Part shown: positions 1 to 43,372 of the stretch, piece by piece | Layout: every line of letters begins with the position of its first letter | Position numbering within the stretch: the stretch's first letter is position 1 | Sequence record: NC_073321.1 | Source of the DNA: Escherichia phage ZCEC5 | Reading direction: 5' to 3' (one strand) | Length of the DNA stretch: 43,372 nucleotides | The notes under the pieces: model-generated | The model's database searches: none | What the model was told of the DNA's origin: nothing | What the model saw: the letters and a program-made list of their open reading frames with translations, nothing else | Translations under genes and position numbers: made by a program

Positions 1-486
1 ATGAGAAACATTAGCAACAATGGCATCAAATTCACCGCAGCGTTTGAGGGATTCCGTGGGACTGCGTATCGTGCTACGCCGAATGAGAAGTACCTGACTA
101 TCGGCTACGGGCACTATGGCCCAGACGTAACCCCAGGTAAGACCATCACACCTGGACAAGGTCTCCTGTTACTGAATCGCGATATGGCTAAGGCCGTAGC
201 TGCGGTTGATGCGGCAGCGCACCGCTCCCTGACACAGTCACAGTTCGACGCAGTATGCGACCTGGTGTATAACGCTGGTGCCGGTGTGATAGCAGCTACT
301 ACCGGCACAGGTAAGGCACTGCGTTCCGGTGATATTGCAACACTGCGTACCAAGCTGGCGCTGTTTATCAACCAGAACGGCAAACCATTACTAGGCCTGC
401 GCCGCCGTACAGCCGGTCGCCTGGCGCTGTTCGATGGCAAACCGTGGCAGGAGGCGGAGGCAATTGGGCGCGCGGTGAAAGGTTGA
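1..486 (+). CDS. Endolysin (phage lysozyme, T4-lysozyme/GH24-like)
   Basis: 161 aa; N-terminal EGFRGTAY...TIGYGHYG lysozyme-like motifs; ORF begins exactly at window start and may be coupled to the HNH gene at the window end if circular. Confidence 0.8.
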   Translation: MRNISNNGIKFTAAFEGFRGTAYRATPNEKYLTIGYGHYGPDVTPGKTITPGQGLLLLNRDMAKAVAAVDAAAHRSLTQSQFDAVCDLVYNAGAGVIAATTGTGKALRSGDIATLRTKLALFINQNGKPLLGLRRRTAGRLALFDGKPWQEAEAIGRAVKG

Positions 487-550
487 CACCTGGGACTAAT
501 CCGACGATACTTAAATCACCTCCTGTTTCATCCCTCTACTCTCCAGTTTT

Positions 551-583
551 ATCCCGGCACTGACCCAGCCGGGATTTTTTTTA
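551..583 (+). terminator. Intrinsic terminator after endolysin
   Basis: GC hairpin ATCCCGGC-loop-GCCGGGAT followed by T8 run. Confidence 0.6.
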
Positions 584-604
584 TCTATTTTCTGCAATGA
601 CTAG

Positions 605-633
605 TTGACTATTATCCTCGACCCTACTATATT
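605..633 (+). promoter_or_regulatory. Sigma70-like promoter TTGACT-17-TATATT for the small-gene array
   Basis: -35 TTGACT at 605-610, 17-bp spacer, -10 TATATT at 628-633; about 33 bp upstream of first small ORF. Confidence 0.45.
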
Positions 634-666
634 TACTTCATCGACAACGAGAACGGAGTAGAGCAG

Positions 667-825
667 ATGAAATTAGTGGACTTTGTAGAGAAACATAACC
701 GCCGCACATGCCGCATGAACCTATGGCTACGCCGTTCACAGAAACGGAATAACGACAAAGTTACTAAGCAAGTAAACCGTTATGTTTCGGCTTTAATCTT
801 TGGGCATGAAATGGCGGTACTATGA
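667..825 (+). CDS. Hypothetical small protein (52 aa)
   Basis: ATG with upstream GGAG; first gene of a chain of ATGA/TGATG-overlapping small ORFs. Confidence 0.4.
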
Positions 826-914
826 AAGAATACCCATCAAGTAACTTCCATAATGAGCATGTGATGCAGTTCTACCGTCATAATCTGAAAGCTAAAGGGG
901 TGTTTGGAAAATGA
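822..914 (+). CDS. Hypothetical peptide (30 aa)
   Basis: ATGA overlap with upstream and downstream ORFs; very short, weak support. Confidence 0.25.
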
Positions 915-1060
915 AAATCACAGATATCGAAGCATTTGAAGACGCGCAACTGATGGCACGCATCGCCGTCGGTAACCTGAGCAGCAATATCCCGGCGGAC
1001 TCGTTCTGGGCCGCCGCGATGAAGGCACTGAAAGCAGCTTATGCAGGAGAGAAGAAATGA
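911..1060 (+). CDS. Hypothetical small protein (49 aa)
   Basis: ATGA-coupled on both sides. Confidence 0.4.
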
Positions 1061-1245
1061 AAGTTAAAGCGGTTGAAGTAGACGCGTCATGTGAATATGT
1101 GACCGAAGGTAGTGTTTATGAGTGCAGCGATTACTTACCTAAACTCGGTCTTGTATTTCTGACCGGAGACGGAGGGGAAGAGGTAATTGGTCTTGTTGAC
1201 GGCGGAAAAGACGCGCATGGTGTTAAATGGGAGATTGTCGAATGA
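1057..1245 (+). CDS. Hypothetical small protein (62 aa)
   Basis: ORF track; ATGA-coupled. Confidence 0.5.
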   Translation: MKVKAVEVDASCEYVTEGSVYECSDYLPKLGLVFLTGDGGEEVIGLVDGGKDAHGVKWEIVE

Positions 1246-1397
1246 GCGAACAAGGTCAAGTAAGCCAACCATTACGAGTAGGACGTAAAGTCAGTAACAC
1301 CCCGTTCCCGACACGTGAGGAGCTAATGAAACGTAACAGTTTCCCGGGTCCGGACAAGAACAAGTATCTCAATCGCATGTGGGGAGAGAAGAAATGA
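1242..1397 (+). CDS. Hypothetical small protein (51 aa)
   Basis: ATGA-coupled; fills the gap between flanking ORFs. Confidence 0.4.
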   Translation: MSEQGQVSQPLRVGRKVSNTPFPTREELMKRNSFPGPDKNKYLNRMWGEKK

Positions 1398-1582
1398 CTG
1401 ACCGTGAATACGAAAAGATGATGGTAGAGGCCGCCAACAGCAAAACAAACGAAGCCTTAAGAGAAATAGCGGTCCTAGATGCCAGGATTAAACACCACGC
1501 ACAATGGGTAGACATTCTTATGGAGCGTCGCCGTGAGTTGATTAACCGCTTCAACCTGAACAAAGGTGCCACCAATGCCTAA
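1394..1582 (+). CDS. Hypothetical small protein (62 aa)
   Basis: Same frame as ORF-track 1379..1582; ATG at 1394 overlaps upstream stop (ATGA). Confidence 0.5.
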   Translation: MTDREYEKMMVEAANSKTNEALREIAVLDARIKHHAQWVDILMERRRELINRFNLNKGATNA

Positions 1583-1760
1583 AATCACAATCGCATCACT
1601 CGAGCTCCGTATTATGGTGCTTGAGTCAGAGAAACAGGCGTTAGGCGGGCAACTGTCAATTAACGGCGAATTTCAACTGGAGGCGTTTAAGTTGTTGCTT
1701 GAGCGCATGAAGGACGAGGAAAATTGGGCACATTCCTTGCAAGACCTCTGGCAATACTAA
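1575..1760 (+). CDS. Hypothetical small protein (61 aa)
   Basis: ORF-track 1566..1760 frame; first ATG at 1575 (GTG at 1566 possible). Confidence 0.45.
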   Translation: MPKITIASLELRIMVLESEKQALGGQLSINGEFQLEAFKLLLERMKDEENWAHSLQDLWQY

Positions 1761-1762
1761 AT

Positions 1763-1945
1763 ATGAAAGCGCCTGAACCAGTAGTTATTGATGGCGTCCT
1801 GTGGAAACCCTACTCGGTTAACCACATCGACGCCGACGGGAAGAAGTTTAGCTTCTACATTTTTGCAATTAGCCGAGAGCACGCCGCTTGTGTAGTCGAC
1901 GATATACGAGAAACGGCGTGGCTTGGTGATGAGATAGTGGGGTGA
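1763..1945 (+). CDS. Hypothetical small protein (60 aa)
   Basis: ORF-track 1724..1945 frame; ATG at 1763 directly after upstream stop. Confidence 0.45.
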   Translation: MKAPEPVVIDGVLWKPYSVNHIDADGKKFSFYIFAISREHAACVVDDIRETAWLGDEIVG

Positions 1946-1949
1946 GAGT

Positions 1950-2033
1950 ATGAGTCTGGAGGTGGTTATTGGCCTGGTCGGTCTTAGTTACTTCATTGGG
2001 CTGTTGGTTGGATTTCTGTGGGGTAGATACTAA
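1950..2033 (+). CDS. Hypothetical single-TM peptide (27 aa)
   Basis: MSLEVVIGLVGLSYFIGLLVGFLWGRY, hydrophobic; stop overlaps next ATG (TAATG). Confidence 0.3.
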   Translation: MSLEVVIGLVGLSYFIGLLVGFLWGRY

Positions 2034-2203
2034 TGTTCAGTGACATCAACGCAGCAATCGAAGAAGCAATCTGGCGTCGCTACAACGGCGGGCAACAACG
2101 GCACTTCTGCCTGGTGCAGCGTGGTAACATGATTGCCGTAGTACAGGACCGTGATAACAAATATCCGAATGCGATGTGGACAACGAGGAATTTCTTAGGA
2201 TGA
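2033..2203 (+). CDS. Hypothetical small protein (56 aa)
   Basis: ATGA-coupled to the next ORF. Confidence 0.4.
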   Translation: MFSDINAAIEEAIWRRYNGGQQRHFCLVQRGNMIAVVQDRDNKYPNAMWTTRNFLG

Positions 2204-2436
2204 TTACCAGCATTCCGAACCTGATTAAAGAATTTGGCACGATGGCTGAGACATGCCGACAAACCGGCATCAACGAAATGACGATTGCGAAGTACAGCAA
2301 AGACGTTGATTGCGAGCGCCACGTAATTTATAACAATCGTCTCATGACGCACGTTAAGACAAGCCCGGTGTTATTCACGCGCCGGGGTATCACTAAAACC
2401 GAGCAACGCATTTCGCGAGAGGAGAGTGGGGAATGA
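2200..2436 (+). CDS. Hypothetical small protein (78 aa)
   Basis: ORF-track 2176..2436 frame; ATG at 2200 overlaps upstream stop. Confidence 0.5.
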   Translation: MITSIPNLIKEFGTMAETCRQTGINEMTIAKYSKDVDCERHVIYNNRLMTHVKTSPVLFTRRGITKTEQRISREESGE

Positions 2437-2633
2437 GCGAAAAACTATTGTTACGTATGCTGCATACGCTTCTTGACGACAACGGGCAGGTGATATTCCA
2501 GTTTACCGGGCGCTACGACCTCCTAATCGATGTCTCTGATGGAACATTTGCTATTGGCGTCGAGTTTGTAGAAAGGGGTGATGCGTTCCAGTATCTAAGT
2601 GATAATTACGACGTACTGGAAGATATTTGCTGA
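2433..2633 (+). CDS. Hypothetical small protein (66 aa)
   Basis: ORF track; ATGA overlap. Confidence 0.5.
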   Translation: MSEKLLLRMLHTLLDDNGQVIFQFTGRYDLLIDVSDGTFAIGVEFVERGDAFQYLSDNYDVLEDIC

Positions 2634-2748
2634 TGAAACTGTTAATCATCCCTAACGCCTGGACTATAGCCGTAGCTAACGACCATTACGGCGGCGATGG
2701 TAAAAGAGCACCACGACACCGTTTATACAACTGATTGGAGAGTGAAAA

Positions 2749-2898
2749 ATGGTTGAATTCGATGATGTTTCATTTGAGGAGCCCATAGACCGGGTTGTTT
2801 TAATAGTGTATTGGGGCTTTTACTCAAAAGCATTCGAAGGCGACACGAAAGCAGATTGCATAAATCAATTACTGCAATGGGTCACAAGCCGAAAATAA
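2749..2898 (+). CDS. Hypothetical small protein (49 aa)
   Basis: Strong RBS GGAGAG upstream of ATG; followed by terminator. Confidence 0.35.
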   Translation: MVEFDDVSFEEPIDRVVLIVYWGFYSKAFEGDTKADCINQLLQWVTSRK

Positions 2899-2906
2899 CA
2901 ACACCA

Positions 2907-2932
2907 AAAGCCCTCCGTAGAGGGCTTTTCTG
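2907..2932 (+). terminator. Intrinsic terminator ending the small-gene array
   Basis: Hairpin AAAGCCCTC-CGTA-GAGGGCTTT followed by TTCTGT. Confidence 0.55.
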
Positions 2933-2960
2933 TACATCCCGCCCAATCCCCTTATATAAT
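2931..2960 (+). promoter_or_regulatory. Candidate promoter upstream of terminase genes
   Basis: Perfect -10 TATAAT at 2955-2960; weak -35 TGTACA 18 bp upstream. Confidence 0.35.
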
Positions 2961-3025
2961 CCCTTTAGACGCGTAGGGCGCGTCTGATGCGCTCTGATGG
3001 TCAGACGCATATGCAAGGGGATTCT

Positions 3026-3535
3026 ATGAAGCTGAAACTTAAGCAGCCATCGCCAGAGGTGGTGCAAGCTGCACATGAAGAAGCTGTTAGTGCAAACCGT
3101 CGCCGTAAACGACCGCGCGGTAAACAGAGCCTTTATCAATCATCCCGTAATTCCGCTGCGTTGTGGGACCCGGACTATTGCGACGCGTTAATCGAGTTCT
3201 TCGACCGCACGTCATGGGAGCTTGTGCCAACGTCTAAGGGTGATGAACGCCCGCTGATTCAGGATAAACCGCCATCGCTCGCCCGCTTTGCCCTACACAT
3301 CGGCGTCACTATCCCGATTATCAAGCTGTGGCTGCGTGAGATACCCGCGTTTGCAGAAGCCTATGAAACAGCACAGGCGCTGGAAGAGGCGTATTTCACT
3401 GAGACAGGGGCCGCGGGTATCTCCGCTACGTTCGCTGCCGCTAAGCTGGGGCTGAATAAAACTGTTGCCACTGAAGAAGTACGCGACGAGCCAATCAGTG
3501 AAGTAACAATTAAGGTGGTGTCCGGTGAACGTTAA
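3026..3535 (+). CDS. Terminase small subunit (putative)
   Basis: Position immediately upstream of and overlapping terminase large subunit; basic N-terminal region; RBS AAGGGGA before ATG 3026 (ORF-track frame 2987..3535). Confidence 0.6.
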   Translation: MKLKLKQPSPEVVQAAHEEAVSANRRRKRPRGKQSLYQSSRNSAALWDPDYCDALIEFFDRTSWELVPTSKGDERPLIQDKPPSLARFALHIGVTIPIIKLWLREIPAFAEAYETAQALEEAYFTETGAAGISATFAAAKLGLNKTVATEEVRDEPISEVTIKVVSGER

Positions 3536-4796
3536 TATCACGGCAACGGAACCGCAAGGCGCGTTTCTCGGTATGCACTGCAAGTTCCCTGCCTTCGTAG
3601 CGGGATTTGGCACTGGCAAATCCGAAGTCATGTGCAACTCTGCACTACTCGATAGCATGGAAGGTGGTAGCGATTCTATCATCGCCATGTATGAGCCAAC
3701 ATACGACCTTGTGCGTCTTATCCTTGCGCCGCGTATGGAAGAAAAACTCACCGACTGGGGTGTGAGGTACAAATACAACAAGTCCGACAACATAATCTAT
3801 ACATCATCCGGACAATTCGGTGATTTTGTTCTGCGTACACTAGATAATCCAGCACGAATCGTTGGTTACGAATCGTTTCGCGCAAAAATCGACGAGTTGG
3901 ACACCCTTAACATGGAACACGCTGAGCACGCGTGGAACAAAGTCATCGCCCGTAACCGCCAGTTACCGCGGACATATAAACCTATTACACCTAAACCGGC
4001 TAATACCGTTTCCGTGTTCACTACGCCGGAGGGATTCCGTTTCGTACATGACCGATGGGTGGTCAAAAAGAACCCTGGTTACGAGATGATTCAGGCATCC
4101 ACCCTGTCTAACCCGTTCCTGCCAGAAGATTATGTGCAGTCATTGCGTGACACCTATCCGGGTCAGTTGATCGACGCCTACATCAACGGCGAATTTGTCA
4201 ACCTAACGGCGGGAACCGTCTACTACGCTTACGACCGCAGGAAAAACAGCAGCCGCGAAACAATCAAGCCCGGCGAGACTCTGTATATCGGGCAGGACTT
4301 TAACGTAGGTCACATGGCGAGCACAGTTTACGTGCAACGGGGTAAAGTCTGGCATGCCGTTGCCGAGTTGGTTGATATGTTCGACACCCCGGATGTAGTG
4401 CGGGCCATAACTGAGCGATGGAAAAGTAAGGGCCACTATATCGTTATGTACCCGGACGCCAGCGGCAAAAACCGTAAAAGCAACAACGCCAGTACCTCTG
4501 ACATCGCCCAATTACAGCAGGCCGGGTTCGAAGTGCGTGCAAAATCGACAAACCCACCGGTTAAAGACCGCGTATCGGCGATGAATAAGGCGCTTGAATC
4601 TGGTATGGTCATGATTAACGAACAGGCTTGCCCGGTTACTGCTCGATGCCTGGAGCAACAGGCCTACGACAAGAACGGCGAACCGGATAAATCAGGTGGT
4701 GTGGACCACCAGAATGATGGAACCACATATCCTATCGCGTATGAAATGCCGATTCGCAAACCAGTAATCAACGTCCCGGTGACTTTCGCACTTTAA
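3525..4796 (+). CDS. Terminase large subunit
   Basis: 423 aa; Walker A-like GFGTGKS near N-terminus; GTG start with RBS AAGGTGG; gene order terS-terL-portal. Confidence 0.85.
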   Translation: MNVNITATEPQGAFLGMHCKFPAFVAGFGTGKSEVMCNSALLDSMEGGSDSIIAMYEPTYDLVRLILAPRMEEKLTDWGVRYKYNKSDNIIYTSSGQFGDFVLRTLDNPARIVGYESFRAKIDELDTLNMEHAEHAWNKVIARNRQLPRTYKPITPKPANTVSVFTTPEGFRFVHDRWVVKKNPGYEMIQASTLSNPFLPEDYVQSLRDTYPGQLIDAYINGEFVNLTAGTVYYAYDRRKNSSRETIKPGETLYIGQDFNVGHMASTVYVQRGKVWHAVAELVDMFDTPDVVRAITERWKSKGHYIVMYPDASGKNRKSNNASTSDIAQLQQAGFEVRAKSTNPPVKDRVSAMNKALESGMVMINEQACPVTARCLEQQAYDKNGEPDKSGGVDHQNDGTTYPIAYEMPIRKPVINVPVTFAL

Positions 4797-4804
4797 GAGG
4801 ATTT

Positions 4805-5029
4805 ATGGACCAACTAGCTATAGCTTTCACTGGCGTAATAGCCATCTTTCTTACTCAGCAATCCAACCAGAAGTGGAAGAGATTCGCTTGTTTGTTTGGT
4901 ATTGCTGGGCAGCCTTTCTGGATTTATAGCGCGATAGTAAACCAGCAATGGGGTATTCTTGCGCTGTGCCTTTTCTACGCCTATAGCTGGGGGCTTGGCG
5001 TCTACAATAATTGGATTAAGAATACGTAA
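4805..5029 (+). CDS. Small membrane protein (74 aa, about 3 TM segments)
   Basis: Hydrophobic segments; strong RBS AAGAGGA; between terminase and portal. Confidence 0.5.
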   Translation: MDQLAIAFTGVIAIFLTQQSNQKWKRFACLFGIAGQPFWIYSAIVNQQWGILALCLFYAYSWGLGVYNNWIKNT

Positions 5030-5074
5030 ACCATGCCAACAGCAAACACTAACGCGCTCTAAGAGGATTATTCA

Positions 5075-6550
5075 ATGTTAACTATGAACGGTCAGAATCA
5101 GGGTGTTAAGACAAAACACCGGGAATGGCTGCATCACTTCGATAAATGGCAGAAGGTACGCCACGCACTGGAAGGCGACCTTATTCGCTATCTGCGCAAT
5201 GTCGGGAAGAACGAACCCGACCCGACCTACGCTGCACAGCGCCAGGAAGAATATGAGAACGGCGCTATCTGCTACAACTTCACTAAACGTACCCTGGCTG
5301 GAATGGTGGGGTCGGTAATGCGCAAAGACCCTGAGCAAATTATCCCGCCTGAAATGGAGTACCTGCTACGTAACGCCGACGGTTCCGGTGTCGGGCTGTG
5401 GCAGCACGCGCAGGACACTTTGATGGAGATTGACTCGGTGGGCCGTGGCGGGTTGCTGGTTGACGCCCCGGAGACAGCTGCGGCAACGGCGGCAGAGCAG
5501 AACGCGGGATTATTAAACCCGGTCATCGCATTCTACACCGCAGAGAACATTATCAACTGGCGCCTGACCCGCATCGGTTCAGTTAACCGTGTGACGATGA
5601 TTGTATTGCGTGAGGTGTGGGAATACTCGGAACCGGGCGCAGAGTTCGAAACAAAATTCGGTGAGCAATACCGCGTTCTCGATTTGATTGACGGGCGCTA
5701 CCGCCAGCGCATTTACCGCTTCGATGCCGAAGGTGGTGCTCAGGATGACGTAATCGAAATCTTCCCGGAACTTGGCGAACAGTTACGCGGCAAAATCCCG
5801 TTCACGTTCATCGGGGCAAGCAACAACGACGCAACCATTGACGACGCGCCTCTACTGCCGTTAGCTGAGCTTAATATCGGACATTTCCGCAACAGTGCGG
5901 ACAACGAGGAGTCCAGTTTTGTTGTAGGGCAGCCTACTCTGTTTATCGCCCCCGGCGAGAACATGAGCATGGAACAGTGGAAAGAGGCTAACCCCCACGG
6001 CGTCCGCATGGGGTCGCGTTCAGGCCATAACATTGGTTACGGCGGCAATGCGTTTCTGGTCCAGGCGGGGGAGAACAACCTCGCCAAACAGAACATGCTG
6101 GATAAAGAAAATCAGGCTATCCAGATTGGTGCGCAGCTTATCACCCCGACGCAGCAAATCACCGCTGAATCAGCACGCCTGCAACGCGGTGCTGATACGT
6201 CTGTTATGGCGACAATCGCGCGTAACGTAAGCATGGCGTACACTGATGCGTTGCGCTGGGTAGCTGCAATGCTAGGGCTACGCGAAGACACAGATATTGA
6301 GTTCAAGCTGAATATGGAGTTCTTCCTGCAACCGATGTCCGCTCAGGACCGTGCACAGTGGATGGCGGATATTAATGCAGGCTTGTTACCGGCTACCGCT
6401 TACTATGCTGCGTTGCGTAAGGCCGGGGTAACCGACTGGACAGATGAGGATATCCAGAACGCTATCGAGGATACACCGCTGCCGGTTTTTACACAGACTA
6501 CCGGGGAAATTACGGCTACAGCACAGCATGATGAAGAGGCGCAGCAATGA
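5075..6550 (+). CDS. Portal protein (putative)
   Basis: 491 aa, position after terL, size typical of portal; RBS AAGAGGA. Confidence 0.7.
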   Translation: MLTMNGQNQGVKTKHREWLHHFDKWQKVRHALEGDLIRYLRNVGKNEPDPTYAAQRQEEYENGAICYNFTKRTLAGMVGSVMRKDPEQIIPPEMEYLLRNADGSGVGLWQHAQDTLMEIDSVGRGGLLVDAPETAAATAAEQNAGLLNPVIAFYTAENIINWRLTRIGSVNRVTMIVLREVWEYSEPGAEFETKFGEQYRVLDLIDGRYRQRIYRFDAEGGAQDDVIEIFPELGEQLRGKIPFTFIGASNNDATIDDAPLLPLAELNIGHFRNSADNEESSFVVGQPTLFIAPGENMSMEQWKEANPHGVRMGSRSGHNIGYGGNAFLVQAGENNLAKQNMLDKENQAIQIGAQLITPTQQITAESARLQRGADTSVMATIARNVSMAYTDALRWVAAMLGLREDTDIEFKLNMEFFLQPMSAQDRAQWMADINAGLLPATAYYAALRKAGVTDWTDEDIQNAIEDTPLPVFTQTTGEITATAQHDEEAQQ

Positions 6551-7602
6551 GCAAGCTATCGCAGATGATTATCAGCCATCAAATATGGCTACAGAGACTA
6601 GGAACGCAAACAGCGTCGCTGTCCGTCCCCTTCGTCAATAAGATGCGTGCGGAGGTGCGCGACGCGGTGCTTAAGTTCGGTGACGACGCGCGCACAGTGA
6701 AGAAGCTGAATAAAATGCTGGCAAGCCTGGATGGCGTCCTGGATGACGTCACCGGCGACTGGAAGAGCACGATAGAGAAGAGCCTGCGCGAGATTGCCGA
6801 CTACGAGAATAAGTGGTTTATCCATACGCTGGAGGCCAACACGAAGCCGAAAACGTTCATTACTGGACCTACGGCAGAAGAACTGTGGTCGCGTATCAAG
6901 TTCGCACCACTGGCGCTGAGTAACGCACCTGTTGGTGTTATGGACCTGATGTCCGGTTGGGCTCAGACCGAGCGTAACCGCCTTGTGCGTGGCGTACAGA
7001 CAGGCTTTGTGCAGGGGCAGACAACCCGCCAAATTGTCTCTGCCGTTGTGGGTCCCGGTGGCCTGGCAGATATCTCTGAGCGCAACGTAATGACGGTAGT
7101 CCGAACAGCAGTGAGCCACGTATCGAACACGGCGCGAGATTCTGTGTACGACAGCAACAGCGATATTGTGAGCAAATATCAGTGGGTATCTACGCTCGAC
7201 AGCCGCACTTCGACTGTATGTAAGTCGCGCGACGGCCAGAAATATGACGTAGGCAGAGGGCCTATGCCCCCCGCACACCCAAACTGCCGCAGTACCACTA
7301 TCCCGGTAATCGAAGATGACTTCCTGGACTTTCTCGACGAGGGGGCTAAGCGGGCGGCACGCGGGGCGGACGGTGGTACTCAGGTAAGCGCGGACACCAC
7401 TTACTACGAGTTCCTTAAACAACAACCAGCGTGGTTCCAGGACCAGGCGCTCGGCCCGGTGCGCGGTAAGATTTTCCGCAACAGCGGTATATCACCAGAA
7501 GAGTTTCGCGTAATATCTGTAGATGGTTTCGGGAATCCGCTGACGCTTAAGCAGATGGCGGAACTCGATAAACGTGTTGCTGATTATCTGAAAGGGGAAT
7601 AA
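6547..7602 (+). CDS. Head morphogenesis protein (minor head protein, Mu F/SPP1 gp7-like)
   Basis: 351 aa, ATGA-coupled to portal; position and size typical. Confidence 0.65.
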   Translation: MSKLSQMIISHQIWLQRLGTQTASLSVPFVNKMRAEVRDAVLKFGDDARTVKKLNKMLASLDGVLDDVTGDWKSTIEKSLREIADYENKWFIHTLEANTKPKTFITGPTAEELWSRIKFAPLALSNAPVGVMDLMSGWAQTERNRLVRGVQTGFVQGQTTRQIVSAVVGPGGLADISERNVMTVVRTAVSHVSNTARDSVYDSNSDIVSKYQWVSTLDSRTSTVCKSRDGQKYDVGRGPMPPAHPNCRSTTIPVIEDDFLDFLDEGAKRAARGADGGTQVSADTTYYEFLKQQPAWFQDQALGPVRGKIFRNSGISPEEFRVISVDGFGNPLTLKQMAELDKRVADYLKGE

Positions 7603-8063
7603 TGATGGGCTTTTTCAAAATTACTGATGTACCGTCGCGTCGCGTAGTCCAGTTTGCCCGTGTGTCTGGCTCTGGCGAGAACGTGGTGTTTATTGAGGAT
7701 GAAAGTGAACTGGGTACACCAGTAGACGATATGCCGTTTGCAGATAAAACCGGTATTGCGCTACCAGCGGCGGGCATGCTTTACGAGATTCCGTATCTGG
7801 CGGACGCTGGTGACGTGTATTTCTCTGCGCAACCGCAGGACGCTGAACTGGCGGGCGGCAGCGCAACTATCACTGTCGAAGTTAAAGCCGGTAAAGCGCC
7901 ATACTCGCTGACCTGGTACAAAGACGGTAAGGAAGTGGTCAATGCCCCGGAAGAGGCTTTGTCTCTGACAGTTAATGCTGTAGGTGAATACTTCGTTAAA
8001 GTTACTGATGCCGATGGTGTAGAGGCTGTGAGTAAAGCGGCGAAGGTTACTAAGCCAGAATGA
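7602..8063 (+). CDS. Ig-like domain protein (possible head decoration)
   Basis: C-terminal Ig-like signature (TITVEVKAG...YSLTWYKDGKEV...GEYFVKVTDADG); paralogous to the 11084 product. Confidence 0.55.
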   Translation: MMGFFKITDVPSRRVVQFARVSGSGENVVFIEDESELGTPVDDMPFADKTGIALPAAGMLYEIPYLADAGDVYFSAQPQDAELAGGSATITVEVKAGKAPYSLTWYKDGKEVVNAPEEALSLTVNAVGEYFVKVTDADGVEAVSKAAKVTKPE

Positions 8064-8066
8064 TAA

Positions 8067-8093
8067 AAGGCCCCGTTAAGGGGCCTTAGTTTT
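8067..8093. terminator. Bidirectional intrinsic terminator
   Basis: AAGGCCCC-GTTAA-GGGGCCTT flanked by A-run and T-run; sits between convergent genes. Confidence 0.6.
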
Positions 8094-8316
8094 AAACTTC
8101 CACGTCTATTACCAAATCATCTGGTACGGTTATTACTATTTTATCGTTTTCATAGAATGGGTTAAGAGGCTCATTTTCAGGCTGCAGACGTAAAGTTATC
8201 TTTTTACCGCCAAGATAATTTATGTAACGAACCCAGTACCATTGGTCAAATACTTCCACCTTATCACCTGGGCATACGTCCGAGGCCTTCTTCTGATTCA
8301 TATATCTTACTGGCAT
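8092..8316 (-). CDS. Hypothetical protein (74 aa), opposite-strand accessory gene
   Basis: Perfect RBS AGGAGG, own promoter, terminated by the bidirectional hairpin. Confidence 0.55.
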   Translation of the reverse strand: MPVRYMNQKKASDVCPGDKVEVFDQWYWVRYINYLGGKKITLRLQPENEPLNPFYENDKIVITVPDDLVIDVEV

Positions 8317-8342
8317 ACATACCTCCTGTCTAAGTTAACTGA

Positions 8343-8371
8343 ATAGTAGCCTATTATGCTGGGGTGCGCAA
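8343..8371 (-). promoter_or_regulatory. Class B promoter TTGCGC-17-TACTAT containing palindrome AATAGGCTACTATT
   Basis: Near-identical copies at 16926-16954 (-), 39509-39537 (+) and 40677-40705 (+). Confidence 0.5.
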
Positions 8372-8423
8372 ACTGTTTATTTACGTATTCCAGTTATTCC
8401 ACAGAATTGCAAATGTTGGAATA

Positions 8424-8439
8424 AACTATTCGAATAGTT
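8424..8439. promoter_or_regulatory. Perfect 16-bp palindrome AACTATTCGAATAGTT (operator-like)
   Basis: Overlaps -35 of the 8438 promoter; half-sites are the same CTATT/AATAG pentamers as the promoter palindromes, inverted. Confidence 0.45.
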
Positions 8440-8466
8440 GACTTTTCACTGAAAATGTGCTAAGCT
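8438..8466 (+). promoter_or_regulatory. Sigma70-like promoter TTGACT-17-TAAGCT with TG extension
   Basis: -35 TTGACT 8438-8443; TGc immediately upstream of -10 TAAGCT 8461-8466. Confidence 0.45.
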
Positions 8467-8472
8467 CCACCT

Positions 8473-8675
8473 GAGCTTGTGAAGTATGAACAAGCGACCG
8501 CGGCGCGGGCAGGTAACGGAGCGGGACGTAAGTCCTGAGTGTAGTTACGCTGACGCGTTCGGAAGGGCCACACTCTATTTCTTGTGTAAAAAGTAACTGG
8601 TTTACTGAGATTACGCCGTTTCTATGTTTAAATGATAAGGACTAGCGCCCCGCTTTAAGGCGGGGCTTTACTTAT
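8473..8675 (+). ncRNA. Candidate ~200-nt leader transcript / small RNA
   Basis: Noncoding GC-rich stretch between promoter 8438 and terminator 8644; contains only a weak 36-codon ORF (8486-8596). Confidence 0.25.
8644..8675 (+). terminator. Intrinsic terminator directly upstream of spanin genes
   Basis: Stem GCCCCGC / GCGGGGC (7 bp) followed by TTTACTTAT. Confidence 0.5.
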
Positions 8676-8690
8676 CGAGAAAGGAGAAAC

Positions 8691-9077
8691 ATGAATCTTA
8701 AAGAAACTGTCGTAGCAGGAGCATGTTTCGCCATCCTGGCTCACGCCCACGGCATATACCAGTATCGCAGCGGCTGGAACGAAGGCCGGGCAAATCTCGT
8801 TTCGCAGCAACAGCAGAAAGCGCAGGCTGAGTTAGCGAAGAAAACACAACGGCAGCAGCAGGACGAATCAAAGGCCGCAGCCGCTGACAACGAAGGCAAG
8901 ACGAAATCAGAGGTGATTACCCGTGAAGTCGTTAAGTACATTAAAACGCCTGGTCGCAGCGTGTGCACTTTTGACCCTGAGCGCGTGCAGCTCAAGTCCC
9001 GCGCCGTCGCCAACGCCAATTCCATCCCCGGATACGACGATGATGCAGCCGCCGTGCAAACTGGCCTCGCCAAGTAG
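8691..9077 (+). CDS. i-spanin (Rz-like)
   Basis: N-terminal TM segment then Q/A/K-rich coiled-coil region; overlapped by o-spanin ORF. Confidence 0.7.
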   Translation: MNLKETVVAGACFAILAHAHGIYQYRSGWNEGRANLVSQQQQKAQAELAKKTQRQQQDESKAAAADNEGKTKSEVITREVVKYIKTPGRSVCTFDPERVQLKSRAVANANSIPGYDDDAAAVQTGLAK

Positions 9078-9186
9078 CGATGCCGACGAGGATTTGGCTA
9101 TCGACGTTCAGAACGCCGAATGCGTACGGCAACTGAGACTGAAAGTGTTCATGTTGCAGGATTACGTGAGGAATATTCTGGAATAG
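8923..9186 (+). CDS. o-spanin (Rz1-like outer-membrane lipoprotein)
   Basis: Lipobox LLTLSAC, Pro-rich mature region; GTG start in alternate frame overlapping the i-spanin 3' end. Confidence 0.7.
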   Translation: MKSLSTLKRLVAACALLTLSACSSSPAPSPTPIPSPDTTMMQPPCKLASPSSDADEDLAIDVQNAECVRQLRLKVFMLQDYVRNILE

Positions 9187-9268
9187 TTGCCTTGCATGTT
9201 GGAATAATTTATTCTTGACATGTAAATCCGGGTGGCCCGGATTCCAACGTCCAGGGGACATACTGACT

Positions 9269-9970
9269 ATGAATCGTTTTTTACGTTATCCGTTCCAGGA
9301 AGAAGCTGGGGCAGAAGATAAAGCTAGCGGCGGTGACGCGCCGAAAATGTTCACCGCTGAAGAAGTTCAGGCGCTGATTGAGAAAGAAGTTGCCGGGCTT
9401 AAGGCTAATCAGGAAGCATTGCTGGCGGAGAAGAAAGAAGCCGCTCGTAAAGCAAAAGAAGCCGAAGAAGAACGGCAGCGCGCACACCAGGAGGCGTTAA
9501 AAGCCGCCGGTAAGATGGACGAGTTCGAAAAGACGATTCGTAGCCAGTATGACCCGGTGTTAGCTGAGAAAGATGGCCGCATCTCTAAAATGGCGGAGCG
9601 CATCCTCGGCAGCGAACGTAAAGCGGTGTTAGGCTCTTTCGCTGGTGACTTTATTACCCCGGAAGCAGTGGACATCCTCGCACCGTTCGTTAAGACTGAG
9701 TTCGAAGGTGATGATGTGGTTACTAAGTTTGTCGGCGCAGACGGTAATGTAATCACGACTGACCCGGAACAGTTCCGCAAATACCTGCGTGAACACAAAG
9801 CGTTTTCGCATTTGATTAAAGCAAATGCAGCTTCCGGCGGCGGGGCTTCCGGTAGCAAAGGCGGCGGGGCCGCACCAGCGTTTAAAGACATGAGTGAAGC
9901 AGAGCGTTTAGCCCTGTATAAATCGAACCCTGCCGAATTTGAACGGCAACTTAAAGCCCTGAGGAAATAA
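9269..9970 (+). CDS. Scaffolding protein (putative)
   Basis: Charged, A/E/K-rich coiled-coil-like protein immediately upstream of major capsid; ATG 9269 with RBS AGGGGA. Confidence 0.6.
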   Translation: MNRFLRYPFQEEAGAEDKASGGDAPKMFTAEEVQALIEKEVAGLKANQEALLAEKKEAARKAKEAEEERQRAHQEALKAAGKMDEFEKTIRSQYDPVLAEKDGRISKMAERILGSERKAVLGSFAGDFITPEAVDILAPFVKTEFEGDDVVTKFVGADGNVITTDPEQFRKYLREHKAFSHLIKANAASGGGASGSKGGGAAPAFKDMSEAERLALYKSNPAEFERQLKALRK

Positions 9971-9972
9971 TA

Positions 9973-11022
9973 ATGGCAATTACCACTATCGGCGATATCG
10001 TAACTGGCAACATCCCGGTCCTGGCGTCTTATATGACAGAGGACCCGGTAGAAAAAACCGCGTTCTTCCAGTCTGGTATTCTGACCCCGACTCCGTACGC
10101 CGCTGAGATTGCCCGCGGCCCGTCCAACATCGCCAACATTCCTTTCTGGAAAGCGATTGATACTTCTATTGAGCCTAACTACTCGAACGACGTGTATCAG
10201 GACATCGCTACCCCGCGTAATGTGCAAACCGGTGAGATGATGGCCCGCGTTGCGTACCTGAACGAAGGTTTTGGTCAGGCGGACCTGACTGTTGAACTTA
10301 CCAGCCAGAACCCGCTGCAATCCGTGGCTTCTCGTCTGGATAACTTCTGGCAGCGTCAGGCACAACGCCGTCTTATTGCTACCGCACTCGGTCTGTACAA
10401 CGACAACGTAGCCGCTACCGATGCTTACCACGAGCAGAACGACATGGTTATCGACGTGTCCGCTACTCTGGGCTTCGACTCCGGCGCGTTCATCGATGCT
10501 ACCCAGACTATGGGTGACGCTCTGATTGGCAACGGCGGTGAAGTGTTGGGCGCTATCGCGATGCACAGCTTCGTTTATGCGCAAGCACGTAAGCAACAGC
10601 TTATCGACTTTATCCGTGACGCCGACAACAACACCATGTTCGCCACCTACCAGGGCTACCGCGTGATTGTTGACGACAGCATGACCGTGGTCGGAACTGG
10701 CCCGAGCCGCAAGTTCATCTCCATCATCTTCGGCAACGGTGCTATCGGCTACGGAGAAGGCAATCCGGTCAAACCACTGCACTACGAGTATGAAGCGTCT
10801 CGTGGTAACGGCGGCGGCGTAGAAACCCTGTGGACCCGTAAGACCTGGTTGATGCACCCGCTGGGTTACAGCTTCACCAGCGCGGTAATCACTGGCAACG
10901 GCACCGAGACTATCGCCCGCTCTGCTTCATGGCAGGACCTGGCGAACGCCTCCAACTGGAACCGTGTGGTTGACCGTAAGCATGTACCGATTGCCTTCCT
11001 GGTAACTGGTGTCGGGGCTTAA
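9973..11022 (+). CDS. Major capsid protein
   Basis: 349 aa following scaffold, followed by terminator hairpin; size and position typical. Confidence 0.8.
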   Translation: MAITTIGDIVTGNIPVLASYMTEDPVEKTAFFQSGILTPTPYAAEIARGPSNIANIPFWKAIDTSIEPNYSNDVYQDIATPRNVQTGEMMARVAYLNEGFGQADLTVELTSQNPLQSVASRLDNFWQRQAQRRLIATALGLYNDNVAATDAYHEQNDMVIDVSATLGFDSGAFIDATQTMGDALIGNGGEVLGAIAMHSFVYAQARKQQLIDFIRDADNNTMFATYQGYRVIVDDSMTVVGTGPSRKFISIIFGNGAIGYGEGNPVKPLHYEYEASRGNGGGVETLWTRKTWLMHPLGYSFTSAVITGNGTETIARSASWQDLANASNWNRVVDRKHVPIAFLVTGVGA

Positions 11023-11037
11023 GGTTAAGCTATAATC

Positions 11038-11066
11038 GAGAGGGACTTCGGTCCCTCTTTTCATTT
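11038..11066 (+). terminator. Terminator/RNA-stability hairpin after capsid gene
   Basis: GAGAGGGAC-UUCG-GTCCCTCTT with UUCG tetraloop, then T-rich run. Confidence 0.45.
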
Positions 11067-11083
11067 ACTAAGAGGATTCCTCA

Positions 11084-11425
11084 ATGGCAGACGTATTGAA
11101 ACGACGCGTCACCGGCGTCTCCGCTGACGCCCCGGGCGCTAAGATTGACATGGCGACTATTTCTCCTGCGTCTTTCTCTTCCGCGCTGGCGGCTACTACC
11201 GCAGTGACCACAGGTGAAACTATGACGCTGACCGTAACCGTAGCTGGCGGTCTGGAGCCGTATTCTTACCAGTGGTATGAGAATAACAACGCTATCGCCG
11301 GGGCTAACGCGGCTACCTACGCTAAAGCGTCAACCACTACCGCTGATTCTGGTACGTATAAAGTGGTTGTTCACGATGTGTATGGTAATATTATCTCCAG
11401 CAGCACTGTAGCAACTGTGTCTTAA
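11084..11425 (+). CDS. Ig-like domain protein (Hoc-like decoration candidate)
   Basis: TLTVTVAGG...YSYQWYENN...SGTYKVVVHD Ig-like signature. Confidence 0.55.
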   Translation: MADVLKRRVTGVSADAPGAKIDMATISPASFSSALAATTAVTTGETMTLTVTVAGGLEPYSYQWYENNNAIAGANAATYAKASTTTADSGTYKVVVHDVYGNIISSSTVATVS

Positions 11426-11461
11426 TACAACGGCCCTTCGGGGCCGTAATAAGGAAAGGTC

Positions 11462-11641
11462 ATGGCAGATAATTATGTAATCCGCGAAAAGTACACCCAC
11501 GTTGATGTTGTTGACGGTCAGGTGATGCCCGTTCGCGGTGTTGCAGAACCGGATGAGCTTGTGGCAACGCAACCAGATAACGAAGAAGCGCACAACAACG
11601 GCGGTGGTACTAAACGTCGTCGCCGTAAGTCAGAGGAATAA
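11462..11641 (+). CDS. Hypothetical small protein (59 aa), basic C-terminus
   Basis: RBS AAGGAAAGG; KRRRRK tail; below the ORF-track size cutoff. Confidence 0.4.
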   Translation: MADNYVIREKYTHVDVVDGQVMPVRGVAEPDELVATQPDNEEAHNNGGGTKRRRRKSEE

Positions 11642-11644
11642 TTT

Positions 11645-12157
11645 ATGCCTCTAATCGTGGAAACGGGTGAAATCGTCCCTAATGCTGACAGTTACGTTAG
11701 TCTGGCTGACGCCCGCGCGTTAGCGGCTAATTATGGCCTGGAGTTGCCCGCGGATGATACCGCCGCCGAAGTTGCCTTACGTAACGGTGCTACTTATGTC
11801 GGGCTTGCAGAACCTCAGATGTGTGGTCGCCGTGTATCCGCCGAACAGTCTCTTGCATACCCTCGCACTGGCGTGACGTTGAATGGGTTCCCTGTAGCTA
11901 ACAACGCCATTCCAAAACAGGTGATTCTTGCGCAGGTAATCGCGTCCGCTACATATGGGGCAGGTACTGAGGTACGAGCTAACTCTGACGGTCGCTCTGT
12001 GCAGACTGAGCGTGTCGAGGGCGCGGTAACAGTGACGTACTTCAACAACGGCAGCTCTGGCGCCACGACCGCGATTACCGCTGCTGACGACGCATTACGC
12101 CCGTTACTGTGCGGTGGTCTTAACAATGGCTTCTCGTTTAACGTGTACCGGGGTTAA
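11645..12157 (+). CDS. Head-tail connector/adaptor protein (putative)
   Basis: Position in head-to-tail joining block; RBS GAGGAA. Confidence 0.45.
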   Translation: MPLIVETGEIVPNADSYVSLADARALAANYGLELPADDTAAEVALRNGATYVGLAEPQMCGRRVSAEQSLAYPRTGVTLNGFPVANNAIPKQVILAQVIASATYGAGTEVRANSDGRSVQTERVEGAVTVTYFNNGSSGATTAITAADDALRPLLCGGLNNGFSFNVYRG

Positions 12158-12159
12158 AA

Positions 12160-12774
12160 ATGGCGAAGACTAAAACAGAGATGTTTACCCTTATCGGTGC
12201 GAACCTCCCTGATAACACCACCGGACTTATTACCCCCGCCGCATTGCGCGAGGTAATGACACAGATGGCTGACTCGCCTATCTACGCCACTCCAGGTGTT
12301 AAAGAAGTTGAAGTCCTCCGCGCTGCGTCTACCGTAATACAAGCGCCAACAGCGGTTAACACAGCATTGCAGTTAACTTTCGGCTCTGCTCAGGGTAGCG
12401 CATCCGACCCTGTAATGATTAATGCTGCGGGGCTGGTTACGTTCAACACCGCAGGTAACTACACCGTTCGCATCAAGTTACAAGCGGGTCGCACGGGGGC
12501 GAGTGGTACATCAATCCTTTTATCACGCATTCTCCTTAATGGCGCCCAGTACGGCTCACCCGCCGCTACGAAACTGGTAAGCGCTGACGTAACAATCCCG
12601 ATTGAGTCTCGCGTAGTTATTAACCCAACCGCGGGCCAGACGTTTGCCGTTCAGATTATGCGGGACAGTGCAGGAAGCAACTTCGGCGGCGTATACCCAC
12701 AAGCGGCTACCGTAACCGCATGGGGTACCGCACCATCCGCGCTGCTGGTTATTTCGAGACTGGAGACCGCGTAA
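12160..12774 (+). CDS. Structural protein, unknown function
   Basis: 204 aa in the morphogenesis operon. Confidence 0.45.
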   Translation: MAKTKTEMFTLIGANLPDNTTGLITPAALREVMTQMADSPIYATPGVKEVEVLRAASTVIQAPTAVNTALQLTFGSAQGSASDPVMINAAGLVTFNTAGNYTVRIKLQAGRTGASGTSILLSRILLNGAQYGSPAATKLVSADVTIPIESRVVINPTAGQTFAVQIMRDSAGSNFGGVYPQAATVTAWGTAPSALLVISRLETA

Positions 12775-13133
12775 TGAGCACAGCTTTCAGTAAACGTATG
12801 CAAGGCGTAGGTACACGCCTGCTAACCAAATTCGGTAGCACGGTATCTCTGATTCGCGCTGGCTCGAAAGTGTGGGATGAAGTCCTCGGTGAGTACGTCT
12901 GGCCCGCCGACGAAGTGTTACCGTTGAAGGCCGTTCCGGTTCCGGTAAACGCGGGATTGGTGAACGGTACAACGATTCAGGCGGGCGACATGATTGTTAA
13001 AGCCGATTACAGCGTCGTTCCGAAGATGGAAGACAAGGTGCAATTCGGTGGCGAGCAATGGTCTGTCGTAGCTATCGAGAAGAAGATGGTTAACGATGAT
13101 GTCGTGGCCTACTTTATTCAGGTAAGAAAATGA
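12774..13133 (+). CDS. Head-tail joining / head closure protein (putative)
   Basis: ORF-track 12720..13133 frame; ATG 12774 overlaps upstream stop. Confidence 0.45.
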   Translation: MSTAFSKRMQGVGTRLLTKFGSTVSLIRAGSKVWDEVLGEYVWPADEVLPLKAVPVPVNAGLVNGTTIQAGDMIVKADYSVVPKMEDKVQFGGEQWSVVAIEKKMVNDDVVAYFIQVRK

Positions 13134-13528
13134 CACCATTTGAACAGTCTATTCAGAATTTTATAAAGAAGGCCAAAAAGAACCCTGAACTGGTGGTTCG
13201 CCAGGTCACGATTAAATTATATTCTCAGATTATAATGGCAAGTCCCGTTGACACGGGTAGATTCCGGATGAATTGGCAGGTCAGTAATAACACGCCAGCA
13301 ACGGGTGTTTTAATAGCCAACGACCCTTCCGGGAGCAGAGCCATAGGTCGGATGACAAGTTACGTTATGTCATCTCCTGAGTGGGAAAATTTCTGTTTTA
13401 CAAATAATTTGCCATATGCGGAAAGGTTAGAATATGGGTACTCACAGCAAGCACCTCAAGGCATGGTCCGTGTGACTGTCACCAGATTCCAACGTCTACT
13501 CAACGAAGCTGCGGCGAGGGCAGATTGA
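13130..13528 (+). CDS. HK97 gp10-like neck/tail-completion protein
   Basis: VDTGRFRMNW motif resembling the DTGxLRxS signature of the HK97 gp10 family; ATGA-coupled. Confidence 0.55.
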   Translation: MTPFEQSIQNFIKKAKKNPELVVRQVTIKLYSQIIMASPVDTGRFRMNWQVSNNTPATGVLIANDPSGSRAIGRMTSYVMSSPEWENFCFTNNLPYAERLEYGYSQQAPQGMVRVTVTRFQRLLNEAAARAD

Positions 13529-13941
13529 TGGGCTATTTCGAGGACTTAACAAAAGCGTTCGATGTGCCGCTGGTAGCCTTCGGAACAACCAACAGCATCA
13601 AAGTAGCGCTTGAAAACATCGACGCGCCGACGTCAACTGATACGCCGTATCTGGCAAGTTACATGTTACTGGCAGATACGGAACAGGCGGATTTGTTCTT
13701 CACGGAACAACGCTCTGGTATCTATCAGGTCGATATTAACTACGCATCGGTGAAAGGTAGCGCGCCAATCAATAAAATGGCAGACTTACTTAACACGGCG
13801 TTTAAAGCAGGTAAGTCATTTTCACGTAACGACATCTGCGCCGAGGTTCAATCGGTTAGCCTGGGGCCGCTGATTGTAGAAAACGGATGGGCCAAACGGC
13901 CATTGTCAATTAACTTTATCGCATTCACCAAGAGGCTGTGA
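13525..13941 (+). CDS. Tail terminator protein (putative)
   Basis: Position immediately upstream of major tail protein. Confidence 0.45.
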   Translation: MMGYFEDLTKAFDVPLVAFGTTNSIKVALENIDAPTSTDTPYLASYMLLADTEQADLFFTEQRSGIYQVDINYASVKGSAPINKMADLLNTAFKAGKSFSRNDICAEVQSVSLGPLIVENGWAKRPLSINFIAFTKRL

Positions 13942-13943
13942 AT

Positions 13944-15110
13944 ATGGCTACAACTCCTTTTAAGGGCGCGAATACCGCGCAATTCTATGTGGCGGAAGTG
14001 ACCCCGGGCGTAACACCAAGTAACCCGGTCTGGTCGCCGTTGCGTAACACTGGCGGCGTTCCGGCCATTACCCGCGACACGCTGACCTCCAACGAACTGG
14101 ACGGCAGCCGTGAAACTACGTCCATCCGCACCGGTAACAAACAGGTTAGTGGAGAATATGCCATCGAGCTTAGCTCGAAAAGCCAGGACGACTGGTTGGC
14201 TGGGGCTTTAGGTTCTACGTGGCAATCCGGTGTATCCTTGACTGACCTGTCAATTACCGTAGCACCGGCAGGCAAGACGTTCACCCGTGCTGATGGCAGC
14301 TTCATTACTGACGGTGTGGAAGTAGGCGACCTGATTGCGTTCACCGACTTAACGGGTGATAACGCCAAACCGTTTATCGTTACTGCGGTAGAGGCACTGG
14401 TAGTTACCGGCGCGGGCATTCAGCACACCCTCACCACAGAGACAGCCACTACCGCGGCTAAAACCGGCGACAAACTGGAAACCGGTAGCCAGTGTAAGAC
14501 GTTCTCTATTCTCACCTGGTACAAAGGCCAGTGCGGCGGGGCTGACGCGTACACACTGACCAAAGGTGTGGAAGTTTCTGGTTTTACCATCGAACAGGCT
14601 GTTAACGCGATGGTAACTGGCAGCTTCCCGTTCATCGGTCGCAGTCAGGAGATTCTCGCCACGCAGCCGTCTGGTTCTGACTTCTCCTCTGTTACGTTTG
14701 GTGACGAGCCGTTCTCCTCGGTCGACGTTTCCGTGTTCGATGGCTCAACGCCGTTGCGCTGCGACAGCCTGACCATCACCAACGATAACAGCGCGTCCGC
14801 TCAGTTCGAACTGGGCAACACTAACGTAGCGTTTGTGGAGCGTAGCCGTGCGGCTAACACCTTCTCCATCTCCGGTAAGCTGTACGACATGGCGATGATT
14901 CAGAAGTTTATCAACGAGCAGCAGGTAGAGATTAACTCTATTCTGACGGGGGTAAACGGTGCTATGTCTTTCAGTTTGAAACGCGCAGAACTTACAGCGG
15001 TTACGCCAGAAATATCTGGCCCGGAATCAATTACGCAAAGCATAGAAGGACAGTCAACAGGTAACCAGTACCAGTCGTCTATCATTATTCAGCGCATCAC
15101 CTACGCATAA
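13944..15110 (+). CDS. Major tail protein
   Basis: 388 aa, T/S/G-rich, upstream of chaperone and tape measure genes; RBS AAGAGG (GTG at 13938 also possible). Confidence 0.65.
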   Translation: MATTPFKGANTAQFYVAEVTPGVTPSNPVWSPLRNTGGVPAITRDTLTSNELDGSRETTSIRTGNKQVSGEYAIELSSKSQDDWLAGALGSTWQSGVSLTDLSITVAPAGKTFTRADGSFITDGVEVGDLIAFTDLTGDNAKPFIVTAVEALVVTGAGIQHTLTTETATTAAKTGDKLETGSQCKTFSILTWYKGQCGGADAYTLTKGVEVSGFTIEQAVNAMVTGSFPFIGRSQEILATQPSGSDFSSVTFGDEPFSSVDVSVFDGSTPLRCDSLTITNDNSASAQFELGNTNVAFVERSRAANTFSISGKLYDMAMIQKFINEQQVEINSILTGVNGAMSFSLKRAELTAVTPEISGPESITQSIEGQSTGNQYQSSIIIQRITYA

Positions 15111-15114
15111 AACT

Positions 15115-15140
15115 AAGGCCCCGAAAGGGGCCTTTTTCTT
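15115..15140. terminator. Bidirectional intrinsic terminator
   Basis: AAGGCCCC-GAAA-GGGGCCTT followed by T5 on + and T4 on -. Confidence 0.6.
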
Positions 15141-15315
15141 ACTCACTTTTGAATGGCATTTCATAGAAGTTAGTTAACTGGCCTCGGTCACTTCGTTCTG
15201 TCGTTTCTTTTGAGGCCTCTTCCTTACTACCTACGGCGTAAATATCAACCCACTCATCCCATTCTTCGTCATATACGCGGATTACATATATTGTTTTCAT
15301 AATATTTTCACTCAT
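15139..15315 (-). CDS. Hypothetical small protein (about 58 aa)
   Basis: ORF-track 15139..15357 frame; ATG 15315 with RBS AGGAG. Confidence 0.4.
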   Translation of the reverse strand: MSENIMKTIYVIRVYDEEWDEWVDIYAVGSKEEASKETTERSDRGQLTNFYEMPFKSE

Positions 15316-15538
15316 CAATATTACTCCTGTACTCCCGTAACTTCTCCAGACTTTCAATTGCTTCTGCTAAGTCGGTTCCGGAGTCTTTGTGACCGCGCAG
15401 ACCCATACACAGCAGTTTCTTTAACGCATGCTGTAGCGCCGGGTCACGGATATCGAAGGCGCGTAGCACATCATAGACGTCTACTGTCATGGTGCTGCCG
15501 TGGGTGTTTGTCATTGTGCGGTTGTATTTTGAAGTCAT
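15308..15538 (-). CDS. Hypothetical protein (76 aa)
   Basis: ATGA-coupled to upstream metallophosphoesterase gene. Confidence 0.45.
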   Translation of the reverse strand: MTSKYNRTMTNTHGSTMTVDVYDVLRAFDIRDPALQHALKKLLCMGLRGHKDSGTDLAEAIESLEKLREYRSNIDE

Positions 15539-16665
15539 CCCAGCATCTCCGGTGAAATAGTTAAACGTGCGACCTCGCCATATTCGGCGCTATAAGTAAT
15601 CACATTTGCGCTACGGCCTGACATCCATCCGCCTCTGGATGCGTAGGCGTCTTTGGCCGCTAAGGTGCGGTGTTGCTCAACAATCATATTACGGCTTTCT
15701 ACAATCTTCTGGTGGTGCAGGTGGCCTACGTGGGCGTAGCTGTAAACACTCTCGCCGAACGCTTTGCGGAACTTAGCAATCATAACCGGTTCGATAGCAT
15801 CGAATCGTGCTTTATGCCCGTGGTGAAAGAACAATGTCGTTTTGCCGTGCTGCACCATCTTATAAACATCCGGCGATGTATCCACGGTAACTCGGCTGTC
15901 TTTTGAGTATAAAGTCGTGAACATTTCAGCCAGCCATACGGAGCCGACAGGGTCGTGATTTCCTTGCACGATAAGCAAGCGAACATTTTTGTGCTTAACG
16001 AGGGCCATATCGACAACACGGCGGACCATACGAATCATGTAGCGGACCAGTTTCTGGTAGCGGGTATCCGCATCCAACACATGGCGCGACTCCGGCGTAA
16101 CGGCATCAAGACTATCAAAGTGCGCGAAGTCCCCCAGCAGGTTAATAACTCCTGTTCCTGCATCTGGTGCTTTCTGAAACGCAGCATCGAACCACCGAGA
16201 GAACAGGTCTTCCGCAATCTTCATATCCCAGTCGTCGCCGCTCTCGTCCGCCCACGCCAGCATACCGAGATGAAAATCAGATACCGTGTAAAGATTGAGT
16301 AGCTTGTCGTCGCGTTTAGCGCGGGCGGCTTTAACAGGCGCAACGGGGGTAATCTCTGACTTCATGCCTTCAACCACGGCTTTCATCAACTCAATCTGCC
16401 GTTCGGCATCGGTGTCGGTCTTAACCCATTGCAACTTAGTGTTGCCAAACTCGTCCACCAGGGACGACGTTCCTTTAATTTTGTAGCCGTCCGGCACAAG
16501 GTGGCTAACGTCGCGCCCGTGGCCTACGCCTTTCTTAGCTAGCTTCGCTTTACGAATACGAATAACGCGGTCGGAGATGCCGTATTTACGGGCGATATCG
16601 ATAATTTTTGTTCCGGCGTTCAATTCTTCCTGTAGCTGTTCGTCGGTTATTTTCTTCTGGGCCAT
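15535..16665 (-). CDS. HTH-domain protein fused to Mre11/SbcD-like calcineurin-type metallophosphoesterase
   Basis: Motifs I-V in order: YTVSDFHLG, LLGDFAHFD, VQGNHD, FHHGH, VGHLHH; N-terminal helix-turn-helix-like region (IIDIARKYGISDRVIRIRK); RBS GAGGAAG. Confidence 0.7.
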   Translation of the reverse strand: MAQKKITDEQLQEELNAGTKIIDIARKYGISDRVIRIRKAKLAKKGVGHGRDVSHLVPDGYKIKGTSSLVDEFGNTKLQWVKTDTDAERQIELMKAVVEGMKSEITPVAPVKAARAKRDDKLLNLYTVSDFHLGMLAWADESGDDWDMKIAEDLFSRWFDAAFQKAPDAGTGVINLLGDFAHFDSLDAVTPESRHVLDADTRYQKLVRYMIRMVRRVVDMALVKHKNVRLLIVQGNHDPVGSVWLAEMFTTLYSKDSRVTVDTSPDVYKMVQHGKTTLFFHHGHKARFDAIEPVMIAKFRKAFGESVYSYAHVGHLHHQKIVESRNMIVEQHRTLAAKDAYASRGGWMSGRSANVITYSAEYGEVARLTISPEMLG

Positions 16666-16703
16666 GCTTACTTCCTCGTGTTTAGGATTTGTCCTATACT
16701 AGC

Positions 16704-16910
16704 TCACTTCTCGTTAACATTCGAGTTGCACGCCCAGATTAAAATAAATACCCACGGCAGCAGAACCCAACCAAGAAACAGGTTAGCCATGAATATAGCT
16801 AACTTCGCTTTATGGTTACGGAAGTACGCAACCAGGAAAGGTGCGAAATAAGCGAGCAGTGCAAACAGAATTAAGGAAACTGGTAAACTGGACATTTTAA
16901 ACCCCTTCAT
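16704..16910 (-). CDS. Superinfection immunity (Imm-like) membrane protein
   Basis: Two TM helices with pattern YFAPFLVAYFRNHKAKLAIFMANLFLGWVLLPWVFILIWA, recalled to match the T4 Imm-like family; start possibly at 16895 (RBS AAGGGG). Confidence 0.55.
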   Translation of the reverse strand: MKGFKMSSLPVSLILFALLAYFAPFLVAYFRNHKAKLAIFMANLFLGWVLLPWVFILIWACNSNVNEK

Positions 16911-16925
16911 TGTTGGTGTGAGTGA

Positions 16926-16954
16926 ATAGTACCCTATTATATTGGGGTGCGCAA
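16926..16954 (-). promoter_or_regulatory. Class B promoter TTGCGC-17-TACTAT driving the Imm/metallophosphoesterase island
   Basis: Shares 30/33 positions with the promoter at 8339-8371. Confidence 0.5.
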
Positions 16955-17019
16955 GTAATGTGATAGAATAATTTTGCGCCTAGTGTCGCACACGAAAAGC
17001 GGGTGGTTCCCGTCTGGCG

Positions 17020-17055
17020 CATTTACCATTTACCATTAACCTGTAACCTCTTAAC
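17020..17055 (+). repeat. Five tandem heptamer repeats (CATTTAC CATTTAC CATTAAC CTGTAAC CTCTTAAC)
   Basis: Direct tandem 7-8-mers immediately upstream of the tail assembly chaperone gene. Confidence 0.4.
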
Positions 17056-17069
17056 CAAAGGACTAAAGA

Positions 17070-17486
17070 ATGAAACTTTCTGATTTTTATTTCGAAGAGA
17101 AAGCACTGGTAGGCAAGAAGATGCCGATTCTGCTGCCAAACGGCGAAGACTCCGGTGAGTGGCTTAACGTCGTAAGCCCTGACGCAGATGTCGCCGTTAA
17201 AGCGGGGCGTGCTTTCATTATCGCGTACCGACGCGGGTTGGCGCGCTTTGAAGAACTGGAAAAAGCCGCCAAAGAATCCGGCGACTATACTGAATATAAT
17301 TTGGCCATTAACGAACTGGCGGAAGACCTCAACCGGCAACTTGCGGCGGAAGTCGTAAACGGCTGGAGCTTTGACGAGCCTTTCTCTAAGGAAGCGTTTA
17401 ACAAGTTGCTCGACCAGTTCAAGGCATTAGGCACACAGGTAGCCGCGTTCCATAACGCTGAGCGCAAAGCATTACAGGAAAAGTAG
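17070..17486 (+). CDS. Tail assembly chaperone (gpG-like)
   Basis: 138 aa acidic protein directly upstream of tape measure; followed by -1 frame ORF. Confidence 0.55.
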   Translation: MKLSDFYFEEKALVGKKMPILLPNGEDSGEWLNVVSPDADVAVKAGRAFIIAYRRGLARFEELEKAAKESGDYTEYNLAINELAEDLNRQLAAEVVNGWSFDEPFSKEAFNKLLDQFKALGTQVAAFHNAERKALQEK

Positions 17487-17851
17487 ACGCGCTGTACAGG
17501 TTCGCCTCCTACGAGTTTGTGGATAAGCATAAAATCATAGAGTTTGATTCTATAGCCGACGGTCACGAACAGGCGCTTATCGCAATGGGTGTAATCGATA
17601 AGAAAAAACGTGCAGCGCGACGGGGTGGGCCAGAATGCCCGCCCCTTTTTATATCCACCTTTGAGATGTACTGTGACATTAAGTTTACGCGACACGTGCG
17701 CGAGGACGCTGTAGTATTGTTCGCAAGAGAATCCGTTACTTGGCAAGACCTGAAAGCCTATCTCGATGTTACGCAAAAACAGCTTAGCCTGTTCGAGATA
17801 GACATTATCATGGGCTTAGAAGCAATCTTTGAAGGTAGAAACAATGACTGA
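17462..17851 (+). CDS. Tail assembly chaperone -1 frameshift extension (gpGT-like), candidate
   Basis: -1 frame open from 17462, overlaps last 8 codons of the G ORF and ends overlapping the tape-measure start; weak slippery site CAG GAA AAG TAG. Confidence 0.35.
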   Translation, partial: AQSITGKVDALYRFASYEFVDKHKIIEFDSIADGHEQALIAMGVIDKKKRAARRGGPECPPLFISTFEMYCDIKFTRHVREDAVVLFARESVTWQDLKAYLDVTQKQLSLFEIDIIMGLEAIFEGRNND

Positions 17852-20117
17852 TATCGCTAGCTTGATAGTACGAGTATCCGCAACCGGCGTCGATAAAGTC
17901 ACATCACAACTGAACGGGCTTACTAAAGCCGCAGGCGCTGCGGCTGCCGCCGTTGTCAGCCTGGAAACCGCTAAGCAGGTGTTCAGTGCGCTGGTGGACT
18001 CCCAGCGAAACTTCGATAAGCTGAACTCCGGCCTCATCACAATGACCGGGAGCGCTGAGAACGCGGCTAAGGCTTTCAGCGTCCTGCAACAGTTCGCGAA
18101 AGAAACCCCATACGGTCTTAACCAGGCGGTCGAGGGCTTCACTAAGCTGGTGGCCCTCGGTCTGAACCCCAGCAAAGAGGCGTTAATCTCCTACGGCAAC
18201 ACCGCAGCAGCTATGGGTAAAGACCTTAATCAGATGATTGAGGCTGTGGCGGACGCCAGTACATTTGAGTTTGAGCGACTGAAAGAGTTTGGTATCAAGT
18301 CGTCACAGCAGGCAGATACAGTGTCGTTCACGTTCCGCGGTGTTACCACCACGGTTAAGAAGAACTCCGAAGAGATCCAGAAATACCTTCTGAATATTGG
18401 TAACACTGATTTCGCCGGGGCGATGGAGACGCGCTCGAAGACCTTAGATGGTCAGTTGTCGAGCCTTGCCGACTCCTTCGATGGTCTTGTTCTTGCGGTA
18501 GCGCAATCCGGTTTTGGCGACGCCGTGGGCGAACAGGCGGCAACAGCGGAAGATGCTATTACCGCACTCACCGACGCCATAGCGTCTAATGAGATAGCAG
18601 CCACGCTCCAGGATTGGGCGACGCTGTTCAATGAATCGTTCAAGTTTATTTCTGATGCCCTGAATGACCTGGCATACGATACCGAGGACAAATCCGTGGA
18701 TATGTCCGACTCGCTGGGGACTATACCGGACGCTATCCGAGAGTGGTTGCCTGACATCCAGCAGACATTCCATGAAGTTATTGCGTGGTTCCAGCGTATT
18801 GACGATTACGCGGTAGCGTTAGGGCAGACCCTTGCCGACGTGTTTGACCCGAGCAAAACGGCAGCGCTCACATTTAAAAACCTGACCGCTGAGGCTGACG
18901 CCGCATATGCCGCCAGCATAAAGCGCGCAGAGGCCGAATCCCAGGCCATTACCAACAGGTCTAAGCAGCGTAAGAAAGAAATTGAGGAACAGCGCAAGCA
19001 ATATGACGAGCGCAAGAAGCAAGAAATTGACTTAGCCAGCCTTGTTAATAATAAGGGCGGAGCTGGCGGGGCGGGAAATACCGACGATAAAGCGGCAAAA
19101 GCAGCCGCTAAGAAAGCTGAGCAGTTGCGGAATCAGGCGCAAGACTACCTCGACACTTTGGCCCGTCAGAACAACGACGAGTTAAAGGCTATTGACGCCC
19201 AGGAACAGCAGAAACTGGCTAAAGCAAAAGAGTTTTACAGCCAGGGCGCGTTGTCTCTGAAAGAATACGAGCAAGCAAAAACAGCTATCGTCCTCGAAGC
19301 GGGACAAAAACGACAAGATGAACTGGATAAACGCCAGAAAGAAGCCTTGGAAAAGCAGCAGAAAGGCGACGACTTCATGTCTCAGATTATGGGCCAGAAT
19401 GCCACTGAGCTTGAGCTTCTAGACATCCAGGAACAGCAGAAACTGGCGGTCGCGGATAAGTACCGTGAGCAGGGGCTTATTAGTGAGACGCAGTATCAGG
19501 CCGCGCTTAACGCCATCAACGAGCAATACGCCACCAAGCGCGCCGACGCAACGGCAACCGCCTTCGGTAACATGGCCTCAAACATCGGGTCTGCGTTGGG
19601 CGAGGCTTCTGGTGCGTATAAAGCGTTCGCTATCGTACAGGCCACTATAGCCACGTACACCGCAGCTATTGAGGCGTACAAGTCTACGGCGGCTATCCCT
19701 GTTGTTGGTCCGTTCCTTGCCCCTGTAGCCGCTGCCGCAGCCGTTGGGGCGGGTATGGCGCAGATTTCCGCTATCAGGTCCGCGCGTGAACAGGGCGGTC
19801 AGTTATCCGCGGGGCAGGCTTCTACTATCGCTGAACGTGGTAAACCCGAAGTTATCATGCCCGCTGGCGCATCGCGTGTGCGCACCGCGCAGCAGATGAA
19901 AGAAATTATGGGGCAAAACGGGTCTTCTTCCGGACCGTCCAATGTTACTATCGTAAACAACACGAGTTCTCAAATCGGCAACGTATCCACTGAGCAAGAT
20001 GATGAGGGCCGTTTGCGTATCATCATTGAAGAACAGGTTGCCGCGTCTTTGCAGAACAGCAACAGTAAGATTAGCAAGGCTCGCAAGGCCACAAGAAACG
20101 CGCCGGGGTTCAAGTAA
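17844..20117 (+). CDS. Tail tape measure protein
   Basis: 757 aa, A/Q/K-rich with long predicted helices; RBS GAAGG before ATG 17844. Confidence 0.85.
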   Translation: MTDIASLIVRVSATGVDKVTSQLNGLTKAAGAAAAAVVSLETAKQVFSALVDSQRNFDKLNSGLITMTGSAENAAKAFSVLQQFAKETPYGLNQAVEGFTKLVALGLNPSKEALISYGNTAAAMGKDLNQMIEAVADASTFEFERLKEFGIKSSQQADTVSFTFRGVTTTVKKNSEEIQKYLLNIGNTDFAGAMETRSKTLDGQLSSLADSFDGLVLAVAQSGFGDAVGEQAATAEDAITALTDAIASNEIAATLQDWATLFNESFKFISDALNDLAYDTEDKSVDMSDSLGTIPDAIREWLPDIQQTFHEVIAWFQRIDDYAVALGQTLADVFDPSKTAALTFKNLTAEADAAYAASIKRAEAESQAITNRSKQRKKEIEEQRKQYDERKKQEIDLASLVNNKGGAGGAGNTDDKAAKAAAKKAEQLRNQAQDYLDTLARQNNDELKAIDAQEQQKLAKAKEFYSQGALSLKEYEQAKTAIVLEAGQKRQDELDKRQKEALEKQQKGDDFMSQIMGQNATELELLDIQEQQKLAVADKYREQGLISETQYQAALNAINEQYATKRADATATAFGNMASNIGSALGEASGAYKAFAIVQATIATYTAAIEAYKSTAAIPVVGPFLAPVAAAAAVGAGMAQISAIRSAREQGGQLSAGQASTIAERGKPEVIMPAGASRVRTAQQMKEIMGQNGSSSGPSNVTIVNNTSSQIGNVSTEQDDEGRLRIIIEEQVAASLQNSNSKISKARKATRNAPGFK

Positions 20118-20617
20118 TGAGCGATTATTTTTTTCCACGTAGTCTTAAGCCAGTGGTGTCGAAAGGCTACTCGATGACCAGACGCAACAACGTCTGGAGT
20201 GTAGATTTAGCTGGTGGCGGGGTGCGGCAGGGCCGCGACACGTATTACGACGTGTTCCCGATAAGTGTAACCCTGATTACATCGGCGCTAGGGCGGCAGG
20301 CGTTTCTGTCGTTCCTAGAAAAAGTAGACGGCGGTGCGTCAAGTTTCTGGATGGCGCATGACTTCGGCATGGGTATTCAGGATTACCAGGTAACAATCAC
20401 GTCAACCATCGCAGAGTCCACCGAAGATGGTATTAACTGGACGATTACTTTCACGGCAACCGCCGAGAAATCGCCGTTCCAGGACCTTGAGAACCAGTGC
20501 CTGATTAACAATCTTCCAGATTTGTATGGTTGCTATGGTGACTGCCTTGGTAGTTTCCTTAAAGCCTACGGAACTGCGCAATCAACGTTTCCACGAATTT
20601 GGGACCCGATGCAATGA
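20117..20617 (+). CDS. Minor tail protein (distal tail/gpM-like, putative)
   Basis: ATGA-coupled to tape measure. Confidence 0.5.
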   Translation: MSDYFFPRSLKPVVSKGYSMTRRNNVWSVDLAGGGVRQGRDTYYDVFPISVTLITSALGRQAFLSFLEKVDGGASSFWMAHDFGMGIQDYQVTITSTIAESTEDGINWTITFTATAEKSPFQDLENQCLINNLPDLYGCYGDCLGSFLKAYGTAQSTFPRIWDPMQ

Positions 20618-21129
20618 GCCAGGAATCAGTAGAAGCAGCCTATCGCCGTAAGCTGGCCTCAAATCCCGATGGCGAGATGGACTACATCACGTTGCAAATC
20701 AGCCACCCGTTGCTATCGAAGACGTATTATCTTGTGCGCGGGCTACAGGAACTTACGGCAACACTGGAGACGGGCGAAACTATCACATTCGAACCCACCC
20801 CGATGGAAGCGTCTGGGGCAGCTAATAATAGTGATATGGACCAGACGACCACATTTACTTTACCGGATGTTCTCAATCAACTGGATGATGAGATGGATAA
20901 AATCCCGATGAGTAACACCGAGTTGCCGAAGTTCGTCTTCCGTCGTTACGTCAGCACAGACCTGTCTTATCCGGCTGACGGTCCTGTCATGTATGAGTTG
21001 CAGGCCATCAACCAGGAGAAGGGCGAGTTCTCCGCAGATGTGGGTACGCCTATGCTGAACCAACGAAGCACTGGTATACTGATGACACCTAAAGAGATAC
21101 CGTTATTACGCGGCCTGTTGACCACATGA
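20614..21129 (+). CDS. Minor tail protein (gpL-like, putative)
   Basis: ORF-track 20599..21129 frame; ATG 20614 overlaps upstream stop. Confidence 0.5.
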   Translation: MSQESVEAAYRRKLASNPDGEMDYITLQISHPLLSKTYYLVRGLQELTATLETGETITFEPTPMEASGAANNSDMDQTTTFTLPDVLNQLDDEMDKIPMSNTELPKFVFRRYVSTDLSYPADGPVMYELQAINQEKGEFSADVGTPMLNQRSTGILMTPKEIPLLRGLLTT

Positions 21130-21491
21130 ATATTAACGACTACACGGGCATACCTTACGACTTTCGCAAACGCAATTGCTGGCATCACGTGCGCATTGTC
21201 CGCGCGGATGCCGGGTTAGAAACACCGGCGTTCGACGTTACAAACCCAACGGCGATTAACGAAGCGTTTGACGAAGGCCACCGTGACACGAAGGGGCTTA
21301 CGAAGATTGATAAGCCTGAAAACTTCTGTGCGGTGCTTATGGGGTATCGCCGTGGCGGTCGTATCGTGTGGCACGCGGGAGTTTACTTCGACGGAATGGT
21401 AAGCCATTGTGAGCTTGCATCCCGTCAGGTACGGCTTGACAGGCTGGCGGACCTCAGAGACACGTACACGGAGATTGAATTTTGGCGATAA
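21126..21491 (+). CDS. Tail assembly protein, NlpC/P60-like (gpK-like)
   Basis: Cys/His motifs NCWHHV and HAGVY; ATGA-coupled. Confidence 0.55.
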   Translation: MNINDYTGIPYDFRKRNCWHHVRIVRADAGLETPAFDVTNPTAINEAFDEGHRDTKGLTKIDKPENFCAVLMGYRRGGRIVWHAGVYFDGMVSHCELASRQVRLDRLADLRDTYTEIEFWR

Positions 21492-24037
21492 TCCTGCACT
21501 ACACGCGAAACGCCGAAGGCGCTTTCGACCGTACAAAACACTTCGGGATGCCGATGGAGTTTGTCGTTAACCGTATTCCCGACGGCGTGCCTGTGCGCGT
21601 CTACCTCGGTGAGATTGGTGATGATACGGATGTTACCGACGACTTCGACGCGCTTAAAGACGAAGATGCTGTGTACCACATTATTGAGGGTGCGGGCGGC
21701 GGCATCGGCAGCGCTATTGGTAGCGTGTTTGGCTTCATCCTTAAACCTATCGCCAAGTTGTTCGGGCTTAACACGTCCGCCAATGCCAATTACACGTCTA
21801 CCAACAACCAGACAGCGTCAGCGAATAACAGCCTTACTGACCGCTCAAACAAGCCACGGCCTTACGAAAGGTCTTATGATATTTGCGGAACGGTGCAGAC
21901 TATCCCGAATGACCTGATGCAGACGTATAAAGCGTTCGACAGCACCGGTAACTTGCTGGAGTACTCCTTTTACGACGCTGGTCGGGGGCATCTGTATATC
22001 GAAGCGGATGGTGTTACGGAAGGTGATACCCGGATTAGTGATATCACTGGTTCCTCTGTTGCTGTATATGCGCCGTACACTTCACCTAACAACACAACTA
22101 CACCGCAGTTGCAAATAGGCGACGTTATAAACCAAAAGTTGTACGTTACTTTTATGAACGATGACGTTGACGGTGTTGTGCTTAAGGCGCCTAACGATTT
22201 AGGCGTAGTTTTTGACGGTGAAACGGCGTTCGTATCCGTCTCAGGCAACACCGGCACCCTAACCGAAACTTCGTCGGCGGTAGATTTCAGTGAAGACATA
22301 TCCGTAGGTGACATCGTAGTTTGCAACCCTATGTGGACGACAAACGACGTGTCCCTCACCGGAACTTACCGGGTTTTAGATGTATCAGAAAATACGGTTA
22401 CTCTGGACATTACAGGGCGCACATCCGACTGGAACGCTGCCGTAGGTTATGCCATTCGGGGAAATGACGCAGAAAACTCTATGCGGCCTACGGACACGTA
22501 CAACAAATCACTAACAGACTGGTACTACATCACCAGGGGAAGTGTTGACCGAGTCCTGGCCAACTTTGCGGGCGCAAACGGCATGTACCGTTACAACGGC
22601 AGCTACAGCACGGCAAGCGCCACGATAGAGCTGCAATTTCAGGCGGTAGACGAGCAAAGACAACCGATTAGTGATATTTACACAACACAGGTTGTAGTAA
22701 CTGGTCGCGGCACCGATTACACCGGAACAAGCGCCTATGGCTCCCTACCGACAGCAAGCAGGGTACGTGTAAGAGCGAGAAGGGTCAGCAACTCTGATAA
22801 GGATTTCGACGGTACCGTAAGCGACGAGATAACCTTCACCAACCTGTACGGGCAATCGCTGGACAACACACCTCACTACGGCAACCGAACTACCGTACAT
22901 TGCGCCCGTAAACAGACACCGCGAGCCGCCAGTATCGACAACCCGGAACTGCGCATGATTGCAACCGAGATGTGCTACAAATACCTCGGCAATGGGGTAT
23001 TCGATACGGTAATGACACCGAACACGCAAGCCGTGCAATCGCTAATCCGACTGGCGCGTGACCCGGCGGTTGGCAATCTGGAGCTGACAACGGCAAACAT
23101 GGACAAGTTACTTGCTGTGCAGGAAGAGATTGAGTCCTATTTTGGCAGTGAATTAGCAGGGCAGTTCTGCTACACGTTCGACGACTACGACACAACTATG
23201 CAGGACATTGTTCAGACCATAGCGGAGGCCGTGTTCTGTACCGCGTACCGTAAAGGTGCGGATATTATGTTGCGCTTCGACCGTCCGGTTGCTGGACCTG
23301 AGATGGTGTTCACGCACCGCAGCAAAACGACGGGTACGGAGAAATGGACGCGCACGTTCAATGATTCTACTACCTACGATAGCCTGTCGTTTTCATACAT
23401 CGACCCCGATACAAACGTACAGGAAACGATTTATATCCCGGAAGAACTCGGCGCAAACACTGAGGAATATGAGTCTAAGGGCGTGCGTAACTATCAGCAG
23501 GCGTACTGGCTGGCGTGGCGTCGCTACCAGCGCAACACGTTAAGTAAAGTTGTCGTAGAGTTCGAAGCTACGGAAGAAGGCGCCCTCGCTACCCCTGGCG
23601 GTGTAATCAGCGTGGTTAAAGGTTCACGCGTTGCGCCACAAGACGGCTATGTTGTTGCTGTTAATGGGCTTGCGCTTACGCTGTCTCAGCCAGTTACATT
23701 TACTCCGGGTGACGACCACTCCATCATCCTCAAGAAGCGCGACGGCTCGGTGCAAAGCATCTCTGTTATCAAAGGAAGCCACGACCGCGAAGTGATTATG
23801 CTCTCCGCGCCGGAGGAAGCAATCTACACGGGGAATAGTGCACTAAAAACTGAGTTTTCATTCGGCAACGAAGCAAGGCATAATGCTCATAAGATAGTTG
23901 TTTCTTCAATCGACCCGGGCGACGACCGCACGGTCAAGATTACTGGCTACAACTATGACGACGGATTCTATAAATACGACGGCGTCGCACCTTTCGGTAG
24001 CGGTTTCTCCGACGGATTCAGCAACGGTTTTAGTTAA
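21482..24037 (+). CDS. Tail tip / host-specificity protein (gpJ-like) with gpI-like N-terminal segment
   Basis: About 830-850 aa; N-terminal Gly-rich GAGGGIGSAIGSVFG segment resembling lambda gpI; start uncertain (TTG 21482 or ATG 21548). Confidence 0.55.
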   Translation: MAIILHYTRNAEGAFDRTKHFGMPMEFVVNRIPDGVPVRVYLGEIGDDTDVTDDFDALKDEDAVYHIIEGAGGGIGSAIGSVFGFILKPIAKLFGLNTSANANYTSTNNQTASANNSLTDRSNKPRPYERSYDICGTVQTIPNDLMQTYKAFDSTGNLLEYSFYDAGRGHLYIEADGVTEGDTRISDITGSSVAVYAPYTSPNNTTTPQLQIGDVINQKLYVTFMNDDVDGVVLKAPNDLGVVFDGETAFVSVSGNTGTLTETSSAVDFSEDISVGDIVVCNPMWTTNDVSLTGTYRVLDVSENTVTLDITGRTSDWNAAVGYAIRGNDAENSMRPTDTYNKSLTDWYYITRGSVDRVLANFAGANGMYRYNGSYSTASATIELQFQAVDEQRQPISDIYTTQVVVTGRGTDYTGTSAYGSLPTASRVRVRARRVSNSDKDFDGTVSDEITFTNLYGQSLDNTPHYGNRTTVHCARKQTPRAASIDNPELRMIATEMCYKYLGNGVFDTVMTPNTQAVQSLIRLARDPAVGNLELTTANMDKLLAVQEEIESYFGSELAGQFCYTFDDYDTTMQDIVQTIAEAVFCTAYRKGADIMLRFDRPVAGPEMVFTHRSKTTGTEKWTRTFNDSTTYDSLSFSYIDPDTNVQETIYIPEELGANTEEYESKGVRNYQQAYWLAWRRYQRNTLSKVVVEFEATEEGALATPGGVISVVKGSRVAPQDGYVVAVNGLALTLSQPVTFTPGDDHSIILKKRDGSVQSISVIKGSHDREVIMLSAPEEAIYTGNSALKTEFSFGNEARHNAHKIVVSSIDPGDDRTVKITGYNYDDGFYKYDGVAPFGSGFSDGFSNGFS

Positions 24038-24049
24038 AGAGGACTCTAT

Positions 24050-26047
24050 ATGTCAAGCGGATGCGGTGACGTTTTAAGCCTGGCGGATTTACAAACCGCC
24101 AAAAAACACCAGATTTTTGAAGCGGAAGTTATTACGGGTTTACAGGGCGGAATAGCGGGGGGTACACCAATAGATTACGCCACCAATCAAGTTACCGGAC
24201 AAGTGCAGAAAACTTTACCTGCCGTTTTGCGTGACGCCGGGTTCTTCCCGGCGTCCTGGGACTTTGCCGCGGGGGGCACACTTACCGAATCCGACCGAAA
24301 CAAGGTTGTATACGACCCCGTTAGCCAGACGTGGTACTCATACGCGGGTACTCTTCCTGTTACGGTTCCTGCCGGATTTAACCCGGTTGGCTCCGCAGAC
24401 TGGAAGCCACAGACGGACCCAACCGTACGTACTGACCTGGCGTCTACAAACGGCTTCGATATGGTCGGGGCTCCGGTCGGGGGTACACTCCGCACCGTCA
24501 TCCAGTACGTGACGCCAGAGCAGTACGGCGCAATCGGCGACGGCACGTTACACCCTCTTTCTGAACGTTTCGCATCTTTAGCGGCAGCGCAGGCGGTATA
24601 CCCTTTCGTCACTTCATTAACACAGTCCATCGACTGGGCGGCATGTCAGAAAGCAGAAAATGAGAACCGAGGTGTCCGCCCTATTCGCTGTCCTTTCTAC
24701 GCCAAGTATCATCTCGGCAATGACTACCTGAAGCTTGGGGAAAAGAGCAAGTGGTACGGAAACGACATGCCCAGCTTAGACCGAGACTGCACCACATTCA
24801 TTCGTGAGGGAAATAGCGGCACCTTCGGACAAAACTGTATTGTACGAGTTATGACTGCTGCCGAGGCTGGAAGCACAGATGAATTTGTGCGCGGCATTGT
24901 GTTCAAGGGCTTCCGTCTAACGCGTAACCGCCCACGTCGCTATAACAGCAAGTATGAAGGCAGTATTGGTTTCCATGCCGACCATGCTATTGGTATGCAA
25001 GTAAACGTCAGCGTTAATGGTTGTGAGTATGGGTTCCTGGGATATGTATGCTGGAACCTGTCCGGCAATATTCGCATTGATTCCTGCCACAAAGGTATTT
25101 GGCTTGACCCCGCCACAGCCACCCCAGAATACACACCAGCAGCAGGCGCTGCAATGACAGCCCTCGACCTGCGTGTTGAAGTGGATGCGTGTGTGTTTGG
25201 TCTTGTGCTTCGCCGTTGCAAGTACGGTAAGCTTTCTGGTTGGGTCGAAGGCATGATTGTCAACCCATCTGTGTATCCTATCTACGACACGGCTAATGAA
25301 ACTGCTATTGCCGTTACTACCTATAACTGTGACAGCCTCGACATTACACAGCTGGGTATTGAAGCCTGGCAGGGAGTTCACGTATACAATTATGGTGGAT
25401 CGGCGTCCATTAACGAAAGTTGGACCCCTGATTACGCTATCGTAAACACTACAGGAAAACACGGACCTTATCATGCTATGAGTGTATTGATGGCAAACAC
25501 GGAACTGTTCACTCTGCCTGCCACTGCGAATAGCATGTTTTATAACCTGAATGTTGGCTCGTTGACTGTGCGAAATCTATCTGGTGATTTCAGCAATGCT
25601 ACTACTTATGGTAGTGTCTATTTCTTAACCACAGACCAAACATCACGTATTGTGTTCGAAAACTGCGCCGTTTACTTCGGCAGTAATGCGGCAAGATTTG
25701 CACCTGGCTGGCTTGGAAATGTTGAGACTGTTGGTGGTAGATACATTGAAGATGCTATAACACCAAACGGTTATAAAAAAATCGGGCCTAACTACTTCGT
25801 TAAGACTACCTGGAGCACTAAAGCTATCAGTGCCGGGGATGGACGCGTTCAGATTGCTGTAGGTACAGACACACCATTGAATCTTAAACTGCATGATGTG
25901 CAGGCATATGTAGTTGCGAGCACTACATCTCAGCCGCTGCCTATTGCACAGGTTTCTGCCTCCGATACGGCAATTATTTTCCAGACGGCAGTAACAACTG
26001 CTGCGTTTAGCATAAACTGGAAAGCTCACGTTAGCTGGACCGCTTAA
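24050..26047 (+). CDS. Tailspike protein with beta-helix (pectate-lyase-like) depolymerase domain
   Basis: 665 aa; YGAIGDGTLHP motif typical of right-handed beta-helix glycanases; last gene of tail operon; RBS AAGAGGA. Confidence 0.65.
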   Translation: MSSGCGDVLSLADLQTAKKHQIFEAEVITGLQGGIAGGTPIDYATNQVTGQVQKTLPAVLRDAGFFPASWDFAAGGTLTESDRNKVVYDPVSQTWYSYAGTLPVTVPAGFNPVGSADWKPQTDPTVRTDLASTNGFDMVGAPVGGTLRTVIQYVTPEQYGAIGDGTLHPLSERFASLAAAQAVYPFVTSLTQSIDWAACQKAENENRGVRPIRCPFYAKYHLGNDYLKLGEKSKWYGNDMPSLDRDCTTFIREGNSGTFGQNCIVRVMTAAEAGSTDEFVRGIVFKGFRLTRNRPRRYNSKYEGSIGFHADHAIGMQVNVSVNGCEYGFLGYVCWNLSGNIRIDSCHKGIWLDPATATPEYTPAAGAAMTALDLRVEVDACVFGLVLRRCKYGKLSGWVEGMIVNPSVYPIYDTANETAIAVTTYNCDSLDITQLGIEAWQGVHVYNYGGSASINESWTPDYAIVNTTGKHGPYHAMSVLMANTELFTLPATANSMFYNLNVGSLTVRNLSGDFSNATTYGSVYFLTTDQTSRIVFENCAVYFGSNAARFAPGWLGNVETVGGRYIEDAITPNGYKKIGPNYFVKTTWSTKAISAGDGRVQIAVGTDTPLNLKLHDVQAYVVASTTSQPLPIAQVSASDTAIIFQTAVTTAAFSINWKAHVSWTA

Positions 26048-26051
26048 AAAT

Positions 26052-26078
26052 AAGGCCCCCACGGGGCCTTATTTATTT
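26052..26078. terminator. Bidirectional intrinsic terminator between convergent operons
   Basis: AAGGCCCC-CAC-GGGGCCTT followed by ATTTATTTT. Confidence 0.6.
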
Positions 26079-26297
26079 TGCGGCAATAACCCTTAATTTA
26101 TCCGTAGATAGATGATTTTTTCGTCTTGTTTCTGCCCGCACTGCCCCGTAAATGCCGGATCTACGCTGCGCCCTTATACGAACTTTCCATATCCGCATTT
26201 CTTTTTTGTGGGCTTTAATATCCCTGTAGTTCAGCCAACTCCAGAACATAATTTGCATTATTTTTATCAACAACGGTGTTTCATAATTGTATTTCAT
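26073..26297 (-). CDS. Hypothetical protein (74 aa)
   Basis: Last ORF of leftward operon, ATGA-coupled, stop abuts terminator. Confidence 0.4.
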   Translation of the reverse strand: MKYNYETPLLIKIMQIMFWSWLNYRDIKAHKKEMRIWKVRIRAQRRSGIYGAVRAETRRKNHLSTDKLRVIAAK

Positions 26298-26428
26298 TTC
26301 ATGTTCTCCAGTACAAACGCCAGTTGCGCATTAGCGGCGTCTCTCTGCTGCCGTAATCGTAGAACCTCTTCTTCGAGTTCCTTGATACGTTTTTGCAATG
26401 CCGGAATCGGGGCTATGATGTTCATCAT
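26296..26428 (-). CDS. Hypothetical coiled-coil peptide (44 aa)
   Basis: ATGA-coupled on both sides. Confidence 0.3.
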
Positions 26429-26613
26429 TCGAACTCCACCAAACCGTCGTTAAAGAACTCAGCGATTATGTAGCCCGAGTCATCGTCGTAATCGGCGACT
26501 ATCTCACCAGCGTCTTCTAAAATTACGCGATACTCAATGCCGTTATAATAAGCCTGATATTCTTCACCTTCTTCGAACTCGGGTACGTTCGAACTAACGC
26601 AAAACAGTTTCAT
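26425..26613 (-). CDS. Hypothetical acidic protein (62 aa)
   Basis: ORF track; ATGA-coupled to SNF2 helicase. Confidence 0.45.
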   Translation of the reverse strand: MKLFCVSSNVPEFEEGEEYQAYYNGIEYRVILEDAGEIVADYDDDSGYIIAEFFNDGLVEFE

Positions 26614-28034
26614 TTCTTACCTCGTCTCTTCATGTAATTGAGCAATTCTTCCTGTACCGATTTCTTCTCGTCTGTACGCGCGGCAACAACCTCGTCCAGC
26701 GTGTCTTTAGCAACAATGTGATAGAGGAACACTGGGCGCTCATGCCCCGCCTGTTTCTGGCGGACCGGGCCTATACGCTCAACAACCTGCAAATAGTGCT
26801 CAAGGTTCCATCCTTGCGAGATGAACGCCAGATGATGTCCGCCGTCCTGTAAATTCAAACCATGCCCGGCTGACGCAGGGTGCACGCATAAGATTTCGAT
26901 TTCGCCACGGTTCCACGCTTCCATCTGCTTATTACCCTTAGCACCTTTTGCAAACGCCTGTGCCTGCGGGAATCGCTTAAGGATACGCTCCAGTTCGTGC
27001 TTGAACTGATAAGCCACCAGCAACGGCGCTCCCTGTAACTCCTCGACAATGGACTCCAGCGCATCCAGTTTCGTATCGTGCACTTTCTCCCAGTCTTTCG
27101 TTGCTTCGCCATCAGGCCCCGACACATACACGGCACCGGAGGCAATCTGCAAACACTTTGACGTCTTCGCCGCGGCGTTAGCAGCTTCAACTTCTCCGCT
27201 CTCCAGTTCTGCGAATAGCTTCTCCTCCATATCTATGTACGCCTGGCGCGCTTTCTTCGGCAGGTCGATCTCAACCGGTACAATAATCGGCGCTTCGCAA
27301 CCGAACCACTCGGCAGCGTCAATCGTGAGACTAATGTCCTTCATCTTCTGGTGAATCTCGTTATCTGCTCCCGGGCGCGCATGATACTCACGGGCCATCG
27401 CCGACTTACCTTTCTGTACCGAGTTAAACCATCGGTCGGTGAATGCTGTGTATGAGGACCCCAGGCGCTCGCCCGCGTCGATAAACCAGTTCTGCCCCCA
27501 CAAATCCTTGAGGCCGTTTGGCGATGGCGTACCAGTAAGGTTTATCAACCTCTTAACATTTCTGAATGCTACTTTACTAAGCGCCTTAGCCCGCTTGCTC
27601 CCCCCGGAACGGCTACGGAATGATTTCAATTTCGTGCTTTCATCATTAACTATCACGGTAAAAGGCCAGTCGTCTACGCCGTAATAGTCGATAAGCCACT
27701 CTATTACCTCGTAGTTGATGCAAATCACATTGGCGTCTGACTCCAGCGCAGCTATGCGGCGCTTCTCTGAACCGGTGGCATCTACGACACTCAGGCATGG
27801 GAAATTCCACTTAGTTTGTTCTGCGGGCCACGTACCGGACGCAACACGTAAAGGAGCCAGAATTAACACGCGGTCGTCATCATTAAGTTGCCCATTACGG
27901 AACAGCCGGTTTAACGCCCACAAGACGCTGCCTGTTTTTCCTGCGCCCATGCTCGCCCAAATATTACAGCGCGGATGTTGCAACATGAACGAAGTCATGA
28001 GCTTCTGGTACTCGCGCCTTTGAAACTTACTCAT
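26610..28034 (-). CDS. SNF2-family (DExx-box) helicase
   Basis: Walker A SMGAGKTG near N-terminus, DESTK motif II, C-terminal helicase domain. Confidence 0.75.
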   Translation of the reverse strand: MSKFQRREYQKLMTSFMLQHPRCNIWASMGAGKTGSVLWALNRLFRNGQLNDDDRVLILAPLRVASGTWPAEQTKWNFPCLSVVDATGSEKRRIAALESDANVICINYEVIEWLIDYYGVDDWPFTVIVNDESTKLKSFRSRSGGSKRAKALSKVAFRNVKRLINLTGTPSPNGLKDLWGQNWFIDAGERLGSSYTAFTDRWFNSVQKGKSAMAREYHARPGADNEIHQKMKDISLTIDAAEWFGCEAPIIVPVEIDLPKKARQAYIDMEEKLFAELESGEVEAANAAAKTSKCLQIASGAVYVSGPDGEATKDWEKVHDTKLDALESIVEELQGAPLLVAYQFKHELERILKRFPQAQAFAKGAKGNKQMEAWNRGEIEILCVHPASAGHGLNLQDGGHHLAFISQGWNLEHYLQVVERIGPVRQKQAGHERPVFLYHIVAKDTLDEVVAARTDEKKSVQEELLNYMKRRGKK

Positions 28035-28062
28035 TTACCACCCCCATGAATGCCTTTATAAA

Positions 28063-28950
28063 TTAAGCGGCTACTTGCGGGACGATGGCATTGCCATAAC
28101 CGCGCAATCGTCCCACTCTGGCGGGTATCCCATTAGCCAGCGGGAATGTGCCGGGTTCAACTGGCCGGAATTTTCCATCCCGGCAGCCGAGCCAGTCAGC
28201 ATCTGACCAGAAGCCGTTATGCGTATTGGCTCCACGAGGTAGCATTGATTGTGAAGATTGTTCGGGTCTCTTTTTGTTTCCGCCTCGCTGTAACTTCCGT
28301 GACGCGAATTCTGAACCGTCGGTGTCCCCCATGCCGCTTTCAGCCCCTGTTCCGTTGAGTAGTCCAGTCTGTCGAATGTTCTGTCCTTCCCATCCTTGCG
28401 AATCACTGTCTCCCCGCTCCCTTTGTAATCGTTCGCTGTCGGTGTCGGCCAATTCGTGCGCACCAAAGAAGAGTCGTTCTCTTTTGTGCGGAGCGCCGAC
28501 GCTACAAGCTGGGAGTACGGCAAACCCGACGGCGTAGTCTTCTCCTTCCAGGTGAGCTTGTAAATCGCACATCCACGATTTTGCAATTGCTGGTGCAACC
28601 TGTTCCCCAAAGAGGACTGGAGGGCGGCACTCGCTGATGAGGTCGAGGAAAACTGGCGCAAGGTGTCTCGGGTCGAACTGTCCGAGTTGTTTTCCTGCCG
28701 CGCTAAACGGTTGGCAAGGCGGGCTTCCCGTCCAGAGAGGCGTATCTTCCGAAACTCCCGCAAGTCTGAGCGCGAGAGGCCAGCCGCCGATACCAGCGAA
28801 AAAATGACACTGGGTGAACCCGTCGAGGTCTTCTGGCTTAACTTCGGTAATGCTTCTTTCATCTACAACTCCAAAAGGTATGTGGCCCTGTTTTATTAAT
28901 TCACGCAGCCACGCGGCTGCGCCTTTATCCCATTCGTTGTAATAGTTCAT
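28063..28950 (-). CDS. DNA (cytosine-5)-methyltransferase, orphan
   Basis: Motif I FAGIGG, motif IV SPPCQPFS, ENV-like GEQV, HKRER, C-terminal GNAIVPQVA; no adjacent restriction enzyme. Confidence 0.8.
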   Translation of the reverse strand: MNYYNEWDKGAAAWLRELIKQGHIPFGVVDERSITEVKPEDLDGFTQCHFFAGIGGWPLALRLAGVSEDTPLWTGSPPCQPFSAAGKQLGQFDPRHLAPVFLDLISECRPPVLFGEQVAPAIAKSWMCDLQAHLEGEDYAVGFAVLPACSVGAPHKRERLFFGAHELADTDSERLQRERGDSDSQGWEGQNIRQTGLLNGTGAESGMGDTDGSEFASRKLQRGGNKKRPEQSSQSMLPRGANTHNGFWSDADWLGCRDGKFRPVEPGTFPLANGIPARVGRLRGYGNAIVPQVAA

Positions 28951-29138
28951 TTCGCCACCAGAACTAACTCTTTACGCCCGAACGCCGTAACGTTACCCGT
29001 TACATCTTCGATAACCAGTTTACCGTTCGACTCGACGAACACTGTATCAACGGCAACAGGACGACGGGTCTTAACGTTGAAAATCATATCGCCTGGTACG
29101 ATGTCACGTGCTGGTTTGCGGTCATATTCGTGTTTCAT
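28947..29138 (-). CDS. Hypothetical protein (63 aa)
   Basis: First gene downstream of class A promoter 29171-29199. Confidence 0.5.
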   Translation of the reverse strand: MKHEYDRKPARDIVPGDMIFNVKTRRPVAVDTVFVESNGKLVIEDVTGNVTAFGRKELVLVAK

Positions 29139-29149
29139 TTCTCAATTCC

Positions 29150-29455
29150 TTATATTGTTGGTGTATGACTACTATAATAGTTCGCTATTAGGTCGTCAAC
29201 CTGTTTAAACGAACCAACGACAAAAACATTCGCGCCGCGTTTACGCATACGCTCGTGCTCACGTAACTGGTGCGGGTCTGGCTTCGTGTTTTCGTCTTTC
29301 TTAACCTCGACGAACCAGACGATGCCGCCGGGGAGAATTACCAGCAGGTCAGGAGCGCCCACTCTATTTTCGTACGACAATTTGCGTACAAGGCCCCCCA
29401 TGGCCTCAAATCGCTCTTTTGCGTATTTCTGAACAACTCCTTCTTTAGTTGCCAT
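29150..29455 (-). CDS. VRR-NUC domain nuclease
   Basis: GAPDLLV...VEVKK...Q...G..VFVV signature of the VRR-NUC PD-(D/E)xK fold; ATG 29455 chosen to avoid overlap with HNH gene. Confidence 0.7.
   Translation of the reverse strand: MATKEGVVQKYAKERFEAMGGLVRKLSYENRVGAPDLLVILPGGIVWFVEVKKDENTKPDPHQLREHERMRKRGANVFVVGSFKQVDDLIANYYSSHTPTI
29171..29199 (-). promoter_or_regulatory. Class A promoter TTGACG-17-TATAGT with palindrome AATAGCGAACTATT in spacer
   Basis: Same architecture as promoters at 33083-33111 and 35913-35941. Confidence 0.5.
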
Positions 29456-29477
29456 GGTTATGGAAATCTCCGTGTAG

Positions 29478-29936
29478 CTATTCTCTCGCCGCGCAGACCA
29501 CTTTGTACGCTTCCTCCTTTGTCGAAAAAGCACCGAGATATATGCGCTTCCCGTTCACGGTTATCCTTGCCCTAAATTTACCTCTTTCAGGCGATACCCC
29601 CTTTAAACATGAGGTGTTGTCGCGCCTTACCCTTGCGTTTCTGGTATTCTCCCACCTGGTCGCTAACCGCAGGTTGCAAATCCGATTATCCGCACGGTCG
29701 CCGTTTATATGGTCAACCTCCTCCGGCGGCATATCACCGTACACCCACCACCAAGCCAATCGGTGTGCCGGATAGTGGACGTTTCTGAACACAACTTTCA
29801 TATATCCAAGGTCAGTGTAGTTATTTATAACTTTCCCCGGAACAGACCGCGGGCCACTTCGCTTAACCCATTTGAATACCCCAGTATCAGGGTCGTACGA
29901 CAGAAAATCTTTTATATCGCCACTTGGTGCTTTCAT
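29478..29936 (-). CDS. HNH homing endonuclease with AP2-like DNA-binding domain
   Basis: DHINGDRADNRICNLR HNH motif; C-terminal AP2-like segment; N-terminal YDPDTGVFKW shared with two paralogs. Confidence 0.7.
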   Translation of the reverse strand: MKAPSGDIKDFLSYDPDTGVFKWVKRSGPRSVPGKVINNYTDLGYMKVVFRNVHYPAHRLAWWWVYGDMPPEEVDHINGDRADNRICNLRLATRWENTRNARVRRDNTSCLKGVSPERGKFRARITVNGKRIYLGAFSTKEEAYKVVCAARE

Positions 29937-30018
29937 AATACACACCCCTCACGTTTCGTGTGTTCAATCCCGCAGCGCGGACAGATTCGACAATCTTCTT
30001 CATAAAACCAGTAAATTT

Positions 30019-30150
30019 TCATTCCATCACCCACAGATAAATTGCGATGAACATACCAAATACGGCAACCATCATGCCGTATTGTCCCTCGTGACAGTAG
30101 ACACCGGCGGCGAATCCCGCCAGTAACGCGATAATCAGTTTACTTAGCAT
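30019..30150 (-). CDS. Hypothetical hydrophobic peptide (43 aa)
   Basis: Start overlaps polymerase 3' end; single long hydrophobic stretch. Confidence 0.3.
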   Translation of the reverse strand: MLSKLIIALLAGFAAGVYCHEGQYGMMVAVFGMFIAIYLWVME

Positions 30151-32338
30151 AGCGCTTCATCTCCGCACCTTCTGCTACAAGAGGGAACCCCTCGGCCCAC
30201 TCCGGCAATGCGCACATTAATTTTTCCAGTTCAGCCACCGTGTAGTCAGGCGTATCTGGAGTTTCACATACCAGTTCATCGTGTACCGAAAGTACGATGG
30301 GATACCCGCCACCCTCAACATTAATCATTGCATATGCGAGTAAATCACGGCACAGCGCCTGAACAATGTTTTCGCAGGCTTTGCCGCCGTGGGTGTACAG
30401 GGTAGTCCATTGGCGGGTTAACTGGTTTTCACCCTGATACTTGATTCGCACATTCGTGTTTACTCGTCCGTCTTCGTCTGTTTCCTTTGTCACACTAACG
30501 CCGATTCCCGGATACGAAAGGATACGACCTGACGGCAACTCCATACACAACCACCAACCCGGAACCTTCCTACCGGATGAATCAAATTCTACTGTTCTCC
30601 AGATTCGGATAGCGCGCTCACCATTCTTGCGCAGATGCGCCCCCGCCCAAAATTCACGACCAGGATTACGAACAGCGGCTAAAATTCCGTCTTTAAGGTC
30701 GCGCCAGAACGCTACTGTTTCCGGGTGTGACTCGCGCCACATACGCTTGATTGCGTCACATGTGCGCCACACTTTCTTGTCCAGAATATACGATGGTCTG
30801 TCGTCCTTTTCACCTGGATGCGGTGGGCGCTTGGCTTCCTGGATACGAGCCCACTCATAACCCCGTGCGGTAGCGGCCCATATGTGGTCGGGGAATGTAC
30901 CGTCCATTGTTTTTGCCATCTCAATAAGGTCAAGACCTAAGTTTTTAGCGAACGTAACGAACGCCCCGACGCCTCCCTCATAACCGAGGCCCAGTTCGCA
31001 TGCTTTGCCTATCTGTCTGATTTCCTTAAAGTTTTTCTTAATATCATCAGGGTCCATGCCGAACATCTTACCCGCGGTTACGCAGTAAATATCCAACCCG
31101 GCACGGAACGTATCGAGCGCGGTTTCTTCACCAGCCAGCCACGCAAGCCCCCGGCCTTCAACGTTAGAGTAATCGGCAACAACAAACTTATGTCCGGCTT
31201 CCGGTATTATGCAGCTACGGACCGTCGATGCCGTCAGCTTGGCTACATCAAAACGGCGATGCGCGCGGCCTTTAAGTAACGCAGAAATTCCTTTATCCAG
31301 TTCGTCATCGTGATAGTACCCGCGCGCCAGGTTCTGCGGCTGGAAGCCTTTACCCGCCCATCGCAGAGTACGTTTTGCCCCGCCGTACTGCAAGCAACCG
31401 CGGCGGCGGTCGTCAGAAGAGCGACCTAATAGCAGCGGGTTATATTTCGTGGACGCGGTGGACGCAGCCCCGAGGCGCATCTCAACAATATCCCTTGCGT
31501 CTTCTGGTAAATCCTCGTCCGACAGCAGGTCGAACAACGTCGCCTTTTGCGCGTTATGTATGCGGTGGGCGGGGGCGAGTTCCTGCAATGCGGGCAGGAA
31601 GTCTTTTCCAGTTAATGAGCAACCGAATTTACGTTGCGACTCCTCCTGCAACCCCTCCTTATGCCGTGTTATGGCTTCGATGGCGGCTTCTGCCAGTGCG
31701 ACGTCAACCTTAAACCCGCGGTCGTTGATTAACTGGTCAAGTACCAGTACACGGTCTTCGAACTCCGAGTTTCCCCACCGCGGCATTTTTTGGAACACTT
31801 CGCGCATAGAAGTGATATCGCTAATCGCATACTTTATGAAAAGCGCCCACTCTTCTGGGTGTGTTTCTGACGTATATCGGCGTATTTTGTAGTTCTTCGG
31901 GGTTGGCTTAGTGAATCTTTTAATTAATGCTTTGCCACGTTTGTCCTTGGCGTTCTCCGCGGATACTTCTAGAACTTCACACAAAACAGCCAATTTCCCC
32001 GGCAGCGCGTGGCGGAAAGCGCAGGTCATTGTGTCAATAACACTGTCTACAGGTATATCGTAACCCCAGCAGTTACGGATAACCAAGCGGTCGAACATAT
32101 TGAAGTTATGGCCCACAATTTTAATATCACCCCGCATTGCTTTACGTAGGCCAACTTTCAGGTCCCGCGGCATGTCGCTGCCGTCTGTGCAGTCCCAACA
32201 CCGAACATCACCATCGTCGAATGCGTAGGTGCATATAAGAATTTCTGTCGATGGGTGTTCGGCGTAGGCGTAACTACCGACAACCGTTATGTCTAAATCA
32301 CAAAAAGTTTCAGTATCTAGGTAAAGTAATTCGCTCAT
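30140..32338 (-). CDS. DNA polymerase, family A, with 3'-5' exonuclease domain
   Basis: Exo motif YLDTETF; motif A DYSNVEGR, motif B KxxxLGxGYG, motif C VHDE. Confidence 0.9.
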   Translation of the reverse strand: MSELLYLDTETFCDLDITVVGSYAYAEHPSTEILICTYAFDDGDVRCWDCTDGSDMPRDLKVGLRKAMRGDIKIVGHNFNMFDRLVIRNCWGYDIPVDSVIDTMTCAFRHALPGKLAVLCEVLEVSAENAKDKRGKALIKRFTKPTPKNYKIRRYTSETHPEEWALFIKYAISDITSMREVFQKMPRWGNSEFEDRVLVLDQLINDRGFKVDVALAEAAIEAITRHKEGLQEESQRKFGCSLTGKDFLPALQELAPAHRIHNAQKATLFDLLSDEDLPEDARDIVEMRLGAASTASTKYNPLLLGRSSDDRRRGCLQYGGAKRTLRWAGKGFQPQNLARGYYHDDELDKGISALLKGRAHRRFDVAKLTASTVRSCIIPEAGHKFVVADYSNVEGRGLAWLAGEETALDTFRAGLDIYCVTAGKMFGMDPDDIKKNFKEIRQIGKACELGLGYEGGVGAFVTFAKNLGLDLIEMAKTMDGTFPDHIWAATARGYEWARIQEAKRPPHPGEKDDRPSYILDKKVWRTCDAIKRMWRESHPETVAFWRDLKDGILAAVRNPGREFWAGAHLRKNGERAIRIWRTVEFDSSGRKVPGWWLCMELPSGRILSYPGIGVSVTKETDEDGRVNTNVRIKYQGENQLTRQWTTLYTHGGKACENIVQALCRDLLAYAMINVEGGGYPIVLSVHDELVCETPDTPDYTVAELEKLMCALPEWAEGFPLVAEGAEMKRYAK

Positions 32339-32350
32339 TATTTTTGACCC

Positions 32351-32378
32351 TTAGTAAAAAGGCCCAATGAAGGGCCTT
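32351..32378 (-). terminator. Intrinsic terminator between DUF2815 gene and polymerase (possibly partial)
   Basis: AAGGCCC-loop-GGGCCTT followed by T4 on the minus strand. Confidence 0.45.
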
Positions 32379-32397
32379 AGTTAAATTGATTCAGATA

Positions 32398-33024
32398 TTA
32401 ACGGCGGCGACGTTCGCGGCGTGGTGCTTCGTCTTCTTCGTTGTCTTCAAGGTCATCGACGCTCGCAGCAACTTTAGAACCCCCGAACGCTTTACCTTCA
32501 CCAACGTATTTAATCGCCAGCAGGTTAACACCGAGGACTTTATATTTCTGGCTAAACCAGATTTCGACGCTTACGTTAGCTACGCAGCCGCTGTAAACCT
32601 GTTCGCCTTCGATCTGTTCACCGTCTACATTGAAGTCCTGTTCTACCTGAGTCTCACCTTTTTTAGAGGTTACAATCAGTGGCTGTTTCTGCGCTTTCGC
32701 TTTGAAGTAGAAGCCTTCCGGGAAGTCTTCAAACGGATTGTCGCGCTCGGCAATGTCTTTAATCGCGCATTTATCCATGTGCTTACCTTCGCCGTAGTTG
32801 GACTTCATCCACTTCTCGGCGGCGGCTGCGCCTAACGCTTCTTCAATTACAGCGTAAACGGTGTCATAGAGCGCATCGATTTGAGCATGGTCAGACGGCA
32901 GGATAATAGTAGCGCTGTACTGACCTTTAGTGATTGAGCCATCGTCGTTTTCACGGTCTTTTTCGCGTTCGAATACGTTAACCCAGGCAGTGTTTACTTT
33001 ACGCAGATTTAATTTCAGTCCCAT
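32398..33024 (-). CDS. DUF2815-like protein (putative phage ssDNA-binding protein)
   Basis: Highly acidic/basic C-terminal tail, position between DUF2800 nuclease and polymerase as in PolA-type phage replication modules. Confidence 0.55.
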   Translation of the reverse strand: MGLKLNLRKVNTAWVNVFEREKDRENDDGSITKGQYSATIILPSDHAQIDALYDTVYAVIEEALGAAAAEKWMKSNYGEGKHMDKCAIKDIAERDNPFEDFPEGFYFKAKAQKQPLIVTSKKGETQVEQDFNVDGEQIEGEQVYSGCVANVSVEIWFSQKYKVLGVNLLAIKYVGEGKAFGGSKVAASVDDLEDNEEDEAPRRERRRR

Positions 33025-33082
33025 TTGATTTCTCGCTTTTCAGTTTCAGTTTACTCCGGGATCTGCCCGGCCAGTGATTAGA

Positions 33083-33111
33083 ACTATAATAGCTAACTAT
33101 TCATGTGTCAA
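33083..33111 (-). promoter_or_regulatory. Class A promoter TTGACA-17-TATAGT with palindrome AATAGTTAGCTATT
   Basis: Consensus -35, 17-bp spacer carrying the palindrome. Confidence 0.55.
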
Positions 33112-33300
33112 ATAAAATTTTGCAATAGGGATTATGTTCTCGAAATTAAGCATATTGGCCGGTTCGAACTCATCCTCTACAGGGTCGTATCGCATCATGG
33201 TACCGTTCAAGAACGTGAACGATTCCGAGTGTAGATACCCATCCCAGCGCCATACCATCAAAAAATCTTTATCAGTCGGCATTTCATTTACTTGAATCAT
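33097..33300 (-). CDS. Hypothetical protein (67 aa)
   Basis: ATG 33300 overlaps DUF2800 stop (ATGA) and is preceded by GAGGAGGA. Confidence 0.45.
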   Translation of the reverse strand: MIQVNEMPTDKDFLMVWRWDGYLHSESFTFLNGTMMRYDPVEDEFEPANMLNFENIIPIAKFYLTHE

Positions 33301-34538
33301 TCTAAATCCTCCTCTGTAACTTGATTCCACTCAGGACGTGTGTCATCCGCCGTTGCGACGCATGGCGCACCGGGCTTACGGGTAATGAAGTCTTTCAGTT
33401 CTTCTTCCGGTACAATTTTAACCGCTTCGGTCGGTGTCATAAGAACTACCTTTTGCAGCATAGTACCGTACTTCTCGAATACTGCGTCGGTATCTTTCCA
33501 CGCACGATTACCGGGGCGACCTTCAACCAGTTTGTATCCTGGCACTTTCTTACCTGAATGCAAAGCAGCAGCCATCGCTTTCTCAACCTTGTCGATGTGC
33601 TGGCGCAACAACGGCAGCTTCTCATACTCAGCGACGAGTTGCTCTGGCGTAAGTTCCAGCGCACAGTCGTCCTCAAGTTCTTCCGCCAGTACCGCGTTAA
33701 CGGTTTTTGTACGAGCTGCGCACTGTTCCGAGAAACGACACCACTGACAACCATCTACCGACGGCTTGAAGTCCGACGCTTTAAGGTTCTTCTTGCCGCG
33801 GTTATAGGCATCAAGTGCTAACAGTGCACGTTTCTGTGCGAACTTAGCGAACAGTTCCAGACCTTCAACCGAGATGTCCCACTCCGACGCGCCACCAGCG
33901 TACGGCTGAAAGATGACCAGACGAACGGTTGTTATGTTATAACGTCTCTTGAGTCGGCGATAAACACCGAGAGCGTAAAGCATAAGCTGCTTGTTTTCTT
34001 TCGCTTCGACACGATGTCGTCCTGTTTTCAGGTCGCCAATAATGAGCATGTACTCGTCGGTGTTAGCCAGTTCCTGAACGGCAACAAGGTCGGCGGTTCC
34101 GAAGGTTTCAACGCCTTCGTAACCTGGGTGCAATACCTCAGTAAGGTTAACGCGCATCTCGAGCTTGGCGTAAGTAGCTACATCGATAATCGGTTTGCAG
34201 TAGTCTGTGTACTTGCGCACCTGCTCAATCATATCCGCCGTAATCAGTACCGCGCCTTTCATCGGGCTGATTAGCGCCTTAATCTGACCTTTACCCTCAT
34301 CCAGCACGTAAGCGCCGACTTCACGCTCTAACGGCAACGCAGTGCCTTTTATATACTGGTTTAGATGGACCTCAGCTATAGTGTGACATGCGGTTCCTGT
34401 AACTGCGGATTTACCAGACGTGTTAGGAATATCTTTTTCACAGGCCAGTGATGCAGCGCATGACAGCCACTTTTTAGCCCCGGACGGCGACAGTAAAGCG
34501 TGTACGTCGTTATTGCCACCGCGTTCTTTTAGAATCAT
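33297..34538 (-). CDS. DUF2800-like PD-(D/E)xK nuclease with C-terminal Cys cluster (Cas4/RecB-like)
   Basis: N-terminal LLSPSGAKKWLSC, catalytic-type GDLKTG, C-terminal CQWCRFSEQC. Confidence 0.7.
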   Translation of the reverse strand: MILKERGGNNDVHALLSPSGAKKWLSCAASLACEKDIPNTSGKSAVTGTACHTIAEVHLNQYIKGTALPLEREVGAYVLDEGKGQIKALISPMKGAVLITADMIEQVRKYTDYCKPIIDVATYAKLEMRVNLTEVLHPGYEGVETFGTADLVAVQELANTDEYMLIIGDLKTGRHRVEAKENKQLMLYALGVYRRLKRRYNITTVRLVIFQPYAGGASEWDISVEGLELFAKFAQKRALLALDAYNRGKKNLKASDFKPSVDGCQWCRFSEQCAARTKTVNAVLAEELEDDCALELTPEQLVAEYEKLPLLRQHIDKVEKAMAAALHSGKKVPGYKLVEGRPGNRAWKDTDAVFEKYGTMLQKVVLMTPTEAVKIVPEEELKDFITRKPGAPCVATADDTRPEWNQVTEEDLE

Positions 34539-35032
34539 TTCTCGTCTCCGTTAACTGTAAAGCCGTATTTAATTTCGGCTTGCCTACGAGCCTTAGCTGC
34601 GTTCTCTAATTTATCGTAAGCCCCTAAATAAATCGGCGTACCGTCTACATAAATTCTTGCAACCCACTTACCGCAGCGTTTATGAAACCCAACACCTTTA
34701 ACCCCTGAAGTATTGTCAGCCCGTACGCTGGTGCCGTGTGCGATGCTACCTCGACGCATTTTTATAAGATTTTCTATCCTGTTATCAGTTCTATCTTTAT
34801 TTTCGTGACGAATTACTTCCCCCGGCGCTATCGGCCCGTTAAACATCTCCCAAACAACGTGGTGGATAAGTTTAGTAGCACCGTTAAAACGCAGTATTTT
34901 AAATTCACTCCCATCGTTATCCACCCTCGTACTGCCGGCTTCCTGTCCTATTTTTACAGATTTTGACGGGCTTATTTTCCAAAACAATTTACCTGTATCA
35001 CGGTCGTAGTCAAAAACTTCACGCCAATTCAT
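34535..35032 (-). CDS. HNH-AP2 homing endonuclease paralog (degenerate HNH motif)
   Basis: N-terminal FDYDRDTGKLFWK; HNH region reads IRHENKDRTDNRIENL; C-terminal AP2-like YLGAYDKLENAAKARR; ATG 35032 overlaps upstream stop. Confidence 0.6.
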   Translation of the reverse strand: MNWREVFDYDRDTGKLFWKISPSKSVKIGQEAGSTRVDNDGSEFKILRFNGATKLIHHVVWEMFNGPIAPGEVIRHENKDRTDNRIENLIKMRRGSIAHGTSVRADNTSGVKGVGFHKRCGKWVARIYVDGTPIYLGAYDKLENAAKARRQAEIKYGFTVNGDEK

Positions 35033-35301
35033 GCCAAAGTCTCCCACTGGTCAATTAAATGTCGTGTCTGGTGATGGCAATGCATGGCCCACCCGTACAT
35101 CGACTCGAAGACATAAAAGTCAGGTTTGGCGAAAGTCGTGCGCTTAATCTGCGACACGTGACGGCCTATATCTTTAGGCCGTGGTACTTTGCCTAAGTAC
35201 GCCATCTCTTCCATCTGGTGCGCACCGGACGGCGCACGCAACAGCCACAACGCCTCTGTGTTATCCCGCCTGTCAACGGCGCGGTAGAGTTGGTAAACCA
35301 T
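35029..35301 (-). CDS. Hypothetical protein (90 aa)
   Basis: RBS GAGGG; His-rich segment HCHHQTRH. Confidence 0.45.
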   Translation of the reverse strand: MVYQLYRAVDRRDNTEALWLLRAPSGAHQMEEMAYLGKVPRPKDIGRHVSQIKRTTFAKPDFYVFESMYGWAMHCHHQTRHLIDQWETLA

Positions 35302-35344
35302 AATTCCGACCCTCAGTTAAAGCGGCCCTAAGGCCGCGAGATAG

Positions 35345-35881
35345 TTATTCTTCTTCGAAATACTTGTTCTTGATTGCCGTCAGGCGTTCCAGGTATTTGG
35401 CCAGGTCTTCGTCTTTAATCGCGGCAATCTTCATTTTCTTACCGGTGAACTCTTCCAGCAGTTCATCGGAGTCATCGCACGCGGCATCGCTCGGACCTTC
35501 GTTAATCGCATCGTCGATAGCCTGAATCTGATCGCGAAGAGACTTATAATCAACCTCTTCTTTCTCTTCTTCCGGCTCTGGCGTAGGTTCCTCTACTTTA
35601 GCTTTACGCGGCTTGCGTTTCGGCTTCTCTTCTTCTGTCGGTTTAGTGTCAACGACGTCTTCACCTTCGACCGGGATTTCTTTCTCTATCGCCTTTCTCA
35701 CCGCGAGTCCCGCTTGAAATTCGTCCTCCATGATGTCATCAAGTTCTTTTGTTGCTTCTTTTGCAACAGTAGTCTCGATTGTTGCGGTTTCAGAAACGAC
35801 AACCTGTTTTGCACTATTCGCGGCAATCAGTTCATGTGCAACTACGAAACGTTCCAGTAATTTTAAGAATTGGTCTAACAT
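35345..35881 (-). CDS. Highly acidic early protein (178 aa)
   Basis: First gene after class A promoter 35913-35941; very rich in E/D; RBS GAGGAG. Confidence 0.6.
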   Translation of the reverse strand: MLDQFLKLLERFVVAHELIAANSAKQVVVSETATIETTVAKEATKELDDIMEDEFQAGLAVRKAIEKEIPVEGEDVVDTKPTEEEKPKRKPRKAKVEEPTPEPEEEKEEVDYKSLRDQIQAIDDAINEGPSDAACDDSDELLEEFTGKKMKIAAIKDEDLAKYLERLTAIKNKYFEEE

Positions 35882-35912
35882 TTGTTTCTCTCCTCTCGTT
35901 TGGTATGGGCTA

Positions 35913-35941
35913 ACTATAATAGCGAACTATTCACGTGTCAA
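35913..35941 (-). promoter_or_regulatory. Class A promoter TTGACA-17-TATAGT with palindrome AATAGCGAACTATT
   Basis: Divergent from the Cro-like gene promoter. Confidence 0.55.
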
Positions 35942-35945
35942 TGGG

Positions 35946-35975
35946 CTTTTCTGAAATAATTAATATGGTACTATT
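35946..35975 (+). promoter_or_regulatory. Candidate promoter/operator for the Cro-like gene
   Basis: -10 TACTAT at 35969-35974 inside imperfect palindrome AATATGGTACTATT; weak -35. Confidence 0.35.
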
Positions 35976-36005
35976 CACATATCAACTGACTAAGGAGTAA
36001 TTGAC

Positions 36006-36221
36006 ATGCAACCATCTGAACTAGGCATCCGTGTAGAACAACGCCGTAAAGAACTCGGCATCTCCCAGCGCCGTCTGGCTGTCCTGACCGGAGTTTCCCA
36101 GGGCGCGATTAACCAGCTTGCGCTCGGAGTAACTCAGGACGTCCGCCCGGCGACGCTGTTTAAACTGGCGGAAGTGCTTGAAGTAGACGCCAAGTGGCTG
36201 GCGTTAGGTGAAGGGGCTTAA
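36006..36221 (+). CDS. HTH XRE-family (Cro/C1-type) transcriptional regulator
   Basis: 71 aa; LGISQRRLAVLTGVSQGAINQL helix-turn-helix; strong RBS AAGGAG. Confidence 0.75.
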   Translation: MQPSELGIRVEQRRKELGISQRRLAVLTGVSQGAINQLALGVTQDVRPATLFKLAEVLEVDAKWLALGEGA

Positions 36222-36237
36222 CGCCCCTTTCTTTTTA
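36211..36237 (+). terminator. Intrinsic terminator of the Cro-like gene
   Basis: AAGGGGC-TTAAC-GCCCCTT followed by TCTTTTT; overlaps the stop codon. Confidence 0.55.
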
Positions 36238-36238
36238 C

Positions 36239-38479
36239 CTACTCCAAATCCTCCTCTGTCACCACCAGCATTTCATTTGGTTCGTATATTGTCTTCGGTC
36301 TTAATCTGTCGCCCATCTTTTCCGGTATCCGGTATGTGCCTGGTATAACTTCACCGTTAACATCGCACCCAAGCATCAACTCCCCGTCTTTCAGCATCTT
36401 CTCAAGATGGTGGTTGGTGATGGCGTGGTCGCCCGAGTTCGCCACTATCTGCCGTTGGGTAAAACCTCGTCCGGTGTCGTCAGACTGTTGCAGGTCTTCC
36501 AGCGCGGCGAGTATTGATTCCTTACGCCCTTCATCCTTCCCACGTTTTACAGCATTCTTTACGTTTTCTTTACCTTCCTTTGTCAGCCCTTCTTCCCGCT
36601 CTTTCTCTTCGTCGGTCTTGAACGGCTCGAATCCCCACGGCATCAGCACAAGTGCCTTATGCGGCTCAGGAAGGTCCAGGTTTACGATTGTGCCGTACTC
36701 CTCTGTGCTACCCAGGAACTCAACCGCACGGTACTCTTTCGGCGGCGGGGCTTCACGGAACTGTACAGACTCGAGCACCATGCCAACCGTTTTCTGCTGA
36801 GGCCCGTGCTTAAATTTAGAGTGGTATACGTTTATTTGACGGTCGGTTGCACGTTCAATCGTCAGTTCCACGTCGACACCCGCATACAAGGCCCCGCTAC
36901 CACGGGCTTTCTTGCCACCCTTCGGCGTATGGTGGACAACACCTACTGCGGCTTTAGTTGCATCACGTACTTCTTTCAGGATGGCGATAACTTTACCCAT
37001 ACCGATTGCCGTTGATGAACTGTTCTCGTCGAACTTATCAATCGTCAGGGCCAGCGTCTGGTTAAGGGTGTCAAACGCGACCATGCCAATAGGTTCATCC
37101 CCTGCGGTTTCGCGCATTAGCTTAATCAGGCTTTTCAGTTTGCCGACGTCGCCCATATCGATTACATGTACATAATCTTTACCTTCCTCACCGTATTTAG
37201 CCGCGAGTGCATCGATACGTGTGCGTGTGGCCGCACCACCTTCACCGTCGATATAGAAGTGATGGCAACGCTGGGTGTCAGCCCCCGCAAACCGGTATCC
37301 TGCGGCGCTCAGGTACATCATCCCCAGCGTATAGAATGATTTGTACGTACCAGATTCACCGACAATATCCCAGATGCAGTCTGACGGCATGTAACCTTCA
37401 ACGACGAAATCAGCCTTTACCGGTTCTGGTAACTCGTCCTCCTCTGAGTCCTCGTCGTCTTCCAGGTCGTCGAGGCTGCATGAAACGGATTCACGTGCAC
37501 CCCAGCCGATTGCCTCAGCGACTTCACTGAACGGTAGCCCGGTCGCATCACACGCATACTTCCACACCTCCTTCGGCGACATGCCTTCGGTCGCCGTAAT
37601 GTCGGTGTCGTGAATCATGGTTACGTTAGGGGCTTCGTACCCCTCGCGTGGGAAGCACAGCAGGAAGTCGTCCGGGCGCGGGGTAGGGTCGCTGTAGTTT
37701 TCTGCGTGTTCTGGTGTAGCTGGCATCTTAAGGCCACGCGGCGTCATGATACCGCCGTACTCGAAAGCCAGTGCCTCGAACGCATCAGTAAACGCGGTGC
37801 GCAGTTCTTCTGGTATCTGGTAATCAGATGCGCTGCTCACCTCGTAATCCGGGATGTCTTCTAGCAGTTCCTCCGGGTCAATCAGGTCGTTGCGTCGTGA
37901 CCAGATAACCTGAGAGCCAACAGGCGGCAGATACATCGGCTGCGACAGAGTGAACCCGCTGCGGTCCGCACCCATGCCTTTGAAGAAGTGCTCAAGCAAG
38001 CCATGACGAACACGGATGATGTCACCGCCTTCAACCGGACGGCCCAGCGGCATAACGACGCGAAAGCGTGGGGACTCATCGGTATGTGACGCCGTGGTGT
38101 AAAGGCACATAGCCCTGCGGCTGCGCTTAACCAGGCGCACCGCTTCCTGATACTCTTCCGGCGTCGCACTGTCGAAGTCCAGATACGCCAGCGACGATTT
38201 GCTTACAGACGCATCGCAGCGGTAGAAGAAGCCTTTACGTGCTTGCTTAAAGTCTCCCGTTTCTGGGTCTTTTACGGTGCTGCGCGTAGCGTCACACGCG
38301 GCAGTGATATAGCCAGGCGCGGTCTTCGGGTTAATTCCGTCACGAACAACATCGAGCGGCTGGATTAAATCTTTCAGGTCGTCCAGTGTTGCCGTGTGTG
38401 TGGTTCTGACGTTTATATCCTTTTTCTCTGCCCGCGCGTTGCGACGGGACCACGAGTAGGATAAAATTACATCGGACAT
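36239..38479 (-). CDS. DNA primase / helicase (N-terminal primase-like domain fused to RecA-like ATPase)
   Basis: Walker A GESGTYKS and Walker B MVAFDTL in C-terminal half; 746 aa; replication-module context. Confidence 0.65.
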   Translation of the reverse strand: MSDVILSYSWSRRNARAEKKDINVRTTHTATLDDLKDLIQPLDVVRDGINPKTAPGYITAACDATRSTVKDPETGDFKQARKGFFYRCDASVSKSSLAYLDFDSATPEEYQEAVRLVKRSRRAMCLYTTASHTDESPRFRVVMPLGRPVEGGDIIRVRHGLLEHFFKGMGADRSGFTLSQPMYLPPVGSQVIWSRRNDLIDPEELLEDIPDYEVSSASDYQIPEELRTAFTDAFEALAFEYGGIMTPRGLKMPATPEHAENYSDPTPRPDDFLLCFPREGYEAPNVTMIHDTDITATEGMSPKEVWKYACDATGLPFSEVAEAIGWGARESVSCSLDDLEDDEDSEEDELPEPVKADFVVEGYMPSDCIWDIVGESGTYKSFYTLGMMYLSAAGYRFAGADTQRCHHFYIDGEGGAATRTRIDALAAKYGEEGKDYVHVIDMGDVGKLKSLIKLMRETAGDEPIGMVAFDTLNQTLALTIDKFDENSSSTAIGMGKVIAILKEVRDATKAAVGVVHHTPKGGKKARGSGALYAGVDVELTIERATDRQINVYHSKFKHGPQQKTVGMVLESVQFREAPPPKEYRAVEFLGSTEEYGTIVNLDLPEPHKALVLMPWGFEPFKTDEEKEREEGLTKEGKENVKNAVKRGKDEGRKESILAALEDLQQSDDTGRGFTQRQIVANSGDHAITNHHLEKMLKDGELMLGCDVNGEVIPGTYRIPEKMGDRLRPKTIYEPNEMLVVTEEDLE

Positions 38480-38537
38480 GTTGTATTTCCTTCAGCAAGT
38501 AATTTAGCCTCGGCGTTCACCGCGTCGGGGCTTTCTT

Positions 38538-38771
38538 TTATTCCAGGTCTTCTAAAGTAGCGGTCATTCCGCGAACTTCAGCAACAGCACTATATTTCCC
38601 GCCAACATTTTTCACGACACCAGATTTAACCAGCACTTTCAACGACCCTTCAATAATGGCTGAACTATAGTACTTAAAATAACTACGGCGCAAGTCGATA
38701 ACGCTGCACGACCCTTTTTTACGTGTTAACGAAACTACCGCCGTAAATACGCGTGACTGGAACTCGGTCAT
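38538..38771 (-). CDS. Hypothetical protein (77 aa) with C-terminal TLEDLE tail
   Basis: ATGA-coupled; C-terminus resembles those of the primase and DUF2800 proteins. Confidence 0.45.
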   Translation of the reverse strand: MTEFQSRVFTAVVSLTRKKGSCSVIDLRRSYFKYYSSAIIEGSLKVLVKSGVVKNVGGKYSAVAEVRGMTATLEDLE

Positions 38772-38938
38772 TTAACGTTCTCCTTAATCCACGCTTCCAC
38801 TTTCTCCGGGTCAAACGTACCAGGCTGCCGGCGGCCCATAATGCGGATACAACAATCTGGGAACTTCCCGCTCTTTAACCAGTTATTCAGTGTGCGACGA
38901 GTAACCCCGATACGCTCGGCTACCTCATTCTGCGTCAT
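38768..38938 (-). CDS. Small HTH DNA-binding protein (AlpA/excisionase-like)
   Basis: MTQNEVAERIGVTRRTLNNWLKSGKFP; ATG 38938 with RBS AAGGAG (ORF-track frame 38768..39016). Confidence 0.5.
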   Translation of the reverse strand: MTQNEVAERIGVTRRTLNNWLKSGKFPDCCIRIMGRRQPGTFDPEKVEAWIKENVK

Positions 38939-39077
38939 CTTTAATCTCCTTAATTGTTTCCCATGCGAACGCTGTAGCTGTGCCGTATTTATTAGGGCAG
39001 TATCTGCTCTCGCCATGTCCGTTAAACCACGCTTCTATCAGCAACTCTTTCAACTGTTCTTCTGTCAAAGTAACCAT
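38925..39077 (-). CDS. Hypothetical small protein (50 aa), first gene of leftward early operon
   Basis: ATG 39077 with RBS GAGGG; the ORF-track TTG start at 39110 overlaps the -10 hexamer. Confidence 0.4.
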   Translation of the reverse strand: MVTLTEEQLKELLIEAWFNGHGESRYCPNKYGTATAFAWETIKEIKDDAE

Positions 39078-39109
39078 TCTCAAACCCTCATTATCAGTTA
39101 ACGGAGACA

Positions 39110-39138
39110 AGTATACATTGCGAATAATGGGAAATCAA
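39110..39138 (-). promoter_or_regulatory. Leftward early promoter TTGATT-17-TATACT
   Basis: -10 TATACT at 39115-39110, -35 TTGATT at 39138-39133. Confidence 0.45.
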
Positions 39139-39153
39139 ACATAATCGCACCTA

Positions 39154-39182
39154 TTGACATTATGAAAATCTTCGTTTAAGGT
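39154..39182 (+). promoter_or_regulatory. Rightward candidate promoter TTGACA-17-TAAGGT
   Basis: Consensus -35; -10 similar to the 8461 hexamer; divergent from the leftward promoter. Confidence 0.3.
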
Positions 39183-39188
39183 GCTTCT

Positions 39189-39443
39189 ATATCTTAGTTA
39201 CTTTGATTCCTGTTCACCTTGTAAGAATGTTTAACCCGTGCGTCAAGCAAAGGGTTAAACACAGGCTTACTGAACATAAGAATTATAGTAACTTTCCTTC
39301 CTTAGTATCTCCAGTTGCCATGGGCAAGCTCTATTCTCATCGGCAGCATATCTCTTAAGTATCTGATTTTCTTAATGTGCCGTAGATTCGCAACCGTAAA
39401 AATGTAACGATTATTGGGCAGGCTTAAGGCCTGCCCTTTAGTT
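39189..39443 (+). ncRNA. Candidate ~250-nt noncoding RNA in the divergent control region
   Basis: No ORF; contains 9-bp perfect inverted repeat GTTTAACCC-N14-GGGTTAAAC (39229-39260); ends at an intrinsic terminator. Confidence 0.2.
39416..39443 (+). terminator. Intrinsic terminator in noncoding region
   Basis: GGGCAGGC-TTAAG-GCCTGCCC followed by TTTAGTT. Confidence 0.5.
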
Positions 39444-39508
39444 ACCAAGTAATAAGAATAAAGGCACAACCTTCCCTAAAGAATCACAACGGCAACGTAA
39501 CTAATCCC

Positions 39509-39537
39509 TTGCACACCCCAACATAATAGGATACTAT
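39509..39537 (+). promoter_or_regulatory. Class B promoter TTGCAC-17-TACTAT with palindrome AATAGGATACTATT
   Basis: CTTGCACACCCCAACATAATAGGATACTATTCA, near-identical to the 8339 and 16923 promoters. Confidence 0.55.
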
Positions 39538-39571
39538 TCACTTATCGAAACGAGACAGAGGAGTGAGAGTT

Positions 39572-40018
39572 ATGTTTAAGAAGGGTCAGTTGGTGAAAAC
39601 GAAACGCAGCGGACAATACGTATTAGTGTTGCGGGATGAGAACGAGCACGACAAGGATAATATAGTCGCCATATGGAGTCTGGTAAGAAAGAAAAATGGG
39701 TATACCTCACGTGATAATCTGAAACTCATCGGCAACAATTTTAAATTCAAAGGGGGCGGAGTGATGGAAGAATTAATTTGTATTGAATCCAGCCAGGATG
39801 TGCAGGATTGGTTTGTGAAAGGTAACAAATATTCGTCCGGAGTATATTACAACGGCCGTCGATATGTTTTAGACGAAGACGGTGATGAATGGGATTTAAA
39901 TGACGATGTAAGAGAAACTTTAACCGTTAGCAGGGTCAATGCTGTTTCTGCCTCATTCACAACGGCATCGAAACATGATGCTCGCGCCGCCGACTCTGAG
40001 GGAGGTTGCCGTGAATAA
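39572..40018 (+). CDS. Hypothetical protein (148 aa)
   Basis: RBS GAGGAG; first gene after class B promoter. Confidence 0.55.
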   Translation: MFKKGQLVKTKRSGQYVLVLRDENEHDKDNIVAIWSLVRKKNGYTSRDNLKLIGNNFKFKGGGVMEELICIESSQDVQDWFVKGNKYSSGVYYNGRRYVLDEDGDEWDLNDDVRETLTVSRVNAVSASFTTASKHDARAADSEGGCRE

Positions 40019-40235
40019 CATTTTAATTGTGGGGGTTGATATGAGTCCGTATAACGAATTCCGCTTACGCCGTCTTGTCTATGGTCTGCGCGCCGCCGAG
40101 TTTGTAGTTAAATGCCGGGAAAATTCTGAGCGCACCTATAAGGAACCGTGGCGTTTGGCTCATGCTAAGGCGGTAGCACAGTACCGGGGGTACAAGTTAA
40201 ACAGTTTCCTTAGACACCACGGGGTTGAGTTATGA
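40011..40235 (+). CDS. Hypothetical protein (74 aa)
   Basis: GTG start with RBS GAGGGAGG; ORF-track frame 39939..40235. Confidence 0.45.
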   Translation: MNNILIVGVDMSPYNEFRLRRLVYGLRAAEFVVKCRENSERTYKEPWRLAHAKAVAQYRGYKLNSFLRHHGVEL

Positions 40236-40381
40236 GAGAAGAATTCGAACGGTGGGCCGTCGTCGAGGGTCTGCCGGTTAACAAGGGTTCGAAGAAAGAG
40301 TACCTGAACGTTAAGACGCGTCTCGCGTGGCGGGCGTGGAAAGCTGGTGTGCAGTTCCGTGCTGGTGTAACAGGTCAATAG
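40232..40381 (+). CDS. Hypothetical small protein (49 aa)
   Basis: ATGA-coupled; followed by terminator. Confidence 0.4.
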   Translation: MREEFERWAVVEGLPVNKGSKKEYLNVKTRLAWRAWKAGVQFRAGVTGQ

Positions 40382-40404
40382 TTTGGGATTTTACTGAGTG
40401 ACTT

Positions 40405-40440
40405 ACGCTGCTACACAGCAGCGTATCATTTTTCTCATTT
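40405..40440 (+). terminator. Intrinsic terminator
   Basis: ACGCTGCT-ACAC-AGCAGCGT followed by ATCATTTTTCTCATTTTT. Confidence 0.6.
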
Positions 40441-40495
40441 TTGTTCTATTTCACCAAACGCAACAATCGAAGCGACTATTGCAGGAGATGCAACA

Positions 40496-40669
40496 ATGAT
40501 TACTAAAGAACAGGCCGAACAACTAATCACGTTAATTGACACGATGGTTGATATAAAAACCGATTTAGCAACGGCAACAGAGGAATCCGCTACCTGGTCG
40601 CTTGAAGAAAGAGAAGCAGAAGCGGAGCGCGAGCTGATGGCGTTCATCGGTTCTATAACACACCAATAA
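40496..40669 (+). CDS. Hypothetical acidic small protein (57 aa)
   Basis: RBS AGGAG. Confidence 0.4.
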   Translation: MITKEQAEQLITLIDTMVDIKTDLATATEESATWSLEEREAEAERELMAFIGSITHQ

Positions 40670-40676
40670 AATTTAC

Positions 40677-40705
40677 TTGCACACTAAGATAGAATAGGCT
40701 ACTAT
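40677..40705 (+). promoter_or_regulatory. Class B promoter TTGCAC-17-TACTAT with palindrome AATAGGCTACTATT
   Basis: Palindrome identical to the reverse complement of the 8342-8355 copy. Confidence 0.55.
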
Positions 40706-40736
40706 TCATTTACACAAACGAGAGGAGAGACAGAAG

Positions 40737-40856
40737 ATGTATAAGTATCTGACGGTAGAACAACTGGAACAGATTTACGCTGAGTTGCGAGTTTGTTGCG
40801 TATGCACCGGCGACTACAAACTTGTTTACGGCGAACTGGAGGCGGAAGATGAGTGA
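40737..40856 (+). CDS. Hypothetical small Cys-containing protein (39 aa)
   Basis: RBS GAGGAGAG; CCVC motif. Confidence 0.35.
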   Translation: MYKYLTVEQLEQIYAELRVCCVCTGDYKLVYGELEAEDE

Positions 40857-41538
40857 CAAAAACGAAGTATTCGAGTACCTGATTGACTGCATACGGCATC
40901 AGGTAAACAACAACCCGTACAAGCAACAGTGCGAAGACCTGGCGCGTGAGGTGCAGTCACTTAAAAACCAGTTACGTGATGCTTCGGCGCAGATTAAGGA
41001 GCTACACGTGGCGCTGGTCAAAGCTACGGGTGACGCGGGGGCGTACAAACTTGCGCGCAAGGGTGGGTACATTTCTGATGGTCAGCGCTACGTAGTAGGT
41101 GGACACGGGCCTGAGCCATCAGGTTGCCGTAAGGAAGATACGCAGGCCGGGGAATCGTGGGCTGAGTGCGACGGTTACGGCGCGTGCCCAGTACCGGACG
41201 ATACTGTTGTTGATATTAAGTTCCGAAGCGGTGAAGTGGAAAGTAATACCAAAGCGATGTGGTGGAGTTGGGGCACAACGGGAGGGCTATACGATATTGT
41301 TGCGTACCGTGTCGTCAAGCGACAATGTCACAAGGAAGATACCCGGGAATGCGAGCAATCCGGTTGCTGTAAAGAAGATACTCACGAGTGCCACCATAAC
41401 TGGCGATTCGTTAATGGTAAGGCTCCTGTCGTATGTATTAATTGCGGCGTGACTAAATCCAGCGGGTGTGAACACGAATGGCAATTTTACGGAGTCGGGT
41501 TTCCATGTATGTGCATTAAATGCGGGTTAAAGAAATGA
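40849..41538 (+). CDS. Cys-rich protein with three C-x-KEDT repeats (229 aa)
   Basis: GCRKEDTQAGE / QCHKEDTRECE / GCCKEDTHECH repeats plus C-terminal CINCG...CMCIKCG. Confidence 0.55.
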   Translation: MSDKNEVFEYLIDCIRHQVNNNPYKQQCEDLAREVQSLKNQLRDASAQIKELHVALVKATGDAGAYKLARKGGYISDGQRYVVGGHGPEPSGCRKEDTQAGESWAECDGYGACPVPDDTVVDIKFRSGEVESNTKAMWWSWGTTGGLYDIVAYRVVKRQCHKEDTRECEQSGCCKEDTHECHHNWRFVNGKAPVVCINCGVTKSSGCEHEWQFYGVGFPCMCIKCGLKK

Positions 41539-41738
41539 CCAGCATCTTATTTATCTGGGTACTGTCCGCAGGTCAGATGCACCTGGCGGCATCAGAAACG
41601 TTTTATTCTATGGAGGCGTGCCAGTCAGCGGCACGCGCCGCGGAGAACGCGCACTTCCTGTTTCAGGGCGACAAGCCCAACGATTCAGAGGTACGCGCTA
41701 TCTGCTCACCTAAGCGACTTGGCAATCAGGAGAAGTGA
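41535..41738 (+). CDS. Small secreted protein (67 aa) with predicted signal peptide
   Basis: MTSILFIWVLSAGQMHLAASE N-terminus; two Cys in mature part; ATGA-coupled. Confidence 0.45.
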   Translation: MTSILFIWVLSAGQMHLAASETFYSMEACQSAARAAENAHFLFQGDKPNDSEVRAICSPKRLGNQEK

Positions 41739-41923
41739 TTATGGTGCAGAGATATACCTACGACCAGATATTCGGGTTTACTCCCGATGTTGAGGGCGTG
41801 TTAGTGCTTTACGAAGATTACGCGAAACTCGAAGCTGAGTTACAGAAATACAAAGACCAGTTCCCGGATTACGTCGAGTGCGCGAACTGTGGGTCAGTTA
41901 CGCATGTGGAAGGGGTGGAGTGA
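41735..41923 (+). CDS. Hypothetical protein (62 aa)
   Basis: ATGA-coupled; C-terminal CANCGS. Confidence 0.45.
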   Translation: MIMVQRYTYDQIFGFTPDVEGVLVLYEDYAKLEAELQKYKDQFPDYVECANCGSVTHVEGVE

Positions 41924-42216
41924 TGTCGTTAGCAACTGACATCCTGAAACGAAGCGGCCTTTCGCCGCTGTCGCCGAGAGCTAAAACACAGATATACAAG
42001 CGTCGGGGTAACGCGCTGTACCCCGAGATTCAGGCCCGACGCAAAGCTATACGCGCCTGTGGATTCCAGAACGGGAAGGCCGTGAATCTCGGCGAGTTTA
42101 AAACACAGGAACGCGCAGCAATCGCTAATCGGCTATTTAATTACTGGAAATCGCTCGGATACGATGATATTCCGACGAAACCGCAGAGACGACAATACAT
42201 CTGGCGTCACAAATAA
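41923..42216 (+). CDS. Standalone AP2-like DNA-binding protein
   Basis: GKAVNLGEFKTQERAAIANRLF resembles the AP2-like C-termini of the three HNH proteins; no HNH motif. Confidence 0.45.
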   Translation: MSLATDILKRSGLSPLSPRAKTQIYKRRGNALYPEIQARRKAIRACGFQNGKAVNLGEFKTQERAAIANRLFNYWKSLGYDDIPTKPQRRQYIWRHK

Positions 42217-42246
42217 ACAGTTATTAAGATAAATCCTAAGCGTGGT

Positions 42247-42286
42247 ATCCTCCAGTTACTGCATACTTAATACGCACCTGGAGGAT
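42247..42286 (+). promoter_or_regulatory. RNA hairpin sequestering the Shine-Dalgarno of the holin gene
   Basis: 9-bp stem ATCCTCCAG / CTGGAGGAT with 22-nt loop; right arm holds GGAGG 7 nt before the TTG start. Confidence 0.4.
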
Positions 42287-42291
42287 TCATC

Positions 42292-42600
42292 TTGGATAAA
42301 TTTACTGAAACAGTGACAGGCTGGCTCCTCGCCGCCGCACTAGCCGGTGGGGTAATCGGACTACGACAACATAAGTCCGCTATTTCCGGCCCTATCGACG
42401 GATTCTGCTTTATTGCAACCGGCTTCACCTGCGCCGTATTTGGTGCGCCTCTCGCGGCTCAATGGTTCGATATTACTGGTGAGCGTGAAATCGCTGGTCT
42501 GGGATTCATCATCGCTATTCTCTGGATGCCTATTTATTCCCGCCTCTCCGGTATCGTCTCTGGAGAATACATCGCTCGTCGAGGAGGCACAGATGAATGA
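42292..42600 (+). CDS. Holin candidate (class I-like, 3 TM segments)
   Basis: 102 aa, three hydrophobic helices, charged C-terminus; TTG start; adjacent to endolysin across the window junction. Confidence 0.5.
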   Translation: MDKFTETVTGWLLAAALAGGVIGLRQHKSAISGPIDGFCFIATGFTCAVFGAPLAAQWFDITGEREIAGLGFIIAILWMPIYSRLSGIVSGEYIARRGGTDE

Positions 42601-42865
42601 GTTATTCTGGTTCGGTGGTATGCTGGCAATCGGGGGCACATCGCTGTTTAATGTGTATCATCCCAGCGTGGACGACGGATTATTTGGCCGGGTGCTCTAT
42701 ATCCTGACTGCCATCGTCTGTGCCGCCGGATGTATCCACCTGTTACAGGGCAGCATGTCACCTACGTTGCCTGAGACATTAATCACATTAGTTGCGCTGC
42801 GCCAGATTCGCCAGGCGTGGCTATCATACGGAGGACATAAGCGTGTCTCGAAACATTTCAGATAA
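42593..42865 (+). CDS. Second small membrane protein of lysis cassette (holin/antiholin candidate, 2 TM)
   Basis: 90 aa; RBS GAGGAGG; ATGA-coupled; basic C-terminus. Confidence 0.4.
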   Translation: MNELFWFGGMLAIGGTSLFNVYHPSVDDGLFGRVLYILTAIVCAAGCIHLLQGSMSPTLPETLITLVALRQIRQAWLSYGGHKRVSKHFR

Positions 42866-43372
42866 TGGGCTTACCGCAGATAAACTGCGGGAGGTTTTAC
42901 ACTACAACCCTGACACCGGAGTTTTTACATGGAAATCTACACGCGTGCACAATGCTCGGGTGGGGAGTGAGGCTGGGGCCAACCATGGCGCAGGCTATCG
43001 CTCCATAGCCCTCGGCGGGAAGCGGTACTTGGCGCATCGTCTCGCCTGGCTATACATGACAGGGGAGTGGCCCAACTCCCTGATAGACCACATAAACGGC
43101 GATGGACGTGATAATAGATTCTGTAATTTACGTGAAGCCAACAAATCCGAAAACGGATGCAACAAAGGGCCAAGAAAGGACAGCAAATCTGGTATTAAGA
43201 ACGTTATGTGGCAGAAGCAACAAGGAGGATGGTACGTTCAATTAAAAATACATAAGATTAAGTATTTTTACGGATACTTTGCGGACCTAGAACTAGCCGC
43301 GCTAGTTGCCGAAGAAGCTAGAGAGAAGATACACGGGGTTTTTGCGAACCATAAATTACGGGAAGGTGCTTT
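42843..43372 (+). CDS. HNH-AP2 homing endonuclease (3' end runs off the window)
   Basis: GTG start with RBS GGAGGA; DHINGDGRDNRFCNLR HNH motif; AP2-like segment; no stop before window end. Confidence 0.7.
   Translation, partial: MSRNISDNGLTADKLREVLHYNPDTGVFTWKSTRVHNARVGSEAGANHGAGYRSIALGGKRYLAHRLAWLYMTGEWPNSLIDHINGDGRDNRFCNLREANKSENGCNKGPRKDSKSGIKNVMWQKQQGGWYVQLKIHKIKYFYGYFADLELAALVAEEAREKIHGVFANHKLREGA

Follow-up and report, generated by a model that had tools for sequence, protein, structure and literature searches.

A conserved two-hairpin leader at the head of the terminase operon in Kagunavirus-type phages and their relatives

The hairpins that lie immediately upstream of the terminase small subunit gene (terS) of Escherichia phage ZCEC5 (NC_073321.1) probably form the promoter-proximal 5' leader of a Kagunavirus-type terminase/head (late) operon, and this is the overall explanation favoured here. 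Comparisons across clades show that the two hairpins are, as predicted structures, evolutionarily maintained on the plus (mRNA) strand, and it is highly probable that a functional leader RNA is made from the promoter at nt 2931–2960. The leader is a previously undescribed instance of a familiar kind, the promoter-proximal structured leader. More than 400 sequenced genomes of Kagunavirus, Jerseyvirus, Cornellvirus and Dhillonvirus carry it at the start of their late operon as an RNA motif that is supported by covariation and has so far gone unannotated, and many of these phages are candidates for therapy or biocontrol. The window referred to below is the whole stretch of DNA analysed (43,372 nt), which by its sequence is a Kagunavirus-type (Guernseyvirinae) siphophage genome.

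Organisation of the region upstream of terS

The leader region is preceded by an intrinsic terminator (nt 2906–2929, plus strand), a hairpin of 10 bp with 100% complementarity (AAAAGCCCTC-CGTA-GAGGGCTTTT) and then TTTTCT, which ends the upstream transcription unit. Sequence similarity to many relatives starts at this terminator, indicating a module boundary at that point. On the same strand there follow a −35-like hexamer, TGTACA (nt 2931–2936), an 18-nt spacer and the −10 box TATAAT (nt 2955–2960). With 10 of 12 consensus matches, this is a predicted sigma-70 promoter (nt 2931–2960) heading the terminase/head (late) operon. From the geometry of sigma-70 promoters, transcription is predicted to start at A2967, the seventh nucleotide past the −10 box, where hairpin 1 also begins.

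Hairpin 1 (nt 2967–2985, plus strand) is the perfect 7-bp inverted repeat described in an earlier sequence-only reading of this DNA, and was recovered both by a repeat finder and by RNAfold. Its arms, AGACGCG (nt 2967–2973) and CGCGUCU (nt 2979–2985), enclose the 5-nt loop UAGGG (nt 2974–2978; TAGGG in the DNA), which is probably an AGG triloop closed by a U2974-G2978 pair. A single unpaired linker nucleotide, G2986, separates it from hairpin 2 (nt 2987–3010, plus strand), the imperfect second repeat of the same reading. According to RNAfold, this is a hairpin of 10 bp with one bulged base (C2992), an outer stem AUGCG/CGCAU, an inner stem UCUGA/UCAGA and the loop UGG (nt 2998–3000); as DNA it reads ATGCG[C]TCTGA-TGG-TCAGACGCAT. 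The heptamer GAUGGUC around the loop (nt 2996–3002) is invariant among relatives. A duplicated CTGATG had also been reported, and the repeat finder extends it to TCTGATG (nt 2983–2989 and 2993–2999, plus strand). Hairpin 2 ends 4 nt before the Shine-Dalgarno (SD) sequence AAGGGG (nt 3015–3020), itself 5 nt upstream of the terS ATG (nt 3026), and all of these elements lie within 60 nt of the terS start, as previously noted. RNAfold of the window leader gives exactly hairpins 1 and 2. Neither of them is an intrinsic terminator or attenuator by the usual definition, as no U-run follows (the next bases are GAUGCG and AUGCAAGG, respectively), and the nt 2906–2929 hairpin is the only one near the leader in which a GC-rich stem stands directly before a U-run. 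The gene itself, terS (nt 3026–3535, plus strand; 169 aa), is followed by terL (nt 3525–4796; Terminase_6N/6C domains), and the portal gene also lies downstream.

Two further pairings were considered. An alternative 8-bp pairing of nt 2980–2987 with nt 3001–3008 was rejected: it is broken by a Jerseyvirus change that is nevertheless compensated within hairpin 2. An outer inverted repeat (AATCCCCTTATATA/TATGCAAGGGGATT, with a second register) would pair the −10/discriminator region (nt 2945–2966) with the SD region (nt 3010–3027), and such a helix would mask the terS ribosome site only on RNA from transcription that has passed the upstream terminator. The helix reaches significance in Kagunavirus and Dhillonvirus (p ~0.006), is weak or absent in Cornellvirus and the divergent leader L106, and was for that reason dropped as a feature of the family.

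Conservation in related phages

The sequence-only reading had proposed comparison with relatives as a check, and this comparison revealed that the two-hairpin structure is kept with compensatory changes. The terS start served as the anchor in an alignment of 50 IMG/VR loci that carry a close terS. The order terminator, −10 box, hairpin 1, hairpin 2, SD sequence and terS is common to Jerseyvirus, Cornellvirus, Dhillonvirus and Serratia phage Otaku, and a tblastn survey showed that TerS identity falls sharply across the group, from at least 80% to about 32% for Cornellvirus, Dhillonvirus and Otaku; clades with this layout include some in which TerS is 27–29% identical. Every clade has a terminator at the equivalent site, consisting of a GC-rich hairpin and a T-run, with a stem of differing sequence. 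Between Kagunavirus and Jerseyvirus, the promoter hexamers are kept while the 18-nt spacer has diverged. The −10 box is TATAAT in Kagunavirus, Cornellvirus, Dhillonvirus, Otaku and L106 and TACAAT in Jerseyvirus, and the Dhillonvirus version (TGTTATAAT) is an extended −10. Outside Kagunavirus and Jerseyvirus the −35 hexamer is TTGCCT or TTGCCA with 17-nt spacing (TTG-type in Cornellvirus, Otaku and L106).

The geometry of the leader is tightly constrained. In all clades 6–7 nt separate the −10 box from hairpin 1, and this fixed distance places hairpin 1 at the predicted 5' end of the transcript. The linker between the hairpins is 1 nt in Guernseyvirinae and 3 nt in Dhillonvirus. Hairpin 2 ends 4–9 nt upstream of the SD sequence, a purine-rich equivalent of which is found in all clades, and 15–21 nt upstream of the AUG. 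Invariant in every clade are GG(G) in loop 1, GAUGGUC at loop 2 and a distance of exactly 17 nt between them, and the two (A/U)GG loops always stand exactly 20 nt apart.

The stems, in contrast to the loops, turn over freely. Those of hairpin 1 have been replaced wholesale (AGACGCG/CGCGUCU, AGAUGG/CCGUCU, AGGUGG/CCACCU, AAGGCC/GGCUUU and GAUGGCG/CGCUACC). The inner stem of hairpin 2 occurs as UCUGA/UCAGA, UAUGA/UCAUA, GCCGA/UCGGC and ACCGA/UCGGU, with double changes of UA to GC, CG to AU and UA to CG, and its outer stem as AUGCG/CGCAU, as CCAG/CUGG in L106 and as GCGC/GCGC in Otaku; the bulged base may be C, A or U. The alignment of Kagunavirus with Jerseyvirus alone contains a C-G to A-U double change and a change of A2987 to G (giving G-U) in hairpin 2, and a change of GCGUCU to GUGUCU (again G-U) in hairpin 1. 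The predicted fold consists of two hairpins for the RNA of each clade except Otaku, and in most clades the SD sequence and AUG of the promoter-initiated RNA are predicted to be unpaired.

When viral contigs were scanned with the pattern, the motif invariably adjoined this terS family; in other genomic contexts, the scan returned only chance matches that do not fold. This linkage could be functional or merely inherited. Searches of E. coli genomes gave no match to the leader, and no further copy was found in the window, where covariance model R1 gives a single match (77 bits). The motif is absent from distant terS homologues (IMG/VR contigs L129–L131, ~440–540), in which an extended −10 promoter (TGTTATAAT) is followed immediately by a GC hairpin and U-run, a terminator-type leader, and then by terS. 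The arrangement in these contigs suggests a different leader-level control of terS. Another match, with 99% identity over the promoter-leader query, was to nt 38662–38761 of CP088689.1, a 44,086-bp 'plasmid' of an E. coli blood isolate. The deposited 'plasmid' is probably the genome of a Kagunavirus, reflecting either a carrier state or contamination.

Covariation and strand preference

Covariance model R2, built without any Dhillonvirus sequence, detects all Dhillonvirus leaders (E ~5e-5). In its alignment, 98.6% of cells form standard pairs, compared with 15–64% when the 3' partners are slid, and none of 500 shuffles matched the observed covariation score. Hairpin 1 was also examined in a loop-anchored, gapless and structure-blind alignment of 14 variants. 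Here 91.3% of cells are paired, against 26–63% with slid partners, and the Y-G pair closing the (A/U)GG triloop is formed in every variant. Eight of the nine pairs have changed on both sides and are thus compensated, and the observed values were equalled by 0–1 of 500 shuffles; as the clades are related, the independent compensatory events are fewer than the cell counts suggest.

The hairpins form in each of the 42 distinct sequences linked to terS. As a negative control, 32 unrelated viral contigs carry the bare string TATAAT-N13-18-GGG-N17-GATGGTC by chance, and none of them form the two hairpins. Among the distinct stems, the cells that depart from Watson-Crick pairing are G-U in 15 cases and A-C in three (p = 0.008), the latter comprising two singleton variants (L193 and L046) and one position in the divergent L106 leader. 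An excess of G-U over A-C points to RNA of the plus strand; neither a cruciform nor a site in double-stranded DNA would produce such an asymmetry.

Expectation by chance

Taken by itself, one such hairpin in 43 kb is within chance, and it is the comparative evidence that carries the case. The window holds 42 perfect 7-bp repeats of the hairpin type (overlapping registers counted), compared with about 17 ± 4 in simulated sequence, and neither the hairpin motif pattern nor the promoter pattern is enriched within its 43,372 nt. Folding z-scores are modest (−3.0 for nt 2960–3040 and −1.8 from the predicted start site), and those of single sequences across the clades are weak (−0.3 to −1.9). These figures, with some 17 perfect 7-bp hairpins to be expected at random and an unenriched motif, are what would speak for a functionless inverted repeat in an intergenic spacer. 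Against it, the structure has been kept with compensatory changes in at least five clades and more than 400 database genomes, and conservation of the leader exceeds that of the downstream TerS protein. It is this conservation with compensatory change in relatives that places the leader beyond chance, and the covariation statistics together with the non-folding control matches effectively refute the chance reading, to which a negligible probability is given. The duplicated CTGATG is a by-product of arm sequence common to both Kagunavirus hairpins. The duplication is specific to Kagunavirus, the corresponding sequence being TATGATG in Jerseyvirus and absent from Dhillonvirus.

Function of the leader

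In the mechanism proposed here, the terminator at nt 2906–2929 would close upstream transcription and the host sigma-70 promoter at nt 2931–2960 would restart it. The transcript, beginning at about A2967, would fold at once into the hairpins of nt 2967–2985 and 2987–3010, and hairpin 1 would leave at most one unpaired 5' base and in this way protect the late mRNA against decay that depends on the 5' end (RppH/RNase E). A single conserved partner acting in trans would dock on the two invariant GG loops and determine what becomes of the transcript; candidates for it are RNA polymerase during elongation, the ribosome and a phage protein, for instance TerS. Loops that stay invariant while their stems turn over freely imply that a specific partner is required, and the conservation of the loops across phages of several enterobacterial genera suggests either a host machine (RNA polymerase or ribosome) or a conserved TerS core.

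Protection of the 5' end may be the main job of the leader, a view that is held only tentatively. Stem-loops of the ompA type protect mRNA 5' ends, and a stabiliser of this kind prolongs mRNA half-life by a route that depends on RNase E and RppH; the ompA leader is about 133 nt long. The likeness to the ompA 5' UTR stabiliser lies in a short leader with a 5' hairpin having 0–1 unpaired bases in front of it (from the predicted start) and a second hairpin near the ribosome-binding site; the geometry, with few unpaired 5' nucleotides, fits if transcription starts at the predicted position, the seventh nucleotide after TATAAT. The present leader, with its predicted 5' end, is much shorter than that of ompA. 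Stabilisers of the ompA type also act through structure alone, whereas here the loop sequences and the spacing between them are invariant over deep divergence, which implies specific recognition. Since a pure stabiliser needs neither invariant loops nor fixed spacing, protection alone cannot explain everything.

No description of the leader element was found in the annotated records that were examined, in Rfam or in the literature that could be searched, and a literature search for transcription start data on these phages found none. A scan of nt 2500–3500 against Rfam 15 (E ≤ 10) returned nothing at the gathering threshold; the only two matches, both sub-threshold, were mir-2331 (18.3 bits, threshold 100) and rsmX on the minus strand (17.9 bits, threshold 56). 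With two loops and two stems, the element is compact and easily mutated, and would be suited to probing leader-RNA devices in virulent siphophages; 5' protection, polymerase modification and autogenous translational control could all be tested with it.

The sequence-only reading had offered either a packaging-initiation site or a translational control element. Were it a packaging (pac) site, TerS would recognise the DNA of the hairpin cluster and terminase would make its first headful cut here, which is considered improbable. The location invites the idea, as the pac sites of headful phages lie in or beside terS: that of P22 is inside gene 3, and that of SPP1 (pacL-pacC-pacR) extends across the gene 1 promoter region, so that it too overlaps the terS promoter region. 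Kagunavirus, Jerseyvirus and Dhillonvirus are reported as headful packagers, with no mapped pac site found in the literature on these three genera; the motif is strictly linked to this terS family, and GGG-N17-GATGGTC is an invariant string at the DNA level. The P22 and SPP1 sites are, however, double-stranded DNA sequence signals, whereas the present element behaves as a single-stranded structure of the plus strand, as indicated by covariation and G-U wobble. Its arms covary with complete sequence turnover around fixed loop centres, the reverse of an inverted repeat read by a protein, and G-T (G-U) mismatches are tolerated on one strand only. The strand-symmetric conservation with kept palindrome arms that is characteristic of a double-stranded pac site was not found in the leader. 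PhageTerm detected no termini for a Kagunavirus, a submolar pac fragment was not observed for the Jerseyvirus K47, and no database record that starts in the leader region does so from mapped ends. The start points of such records were set aside as pac evidence because they were the annotators' choice in each case checked: the Shashou record starts at the annotated ribosome-binding site of a long ORF, K47 exactly 50 nt upstream of terS, and others at the long-ORF ATG. Covariation, strand asymmetry and the position directly behind a conserved promoter together favour an RNA element, and with it control of the late genes at the RNA level, over a double-stranded packaging signal, and the evidence argues against using the hairpin cluster as a pac site when genomes are re-oriented. 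Of the two roles first offered, packaging is thus left unsupported and the plus-strand RNA structure comes nearer to the translational one, except that sequestration of the SD sequence and AUG by the leader itself is not borne out, both being predicted to be unpaired in most clades. For the same reason, the leader does not appear to be a self-contained translational off-switch, and any translational control would need a bound factor. Such a factor, TerS or another late or early phage protein bound to the two GG loops, would make the leader an operator that blocks or promotes 30S binding at the SD sequence and so sets the amount of terminase. The distances from hairpin 2 to the SD sequence (4–9 nt) and AUG (15–21 nt) correspond in all clades to the edge of the ribosome footprint, invariant loops at a fixed spacing would suit a dimeric or oligomeric binder, and the motif always accompanies this terS family, the conserved part of which is a central helix-turn-helix-like region. 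As the predicted fold leaves SD and AUG unpaired, however, the leader itself contains no switch, and an operator would not require hairpin 1 to be so strictly tied to the start of transcription; this explanation is considered unlikely.

Comparably unlikely, but closest in form, is an RNA that acts like the put sites of phage HK022. By analogy, the nascent leader would bind host RNA polymerase without a protein factor and make it resistant to pausing and termination, so that late-operon terminators are read through. HK022 put is the nearest functional analogue of the leader as read here, both being cis-acting nascent RNA with two stem-loops and a very short linker at the head of a long, terminator-containing phage operon. 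HK022 putL lies directly behind the sigma-70 promoter PL and is paired from nt +3, and its position and gross shape are matched by the leader: two stem-loops (1–3 nt apart) at the transcript 5' end, directly downstream of a sigma-70 promoter, with the stem-loops and the transcription start of the leader being predicted. The plus strand of the late region has intergenic terminator-like hairpins at nt 8647, 11038, 15115 and 17622, and the loops are invariant in phages that infect Escherichia, Salmonella, Serratia and Raoultella, as would suit a target conserved among the hosts, RNA polymerase for example. There is also some resemblance in sequence. In the HK022 genome, putL was located on the minus strand (about nt 2689–2762 of the reverse complement, in agreement with the numbering of the cryo-EM paper); it starts AU-AGACG-AACGGCG-CGUCU, and so begins AGACG...CGUCU like the window leader, with which it shares the 9-mer GGCGCGUCU and then AUGCG, a similarity that is not statistically significant. 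Homology was ruled out in spite of this AGACG/GGCGCGUCU resemblance, which is missing from putR and from the Dhillonvirus and Otaku leaders. The PL-PR region of HK022 scored at best 5.6 bits with covariance model R1 (E = 1, a non-match), putL and putR when locally aligned with the leader did no better than dinucleotide shuffles (p 0.04–0.9), and the similarity expected of a put site (about 70 nt, with blocks such as CGAACGGC, GUCGGG and AGGAUGA) was not found in the leader. The leader is 44 nt long compared with about 72 nt for put, and the critical bases of put are bulges and junction residues rather than loops. Antitermination by put needs no protein factor and depends on the zinc-binding domain of the β' subunit of RNA polymerase. 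In HK022, put sites have long bulged stems and a triplex and serve the early operons of temperate lambdoid phages, whereas the leader has short stems and invariant GG triloops and stands before the late operon of virulent siphophages. Partial read-through of the late-operon terminators would moreover require no special device, so that an antitermination role for the leader is possible and not required. Slightly less probable again is the specific proposal that the leader is a miniature counterpart of put, independently evolved or extremely diverged, in which a 44-nt RNA clamps host RNA polymerase through its GG triloops. Clamping right after promoter escape would then give terminator-resistant late transcription in virulent Guernseyvirinae and Dhillonvirus phages without a phage protein. 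If this were true, antitermination by an RNA that needs no factor would no longer be confined to a few lambdoid prophages and would be shared by hundreds of lytic phages that are used in therapy.

Two other known elements resemble the leader in part. Lambda nut/boxB hairpins and the GGA hairpin sites of CsrA are likewise short and promoter- or SD-proximal, and offer a few invariant loop bases to a protein. However, boxB has a GNRA-like pentaloop and a boxA partner, and the leader, with (A/U)GG loops followed by G or U, has no boxA-like element and falls outside that definition. For CsrA there is the further likeness of two sites about 18–20 nt apart; no GGA was found in the loops of any of the 42 distinct sequences, where the loops are (U/C)(A/U)GGG and UGG-U, which does not agree with a CsrA/RsmA site.

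Assignment of the terS start codon

The ORF finder and many database records, including those of Shashou, SETP3, UPWr_S1, K1ind1 and FSL SP-031, begin terS at the ATG in hairpin 2 (nt 2987–3535 in the window). This longer ORF, which runs through hairpin 2, is probably an annotation artefact. The start is assigned to the ATG at nt 3026 because the PHROG 3064 'terminase' profile aligns from residue 1 of the 169-aa protein, because of the position of the SD sequence, and because the counterparts of the ATG at nt 2987 lie in another reading frame in Dhillonvirus and run into a stop in Otaku. The record of phage K47 annotates the 3026-type ATG. Many of the terS genes in databases look as if they carry a recurrent over-extension of 13 codons, and the assignment corrects this recurrent annotation error.

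The invariant AUG in the loop of hairpin 2 (GAUGGUC) opens a 10-codon ORF, MVRRICKGIL (nt 2997–3029), the UGA of which overlaps the terS AUG (AUGA). The AUGA overlap is also found in Cornellvirus; in other clades, the hairpin-2-loop ORF terminates elsewhere or continues in frame into terS. The overlap could be due to chance or could be a coupling device. Near the other end of the gene, a mosaic boundary lies inside the terS 3' end (about nt 3450–3460). In one set of Kagunavirus genomes, nucleotide similarity is lost after about nt 3459, with a differing TerS C-terminus and terL type, while in others it continues into terL.

Other features of the genome

A bidirectional terminator (nt 15115–15134) follows a gene ending at nt 15110, and beyond it a 376-aa gene on the minus strand (nt 15535–16665) interrupts the structural region, which otherwise lies on the plus strand. 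A TATAAT promoter of the minus strand is found at nt 16964–16936. Given this terminator and the embedded minus-strand gene, the tail genes after nt 17070 probably need a promoter of their own; the leader motif does not recur at the promoter expected there. On the minus strand, blocks of replication genes are headed by three near-consensus sigma-70 promoters (TTGACA/TTGACG-N17-TATAGT; nt 35941–35913, 33111–33083 and 29199–29171), which are likely to be early promoters. They are much nearer to the −35 consensus than the terS promoter is. The first three nucleotides of the window are the ATG of an endolysin-like gene (nt 1–486), and genes of the plus strand continue from about 39.5 kb over the window end into nt 1–26.4 kb. 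With plus-strand genes continuing across its ends, the window looks like a complete, arbitrarily opened and circularly permuted genome.

Follow-up and report, generated by a model that had tools for sequence, protein, structure and literature searches.

Units made of a promoter, a gene and a terminator, inserted between conserved genes of lambdoid phages, were reportedly described as 'morons' by Juhala and colleagues in 2000, and in the classic morons each unit has its own unrelated promoter. Phage 434 Cro and repressor have 14-bp operators (ACAA-N6-TTGT) that overlap PR, PRM and PL. The PeSL cassettes of the T4-type phages RB49 and phi1 have consensus promoters and a stable G/C-rich hairpin inverted repeat that terminates transcription (Arbiol et al. 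2010, PMC2839356). The core motif of the locus analysed here is itself already in two genome papers. Seven PHIRE 'predicted conserved promoter sequences', among them TAATAGGGTACTATTCATTA, are given for VB_EcoS-Golestan (PMC7203180, Suppl. Table S4), and seven PHIRE copies labelled 'Phage RNAP promoter', with consensus tgAATAGTa-ccTATTat-T, are given for fBC-Eco01 (PMC9825357, Suppl. Table S2). Both sets are the same sequence element as the one described below, with seven sites per genome at equivalent positions. In both phages a site lies before the Cro-like gene, and PP4 of fBC-Eco01 is a promoter of the type that we find at 29176. The two papers provide bare 20-mer lists, without experiments, dyad symmetry, sigma70 hexamers, two registers or cargo turnover. 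Our feature is a well-resolved instance of element types already known, its underlying repeat has been published before, and the concepts of promoter with operator, morons and PeSL-like shuffling are themselves established.

The window, by which we mean the whole stretch of 43,372 nucleotides from Escherichia phage ZCEC5 (NC_073321.1), was placed by megablast in the Kagunavirus group of Guernseyvirinae siphophages. It has about 90% identity to K1G, K1ind and Ro145c2YLVW, with hundreds of Salmonella Jerseyviruses as more distant relatives. Kagunaviruses and Jerseyviruses have been sequenced by the hundreds and several were proposed for therapy or biocontrol. The annotated genomes used for comparison were Shashou, SETP7 (a Jerseyvirus), and FSL SP-031 and TS6 (both Cornellvirus-type). 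Their maps are standard and an RNA polymerase gene is annotated in none of the four, which suggests that all transcription is performed by host polymerase. Our literature search found transcription-start or protein-binding data for no Guernseyvirinae phage, and likewise no Kagunavirus or Jerseyvirus transcriptomes. By BLAST, cassette matches were found in 206 phage records with Guernseyvirinae-type hosts throughout (Escherichia, Salmonella, Raoultella, Klebsiella, Shigella), usually at two or three places per Kagunavirus.

The first-pass annotation of the window had described a promoter-like cassette of about 33 bp that is repeated four times with few substitutions, and this description holds. 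The exact 33-mer was located at 8339-8371 on the minus strand. The degenerate consensus TTGCRCACNNNNNNANAATAGGNTACTATTCA has exactly four matches with zero mismatches, at 8340-8371 (minus), 16923-16954 (minus), 39509-39540 (plus) and 40677-40708 (plus), and it was matched in 0 of 100 dinucleotide-preserving shuffles. The four copies, with the site class of each, are as follows.

8339..8371, minus strand: cassette copy 1 (class A), with -35 TTGCGC 8371-8366, -10 TACTAT 8348-8343, palindrome 8342-8355 and predicted +1 8336.
16923..16954, minus strand: cassette copy 2 (class B), with -35 16954-16949, -10 16931-16926, palindrome 16925-16938 and predicted +1 16919.
39509..39540, plus strand: cassette copy 3 (class C), with -35 39509-39514, -10 39532-39537, palindrome 39525-39538 and predicted +1 39544.
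40677..40708, plus strand: cassette copy 4 (class D), with -35 40677-40682, -10 40700-40705, palindrome 40693-40706 and predicted +1 40712.

The core shared by the four copies is TTGCRCAC-N6-ANAATAGGNTACTATTCA. Copies 1-3 differ at 3-5 positions, and copy 4 diverges in the -35-proximal half of the spacer, where it has ACTAAGATAG instead of ACCCCARYAT. All four have a -35 TTGCRC, a 17-nt spacer, a -10 TACTAT and, 7 nt beyond the -10, an A as predicted +1. Each copy lies upstream of an ATG that is preceded by a Shine-Dalgarno sequence (SD), in the same orientation and 27-34 nt on, and A/T-rich tracts are found upstream of the cassettes. Against the sigma70 consensus, TTGCRC matches at 3/6 positions and TACTAT at 4/6 (with A-11 and T-7), which gives 7/12 for every copy; a consensus scan with a cut-off of 9/12 misses the cassette promoters. 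Judged by these hexamers, the cassette reads as a moderate or weak sigma70-type promoter. The units behind the cassettes begin after terminators or in divergent regions. Since copies 1 and 2 head minus-strand units within the plus-strand head and tail modules, these units would need a promoter of their own.

We also considered other readings of the same letters. An alternative -10 at cassette positions 14-19 (CATAAT, TATAAT or TAGAAT) was rejected because it has no conserved -35 at proper distance, copy 2 excepted. In copy 2 the scan finds ATCACA-N17-TATAAT, so a second promoter is possible at this copy alone. Direct reading of the opposite strand of the cassettes gave no consistent -35 for a divergent promoter. 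Folding of the cassettes is weak (MFE between -2.3 and -6.5 kcal/mol; three of the four copies have a z-score near 0), and we rejected a hairpin or terminator reading on this ground. An Rfam scan of the whole window gave no family at gathering score.

Scanning IMG/VR with the core motif returned at least 120 loci, a sample biased by its selection on the motif. Among the matches listed, five syntenic site classes (A, A', B, C and D) can be told apart by their upstream flank. The promoter-like layout is kept in these relatives: among the matches listed, all 127 unique copies have an SD and ATG 22-64 nt past the -10 (mostly 27-34), and the predicted +1 is an A in 112 of the 127.

The spacer had been said to be more conserved than a generic promoter needs, and we could trace this surplus to a 14-bp dyad, AATAG-N4-CTATT (extended form TAATAG-N4-CTATTC). 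There are seven exact and three one-mismatch sites in the window, compared to 1.2 expected. AATAG is by far the commonest arm of 5-N4-5 palindromes, with 7 copies in the window, 8 in Shashou and 5 in SETP7. The conserved 3' half of the cassette recurs, whole or in part, at 29176, 33088, 35918, 35962, 600 and 8433, as can be seen in the following list of predicted promoters and sites.

35913..35941, minus strand: TTGACA-N17-TATAGT promoter with palindrome AATAGCGAACTATT (35918-35931) in its spacer; it would drive 35345-35881.
33083..33111, minus strand: TTGACA-N17-TATAGT promoter with a palindrome (33088-33101) in its spacer; it would drive 32398-33024, a homologue of ssDNA-binding protein.
29171..29199, minus strand: TTGACG-N17-TATAGT promoter with a palindrome (29176-29189) in its spacer; it would drive the 63-aa ORF 28947-29138.
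35962..35975, plus strand: degenerate palindrome AATATGGTACTATT (one mismatch) over the putative -10 TACTAT of the Cro-like gene.
600..633, plus strand: TTGACT-N17-TATATT promoter downstream of the endolysin terminator, its -35 within the centre of the one-mismatch palindrome ACTAGTTGACTATT (600-613).
8426..8446, plus strand: 16-bp perfect palindrome AACTATTCGAATAGTT, then the one-mismatch site AATAGTTGACTTTT; the centre of this site provides the -35, TTGACT, for a rightward promoter that diverges from copy 1.

Nine of the ten dyad sites are intergenic and the tenth (29176) lies within the last 50 nt of the VRR-NUC ORF, while all ten overlap -35, spacer or -10 elements. The position of the dyad relative to the predicted start is not the same everywhere. 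In the cassettes it spans -19 to -6, across the -10, and in the three TTGACR-N17-TATAGT replication promoters (29199, 33111 and 35941, minus strand), which are the three strongest consensus promoters of the genome, it spans -25 to -12 in the spacer. Relative to transcription, the extended motif TGAATAG...CTATTAT faces opposite ways in the cassettes and in the TTGACR class. The differing register and opposite orientation suggest that the dyad itself is not a directional promoter element and not part of a hexamer. The sites at 35962 and 35918 have their centres 44 bp apart. At 8426-8441 the palindrome AACTATTCGAATAGTT has the same half-sites in reverse order (CTATT-CG-AATAG), directly adjoins the 8433 site and recurs, conserved, in class A flanks of related phages.

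Conservation of the arms could be followed in sequences that had not been selected by the motif. For the 35918 site we used 36 unique Kagunavirus sequences picked by protein match; both arms are invariant in them, three of the four centre positions vary, and so do 2-3 spacer bases between the dyad and the -35. When cassettes were retrieved by anchors, every class A', B and C sequence had zero arm mismatches, and an arm mismatch occurred in just one class A and two class D cassette-bearing sequences. The flanks of the Kagunavirus dyad are asymmetric (ATAATAG vs TGAATAG). Syntenic promoters of SETP7 also have the dyad, in some cases in a further register. The dyad is absent from the FSL SP-031 and TS6 genomes. 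Looking de novo in FSL SP-031 for an operator that might stand in for the dyad, we found no 11-mer common to three or more intergenic regions; TATTA-N6-TAATA occurs there three times, too few for interpretation.

We believe, with a probability of roughly 0.6, that the cassette is a sigma70 promoter with an embedded operator dyad which is shared with nearly all promoters of the phage. The operator reading follows from the conserved arms, the variable centre and the overlap with core promoter elements at several promoters. The whole would be a promoter and 5'-UTR cassette of about 80 nt, common to the subfamily and read by host sigma70 RNA polymerase, with an A/T-rich upstream tract, -35 TTGCRC, 17-nt spacer, -10 TACTAT, +1 A, a short UTR and an SD as its parts. 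The dyad would serve as operator for one phage-encoded dimeric HTH protein that co-regulates nearly all phage promoters, and the positions of the sites make occlusion, i.e., repression, the most likely mechanism. The repeats, the dyad with its positions, the conservation in relatives and the cargo turnover were observed; that the promoters are active, that a protein binds and in which direction it regulates is what we infer. The first-pass annotation had proposed, as one option, a regulatory class distinct from the TTGACA-type replication promoters. Since the TTGACR promoters carry the same palindrome, the cassettes are not a class apart from them, and the observation points to shared control instead; most likely, judging from the shared dyad, both kinds of promoter answer to one phage-encoded regulator. 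Degenerate dyads also occur at promoters before late-looking genes (600 and 8433), which complicates a simple early shut-off. For Kagunaviruses and Jerseyviruses, the preferred reading would offer a simple and testable regulatory map of about ten promoters, one operator and two candidate regulators.

The four copies could instead be recent duplicates or gene-conversion products of one sigma70 promoter, their spacer kept by descent and without any protein-binding role. Such paralogy would account for the non-palindromic spacer segment ACCCCAAYAT that copies 1-3 and classes A, A', B and C share, and it agrees with the shuffling of UTR types between site classes, which indicates sequence exchange among cassettes. 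However, the dyad is also found in non-homologous TTGACR promoters, in another register and opposite orientation, and its arms are invariant where adjacent spacer bases vary. It is kept in Jerseyvirus despite about 70% overall nucleotide identity, and copy 4 has the same dyad with a different -35-proximal spacer. We consider paralogy of the promoter alone to be rather unlikely.

The genes and terminators associated with the four copies of the window are as follows.

8092..8316, minus strand: copy-1 cargo, a 74-aa ORF of phrog_8705 (function not known), a single-gene unit inside the plus-strand head module.
8067..8087, bidirectional: terminator AAGGCCCC-N-GGGGCCTT, which closes the copy-1 unit.
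15308..16895, minus strand: copy-2 operon with Imm superinfection-immunity (16704-16895), Metallophos/DNA-repair exonuclease (15535-16665) and a 76-aa ORF (15308-15538).
39572-40018, plus strand: first ORF of copy 3, which heads a rightward block of small genes; terminator at 40404-40425.
40737-40856, plus strand: first ORF of copy 4, in the same rightward block as copy 3.

The copy-1 unit (promoter, gene and terminator) occupies 8067-8371, and the copy-2 operon ends at the terminator 15115-15134. A stem AAGGCCCC-N3-5-GGGGCCTT is present at all three convergent junctions (8067-8087, 15115-15134 and 26052-26070), and this terminator recurs at the equivalent junctions of Shashou and SETP7. The genes behind the cassettes had been regarded as non-essential-looking hypotheticals throughout, and here we have to disagree. 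Copy 2 heads the operon of Imm and the Metallophos exonuclease, the latter being 97% identical in Shashou and 86% in SETP7, and copy 4 is the nearest cassette upstream of the holin genes (42292-42865), is co-directional with them, and no plus-strand terminator is predicted between. Of the earlier interpretation, the promoter cassette, the over-conserved spacer and the location at accessory-gene boundaries stand, and the separate class and the all-hypothetical cargo do not.

Several minor observations concern the same regions. The first ORF of copy 3 has 148 aa here vs about 63 aa in most relatives; its N-terminus matches phrog_12538 and its C-terminus phrog_30617, so a fusion or a frameshifted read-through is possible. 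The divergent early operons are separated by about 470 bp of non-coding sequence (39102-39571), with a strong hairpin or terminator at 39416-39436, about 70 nt upstream of copy 3; this region might be an origin or a leader. On the plus strand, about 250 nt of non-coding sequence (8438-8690) run from a TTGACT / TGn-TAAGCT promoter-like site to a strong terminator (8647-8666), and the spanin gene comes directly after. SETP7 has parts of this stretch conserved (CGCRTTCGGAAGGGCC, for example) at 5740-5920, where its annotation shows tiny ORFs. The stretch matches no Rfam family and might be a small RNA or a leader.

A search of related genomes for the cassette at accessory-gene boundaries was fruitful, since the cargo varies and the same cargo is found behind different sites. 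The cassette with its 5'-UTR is a conserved island of about 80 nt across some 130 copies of relatives, among the matches listed. Anchored identity in these matches is about 0.9 across flank, cassette and UTR/SD; in classes A, A' and D of the matches listed it drops to random (about 0.3) at the start codon, and in classes C and D of the same matches the upstream side is random too. Homology breaks off at the start codon and not at the dyad, which is about 30-35 nt further upstream. The first ORFs of the 131 copies listed fall into at least 31 families. Among the matches listed, class A has at least 10 cargo families and class A' at least 8 to 9, with at least four found behind both; one N6/N4 DNA methylase is included and the rest are mostly ORFans. 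The idea of a portable module moved with accessory cargo hence gains real comparative support, within the matches listed.

Whole cassette units are present in some phages and absent from others, and a cassette at the 5' side and a terminator at the 3' side bracket the accessory slots. The window has site A and no A', Shashou has A' and no A, and SETP7 also has an A' unit; in some relatives the class A flank is joined straight to the terminator. In the proposed explanation, the cassette and the AAGGCCCC...GGGGCCTT terminator would together delimit slots with content that is replaced, gained or lost, and homologous recombination between these repeated boundaries would be enough for cargo replacement. 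The fixed slots A, A', B, C and D hold exchangeable accessory genes (Imm, DNA methylase, many ORFans); they can help in the discovery of anti-defence genes and offer natural insertion sites for engineering. The SETP7 A' unit, which has an amidase gene, does not use the family cassette; at 4005-4045 (minus strand) it has TTGACA and a different long palindrome, AATGGTATAT-ATAG-ATATACCATT, which suggests that this cargo came with its own regulated promoter.

The turnover of cargo raises the question of whether the palindrome or the whole cassette primarily mediates cassette exchange, in a PeSL-like or integron-like manner, with promoter activity being secondary. The conserved islands of about 80 nt between variable genes, the variety of cargo (at least 31 families, at least four of them behind both A and A', among the matches listed), the presence or absence of whole units between phages, and the shared terminator as second homology block could all be read in this way. 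Yet homology breaks at the start codon, some 30-35 nt past the dyad, the cassette hairpins are unstable (-2.3 to -6.5 kcal/mol), and conserved replication genes, which do not take part in any exchange, have the dyad at their promoters too. The analysis turned up no recombinase, and homologous recombination of the ordinary kind between repeats suffices. A primary role in recombination therefore appears unlikely.

Like PeSL cassettes, the present ones are small and repeated, combine a sigma70-type early promoter with an inverted repeat that overlaps the -35, spacer or -10, and lie directly upstream of ORFans in plastic regions and at the edges of insertions, deletions and replacements. In contrast to the consensus promoters of PeSL, the promoter here has 7/12 matches; the dyad has 5-bp A/T-rich arms with no stable fold in place of a stem-loop terminator, and termination falls to a separate, shared element at the opposite end of the unit. 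The phage family is also unrelated, ours being a siphovirus of 43 kb. The units resemble morons as well: copy 1, copy 2 and the A' unit found in relatives each belong to an autonomous unit of promoter, gene(s) and terminator, set on the minus strand within plus-strand head and tail modules, and the presence of these units varies among relatives. They differ from morons in sharing one family-wide promoter/operator cassette and one type of terminator. A wider and more tentative proposal, which we regard as possible and would not press, is a PeSL-like gene-cassette system in Guernseyvirinae. In it, a promoter/operator 'socket' and a terminator would bracket interchangeable genes, recombination would move the cargo within and between genomes, and one small HTH protein would, through one dyad, control almost every promoter of a strictly virulent phage.

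Two genes of the window are candidates for the protein that would bind the dyad under the operator reading.

36006..36221, plus strand: candidate 1, a 71-aa Cro/C1-type HTH protein (HTH_3, E=2e-12).
38768..38941, minus strand: candidate 2, an HTH_17/excisionase-family DNA-binding protein (56-aa core; ORF open to 39016).

The closest solved relatives of the HTH_3 protein are phage 434 Cro and repressor (E about 1e-5), and its gene adjoins two dyad sites (35918 and 35962), in what is the classic arrangement. The likeness to phage 434 extends to the sites, which are 14-bp operator-like dyads with conserved arms and a variable centre that overlap promoter elements, two of them flanking divergent promoters beside the Cro-like gene. 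However, there is no CI partner or lysogeny module here, the sites are scattered over the genome and not clustered like OR and OL, and the recognition helix of this candidate binder is not conserved between the genera that share the dyad. Between Kagunaviruses and Jerseyviruses the Cro-like proteins have just 49-51% identity, with recognition helices SQGAINQL vs SQSLITHL. The HTH_17 protein has 86-88% identity between the same genera, which share the dyad. Its gene is the first of a leftward operon, whose promoter (39138-39110) has no palindrome. FSL SP-031 and TS6 have neither the dyad nor HTH_17 and keep the Cro-like gene, and HTH_17 and the dyad occur together in the window, Shashou and SETP7, a pattern in which effectively one dyad-negative lineage is sampled; a Cro-like gene is present in all five. 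On these comparisons we lean, tentatively, toward HTH_17 over the Cro-like protein as the candidate binder.

The search for homologues of the Cro-like protein returned exclusively relatives with 77% identity or more, which gives no power for covariation, and in bacterial genomes the distant homologues, inspected for a nearby dyad, are generic XRE proteins without the motif. One hit, NZ_JACVEL010000022.1 ('Taishania pollutisoli' scaffold22, 18,987 bp, a Bacteroidota assembly), has a Jerseyvirus-type Cro-like gene with an upstream region that is nearly base-for-base Jerseyvirus, and the assembly was probably contaminated with phage DNA. The 63-aa protein encoded at 28947-29138 (minus strand, phrog_4879) is unusually conserved, with 98% identity in Shashou and 95% in SETP7, compared to about 50-90% among adjacent genes. 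Like the dyad and HTH_17, it is missing from FSL SP-031 and TS6. We do not favour it as the binder, being small, beta-rich in appearance and without a match to a DNA-binding family.

The dyad might also be the binding site of a host (enterobacterial) transcription factor that the phage exploits, since the motif is kept by phages infecting Escherichia, Salmonella, Raoultella and Klebsiella. No E. coli regulator is known to have an AATAG-N4-CTATT consensus, though, and the absence of the motif from the sister lineage FSL SP-031/TS6, which has the same host genus, fits a phage-encoded factor better. A host factor is quite improbable in our view.

About as improbable is a loading site for a promoter-embedded antiterminator in the style of Q/QBE or P. 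aeruginosa AlpA/ABE, by which intrinsic terminators would be read through. The dyad of the TTGACR promoters lies between -35 and -10 like QBE and ABE, the HTH_17 gene is annotated 'AlpA family' in relatives, and there are many terminator-like hairpins between co-directional genes. But the HTH_17 protein has 56-82 aa and no detectable similarity to solved antiterminators (best PDB E=0.05, to unrelated HTH proteins), whereas the C-terminal HTH of the P. aeruginosa AlpA contacts DNA through residues 128-142 and its N-terminal ring sits in the RNA exit channel, so that protein is much larger. ABE is moreover a 6-bp monomer site without a dyad, and the dyad of the cassettes overlaps the -10 itself. 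We rejected the antiterminator idea on protein size, absent similarity and site architecture.

The label 'Phage RNAP promoter' of fBC-Eco01, i.e., a promoter for a phage-encoded RNA polymerase, has in its favour the seven PHIRE copies in each of Golestan and fBC-Eco01, but it is hardly credible and an untenable mis-annotation, as such a gene is annotated in none of Shashou, SETP7, FSL SP-031 and TS6, the unassigned ORFs of the window are all too small to encode one, the motif points in opposite directions relative to the downstream gene in cassette and TTGACR promoters, and sigma70-type hexamers at canonical spacing flank it. The present analysis corrects this label in the literature.

A last observation concerns the region upstream of the Cro-like gene in the Salmonella phage Ijeoma (PQ139366.1). 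At 1532-1869 it has five tandem units of about 37 nt, TTAGTTGGTGATAAGAACTATAATCGTACTCTATTAT, and a duplicated block of the cro promoter; this amplification of promoter and operator may be either real or an assembly artefact.

Follow-up and report, generated by a model that had tools for sequence, protein, structure and literature searches.

In the genome of Escherichia phage ZCEC5, an overlapping Rz/Rz1-like spanin pair lies within the head-gene block and is bracketed by two short direct repeats. This raises the question of whether the repeats are regulatory sites or the scars of an insertion, and of what is carried between them. The window analyzed here (NC_073321.1; the whole stretch of 43,372 nt) is a complete Kagunavirus genome (subfamily Guernseyvirinae), and its spanin region is 93–96% identical to those of other Kagunaviruses. 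The features of the locus are collected in Table 1.

Table 1. Features of the spanin locus in the ZCEC5 window
Feature	Position	Strand	Basis or remarks
G+C-rich hairpin	8067–8087	.	Terminator scan; 3′ of Hoc-like gene (7602–8063)
Small moron gene, phrog_8705 (function unknown), variable slot	8092–8316	-	PHROG match
Operator cluster 1, includes left repeats	8386–8439	+	Conserved in Kagunavirus, Jerseyvirus, Cornellvirus
Promoter P1 (predicted)	8438–8466	+	-35 TTGACT 8438–8443; 17-nt spacer; extended -10 TGcTAAGCT 8458–8466
Structured leader RNA, two hairpins	8475–8579	+	Folds; covariance models R1 and R2
Terminator-like hairpin, GCCCCGCT-TTAA-GGCGGGGC then UUUACUUAU	8647–8675	+	Terminator scan; 24 nt before Rz start codon
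i-spanin (Rz-like), 128 aa	8691–9077	+	phrog_2536, E = 1e-55; RBS AAGGAG 8681–8686
o-spanin (Rz1-like), 87 aa, GTG start	8923–9186	+	phrog_1267, residues 9–86, E = 2e-20
Operator cluster 2 and promoter P2′ (inferred), includes right repeats	9170–9215	+	Invariant in three genera save spacer 9194–9199
Hairpin CCGGG-UGG-CCCGG, 5′ UTR of scaffold gene (ATG 9269)	9228–9240	+	Jerseyvirus compensatory changes extend stem

The spanin genes and their surroundings

The spanin pair proposed in the sequence-only reading is real: both proteins have PHROG Rz-like matches, and the pair combines a membrane segment, a lipobox and overlapping frames. The N-terminal hydrophobic segment of the i-spanin covers residues 6–22 (Kyte–Doolittle maximum 1.62); beyond it the protein is polar, with Gln, Ala and Lys abundant. 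The o-spanin is read in the +1 frame, and its gene shares 155 nt with the 3′ end of the i-spanin gene. The N-terminus of the o-spanin, MKSLSTLKRLVAACALLTLSAC, is a predicted signal peptide ending in the lipobox LLTLSAC, with Cys22 followed by SSSPAPSPTPIPSP and a proline-rich mature part. Relatives keep the signal peptide and lipobox (LSAC, LASC or LSGC) despite diverged sequence. Many public records annotate just a 47-aa C-terminal part of the o-spanin, a truncation that recurs among them; phage Jersey is annotated with the long form. The membrane segment of the i-spanin and the overlapping +1-frame lipoprotein are those of known two-component Rz/Rz1 spanins, compared with which the proteins are unremarkable and only the gene position, away from holin and endolysin, differs (PMC6763661).

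The separation of 34 kb from the holin candidates, given in the sequence-only reading, is an artefact of the point at which the circular map was cut. When the window is aligned to its close relative, phage Bas70, position 42868 leads directly to position 31, and the holins (42292–42865), an HNH endonuclease gene and the endolysin (1–486) are contiguous across the window ends. An HNH_3 endonuclease ORF running from 42843 to the window end fills the junction between the two joined points, so the order is holins, HNH gene, endolysin. The spanin genes start ∼8.2 kb downstream of the endolysin stop codon. Placement between the Hoc-like and scaffold genes is kept in Kagunavirus, Jerseyvirus and Cornellvirus, and synteny comparison finds the identical position in 48 IMG/VR loci and in phages Jersey and FSL SP-031. 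That Guernseyvirinae spanins lie apart from holin and endolysin has already been published (PMC6763661); the location is ordinary for the subfamily and is not new. In the nearest outgroup, phage PMBT28, the portal, gp7-like, scaffold and capsid genes follow in direct order, with only a 78-nt gap and without Hoc-like gene, leader or spanins. The missing block, Hoc-like gene through spanins, may plausibly have been inserted long ago, though not with the repeats as its footprint.

The hairpin that follows the Hoc-like gene is predicted to terminate both the upstream head operon and the minus-strand moron gene. Relatives that lack the moron have GCCCCGAAAGGGGC followed by TTTTT at this position, directly 5′ of cluster 1; in others the moron slot holds Dam methylase, HNH, sliding-clamp or RusA genes. 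The ZCEC5 moron has its own promoter (TTGCGC at 8371–8366, a 17-nt spacer and TACTAT at 8348–8343) with an exact AATAG-N4-CTATT operator at 8342–8355. ARAGORN finds no tRNA or tmRNA in the window. In phage celemicas a tRNA-Ser is annotated across the 3′ end of the Hoc-like gene, on the minus strand, but ARAGORN reproduces it in only 1 of 12 loci; this call is probably a false positive and unrelated to the leader.

Repeats within two predicted operator clusters

Both copies of the long repeat are present as described (TTGCAAATGTTGGAATAA at 8407–8424 and TTGCATGTTGGAATAA at 9192–9207), and the best ungapped alignment pairs 8413–8431 with 9196–9214 (17 of 19 bases identical). The 9-mer GAATAGTTG occurs at 8432–8440 and 9181–9189 and nowhere else in the window, and the two repeats do stand in swapped order. 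Shuffling gives an expectation of 0.27 copies of the 9-mer, and two copies were reached in 2 of 100 shuffles. Hexamers of the GGAATA/TATTCC type are grouped in two clusters, each with three hexamers inside 50 bp (8386, 8395 and 8418; 9170, 9180 and 9201). In 2000 first-order Markov resamplings the mean number of such clusters was 0.003, and two never arose together. Counted through this wider motif, the repeats exceed chance.

The conserved core of the repeats is a 14-bp site, GGAATA-N3-TATTC, which the window matches perfectly at two places and no others; allowing at most one mismatch gives seven matches, with 0.45 expected. In Jersey it occurs in exactly the same two places (∼0 expected), and the Cornellvirus FSL SP-031 adds to these two sites a third that lies within the spanin genes. 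The same two places are therefore occupied in three genera, with promoter-like hexamers adjoining each time. Other parts of the repeats are less constant. The TGGAATAA..TATTC portion of the long repeat is conserved in relatives but its ‘TTGCA(A)ATGT’ part is variable, and the left copy of the 9-mer is absent from Jerseyvirus and Cornellvirus.

Cluster 1 consists of TATTCCAGTTATTCC (8386–8400), the core site TGGAATAAACTATTC (8417–8431) and a perfect palindrome, AACTATTCGAATAGTT (8424–8439). It lies directly upstream of P1 and overlaps the -35 element, which is also overlapped by a one-mismatch AATAG-N4-CTATT operator, AATAGTTGACTTTT (8433–8446). The predicted start site is near 8473/8474. Because its -10 matches only 3 of 6 consensus positions, P1 is missed by a simple promoter scan, and the call leans on the TG extension; the promoter is conserved in relatives and is duplicated along with the leader RNA in the early-region copies described below. 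A promoter–leader–spanin arrangement of the kind proposed in the sequence-only reading thus exists, made up of predicted P1, the leader RNA and Rz/Rz1.

Cluster 2 begins with the half-sites GGAATATTC (9170–9178) and TGGAATAG (9179–9186), the latter containing the Rz1 stop codon. The first of these may resemble the binding boxes of host transcription factors, RcsB among them, a likeness that we do not use as evidence. They are followed by the predicted P2′, with -35 TTGCCT (9187–9192) and -10 TATTCT (9210–9215) set 17 nt apart and the core site TGGAATAATTTATTC (9200–9214) in the spacer; its score of 8/12 reflects a consensus match only. Among 24 distinct sequences, 9169–9193 and 9200–9217 are almost invariant and the 6-nt spacer 9194–9199 varies. 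The invariance at 9169–9193 extends to the third positions of the last Rz1 codons, whereas neighbouring codons vary. TTGACA at 9215–9220 was considered as the -35 of a second promoter and rejected: it becomes TTGTTA in Jerseyvirus and lacks a usable -10, and it is TTGCCT-17 nt-TATTCT that is invariant. The scaffold gene of the outgroup PMBT28 is preceded by a hairpin similar to that in the ZCEC5 scaffold 5′ UTR, followed by AACGTC.

A related palindrome, AATAG-N4-CTATT, is found throughout the genome, with seven exact and three one-mismatch sites (1.2 expected), all in promoter regions (about ten, including the P1 -35) and two of them flanking the promoter of an HTH_3 gene. Its half-site GAATAG abuts the TTG of the -35 at both P1 and P2′, and this fusion explains the 9-mer GAATAGTTG. 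We infer from these patterns that a DNA-binding protein may occupy the cluster sites and time late transcription. This putative protein is probably phage-coded, and a 71-aa Cro-like HTH_3 protein (36006–36221) is a candidate; GGAATA and AATAG-N4-CTATT may each have a binding protein of their own, or a host factor may be the binder. The arrangement resembles the Cro/CI-type operator arrays of phage early promoters in that a short palindrome recurs at numerous promoters, some of them next to a small HTH_3 gene. It differs from them in that ZCEC5 is virulent, that HTH_3 as the binder is only a candidate here, and that the late promoters carry the related but distinct GGAATA-N3-TATTC site in another position relative to the -35.

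We consider it probable, judging from these sequence patterns, that the repeats are regulatory sites of two tandem, co-regulated late promoters. Each cluster would provide a GGAATA-N3-TATTC site and extra TGGAATA half-sites as a shared grammar, and P2′, whose cluster straddles the Rz1 stop codon, would serve the scaffold and capsid genes. A literature search found no study of transcription or RNA in Guernseyvirinae, and no transcript start, protein-binding or termination data for any phage of the subfamily. Of the two origins offered in the sequence-only reading, duplicated regulatory sites are favoured by the placement of both copies at promoter-like elements, by their invariance where flanking genes have diverged and by their membership of a larger motif grammar. 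That the repeats are instead target-site duplications or recombination joints, left by a mobile promoter–leader–spanin cassette in the head-gene block, is very improbable. The lack of Hoc-like gene, leader and spanins in PMBT28 and the use of the flanking slots as hot spots for inserted genes speak for such scars, but the order of the repeats is swapped and no definable insert has them at its ends: the left-hand pair precedes a promoter, and the right-hand pair runs across the Rz1 stop codon into the promoter that follows. The core is under selection, remaining invariant in three genera even over synonymous codon positions, and the sites adjoin promoter hexamers. Synteny points the same way, as in FSL SP-031 a minus-strand moron gene separates Rz1 from cluster 2, which stays with the scaffold gene, and the left 9-mer is missing from Jerseyvirus and Cornellvirus despite the presence of spanins. 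A further explanation, which we regard as unlikely, is that the clusters are paired operators at which one protein binds both, loops out the ∼0.8-kb leader–spanin segment and represses P1 and P2′ until late. It accords with the occurrence of the 14-bp site twice per genome around the same segment in three genera, with the presence of at least three half-sites in each cluster and with the site positions, at about -50 in P1 and, as is typical of repression, over the spacer and -10 in P2′. The spacing of the sites, however, varies (783 bp here, 756 bp in Jersey and 1158 bp in Cornellvirus, which has the third site), the binding protein is still putative and independent action at each promoter fits the data equally well.

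A conserved, folded leader RNA

The leader RNA is ∼95 nt long (8475–8562 plus the AAGGGCC tail) and consists of a short hairpin, SL1 (8475–8495), that begins ∼2 nt after the predicted P1 start site, and a long one, SL2 (8498–8562). SL2 contains basal, middle and apical helices (∼23 bp) with an asymmetric internal loop; its conserved internal loops read GGAG and AGUGUA. The single-stranded tail AAGGGCC (8563–8569), which is also conserved, runs on to ..CUAU. The same fold is predicted in every sequence type, and model R1 finds one copy per locus. In the alignments the internal loops (GRARC/AGYGUA) and the tail CGGAAGGGCC keep their sequence and the stems show covariation: 95–97% of cells are paired and 14–17 of 29 pairs have changed on both sides, compared with 26–44% paired in slid-partner controls, these counts resting on about five or six sequence lineages and on model-fitted alignments. 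The G-U pairs are consistent only with the + strand as RNA.

No Rfam family matches anywhere in the window at the gathering threshold, and at E up to 10 nothing in 8380–9300 falls on SL1 or SL2; the sole match within 8440–8690 at that setting is a weak one to CC0196 (E = 2.3), on the minus strand over the terminator hairpin. The leader is a conserved, folded RNA that matches no described RNA family. A 36-aa ORF at 8486–8596 is rejected as a gene: its ATG is deleted in Jerseyvirus, it carries 1-nt indels in relatives and it has no PHROG match. Calling ORFs across the leader RNA is a recurrent error in public records. A closing helix (CCU/AGG) around SL1 and SL2 was also rejected, as it is not conserved and probably lies upstream of the transcript start. 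In Jerseyvirus the stem of the terminator-like hairpin shows covariation (GCCCGGC..GCCGGGC) and is followed by a weak U-tract.

The Cornellvirus leader matches neither R1 nor R2, so the RNA family is shown for two genera and the early copies only, and in neither PMBT28 nor an Achromobacter phage do the covariance models detect a homologue. When viral contigs were scanned with an anchored pattern, most of the matches were due to chance; they also included the known types and one match (L084) through which a second copy in the early region was discovered. The corresponding scan of genome contigs returned 74 stretches, of which 2 are real, both being phage contigs mis-binned into bacterial assemblies. 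The second copy is carried by ∼54 of 179 related records (∼30%) in an early intergenic region and comprises exactly the promoter and RNA (equivalent to 8438–8579). The duplicated unit stops at about 8579, leaving the terminator outside; downstream of the early copy come a terminator-like hairpin and then a separate promoter for the next genes. In ZCEC5 the early slot holds instead a different cassette, made up of a promoter, a non-coding stretch of ∼250 nt and a terminator.

Possible functions of the leader RNA

The late operon of phage lambda runs from pR′ through the 6S leader RNA and tR′ to S-R-Rz/Rz1 and the head genes, under Q antitermination. The ZCEC5 locus shares with it a sigma-70 promoter, a leader of ∼200 nt, a terminator-like hairpin, and lysis followed by head genes on one strand. 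It differs in that only the spanins are present, with holins and endolysin ∼8–9 kb upstream, in that its leader structure is conserved and covaries, in that the promoter has upstream GGAATA operator sites, and in that ZCEC5 is a virulent siphophage and not lambdoid. No Q-like protein is annotated in relatives either; the absence of any annotated antiterminator or Q-family protein among the 83 Bas70 coding sequences is a weak test, as many small proteins are unannotated.

A parallel to the RNA itself comes from phage HK022, whose put RNA acts in cis, by way of the zinc-binding domain of the RNA polymerase beta′ subunit, to suppress pausing and termination. Like the HK022 antiterminator RNAs putL and putR (PMC9378689), the leader is a two-hairpin RNA within a few nucleotides of the transcript start, has no associated ORF and in some genomes occurs as two diverged copies, each 3′ of a different long operon's promoter. 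Its two hairpins are very unequal and together span ∼90 nt, compared with ∼70 nt for put, and antitermination is putative here.

Our preferred mechanism, held tentatively, is that the nascent leader acts in cis on the polymerase that transcribes it. The P1 transcript would form the two-hairpin RNA from about +2 and continue through the terminator-like hairpin into Rz/Rz1. The RNA would act either alone, as HK022 put does, or by binding a small phage protein, in the manner of a nut site, and read-through of the leader terminator, and of those that follow in the late operon, would be confined to transcripts begun at P1; strong + strand terminators are found in this operon at 11038, 15115 and 17622. 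The stronger proposition, that 8475–8579 is a new cis-acting class unrelated to HK022 put with which virulent Guernseyvirinae phages render host polymerase terminator-resistant at the late promoter and, in ∼30% of Kagunavirus-type genomes, at an early one, is more doubtful. R1 and R2 give no match in HK022, where putL was located, and do not score the put region, which leaves a put-like role without sequence or structure homology. The weak U-tract in Jerseyvirus and the position of the Cornellvirus leader outside the model also count against that role, as does the layout of the early copy, a hairpin followed by a separate promoter, which resembles a stand-alone small-RNA gene.

That layout is the main attraction of a different explanation, equally doubtful in our judgment, in which the leader belongs to a trans-acting small RNA or decoy, a discrete ∼200-nt transcript from P1 to the 8647–8666 hairpin, with spanin expression as read-through. 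The different cassette in the ZCEC5 early slot is as expected for exchangeable RNA genes, and there is a precedent in the Stx phages, where short pR′ transcripts act as the small RNA StxS (PMC7547250). Against this, the duplicated unit excludes the terminator, any target is hypothetical and, in all the Kagunavirus and Jerseyvirus genomes examined, the spanin mRNA has the late copy as its 5′ leader, with only 24 nt from hairpin to Rz start. RNase III sites are carried by the early mRNAs of phage T7, and the leader hairpins could similarly be elements of mRNA processing and stability, the 5′ hairpin protecting against RNase E and the long irregular one forming an RNase III site. SL1 lies ∼2 nt from the predicted 5′ end, SL2 is a ∼23-bp helix interrupted by an asymmetric internal loop, and the scaffold mRNA predicted from P2′ likewise starts with a hairpin. 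We nevertheless rate this as improbable: the internal loops and tail are conserved while the stems covary, which argues for specific recognition rather than generic double-stranded RNA, and promoter and RNA move jointly as one unit.

These results provide a testable regulatory map that comprises a palindromic operator at about ten promoter regions, a distinct 14-bp site at two late promoters and a covarying leader outside Rfam. It applies to a large phage group made up of coliphages that are candidates for therapy and of Salmonella phages. As a small RNA, the leader would amount to a phage RNA gene that can be exchanged and that resides at two places in the genome. Should it modify RNA polymerase, as in the preferred mechanism, put-like control would gain a second example, independent of the first, and engineers a compact part with which to make transcription terminator-proof; as a true cis antiterminator, the leader would extend RNA-only or RNA-nucleated processive antitermination beyond the lambdoid prophages.

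Spanin genes and their place in the genome

The genes at 8691–9186 encode ordinary Rz/Rz1 spanins, and their position is already known for the subfamily. Their identification in the sequence-only reading is borne out by the hydrophobic N-terminus of Rz, the Rz1 lipobox and matches to phrog_2536 and phrog_1267; the signal peptide and lipobox are both present when Rz1 is read from GTG 8923. The Rz1 proteins of relatives keep the lipobox and differ in signal peptide sequence. In many public records the annotation of Rz1 is limited to its final 47 residues; for phage Jersey the long form is annotated. The 47-aa ‘Rz-like spanin’ entries, o-spanins without signal peptide and lipobox, are an annotation artefact.

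Over the 1.6 kb surrounding the finding, ZCEC5 is 93–96% identical to Kagunavirus phages (e.g. Ro145c2YLVW and Bas70), which share the order head-morphogenesis gene, Hoc-like decoration gene, variable slot, two spanin genes, scaffold and major capsid. The order is identical in 48 IMG/VR loci, phage Jersey and Cornellvirus FSL SP-031, so the location of the spanins inside the head-gene block, as described earlier for ZCEC5, is a fixed trait of the Guernseyvirinae. The separation of about 8 kb from the endolysin also holds, with the spanin start ~8.2 kb downstream of the endolysin stop codon. The 34 kb reported between spanins and holins is a product of the cut point of a circular map: in the Bas70 alignment position 42868 joins position 31, and the true order is holins (42292–42865), HNH gene, endolysin (1–486). 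The gap between these two positions is an HNH_3 endonuclease ORF, absent from Bas70, that lies between holin 2 and the endolysin. Its N-terminus (VSRNISDNG) repeats that of the endolysin (MRNISNNG), and the insertion therefore duplicated the endolysin gene start; the stop codon of the HNH_3 ORF and the endolysin ATG at position 1 overlap.

The accessory-gene slot holds a 74-aa minus-strand ORF (phrog_8705) in ZCEC5, and in relatives is empty or contains Dam methylase, HNH, sliding-clamp or RusA genes. A further slot of this kind separates Rz1 from the scaffold promoter in Cornellvirus. The minus-strand tRNA-Ser annotated in celemicas, which overlies the 3′ end of the Hoc-like gene, is probably a false call.

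Coordinates of features in the ZCEC5 genome
Feature	Position	Description
HNH_3 homing-endonuclease ORF	42843–43372, on into 1–3	176 aa; Pfam E = 2e-14
Accessory-gene slot	8064–8385	Between Hoc-like gene and cluster 1; contents vary among relatives
Cluster 1 (left repeats)	8386–8439	TATTCCAGTTATTCC, ~16 nt, TGGAATAAACTATTC, palindrome AACTATTCGAATAGTT, continuing into P1
P1 (predicted promoter)	8438–8466	TTGACT, 17 nt, TGcTAAGCT
SL1	8475–8495	Predicted hairpin
SL2	8498–8562	Predicted long hairpin, three helices
Rz	8691–9077	phrog_2536, E = 1e-55; hydrophobic N-terminus
Rz1	GTG 8923 start	Signal peptide, lipobox LLTLSAC, proline-rich mature part; phrog_1267 over residues 9–86
Cluster 2 (right repeats)	9170–9215	AGGAATATTCTGGAATAG (last Rz1 codons and stop codon), then P2′
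P2′ (predicted promoter)		TTGCCT, 17-nt spacer containing TGGAATAATT, TATTCT
Hairpin CCGGG-UGG-CCCGG, then ..AACGUCC	9228–9240	Upstream of scaffold RBS
AATAG-N4-CTATT sites	600, 8342, 8433, 16925, 29176, 33088, 35918, 35962, 39525, 40693	
Early intergenic cassette	39155–39443	TTGACA, 17 nt, TAAGGT; ~250 nt without ORF; strong terminator 39416–39436; early promoter

Site clusters at two predicted promoters

Both repeats that had been seen to bracket the spanin genes were found where they had been placed. In the window, 8432 and 9181 are the sole positions of the 9-mer GAATAGTTG (0.27 expected). The longer repeat is most accurately given as 8413–8431 versus 9196–9214, matching at 17 of 19 bases. 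Taken alone the two repeats are modest; they are part of a larger pattern. GGAATA/TATTCC hexamers occur at 19 sites without genome-wide enrichment, and six are packed closely into two groups of three (8386, 8395 and 8418; 9170, 9180 and 9201). None of 2000 Markov resamples contained two such clusters, the mean being 0.003. The conserved core is a 14-bp site, GGAATA-N3-TATTC, with exactly two perfect copies in the window and, allowing one mismatch, seven matches versus 0.45 expected. In phage Jersey each of these positions is again occupied by a copy (~0 expected). Cornellvirus (FSL SP-031) shares both and adds one more perfect copy within the spanin pair, on the minus strand where the Rz1 gene begins (26069–26082). 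The long repeat as first described stands in part: TGGAATAA..TATTC and the bases next to it do not vary, whereas the TTGCA(A)ATGT portion varies among relatives, its cluster 2 counterpart being GCATGT, AGTAAG or CTCCTG by genus. In the alignment of relatives the left 9-mer is absent from Jerseyvirus and Cornellvirus.

The predicted promoter P1 precedes a leader RNA and Rz, and P2′ precedes the scaffold gene. The P2′ hexamers are invariant in Kagunavirus, Jerseyvirus and Cornellvirus. TTGACA at 9215 is more obvious as a second promoter element, yet is unconserved in relatives and was rejected. Among aligned relatives, synonymous changes are seen in neighbouring codons but not in the final codons of Rz1, which indicates DNA constraint beyond coding. 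At P1 the core site would be centred at about −50 with a degenerate operator over the −35, and at P2′ it would fall inside the spacer and −10; both would be late promoters, timed by a protein reading GGAATA and GAATAG sites.

The repeats had been proposed to be either regulatory sites or insertion scars, and two conserved site clusters at two promoter-like elements argue for the former. Cornellvirus is the decisive case against scars. Here Rz1 and cluster 2 are separated by a minus-strand gene that has a promoter of its own, yet cluster 2 is still directly upstream of the scaffold gene; the right repeat is therefore part of the scaffold promoter and not of a spanin cassette. In the outgroup phage PMBT28 (capsid protein 44% identical), a gp7-like gene, scaffold and capsid are directly consecutive, with none of the cluster sites found in this region. 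Since PMBT28 lacks it, the whole Hoc-like-to-spanin block may be an old insertion; judged from these comparisons, the repeats are not its scar.

A second site type, the palindrome AATAG-N4-CTATT, is present in seven exact and three one-mismatch copies versus 1.2 expected, every one in a promoter region. The copy AATAGTTGACTTTT (8433–8446) overlaps the P1 −35, and the promoter of a 71-aa Cro-like HTH_3 gene (36006–36221) has one copy on either side. Because the palindrome marks promoter regions, including the P1 −35, we read GAATAGTTG as a putative operator half-site plus the first three bases, TTG, of a −35 hexamer. The set looks like a genome-wide switch-off of early promoters.

The scaffold gene 5′ region contains a 28-nt inverted repeat (9255–9282/9528–9555; 86% complementary, 26 of 28 with G–U pairs) in which the RBS and start codon would pair with sequence lying 250 nt into the ORF. 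The few differences in relatives are pairing-compatible, and the repeat may provide translational control of scaffold synthesis. The nearby hairpin at 9228–9240 is extended in Jerseyvirus by compensatory changes, and a look-alike, GGGCCCGUGGCCCG..AACGUC, precedes the scaffold gene of the distant PMBT28 (4046–4065).

The leader RNA and its early-region copy

The ~225 nt from P1 to Rz contain no conserved ORF. The annotated 36-aa leader ORF was rejected as a gene, its ATG being lost in Jerseyvirus and 1-nt indels occurring in relatives; Bas70_0007, Jersey gp08 and Schulenberg_057/058 are recurring artefacts that include ORFs called over the leader RNA or its early copy. The first ~90 nt fold into two hairpins, SL1 and SL2, followed directly by a conserved single-stranded CGGAAGGGCC. 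Jerseyvirus leaders differ in sequence and have identical architecture. With R1, a covariance model trained on sequences of the Kagunavirus type, a single copy is detected in each locus, and the Jerseyvirus type is recognised too (E near 1e-8). In R1-derived alignments 95–97% of cells are paired, versus 26–44% in slid controls, and 14–17 of 29 pairs show both-side changes; because these alignments were fitted to R1 and cover only five or six lineages, the numbers lean towards structure. Independent single-sequence folds give the same SL1/SL2 helices. The conserved G–U pairs make sense only in plus-strand RNA. The internal loops (GRARC/AGYGUA) and tail remain constant while the stems change, which suggests specific recognition. 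Rfam holds nothing similar, and the Cornellvirus leader matches neither R1 nor the second model, R2, and retains CGGAAGGGTC.

Upstream of the Rz start codon, at a distance of 24 nt, is a G+C-rich hairpin that has a short U-tract, and strong terminators follow on the same strand at 11038, 15115 and 17622. Just upstream of the leader hairpin is a mini-ORF, ATG TTT AAA TGA (8624–8635); that of Jerseyvirus, ATG ATG TTT ... TAA, ends at the foot of its leader hairpin. This could be ribosome-dependent attenuation, or, lacking a clear Shine–Dalgarno sequence, may be chance.

A pattern scan revealed one contig with two copies of the promoter–RNA unit. What is repeated is exactly the stretch from the promoter −35 to the end of the RNA (corresponding to 8438–8579, 79% identical), and this second copy lies in the early intergenic region between leftward replication genes and rightward early genes. 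This second place is occupied in ~54 of 179 related phage records (233 places in all), among them Schulenburg, L AB-2017 and K1G; phage Jersey has the late copy only. Early copies fold as the late leader does and lack the GGAATA sites; downstream of them come a terminator-like hairpin and, after it, a distinct promoter belonging to the TTGCAC...TACTAT class. The ZCEC5 cassette in this position is unrelated to the leader RNA. Since ~30% of relatives hold the second leader-RNA copy there instead, the region behaves like a site at which non-coding cassettes can be swapped.

Possible modes of action

We prefer a reading in which the leader RNA would act in cis on the transcribing polymerase, either in a put-like manner or as a protein site of the nut kind, because promoter and RNA move as a single unit, the RNA begins at about +2 and the unit heads long terminator-containing operons. 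The arrangement of P1, leader hairpin and Rz mirrors that of lambda pR′, tR′ and Rz. HK022 put is alike in placement and in duplication of the RNA, but a homology test with it gave no match, so the leader is at most a functional analogue. The main rival, that the leader is a stand-alone small RNA, is favoured by the layout of the early copies; a third possibility is that the leader serves RNase processing or the stability of the mRNA. Neither the operator grammar nor the leader RNA was found in the searched literature.

Follow-up and report, generated by a model that had tools for sequence, protein, structure and literature searches.

The untranslated stretch ahead of the i-spanin gene in this phage (positions 8473-8680 of the window, the window being the whole 43,372-nt stretch of DNA that was analysed) is, on comparative evidence, a conserved, structured RNA whose fold is supported by covariation. 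We put at about even the chance that it serves as a cis-acting 5' leader or attenuator of the late operon encoding i-spanin and o-spanin, scaffold and major capsid protein. What is new here is the RNA fold, of which the literature searches found no description; a promoter-proximal leader with a terminator-like hairpin is of a known kind. An earlier note on this DNA had described a promoter, a leader and a terminator at the locus; it missed the conserved RNA structure and a unique inverted repeat upstream of the promoter.

The locus and its promoter

The phage is a Kagunavirus-type siphophage of the subfamily Guernseyvirinae. When 421 bases around the locus were compared, 179 phage records matched, chiefly Escherichia and Salmonella phages, at 80-99% identity and all but one at 90% or more. 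Promoter and leader sit in a 374-nt intergenic region, and the genes and DNA elements around them are as follows.

5075-6550: portal
6547-7602: head morphogenesis protein
7602-8063: Hoc-like decoration protein
about 8064-8091: bidirectional terminator
8092-8316, leftward: 74-codon open reading frame
8394-8424, no strand: inverted repeat TTATTCC-N17-GGAATAA, lying upstream of the promoter and a candidate binding site for a regulator
8426-8437, no strand: perfect palindrome CTATTCGAATAG abutting the -35, read from the sequence
8438-8466, plus strand: sigma-70-type promoter with an extended -10, comprising the -35 TTGACT (8438-8443), a 17-nt spacer (8444-8460) ending in TGc (TG at 8458-8459) and the -10 TAAGCT (8461-8466)
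8472-8474, plus strand: transcription start, 6-8 nt after the -10, as predicted from promoter geometry
8681-8686, plus strand: Shine-Dalgarno (SD) sequence AAGGAG of the i-spanin gene, read from the sequence; a ribosome-binding site is annotated at the same place in relatives
8691-9077, plus strand: i-spanin gene, the first of the operon, with its ATG at 8691 (this and the next three from the reading frame and the annotation of relatives)
8923-9186: o-spanin, embedded in the i-spanin gene
9215-9970: scaffold
9973-11022: major capsid protein
after the capsid gene and up to a terminator at 15115-15134: head-tail and tail genes

The window also holds a second late leader, at 16975-17021, which has a GC hairpin at its start and a three-way junction and is without a conserved U tail.

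The promoter TTGACT-17-TGcTAAGCT is present at 8438-8466 just as the earlier note gave it. On its own the motif is weak evidence, since the pattern TTGACN{14,16}TGNTANNNT has one match in the window where 0.17 would be expected by chance, and 15 of 100 shuffles had at least one match. A generic promoter scan missed the site because its -10 agrees with the consensus at only three of six positions. It is the comparative pattern that makes the promoter convincing: in a set of 46 distinct relatives there is next to no change in the -35, the TG and TAAGCT and none in spacer length, whereas the spacer varies freely in sequence, as does the base that follows the TG. Diverged Jersey-type phages retain TAGACT-17-TGyTACGCT. 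This is the conservation pattern to be expected of a functional extended -10 promoter. To call the promoter a good one, as had been done, is therefore fair once the extended -10 and the conservation are counted, and not fair to the bare motif.

The inverted repeat upstream of the promoter is unique in the window (0.02 occurrences expected by chance) and is retained in Jersey-type and SP-031-type loci, and GGAATA repeats are also found before the capsid-operon promoter of Salmonella phage St162. The palindrome that abuts the -35 is near-invariant in Kaguna-type relatives, 4 of 36 having a single substitution, and is partly kept in the Jersey type. Together the two elements probably bind a regulator. 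Downstream of the -10 there is a -10-like repeat, TAAGCT-N5-TGAGCT in the Kaguna type and TACGCT-N3-TACGCT in the Jersey type, which overlaps the start site and the first hairpin of the leader; no equivalent was found in the Cornellvirus or SP-031 leader types.

A conserved leader RNA

The untranslated stretch 8473-8680 measures 208 nt, and the leader up to the i-spanin ATG about 218 nt. The earlier description of a GC-rich noncoding leader of about 200 nt was right about length and about the lack of coding; as to composition, the GC content of the whole leader is 0.50 against 0.507 for the window, the GC-rich part being confined to 8495-8568 (0.66) and 8569-8643 being AT-rich (0.33). Its elements, all on the plus strand, are as follows.

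8475-8495, plus strand: P1, 5'-end hairpin GCUUGU/ACAAGC (8475-8480 paired with 8490-8495) with a 9-nt loop, beginning 2 nt past the predicted start; 4 of its 6 pairs are changed on both sides between Kaguna- and Jersey-type leaders
8486-8596, plus strand: 36-codon open reading frame, not a gene
8498-8562, plus strand: P2-P3-P4, an irregular 65-nt hairpin
8498-8500 and 8502-8507 with 8554-8562, plus strand: P2, 1 pair changed on both sides
8510-8517 with 8544-8552, plus strand: P3, 6 pairs changed on both sides
8522-8527 with 8532-8537, plus strand: P4, with a GUAA loop, 3 pairs changed on both sides
8563-8569, plus strand: conserved single-stranded AAGGGCC, which together with the preceding stem strand reads UUCGGAAGGGCC
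8570-8633, plus strand: AU-rich, weakly structured spacer (GC 0.33), with a conserved AGAUUACGCCGU at 8608-8619
8634-8676, plus strand: long hairpin next to the SD, covarying with the Jersey type in its lower and upper stems
8634-8639 with 8671-8676, plus strand: lower stem of the long hairpin, GAUAAG/CUUAUC
8643-8654 with 8659-8670, plus strand: upper stem of the long hairpin
8647-8666, plus strand: terminator-like stem-loop (8 pairs, 7 of them G-C, loop of 4) from a terminator scan

We collected 48 loci by way of the spanin protein and aligned their upstream regions, and a covariance model, R1, was built on 14 Kaguna-type leaders. R1 finds exactly one full copy in the window, at 8473-8680 with 269 bits, and detects Jersey-type leaders at about E = 1e-14. 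In an alignment of 34 Kaguna- and Jersey-type leaders, which was fitted to the covariance model and on which the across-type covariation counts rest, 98.1% of cells pair, a figure that falls to 34-41% in controls with each partner slid by 1-3 columns; two-sided changes are seen in 21 of 46 pairs, and in 0-4 pairs in these controls. Not one of 500 shuffles reached this pairing and this number of two-sided changes. Because the alignment had been fitted to the model, we repeated the count on a plain MAFFT alignment of the Kaguna-type leaders alone: 97.8% of cells were paired and 5 pairs were changed on both sides (0-1 when slid), with 4 such pairs in P2-P4. The G-U pairs that are conserved in P2, in P4 and in the final hairpin are compatible only with the plus strand. 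The single-sequence fold of the plus strand was no better than that of shuffles (z = -1.4). For three leader types RNAalifold suggested a helix that would close the leader by pairing its 5' end with the SD region; it was rejected because its duplex energies did not surpass those of random 22-mers, a fraction of 0.03-0.68 of these controls being as good or better.

Kaguna-type leaders are 92-98% identical to that of the window, with the exception of leader L027 (81.5%), and their identity stays high even where the spanin protein is only 67-75% identical. Counted in 100-nt bins, identity in most Kaguna-type relatives is 91-100% for the leader (L027: 75-92%), compared with 21-89% over the 300 nt upstream and 59-99% over the spanin gene. 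By this measure of sequence identity the leader is an island of very high conservation between variable flanks. Within it, UUCGGAAGGGCC, AGAUU(A)CGCCGU and AUGUUUA are conserved or nearly so in Kaguna- and Jersey-type leaders. The single-stranded AAGGGCC is mostly conserved in both, with single substitutions in its GGGCC end in four leaders (L027, L035, L048 and L041), and the spacer has indels in L027 and in the Jersey type.

The weak open reading frame that the earlier note placed in the leader exists, and it is annotated as a hypothetical protein in Schulenburg, Bas70 and other relatives; there is next to no chance that it encodes the small basic protein which these annotations imply. Its frame is open in 27 of 36 distinct Kaguna-type leaders and a frame reading AFGRAxLYC is likewise open in Jersey-type leaders, which could be taken in its favor. 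We nevertheless rejected it as a gene, given that: (i) its variable sites number 14, 18 and 10 at codon positions 1, 2 and 3, with no excess at the third; (ii) indels shift the frame in leaders L002, L008, L021, L026, L015 and L027; (iii) the start codon is changed from ATG to GTG in L011 and an equivalent is absent from other leader types; (iv) the ATG lies inside the P1 loop and is without an SD; and (v) L027 keeps the base pairs while the peptide is changed at most positions.

Across the Guernseyvirinae the position upstream of i-spanin is taken by a long structured leader in four mosaic types.

Type A: the type of the window (Kaguna); lower stem of the final hairpin GAUAAG/CUUAUC
Type B: the Jersey type; lower stem UAUACG/CGUAUA
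Type C: Pantoea phage AH01 and Salmonella phages TS6, VSiP, SE1, St162 and Shemara; lower stem GUAAUG/UGUUAC
Type D: FSL SP-031 and GRNsp27; lower stem GUAAUG/UGUUAC

The leader of every one of the four types closes with a long hairpin, which abuts the SD and whose lower stem covaries. Type B is shorter (about 186 nt) and diverged, and has the same layout as type A. Type C combines a TATAAT promoter close to consensus with a leader that differs in sequence and is about 300 nt long. The folds of this type are conserved in their own right, with 10 compensatory pairs counted over 5 sequences. In four loci a model built on types A and B recognises the 5' domain of type C, correctly placed but with weak scores (8-11.5 bits, E 0.12-0.8); the match aligns a short hairpin and then a long hairpin with a GUAA loop. 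Type D joins an A/B-like promoter and 5' domain, in which CGGAAGGGUC reappears, to a 3' half of type C. In St162 and AH01 only the two spanin genes follow the leader; after them come a terminator, a reverse gene, a new promoter with GGAATA repeats and then the scaffold and capsid genes, and the leader of the St162 scaffold gene also starts with a GC hairpin and is without a conserved U tail.

Movement of the leader between backbones is seen in Salmonella phage SE124_1FR, whose Jerseyvirus backbone is about 90% identical to SE2, yet whose leader is of type A. Its resemblance to the window covers a cassette that begins at the end of the Hoc-like gene, takes in the leader and extends to the spanin, together with a few short patches. 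In this comparison no regulator gene had visibly moved with the leader and no candidate for a partner protein emerged, which fits a cis element that uses host factors. Beyond these types, Serratia phage Eta has the same gene order with an unrelated leader of about 110 nt, and Pseudomonas phage Aurca01 has no such gap.

The final hairpin and how the leader may act

Where the earlier note had placed a terminator, before the i-spanin ribosome-binding site, the window has a terminator-like hairpin. The stem-loop at 8647-8666 is followed by the tail UUUACUUAUC (8667-8676), and the long hairpin ends 4 nt before the SD. With its tail TTTACTTATC the stem-loop is the best plus-strand terminator-like site in a scan of 7000-10500. 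[quoted passage not shown] It thus has both parts of an intrinsic terminator, a GC-rich stem-loop and then a U-rich tail. The homologous elements do not share the tail: T-tail scores are 1.86 in Jersey, 1.8-2.15 in Cornellvirus and AH01 and 1.89 in SP-031 (all about 1.8-2.2), with 3 U in the first 8 nt of each. Since the tail is of terminator grade only in type A, it is the hairpin, and not the U tail, that is the conserved feature across leader types. A competing antiterminator helix was not found in the consensus fold when the 3' arm was withheld; the 5' arm of the terminator then pairs through a 4-bp GGGC/GCCC contact in the Jersey-type fold only.

In our proposal, for which the start site, termination, any regulation of read-through and the role of P2-P4 are what we infer, host sigma-70 RNA polymerase would start near 8473 at the extended -10 promoter, probably modulated by a protein on the upstream inverted repeat. 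In the nascent RNA, P1 would form 2 nt from the 5' end. A hairpin that close to the end has the geometry that protects transcripts against 5'-end-dependent decay. There would follow the 65-nt P2-P4 hairpin, the AU-rich spacer and the long hairpin with its terminator-like top and moderate U tail. Some polymerases would stop at about 8670-8676 and leave an RNA of about 200 nt, and the remainder would read into the operon, so that the leader would act as a leaky attenuator. In this way it may govern how much spanin and capsid is expressed, and perhaps when, and the hairpins may also protect or shape the 5' end of the mRNA. [quoted passage not shown] Counting against it, neither an alternative pairing nor an effector was found, the U tail is poor in three other types, and Cornellvirus-type leaders, with TATAAT and only two spanin genes behind them, also fit an RNA that is itself the product.

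As the U tail is poor in the other three leader types, termination may not be what the final hairpin is conserved for. The leader might then be an element of mRNA processing, stability or translation, in which the 5' hairpins would act against RNase E and the hairpin next to the SD would be an RNase III site or a translational operator. We regard this as on the unlikely side, even though the SD-adjacent hairpin with its covarying lower stem is kept in all four types where the U tail is not, P1 lies about 2 nt from the predicted 5' end, and two other late leaders (16975-17021 and that of the St162 scaffold gene) begin with a GC hairpin and have no conserved U tail. The coaxial stem of only about 17 bp, with a lower stem of 6 bp, is short for RNase III, the conserved 65-nt P2-P4 domain is left unexplained and the hairpin of the window does have a terminator-grade tail. 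A further possibility is that the product is a stable phage non-coding RNA of about 200 nt that acts in trans, read-through into the spanin genes being incidental. Such an RNA would sit well with the island of conservation between variable flanks, the horizontal movement as a cassette, the covarying multi-helix fold, the near-consensus -10 that precedes just two small genes in the Cornellvirus type and the terminator-like hairpin at the end of the window's version. Hfq-dependent sRNAs usually end in a long U run, and this tail has none, nor do the sister types have a U tail. Complementarity within the window is at most 13 nt (E = 0.11) and 5,426 E. coli genomes gave no match, and the final hairpin always abuts the spanin SD, which suggests a role in cis. 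We therefore consider action in trans unlikely.

It is very unlikely, in our estimate, that P1 and P2-P4 form an antitermination platform, either put-like and acting alone or a nut-like site for an unrecognised phage factor, with which transcription would pass the leader hairpin and terminators inside the late operon. The arrangement invites the idea: two stem-loops of about 90 nt (+3 to +90) directly after a promoter and then a terminator, an architecture weakly detected in the Cornellvirus type also, and -10-like hexamers after the -10 in two leader types. Besides, a strong terminator-like site on the plus strand (11038-11059) directly follows the capsid gene; essential genes lie beyond it, and promoter-like sites are not in excess in the late region. 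Partial terminators after capsid genes are, however, common without antitermination, and the -10-like repeat is missing from two types. The types differ strongly in their 5' domain, the loops of which lack conservation. The search for Q- or N-like proteins was negative, and R1 has no significant match in the HK022 genome. There is a slim chance that 8475-8562 is an RNA, independent of factors or dependent on host factors, that modifies RNA polymerase, and that the leader at 16975-17021 does likewise for the tail operon. Such an RNA would be like HK022 put, which suppresses downstream terminators independently of factors through the beta' zinc-binding domain, in function and unrelated to it in sequence, and would carry polymerase past the leader hairpin and 11038-11059; the tail operon has a strong terminator-like hairpin of its own on the plus strand, at 17622-17645. 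Among these readings we continue to favor the cis-acting leader or attenuator.

Known systems and significance

Searches for known families returned little. Rfam gave no match at gathering scores over the whole window and, at E up to 10 over 8300-8720, only weak terminator-like matches with none in the 5' domain; ARAGORN found no tRNA or tmRNA. With the covariance models R1 and R2 there was one full copy per genome and no second copy in the window, the other matches being terminator halves. A blastn search of the leader against the same E. coli genomes found nothing, and a host origin was rejected on that account. The search for a Q-like or other antiterminator that the earlier note had proposed found none: PHROG and Pfam scans of 33 small open reading frames did not yield Q, N or another antiterminator family, and neither did the annotations of Schulenburg, Bas70, SE124_1FR, SE2 and St162. 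The sole clear regulator among the 33 is an 82-residue HTH_17/excisionase-like protein at 38771-39016, a candidate for the protein that would bind the inverted repeat. By inspection, the best words resembling RfaH ops lack the CGGTAG core, the one closest to boxA differs from it at 3 of 8 positions, and both candidates were set aside. Literature searches found neither a description of the leader element nor anything published on late gene control in Kagunavirus or Jerseyvirus phages; one Kagunavirus RNA-seq paper gives gene-level timing only (PMC12645636).

The likeness to lambda pR'-6S RNA-tR' that the earlier note remarked on is architectural only. There, too, a sigma-70 promoter with a TTGACT -35 stands directly before lysis and structural genes, and an untranslated transcript of about 200 nt runs to a hairpin terminator before the first late gene. 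Unlike the lambda late region, this one has no Q-family protein among the proteins tested or annotated, a putative sigma-dependent pause element (-10-like) that is at best weak and not conserved, and a covarying multi-helix leader whose U tail is lost in sister phages. Read-through in lambda depends on Q, and the Q-dependent modules have a Q-binding element between the -35 and the -10. As the defining Q protein was not found, membership in the lambdoid Q-dependent modules fails. The closest functional analogies, neither of which shares sequence or a tested property with the leader, are the lambda N-leader and HK022 putL. The pL N-leader of lambda (nutL, then an RNase III hairpin) is likewise about 220 nt long, with an RNA element in its upstream part and a long irregular hairpin near the start of the first gene; unlike it, the leader here is without boxA, boxB and an N homologue. 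HK022 putL is about 70 nt long and forms two stem-loops just downstream of PL (PMC9378689). The two elements are alike in that two stem-loops are transcribed right after a promoter and upstream of terminators with no recognisable dedicated phage factor, and differ in that ours is the larger, at about 90 nt, and consists of a short hairpin and a long one. The comparison is one of analogy only. With filters off, the best match of R1 in the whole HK022 genome has 10 bits (E = 0.2) and lies just past gene Q, in the late region, and away from the early promoters at which put is located. As R1 finds nothing significant there, homology to put RNA is not indicated. The leader resembles leaky intrinsic terminators and attenuators in having a GC-rich 8-bp stem, a 4-nt loop and a U-containing tail between promoter and first gene. 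It differs from attenuators in that no competing antiterminator helix, leader peptide or match to an Rfam cis-regulatory family was found; the exclusive antiterminator helix, or the known aptamer or leader family, that marks a riboswitch or classical attenuator is thus not seen.

Of the E. coli and Salmonella phages under consideration for therapy, Kagunavirus and Jerseyvirus phages are among the most often isolated, and they encode no late regulator that can be recognised. The locus provides a defined, covariation-supported candidate control element for their spanin and capsid genes. The fold of the leader is in no RNA family library, and the alignment is ready for a new RNA family entry. As the leader occurs in four mosaic versions across the subfamily, a natural swap experiment is possible. 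If the leader is not regulatory, its description would still correct a recurrent false annotation as a hypothetical protein; if it controls read-through or acts in trans, it would be a new phage RNA regulator.

A second leader and terminator-like hairpins in the late operons

Another late-operon leader lies at 16955-17070, 5' of the tail assembly chaperone gene, and two strong terminator-like hairpins were found on the plus strand inside late operons.

Within 16955-17070: extended -10 promoter of the tail-operon leader, TGATAGAAT
16975-17021: three-way junction of about 47 nt, directly 3' of that promoter
11038-11059, plus strand: terminator-like hairpin directly 3' of the major capsid gene
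17622-17645, plus strand: terminator-like hairpin of 9 pairs, 8 of them G-C, with the tail UUUUUAUAUC

The junction consists of an outer stem (GCGCC/GGCGC) enclosing the hairpins GUG-UCGCA-CAC and GCGGG-UGGUU-CCCGU, and all three stems carry compensatory changes when PVP-SE2 and St162 are compared with the window; the AUUUACCAUUU tail that follows it is not conserved. The hairpin at 17622-17645 falls within the second tail chaperone ORF, 5' of the tape measure gene.

Repeats and promoter-like elements

At 8394-8437, 5' of the promoter of the i-spanin leader, are an inverted repeat, TTATTCC-N17-GGAATAA, and a palindrome, CTATTCGAATAG. Given that GGAATA repeats also occur 5' of the capsid-operon promoter of St162 (L066, 26810-26870), the two sets of repeats suggest a common operator for a putative regulator. 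The window also has repeated elements that form a promoter-like family (TTGCGC/TTGCAC/TTGACA-N17-TACTAT/TATAGT), distinct from the leader promoter at 8438-8466; they have a GAATAG..CTATT palindrome at the core and are oriented toward leftward genes and rightward early genes.

8340-8371, 16923-16954, 39508-39548, 29170-29199, 33082-33111 and 35912-35941: members of the promoter-like family

Variable genes and exchange at the leader locus

A leftward variable cargo slot separates the Hoc-like gene from the leader; in the window it (8092-8316, minus strand) holds a 74-residue protein of PHROG 8705 (unknown function), in Schulenburg a sliding-clamp-like protein and in Shemara a metallophosphatase-like protein; in SE2 it is empty. 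The replication genes of the window are interrupted by two inserted HNH endonuclease paralogues of PHROG 99 (29481-29945 and 34538-35047, minus strand), and relatives have HNH genes at different sites.

When the covariance model of the leader was run against the HK022 genome, the best match (L061, 36892-36995), in the late region directly 3' of gene Q, was not significant (10 bits, E = 0.2).

In Salmonella phage SE124_1FR (L064, 31500-33500), a cassette that begins at the end of the Hoc-like gene, takes in the leader and extends as far as the spanin is 88-96% identical to the window; outside it, the genome shows about 90% identity to Jerseyvirus SE2. The leaders of FSL SP-031 and GRNsp27 (L059 and L060) are chimeric, with a promoter and 5' domain like those of the window's type and a 3' half of the Cornellvirus type, which places a recombination joint inside the leader. 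On sequence comparison, the presence of a window-like cassette inside the SE2-like genome of SE124_1FR indicates that the leader locus has undergone recent exchange between genera.

Follow-up and report, generated by a model that had tools for sequence, protein, structure and literature searches.

A perfect 16-bp palindrome at the leader promoter of a Kagunavirus-type siphophage looks, on comparison of related genomes, like the junction of two separately conserved GAATA boxes in opposite orientation, and not like a stand-alone operator. Together the abutting boxes may form a protein-binding element at about -41.5, through which a conserved factor other than the regulator of the phage's 14-bp operators would control the leader/late promoter positively; this reading is quite possible but is advanced tentatively. 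The window, that is, the whole stretch of 43,372 nucleotides that was analyzed, is a complete or nearly complete genome of the Guernseyvirinae. By megablast, many Escherichia phages of Kagunavirus match it at ∼90% identity, and its gene order agrees with that of annotated relatives. The palindrome lies upstream of the spanin gene, which is followed by the scaffold gene and then by the major capsid and tail genes. The features discussed are listed in Table 1.

Table 1. Features of the leader and scaffold promoters, the 14-bp operators, and the candidate regulators (window coordinates unless stated otherwise)
Feature	Position	Strand	Elements and remarks
Divergent promoter of the 74-aa accessory gene (8092-8316)	8342..8371	-	-35 TTGCGC (8371-8366), -10 TACTAT (8348-8343), 14-bp operator 8342-8355
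Gap holding the palindrome	374 bp		Between the leftward 74-aa accessory gene (8092-8316) and the rightward i-spanin gene (8691-9077)
Two TATTCC boxes	8386..8400	.	8386-8391 and 8395-8400; upstream edge of the conserved promoter module
GAATA-AAC-TATTC dyad	8419..8431	.	Right half supplies the core of the left palindrome arm
Perfect 16-bp palindrome	8424..8439	.	Halves AACTATTC and GAATAGTT; center 8431.5, about -41.5 from the inferred start at 8473
GAATAG box abutting the -35	8432..8437	+	-41 to -36; supplies the core of the right palindrome arm; register as GGAATAG-TTGCCT at 9180-9192
AATAG-TTGA-CTTTT	8433..8446	.	One-mismatch copy of the 14-bp operator, normal orientation, over the -35
Leader promoter	8438..8466	+	-35 TTGACT (8438-8443), 17-bp spacer, TG (8458-8459), -10 TAAGCT (8461-8466)
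Structured leader RNA, ∼200 nt	8473..8675	+	Intrinsic terminator (stem 8647-8666) just before the spanin gene (8691-9077)
Scaffold promoter	9170..9243	+	GGAATATTC (9170-9178), GGAATAG (9180-9186), -35 TTGCCT (9187-9192), GAATA-ATT-TATTC (9202-9214), -10 TATTCT (9210-9215), hairpin 9225-9243
376-aa protein	15535-16665	-	N-terminal helix-turn-helix-like segment (weak match) and metallophosphatase domain
71-aa protein	36006-36221	+	Lone gene; closest solved relatives 434 Cro and 434 repressor (PDB sequence search)
Second small helix-turn-helix protein, excisionase type	38768-38938		86%–89% identical in all Kagunavirus and Jerseyvirus genomes examined
AATAG-N4-CTATT, exact copies	8342, 16925, 29176, 33088, 35918, 39525, 40693		Always over a sigma-70-type promoter core
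TATTA-N6-TAATA copies, Cornellvirus	7554, 14749, 37322 of VSiA

The sequence AACTATTCGAATAGTT is indeed perfectly symmetric, as an earlier sequence-only reading of the window had claimed, and no other perfect palindrome of at least 14 bp is present in the window. It spans -49 to -34 relative to the inferred start, and the overlap with the leader -35 described in that reading amounts to 2 bp. Its further observation that the pentamers are those of the promoter palindromes, placed in inverted order and 2 bp apart, was likewise correct (CTATT-CG-AATAG versus AATAG-N4-CTATT). The bare symmetry is not significant, since 51% of first-order Markov simulations of the window (205 of 400) produced a palindrome of at least 16 bp; the weight of the feature comes from its position and conservation, not from symmetry alone. 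Perfect palindromes of at least 12 bp are under-represented in the window (5 observed and 11.8 expected from first-order Markov simulations), a scarcity consistent with restriction-site avoidance.

The exact palindrome was found in 37 IMG/VR contigs, in 33 of them at the leader promoter and in the other four in unrelated contexts. The possibility that it is an operator used widely across phage groups was rejected, as these 33 matches represent one and the same promoter. Metagenome contigs anchored on a flanking box carried it in 17 of 19 cases, and it was exact in 35 of 42 distinct 95-nt haplotypes. Among the 42 haplotypes, the palindrome showed 0.50 deviations per column, compared with 0.73 for the TATTCC boxes and 0.80 for 8409-8423, whereas the variable stretches at 8401-8408 and 8450-8457 showed 6.6 and 5.0. 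The palindrome columns are thus conserved to the same degree as the flanking boxes and the -35, and ∼10-fold more than the two variable stretches beside the conserved block; given this low deviation relative to the variable flanks, the palindrome lies inside a 41-bp block (8409-8449) under purifying selection. There is no sign of selection for symmetry itself, because the symmetry is broken in each of the seven variant haplotypes and restored in none. Pattern scans of viral contigs and metagenomes anchored on the flanking boxes revealed no symmetry-preserving double changes. The outer AAC and GTT prolong the symmetry past both boxes, an agreement with a chance of ∼1 in 64, and the symmetry of all 16 bp would be largely a by-product of the two boxes meeting.

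The leader promoter is of the sigma-70 type (TTGACT-N17-TGcTAAGCT), with the TG providing an extended -10. Its -35 matches the consensus at five of six positions and its -10 at only three, which explains why a simple promoter scan missed it. Both hexamers and the TG are conserved, and the GenBank entry for phage fBC-Eco01 lists a predicted host promoter at the homologous site. From the position of the -10, transcription is predicted to start near 8473. The GAATA-N3-TATTC dyad occurs exactly twice per genome, at 8419 and 9202 in the window, and likewise twice in each of 10 complete genomes, thus in 11 altogether. In Cornellvirus, the copy that is not at the scaffold promoter lies in the Rz1 start region, away from the leader promoter. 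The TATTCC boxes are kept in both forms of the region, termed here the Kaguna-type and Jersey-type alleles. Clusters of five GAATA/TATTC words in 60 bp are present at 8386-8436 and at 9171-9214, and none of 300 shuffles reached five.

The second of these clusters coincides with a promoter (GGAATAG-TTGCCT-N17-TATTCT, 9180-9215) located between the o-spanin and scaffold genes. From GGAATAG to the end of the -10, Kagunavirus, Jerseyvirus, and Cornellvirus do not differ except in a short variable segment of the spacer; the sequence that follows is variable and contains a hairpin (9225-9243) with compensatory changes. GAATAG-TTGAC at 8432 and GGAATAG-TTGCC at 9180 are in the same register, with ATGTTGGAATAA common to both. 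The hexamers TTGCCT and TATTCT are weak, matching the consensus at 8 of 12 positions, though they stand ahead of the scaffold and capsid genes, which suggests that the scaffold promoter needs activation. At both promoters, the predicted transcript begins 2–3 nt ahead of a conserved hairpin with compensatory changes, which lends support to the inferred start sites. A GAATAG touching the -35, a GAATA-N3-TATTC dyad, and a predicted start at a conserved hairpin are all found at 8419-8495 and at 9180-9243. We propose to define these two sites as a family, the GAATA-box promoter module of Guernseyvirinae, which is a suggestion made here rather than an established class. Dhillonvirus HK578 has a plain sigma-70 promoter at the position of the scaffold promoter, with a hairpin of this kind.

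A covariance model built from Kaguna-type leader RNAs recovers the Jersey-type leaders. In the leader alignment, which was fitted to the model and so favors structure, 95.6% of cells are paired compared with 81.2% in shuffles, and none of 500 shuffles reached the observed value. Fourteen of 33 base pairs have changed on both sides, as against 0–2 in slid controls. Searches of Rfam with the whole window at gathering thresholds, and with 8400-9300 at E values up to 10, returned nothing relevant. The Cornellvirus leader is longer and has a similar GNRA-capped hairpin. Possible roles of the leader RNA are those of a small RNA or of an element that acts in cis on read-through.

Accessory genes that differ between phages occupy the slot upstream of the leader promoter (8092-8385): the window has the 74-aa protein here, and other phages have a methyltransferase, a RusA-like resolvase, an amidase, or no gene. 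Where the slot is occupied (the window and Bas74), it has its own promoter bearing the 14-bp operator. Phages that lack an upstream accessory gene have a terminator directly before the TATTCC boxes, which form the constant start of the conserved promoter module whatever the slot contains.

Jerseyvirus genomes retain the TATTCC boxes, the GAATA-N3-TATTC dyad, the promoter, the leader, and the terminator. In the Jersey-type allele, the half-sites of the dyad are kept around a CTT spacer instead of AAC, and the position of the palindrome reads CTTTATTCAAAAAGT[A/T], in which three of eight pairs are symmetric; the GAATAG box is missing, and an A-tract (CAAAAAG) is found there instead. Scans of viral contigs and metagenomes anchored on the flanks revealed no intermediate alleles, just the Kaguna type, the Jersey type, and single-base variants. 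The Salmonella phages FSL SP-101, SETP13, and SE479, classed as Jerseyvirus, have the Kaguna-type allele together with the neighboring decoration-protein gene, indicating that the allele moves as a recombination block; this gene is 89%–98% identical in carriers but 61%–66% in non-carriers. When the 72 open reading frames of the window were tested for association in five genomes with the Kaguna-type allele (four with the exact palindrome, and S100 with a central G-to-T variant) and five without, the physically adjacent decoration-protein gene alone tracked the allele, and no unlinked phage protein did so across these 10 complete genomes. The Cro-like 71-aa protein of the Salmonella phages is ∼48% identical to that of the window in carriers and non-carriers alike. 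Phages Jersey, SS3e, PVP-SE2, and Shelanagig do not contain the palindrome and have three to five exact 14-bp operators.

The operator AATAG-N4-CTATT is present in seven exact copies in the window, where 0.04 are expected. It fills the spacer of three leftward promoters (TTGACA-N17-TATAGT) and overlaps the -10 of the four others (TTGCRC-N17-TACTAT), with invariant half-sites and variable spacers. The palindrome departs from this pattern in the reversed order of its half-sites and in a spacer of 2 bp rather than 4; it occurs once per genome and is missing from relatives that keep the operator. It overlaps the -35 by 2 bp, and the seven operators cover the spacer or the -10. Near the palindrome, only the overlapping 8433-8446 fits the operator, with one mismatch. 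At 600-632, a strong promoter (TTGACT-N17-TATATT) follows a terminator and has its -35 within another one-mismatch operator, ACTAG-TTGA-CTATT (600-613); phage Jersey has AATAG-TTGA-CTAGT at the equivalent site, where the opposite arm carries the mismatch. AATAG-N4-CTATT is entirely missing from Cornellvirus VSiA, and TATTA-N6-TAATA occupies the equivalent promoter positions, which suggests that the specificity of the regulator has changed. At the scaffold promoter of VSiA, GGAATAG-TTGCCT is retained (GGAATAG-TTGCCT...GGAATAATTTATTC). As VSiA has altered the operator half-site and retained GGAATAG, the GAATA boxes did not co-evolve with the operator, and this independence argues for a different reader of the boxes.

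The 434 operator is a 14-bp site with a variable center, and the 14-bp operators of the window are probably read by the 434-Cro-like 71-aa protein, whose own promoter has a one-mismatch copy at 35962. In searches with the small proteins (Pfam, PHROGs, NCBIfam, PDB), two were clearly of the helix-turn-helix type, and the 376-aa protein gave a weak match at its N terminus. The excisionase-type protein was undetectable in Cornellvirus. A published Kagunavirus time course has a helix-turn-helix gene among four early genes (PMC12645636). The 376-aa protein is 81%–95% identical in most of the Kagunavirus, Jerseyvirus, and Cornellvirus genomes compared and 55% in FSL SP-101. In VSiA it adjoins the leader promoter and is annotated as a "transcriptional regulator"; a solved relative was not detected by sequence. 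The N-terminal helix-turn-helix of 15535-16665 and the products of 38768-38938 and 36006-36221 are putative activators, as candidates only. Cornellvirus lacks a 63-aa protein (28947-29138, minus strand) that shows 95%–100% identity in every Kagunavirus and Jerseyvirus genome compared, a distribution shared with the AATAG-N4-CTATT operator and the 38768-38938 protein.

A role in protein binding at the DNA level is the most reasonable reading of the palindrome. It would be one piece of an upstream region that controls a conserved sigma-70-type promoter, and this promoter is predicted to make a structured, terminated RNA and, upon read-through, to express the spanin and the head and tail genes. 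The TATTC half of the dyad would meet the GAATAG that touches the -35, and the palindrome would result. A protein that recognizes GAATA boxes, distinct from the regulator of the 14-bp operators and most likely phage-encoded and conserved across the subfamily, may bind here, centered at about -41.5, and act on RNA polymerase from this position, most likely positively, as class II activators do. With its good -35 (5/6) and extended -10, the leader promoter may, however, do without an activator, and the Jersey-type allele works without the GAATAG box. The spacing of the boxes also differs between the leader and scaffold promoters (N0 versus N2, and N3 versus overlapping), which argues against a single rigid dimer.

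The sequence-only reading had left a choice between a second binding mode of the operator regulator and a site for a different factor. The latter is favored and the former is the weaker option, given the geometry of the operators, the single copy that is lost in the Jersey type, arms that are each explained separately, and the half-site change in Cornellvirus VSiA. By analogy with 434, a symmetric Cro-like dimer should be unable to read half-sites that point apart at N2, and binding of the same regulator to 8433-8446 in the normal orientation is possible, judging from the one-mismatch site over the -35. A wider version of the favored reading, in which the GAATA boxes at the leader and scaffold promoters would constitute a late module of Guernseyvirinae read by a conserved candidate phage protein such as that of 15535-16665, with the leader RNA controlling read-through into the head and tail genes and the palindrome as the proximal site in the Kagunavirus-type allele, is more doubtful.

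Such normal-orientation binding is the core of one alternative, which we consider unlikely: the regulator of the 14-bp operators would occupy AATAG-TTGA-CTTTT and repress the leader promoter at high occupancy, with the left arm of the palindrome incidental. The site is one mismatch away from a motif present seven times, a similar copy covers the -35 at 600-613 with the Jersey mismatch in the opposite arm, the solved relatives of the 71-aa protein bind 14-bp operators, and the promoter of this protein itself contains a one-mismatch copy. But ∼1.2 such matches are expected by chance in the window, TTGACT by itself supplies the CT of the second half-site, three further mismatches are present in the Jersey-type allele, and the conservation of 8424-8431 is left unexplained. 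Repression of a head-gene promoter by a regulator that shuts off other promoters would also be awkward. Improbable to a similar degree is that no dedicated factor is involved and that the block acts as an AT-rich stretch resembling an UP element or through DNA shape, its symmetry a coincidence carried along by recombination. Half of random sequences of like composition hold a 16-bp palindrome, no variant haplotype restores the symmetry, the allele is inherited as a block with the decoration-protein gene, and the place of the GAATAG box is taken in the Jersey type by CAAAAAG, which we take to resemble a proximal UP subsite. However, two findings point to sequence-specific recognition: the scaffold promoter has the exact GAATAG box in an identical register, and GAATA-N3-TATTC, present twice per genome, is kept across genera around variable spacers.

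It is distinctly unlikely that the 16 bp form a self-contained operator read by one dimer, be it the same regulator in a second mode, an allele-specific factor, or a host regulator. Perfect symmetry over 8 + 8 bp that reaches past the boxes through AAC/GTT, a center at -41.5, and high conservation would all suit such a site, whereas its single copy per genome with the four remaining viral-contig matches in unrelated contexts, the loss of symmetry in the Jersey type, the lack of a phage protein that tracks the allele, and the tolerance of a central G-to-T change in the S100 lineage speak against it. Comparison by eye with the sites of the host regulators CRP, FNR, ArgR, Fis, IHF, TrpR, RcsAB, CpxR, and DnaA gave no convincing match. 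The order of promoter, ∼200-nt terminated leader, and lysis and head genes, with an intrinsic terminator between the leader promoter and the late genes, recalls lambda pR'-tR', and an excisionase-type helix-turn-helix protein is encoded at 38768-38938; the palindrome might accordingly be seen as the loading site of a Q- or AlpA-type antiterminator for read-through of the leader terminator (8647-8666) into the late genes. This is very improbable. AlpA has its binding element in the interval from the -35 to the -10, near the RNA exit channel of the paused polymerase (PMC9371919), and the palindrome, unlike that element, lies upstream at -49 to -34, so a loading site was rejected on position. In addition, no Q- or AlpA-family match was detected among the small proteins scanned, and the structural conservation of the leader RNA suggests RNA-based control instead.

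Isolation of Kagunaviruses and Jerseyviruses for use in phage therapy and food biocontrol is widespread, and their gene regulation is almost unstudied; the literature found comprises a single, coarse time course by RNA-seq (PMC12645636) and a single prediction of a promoter motif (PMC9825357). If the GAATA boxes control both promoters that feed the head and tail genes, they would offer a direct handle on the late switch in phages that rely on the host RNA polymerase. The boxes also define short sites that are testable by footprinting and reporters.

The motif predicted in fBC-Eco01 (tgAATAGTa-ccTATTat-T) was described as a "phage promoter" and attributed to a phage RNA polymerase (PMC9825357). 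It is the same seven-copy motif as AATAG-N4-CTATT in the window, where, in contrast to that attribution, it sits inside sigma-70-type promoters; a phage RNA polymerase was not seen in the annotations of related phages. That paper makes no mention of the 16-bp palindrome, the GAATA boxes, or the scaffold promoter.

At the Cro and CI operators of 434, lambda, and P22, small helix-turn-helix dimers bind short inverted repeats located at promoters of the phage. Similarly, the window has 14-bp operators with conserved outer bases and a variable center and encodes the 434-Cro-like protein of 71 aa. The palindrome differs from such operators in the opposite order of its half-sites, its spacing, its single copy, and its location mostly upstream of the core promoter. 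A regulator can repress when bound over the core promoter and activate from -42. The palindrome would resemble class II sites (lambda CI at OR2 for PRM, or CRP and FNR at -41.5), with a dyad at about -41.5 from the inferred start that abuts or overlaps the -35. Class II promoters have a weak, activator-dependent -35, whereas that of the leader promoter is already good (TTGACT, 5/6, with an extended -10), the activators are candidates only, and the symmetry is dispensable in the Jersey type. A few late promoters of phages Mu (Mor, C) and P2 (Ogr) have phage-specific boxes in common, which lie upstream of the -35 or overlap it, and the sharing of boxes near the -35 by a small set of promoters is similar here. 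The box sequence and spacing in the window are unrelated to those dyads, and no homologue of Mor/C or Ogr was detected among the proteins scanned. Taken alone, the palindrome is an ordinary kind of feature, and it is a modest piece of a late-promoter control region that had not been described.

Follow-up and report, generated by a model that had tools for sequence, protein, structure and literature searches.

Layout and control elements of the cassette

The window, by which we mean the whole stretch of 43,372 nucleotides of Escherichia phage ZCEC5 (NC_073321.1) that was analysed, belongs to a Kagunavirus-like (Guernseyvirinae) E. coli siphophage. Between its tail tube gene and its tail assembly chaperone genes, four ORFs are located on the minus strand. 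These ORFs, a predicted promoter and a terminator were all found, in agreement with a preliminary description of an opposite-strand block inside the tail operon. The features are listed by position.

13938-15110, plus strand: tail tube gene (PF18906, E 1e-38)
15115-15134, both strands: bidirectional intrinsic terminator hairpin, common to the tail tube gene and the cassette
15139-15357 as ORF, more likely 15139-15315 from an ATG, minus strand: last cassette ORF (58 aa), no function assigned
15308-15538, minus strand: conserved small ORF (76 aa), no function assigned
15535-16665, stop codon included, minus strand: HTH-metallophosphoesterase ORF (376 aa; PHROG 704, T1 gp16 family)
15538-16311, minus strand: metallophosphoesterase (MPE) catalytic domain (residues 119-376, motifs I-V)
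16534-16644, minus strand: N-terminal three-helix HTH domain (residues 8-44)
16704-16910, minus strand: Imm-family ORF (68 aa as first called)
16923-16940, minus strand: palindromic operator-like site ATAATAGGGTACTATTCA with the core AATAG-N4-CTATT, overlapping the spacer and the -10 element of the promoter
16926-16954, minus strand: predicted cassette promoter, TTGCGC (16954-16949), N17, TACTAT (16931-16926), by consensus match
17070-17486 and 17519-17851, plus strand: tail assembly chaperone genes

The terminator hairpin, AAGGCCCC-TTTC-GGGGCCTT, has an 8-bp stem with six G-C pairs and a T-run on both strands. Its folding energies of -16.3 and -18.7 kcal/mol (z about -4.0 on both strands) support the bidirectional terminator that had been described. 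With regard to the promoter, a generic scan returned a different, overlapping site (ATCACA-N17-TATAAT), and the number of promoter-like sites in the region (four) is not above the 2.8 expected from shuffled sequence. We favour the predicted promoter at 16926-16954, from which transcription would start near 16919, because its layout, TTGC[A/G]C-N17-TACTAT with a palindrome inside it and an RBS and ATG after it, recurs at 8340 (minus strand), 39523 (plus strand) and 40691 (plus strand). The arrangement of promoter and palindrome is also conserved in K1G, DUEC01, Bas74 and Jersey. The cassette thus appears to have a promoter of its own, as had been proposed, and this promoter would be of the phage's own repeated type.

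The palindrome core occurs in seven exact copies in the window, where 0.02 would be expected, and the complete 18-mer in eight copies at two or fewer mismatches (0.07 expected). Copies are further found in the promoters of right-arm genes and in those that drive SSB and phrog_3127. A gene for an XRE/Cro-type protein (36006-36221) adjoins tandem copies of the palindrome, and the cassette is probably controlled by this XRE-type repressor of the phage itself. The HTH-phosphoesterase was considered as the palindrome binder and set aside, given the XRE/Cro-type gene beside the tandem copies; T1, moreover, carries the enzyme and lacks the motif. Since the cassette promoter shares its operator with replication-gene promoters, the cassette would be part of the phage's own regulatory circuit. 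This common operator, together with a GC content of 0.473-0.492 that falls inside the range of the window (0.41-0.56), argues against the idea of an inserted or foreign cassette. Kagunavirus is used as a synthetic-biology chassis, and the common operator offers a handle on its gene regulation. No Rfam family or tRNA was matched anywhere in the window, and a conserved block at 16975-17020 folds no better than shuffled sequence (z -1.4).

The Imm-family protein scores above the threshold of the Pfam profile Imm_superinfect (PF14373; E 9.3e-13, 48.3 bits compared to a cut-off of 27.9) and matches phrog_1039 (E 1e-22). Its 19-residue Kyte-Doolittle hydropathy profile has two peaks, 2.33 at residues 9-27 and 2.17 at residues 39-58, and the sequence RNHKAK separates the two hydrophobic segments. 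The assignment as an Imm-like protein with two transmembrane segments therefore stands. Translation probably starts at the second ATG at 16895, giving 63 aa; this start is preferred because of the RBS GAAGGGG and the agreement with the K1G annotation. The protein is 100% identical to those of Bas74 and DUEC01 and 77% identical to that of Jersey. It resembles the T4 Imm family in its small size, the two transmembrane segments, the basic loop and the HMM score above the curated threshold, and it gives weak tblastn matches to 'immunity to superinfection' genes of T4-like Proteus phages. In contrast to T4 Imm, it is encoded by a siphovirus and is shorter (63-68 aa), and its exclusion role is a prediction from sequence. 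Superinfection immunity conferred by Imm alone is plausible.

The two small ORFs lie downstream of the enzyme gene. The 76-aa ORF aligns with the C-terminal portion of PHROG profiles that are longer than itself. We rejected the possibility that it is a remnant of the K1G ATPase gene: an intact, conserved 76-aa gene is present in Bas74, DUEC01 and Jersey, and its lack of similarity to the K1G ATP-binding protein also counts against this. The 58-aa ORF is 65% identical to a 52-aa ORF at the equivalent site of DUEC01, and no Pfam, PHROG, NCBIfam or PADLOC match was obtained for it. With the PADLOC-DB HMMs, none of the four cassette proteins gave a match at E <= 0.01, and an NCBIfam search returned nothing meaningful.

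Domains and predicted fold of the HTH-metallophosphoesterase

The 376-aa protein matches PHROG 704, 'DNA repair exonuclease', over its full length (E 2e-162). Alternative annotations within this family are 'calcineurin-like phosphoesterase', 'metallophosphoesterase' and 'wHTH domain protein'. Both the HTH region and the five phosphoesterase motifs that had been reported were found. In the predicted structure, the HTH fold is formed by helices at residues 8-16, 21-28 and 32-44. The family profile matches Lrp/AsnC-type HTH structures weakly (E 4.6e-4); among 69 relatives, 12 match Sigma70_r4_2 (best 1.5e-9) and 17 match HTH_1, with additional matches to GerE and HTH_8. Motifs I-V read SDFHLG, GDFAHFD, GNHD, HHGH and GHLHH, and D130, H132, G178, D179, N236, H237, H282, G314 and H317 are invariant in the 69 diverse relatives. 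The metal-binding and catalytic motifs DxH, GDxx[D/H], GNH[D/E], H and GHxH, present in this order, and the MPE fold of the predicted structure identify the protein as a calcineurin-like metallophosphoesterase. It stays below threshold in Pfam, with 22.6 bits for Metallophos_2 (cut-off 27) and 17.1 bits for Metallophos (cut-off 21.5), and only 13-14 of the 69 relatives match these models at E <= 0.01. Judging from these scores, the family has diverged beyond the reach of the curated models.

An initial homologue search yielded only proteins of at least 94% identity; the alignment for structure prediction came from a re-run with a profile built on representatives of 50%-identity clusters. The solved folds closest to the predicted structure are Mre11/SbcD nuclease domains, namely T. 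maritima Mre11 (3qg5, 6x1y), S. aureus SbcD (7dog) and E. coli SbcD (6s6v). The alignment spans about 190 of the about 258 residues in the catalytic domain, with 12-18% identity. PDB searches with the single sequence and with a profile gave no significant match to the enzyme, only weak HTH hits, and family profiles compared with PDB Mre11/SbcD entries reached E-values of 0.1-2.9 (T. maritima) over motifs I-II only. The likeness to Mre11/SbcD pointed out earlier is supported by the best-matching predicted fold, with sequence profiles that are not significant. Differences from Mre11/SbcD are also seen in the predicted structure. The ZCEC5 enzyme appears to lack the C-terminal Rad50-binding helices and to end at the MPE core, where strands at residues 353-370 are followed by a 4-residue helix up to residue 376 and no helix-loop-helix tail is present. 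At its N-terminus, it would add a module of HTH and beta-hairpin, which to our knowledge is not found in Mre11. Consistent with the preliminary description, no Rad50/SbcC-like ORF was detected, by position or PHROG match, among the window ORFs of at least 400 aa; these large ORFs are a helicase, a DNA polymerase, an exonuclease and a helicase-primase, and the others belong to the structural region, as assigned by position. The fold and profile matches further include the MPE-fold DNA nucleases of Pseudomonas putida (6nvo) and of archaeal PolD, in the latter case the DP1 exonuclease subunit.

Closer relatives are found among phage proteins. The Kagunavirus enzymes share 94-98% identity with the ZCEC5 protein, and T1 gp16 (ST16), also of PHROG 704, shares 44% identity with it over the whole length. 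The same architecture of HTH, beta-hairpin and MPE domain and the same invariant motifs are present in PHROG 704 and T1 gp16, with no structural difference. A phage-encoded MPE with the five motifs is also known from Cluster A mycobacteriophages: A10ZJ24 gp48 is expressed early, is linked to phage DNA replication, and is reported to have phosphodiesterase and nuclease activity, to damage host DNA and to blunt host defence (PMC12287305). We used Bxb1 gp47 as the homologue for comparison with this Cluster A MPE. It belongs to a different family, having about 255 aa and no HTH, and homology was rejected (hhalign probability 4.3%, with similarity only around GNHD, HGH and GHxH).

Conservation and gene neighbourhoods

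An equivalent cassette is present at the equivalent position in K1G, Bas74, DUEC01 and Jerseyvirus, and variation among relatives is confined to the genes that follow the enzyme. The island DNA matches 482 phage records, compared to 484 for the island with its flanks. The preliminary description had called the cassette an accessory island, and had itself named conservation of the large protein at this position in relatives as speaking against its proposal; such conservation is what we observe. Nor is the system undescribed, as had been suggested: the large protein is an already annotated member of PHROG 704, and a pangenome analysis lists the gene as persistent in Drexlerviridae (PMC13164509). 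Its domain calls, promoter, terminator and missing Rad50 partner hold, but the accessory-defence framing does not. The cassette is a standard, annotated feature across a phage subfamily and not a new accessory defence system. It is ordinary for Kagunavirus and Jerseyvirus, with no case to be made for a new defence or anti-defence island.

PHROG 704 is held by Kagunavirus, Jerseyvirus, Dhillonvirus, Drexlerviridae and others. Homologues of the enzyme were found in 2,036 phage records, and the family comprises 4,576 clusters at 50% identity (E <= 0.001). Homologues of Imm were found in 362 phage records, and from these two counts it follows that the two genes mostly occur apart, which speaks against the earlier view of Imm and the enzyme as a coupled pair. 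With about 2,000 genomes, the enzyme family ranks among the most widespread core genes in T1-like, Jersey-like and Dhillon-like phages. It is of interest for its combination of an intact active site with a regulator-type HTH. The gene is persistent in several groups of therapeutic phages, with T1 and the BASEL phages Bas74 and Bas70-76 as tractable models. In our literature search, no biochemical or genetic study of the PHROG 704 enzyme family was found.

The placement of the enzyme gene differs between lineages. In Guernseyvirinae it is on the opposite strand inside the tail operon, whereas T1-like phages carry it ahead of their lysis cassette. It is followed in K1G and Webervirus by two genes that encode a T4-Pnk-like phosphatase (PNK) and a P-loop dNMP-kinase-like ATPase. 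Neighbours elsewhere are SSB in a Vibrio phage, a DNA ligase and a Holliday-junction resolvase in a Campylobacter phage, and thymidylate synthase with dATP/dGTP pyrophosphohydrolase in DSS3phi2; DNA polymerase A and dGTP_diPhyd_N also occur. Homing endonucleases flank the enzyme gene in T1, Jersey and Burkholderia. Flanking homing endonucleases are typical of conserved phage genes.

Possible functions of the cassette

The analysis establishes which genes are present and that they are conserved, as well as the fold, the intact active site and the shared operator. As to function, we give about an even chance to the reading that the cassette is a lineage-wide operon of two functionally independent main genes, Imm and an HTH-phosphoesterase of DNA metabolism. 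This Guernseyvirinae operon would be transcribed leftward from a phage promoter with a replication-type operator. The Imm-family protein, in the inner membrane, most likely blocks the DNA entry of later-arriving related phages, and it would do so independently of the enzyme, as the two genes mostly occur apart. For the enzyme, it seems most likely that it acts on DNA, as a metal-dependent nuclease or phosphodiesterase in the DNA or nucleotide metabolism of the phage; it would bind DNA and cut phosphodiester bonds in nucleic acid during phage DNA metabolism. It may process replication or recombination intermediates, or it may break down host DNA to feed nucleotide salvage, for which the phage MPE mentioned above is a precedent (PMC12287305). 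A role in DNA metabolism is favoured because the neighbours in other phages are genes of DNA or nucleotide metabolism. That the protein is a core enzyme is favoured because of its conserved place, the breadth of the family, the invariant catalytic residues, the HTH and the operator shared with the SSB and phrog_3127 promoters, and also because homing endonucleases flank its gene.

Some observations count against this reading. The profiles fall short of significance for Mre11/SbcD, at E 0.1-0.4, and there is no Rad50 partner. A general nuclease would not usually carry an HTH of the sequence-specific type (sigma-70 region 4, LuxR, LysR). Several lineages have the gene just ahead of their lysis or packaging genes, a position that would suit a regulator as well.

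The preliminary description saw Imm and the HTH-phosphoesterase as one accessory superinfection-exclusion system, in which a membrane sensor or blocker cooperates with a nuclease that destroys incoming DNA. A nuclease beside an entry blocker is a sensible pair, and the two genes are adjacent and presumably co-transcribed from the one predicted promoter throughout Guernseyvirinae. We nevertheless consider this very improbable, since most enzyme genes have no Imm neighbour, as in T1, Webervirus, Dhillonvirus and the Vibrio, Roseobacter and Campylobacter phages, and T4-type phages, which have Imm homologues, do not appear among the phosphoesterase matches listed. In addition, the cassette is neither variably present in relatives nor compositionally foreign, and its promoter is part of the regulon of the phage itself. 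Quite unlikely, too, is a role of the enzyme as an anti-defence factor that degrades cyclic nucleotide immune signals or, together with PNK, serves as the 2',3'-cyclic phosphodiesterase in a pathway of RNA (tRNA) repair directed against anticodon nucleases. Bacterial Pnkp joins a kinase with a metallophosphoesterase, and the PNK and P-loop kinase-like genes next to the enzyme in K1G and Webervirus may recall this arrangement. A phage MPE with a counter-defence phenotype also exists (PMC12287305). However, PNK and kinase are missing from the ZCEC5 window, T1 encodes its PNK elsewhere, and no ligase is linked. In view of the HTH and of neighbours that belong to DNA metabolism, a DNA substrate is the better fit. 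Anti-defence genes usually have a patchy distribution, and conservation this close to universal across several families is atypical of them; no PADLOC or anti-defence family match was obtained either. The gene is also absent from the main text of a large defence-escape mutant screen that includes the related phage SECphi4.

The strongest rival, although unlikely, is that the enzyme is a late-gene transcription regulator that corresponds in function to a late activator or to lambda Q. Its HTH would find late promoters, and the enzyme domain would supply a catalytic or sensing step. The HTH is of types known from sequence-specific regulators, and there is a weak match to phrog_836, 'late transcriptional activator' (E 0.004). 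Gene positions point the same way: in lambdoid-type contigs the enzyme follows a nin-like region (NinB, RecA_dep_nuc and a small Metallophos gene) directly before the lysis/packaging genes, with no Q-family Pfam listed among its neighbours; in the Dhillonvirus SECphi4 it is immediately upstream of TerS, and in another locus (L018) between DNA polymerase and lysis genes. In 508 of 522 Drexlerviridae it is immediately upstream of the lysis cassette, as part of an exonuclease-holin-endolysin-spanin module (PMC13164509). On the other hand, the Guernseyvirinae gene, that of ZCEC5 included, does not adjoin lysis or packaging genes, and at two loci (L011 and L012) the enzyme's stop codon overlaps the next gene, so that a target promoter or terminator would have no space there. 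The invariant catalytic residues would be superfluous in a pure regulator, and the Campylobacter and RDJL homologues have no HTH. For the sole operator over-represented in the window, the XRE protein is the more convincing binder, and the early/late boundary is also where the last gene of a replication module would be expected. Likewise improbable is the broader proposal that the HTH-metallophosphoesterase is not a repair exonuclease but a sequence-specific, DNA-site-directed enzyme of the late switch, a late-gene regulator or a site-specific nuclease, in many siphophages and lambdoid prophages. If true, it would explain a near-universal core gene at the early/late boundary, beside lysis or packaging genes, in at least five unrelated lineages.

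Gene content and regulatory signals of the cassette

In megablast, the cassette region and the left 25 kb matched several hundred Guernseyvirinae phages. Because the best matches were the Kagunavirus genomes JSSK01, EP-B-K_E2, K1G, Bas74 and DUEC01 (~88-91% identity), the window is apparently the genome, complete or nearly so, of a Kagunavirus-like E. coli siphophage. Its plus strand carries the structural genes and its minus strand the replication module (26-38.5 kb), which comprises helicase, methyltransferase, DNA polymerase A, gp2.5-like SSB, exonuclease, helicase-primase and two inserted HNH homing-endonuclease genes (phrog_99; 29478-29945 and 34535-35047, both minus). HNH or GIY-YIG genes also directly adjoin the phosphoesterase gene in relatives. 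As the preliminary description proposed, an opposite-strand block of four ORFs was found between the tail genes:

13938-15110, plus: tail tube gene (PF18906)
15115-15134: terminator hairpin
15139-15315, minus: 58-aa ORF
15308-15538, minus: 76-aa ORF
15535-16665, minus: 376-aa HTH-phosphoesterase (the enzyme)
16704-16910, minus: two-TM Imm-like protein (Imm)
16923-16940: operator-like palindrome
16926-16954, minus: cassette promoter
17070-17486 and 17519-17851, plus: tail-chaperone ORFs

The hairpin is flanked by T-runs on both strands, in agreement with a bidirectional terminator. Six of its eight pairs are G-C, and its folding energies (-16.3 and -18.7 kcal/mol) are about four standard deviations better than those of shuffled sequences. 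In a generic promoter scan, promoters in the cassette region lacked statistical support and an overlapping ATCACA-N17-TATAAT was favoured. The proposed TTGCGC-N17-TACTAT is nevertheless independently supported, because the same layout, in which the -35/-10 pair encloses the palindrome and an RBS and ATG follow ~30 nt on, recurs at 8340(-), 39523(+) and 40691(+), and the site is kept in K1G, DUEC01, Bas74 and Jerseyvirus. A good RBS and agreement with the K1G annotation make the second ATG (16895) the more likely start of Imm. Just upstream of the promoter, a 45-nt block (16975-17020; GCGCCAGACGGGAACCACCCGCTTTTCGTGTGCGACACTAGGCGC on the minus strand) is near-invariant from Kagunavirus through Jerseyvirus. 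It folds no better than shuffled sequence (z -1.4); regulation of the rightward tail-chaperone and tape-measure genes is one possible role.

The palindrome core AATAG-N4-CTATT occurs seven times in the window, against 0.02 copies expected. Sites of the operator-like motif, whose longer form is ATAATAG-N3-ACTATTCA, lie at 598(-), 8340(-), 16923(-), 29176, 33086(+), 35916(+), 35960(+), 39523(+) and 40691(+). The motif is embedded in two promoter layouts, TTGCAC-N17-TACTAT in the motif direction and a near-consensus TTGACA-N17-TATAGT on the opposite strand before replication genes. Promoters of the latter type serve the SSB gene, the phrog_3127 gene and another minus-strand gene; right-arm promoters also contain the palindrome. 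The motif is absent from T1 and looks like the mark of a phage-wide regulon, to which the cassette belongs on sequence grounds. The window encodes two small HTH proteins:

36006-36221, plus: Cro/XRE-type HTH_3 protein, 71 aa (Pfam E 2.3e-12)
38768-39016, minus: second small HTH protein

The gene of the former is divergent and adjoins the tandem palindrome copies at 35916 and 35960, and its product is the best candidate for an operator-binding repressor. A second opposite-strand mini-cassette lies in the head-gene region (8064-8371):

8064-8091: hairpin terminator, closely similar to 15115-15134
8092-8316: 74-aa ORF, no family match
8340-8371, minus: promoter of the same type as that of the cassette

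Conservation of the cassette and of Imm

The cassette had been described as an accessory island and put forward as a candidate for an undescribed system, and neither view held. The same cassette occupies the same site in K1G, DUEC01, Bas74 and Jerseyvirus (with imm first and the enzyme second, oriented against the tail tube and chaperone genes that flank them), its GC content is unremarkable and its promoter is of the phage's own regulon. The island alone matched 482 records, compared with 484 for the island plus flanks. Hundreds of public genomes, K1G being the first, already have annotations for the cassette and for both of its main gene families, and the window is one more member, at 94-100% protein identity. 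Among relatives, only the genes that follow the enzyme vary.

Genes downstream of the enzyme
K1G (locus L001, 1740-2779): T4-Pnk-like phosphatase, P-loop ATP-binding (dNMP-kinase-like) protein
Webervirus KpV522 (locus L007, 5172-6232): T4-Pnk-like phosphatase, P-loop (dNMP-kinase-like) gene
Jersey: HNH-type gene, 76-aa gene, 223-aa gene
DUEC01, Bas74: small ORFs
Window (15139-15538, minus): 76-aa and 58-aa ORFs only

The 76-aa ORF is 89% identical to its Jerseyvirus counterpart, whereas the adjacent phosphoesterase is 54% identical, which suggests strong constraint or recent exchange. Its predicted fold, a beta-hairpin plus three helices, is confident, and a structural neighbour search returned no match. 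One database entry labels a homologue 'phosphodiesterase', but nothing in the analysis backs this label.

The Imm-like pattern noted earlier was confirmed by Pfam Imm_superinfect (48.3 bits, threshold 27.9). Imm also matches phrog_1039 'immunity to superinfection' and has a basic loop between two hydrophobic segments, so that every testable feature of the family was found. In tblastn, homologues occurred in 362 phage records, nearly all of them Guernseyvirinae; the imm genes of T4-like Proteus phages also matched, though weakly. Imm would presumably act in superinfection exclusion.

The HTH-phosphoesterase family and its possible function

The metallophosphoesterase domain of the 376-aa protein scores below the Pfam threshold, and PHROG 704 'DNA repair exonuclease' covers the protein end to end (E 2e-162). 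An exhaustive search placed 4,576 clusters at 50% identity in the family (E <= 0.001). All five phosphoesterase motifs reported previously are present. Since 69 diverse members, once aligned, show no variation at the metal-binding and catalytic residues of these motifs, the family is, as judged from sequence, one of active enzymes. An AlphaFold2 model built from 129 sequences (pLDDT 81.4, pTM 0.70) consists of an HTH of three helices (8-44), then a flexible linker, then a beta-hairpin and helix that are conserved (61-103), and lastly a catalytic domain (119-376). The proposed N-terminal HTH is further backed by weak profile matches to Lrp/AsnC-type HTH structures and by Pfam HTH matches of many relatives (Sigma70_r4_2, LysR, LuxR and Fis types).

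The Mre11/SbcD-like label holds for fold and motifs, which resemble the Mre11-type nuclease domain, but not for membership of that family proper. The Rad50-binding tail of Mre11/SbcD is missing, sequence profiles of the enzyme family do not reach Mre11 significantly, and the structural-match margin of Mre11/SbcD over other metallophosphoesterases is small for the predicted model. As stated before, no Rad50/SbcC gene was found in the window. One mycobacteriophage metallophosphoesterase is reported to damage host DNA and help phage replication (PMC12287305), but it is not homologous to the window enzyme at family level.

The enzyme family was found in 2,036 phage records, compared with 362 for Imm.

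Settings of the enzyme without Imm
T1: alone, ahead of HNH gene and lysis genes
Webervirus: followed by PNK and kinase-like gene
Dhillonvirus: between lysin and TerS
Vibrio phages: adjoins SSB
N4-like roseophage: adjoins thymidylate synthase and dATP/dGTP pyrophosphohydrolase
Campylobacter myophages: adjoins DNA ligase and resolvase; enzyme also without HTH
Lambdoid prophages, metagenomic contigs: enzyme without Imm

Because the enzyme occurs without Imm in so many settings, their pairing is, by gene content, a lineage-specific adjacency and no conserved two-gene system. In a 2026 pangenome analysis, 508 of 522 Drexlerviridae carried an exonuclease-holin-endolysin-spanin module, and PNK and dNMP kinase were the most frequent genes after the exonuclease (PMC13164509). 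In several unrelated lineages (loci L010-L012, L018-L020, L013 and L004), the immediate neighbours of the phosphoesterase gene are the lysis cassette or terminase genes, and a dGTP/dATP pyrophosphohydrolase gene is often nearby.

A literature search found no experimental paper on the HTH-phosphoesterase family. We give an even chance to a DNA-binding, phosphodiester-hydrolysing enzyme of phage DNA and nucleotide metabolism, in view of the conserved operon, the intact active site, the Mre11-like fold of the model, the HTH, neighbours from DNA and nucleotide metabolism, and a promoter that, by its shared palindrome, appears co-regulated with replication genes. The enzyme would bind DNA via its HTH and hydrolyse phosphodiester bonds, its substrate being either host DNA or intermediates of replication or recombination. 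This would feed nucleotide salvage, a role that would fit the linked PNK, dNMP-kinase-like and dGTP-pyrophosphohydrolase genes. The main rival, a late-gene regulator, seems unlikely; it would account for an HTH of regulator type and for the gene's repeated placement immediately ahead of lysis or packaging genes, and in lambdoid contigs the gene occupies the expected slot of a Q-like late regulator. Less well supported are an anti-defence phosphodiesterase or RNA-repair factor, which we regard as rather improbable, and the coupled exclusion system of Imm and enzyme envisaged in the preliminary description, which is very improbable given how often the enzyme occurs without Imm.

The loop after motif II (residues 182-202, HFDSLDAVTPESRHVLDADTR) has the lowest confidence in the model, yet many of its residues are family-specific invariants in the aligned relatives (H182, D184, T190, P191, L197, D198, D200 and R202). 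One possibility is that the loop is a flexible element that binds substrate.
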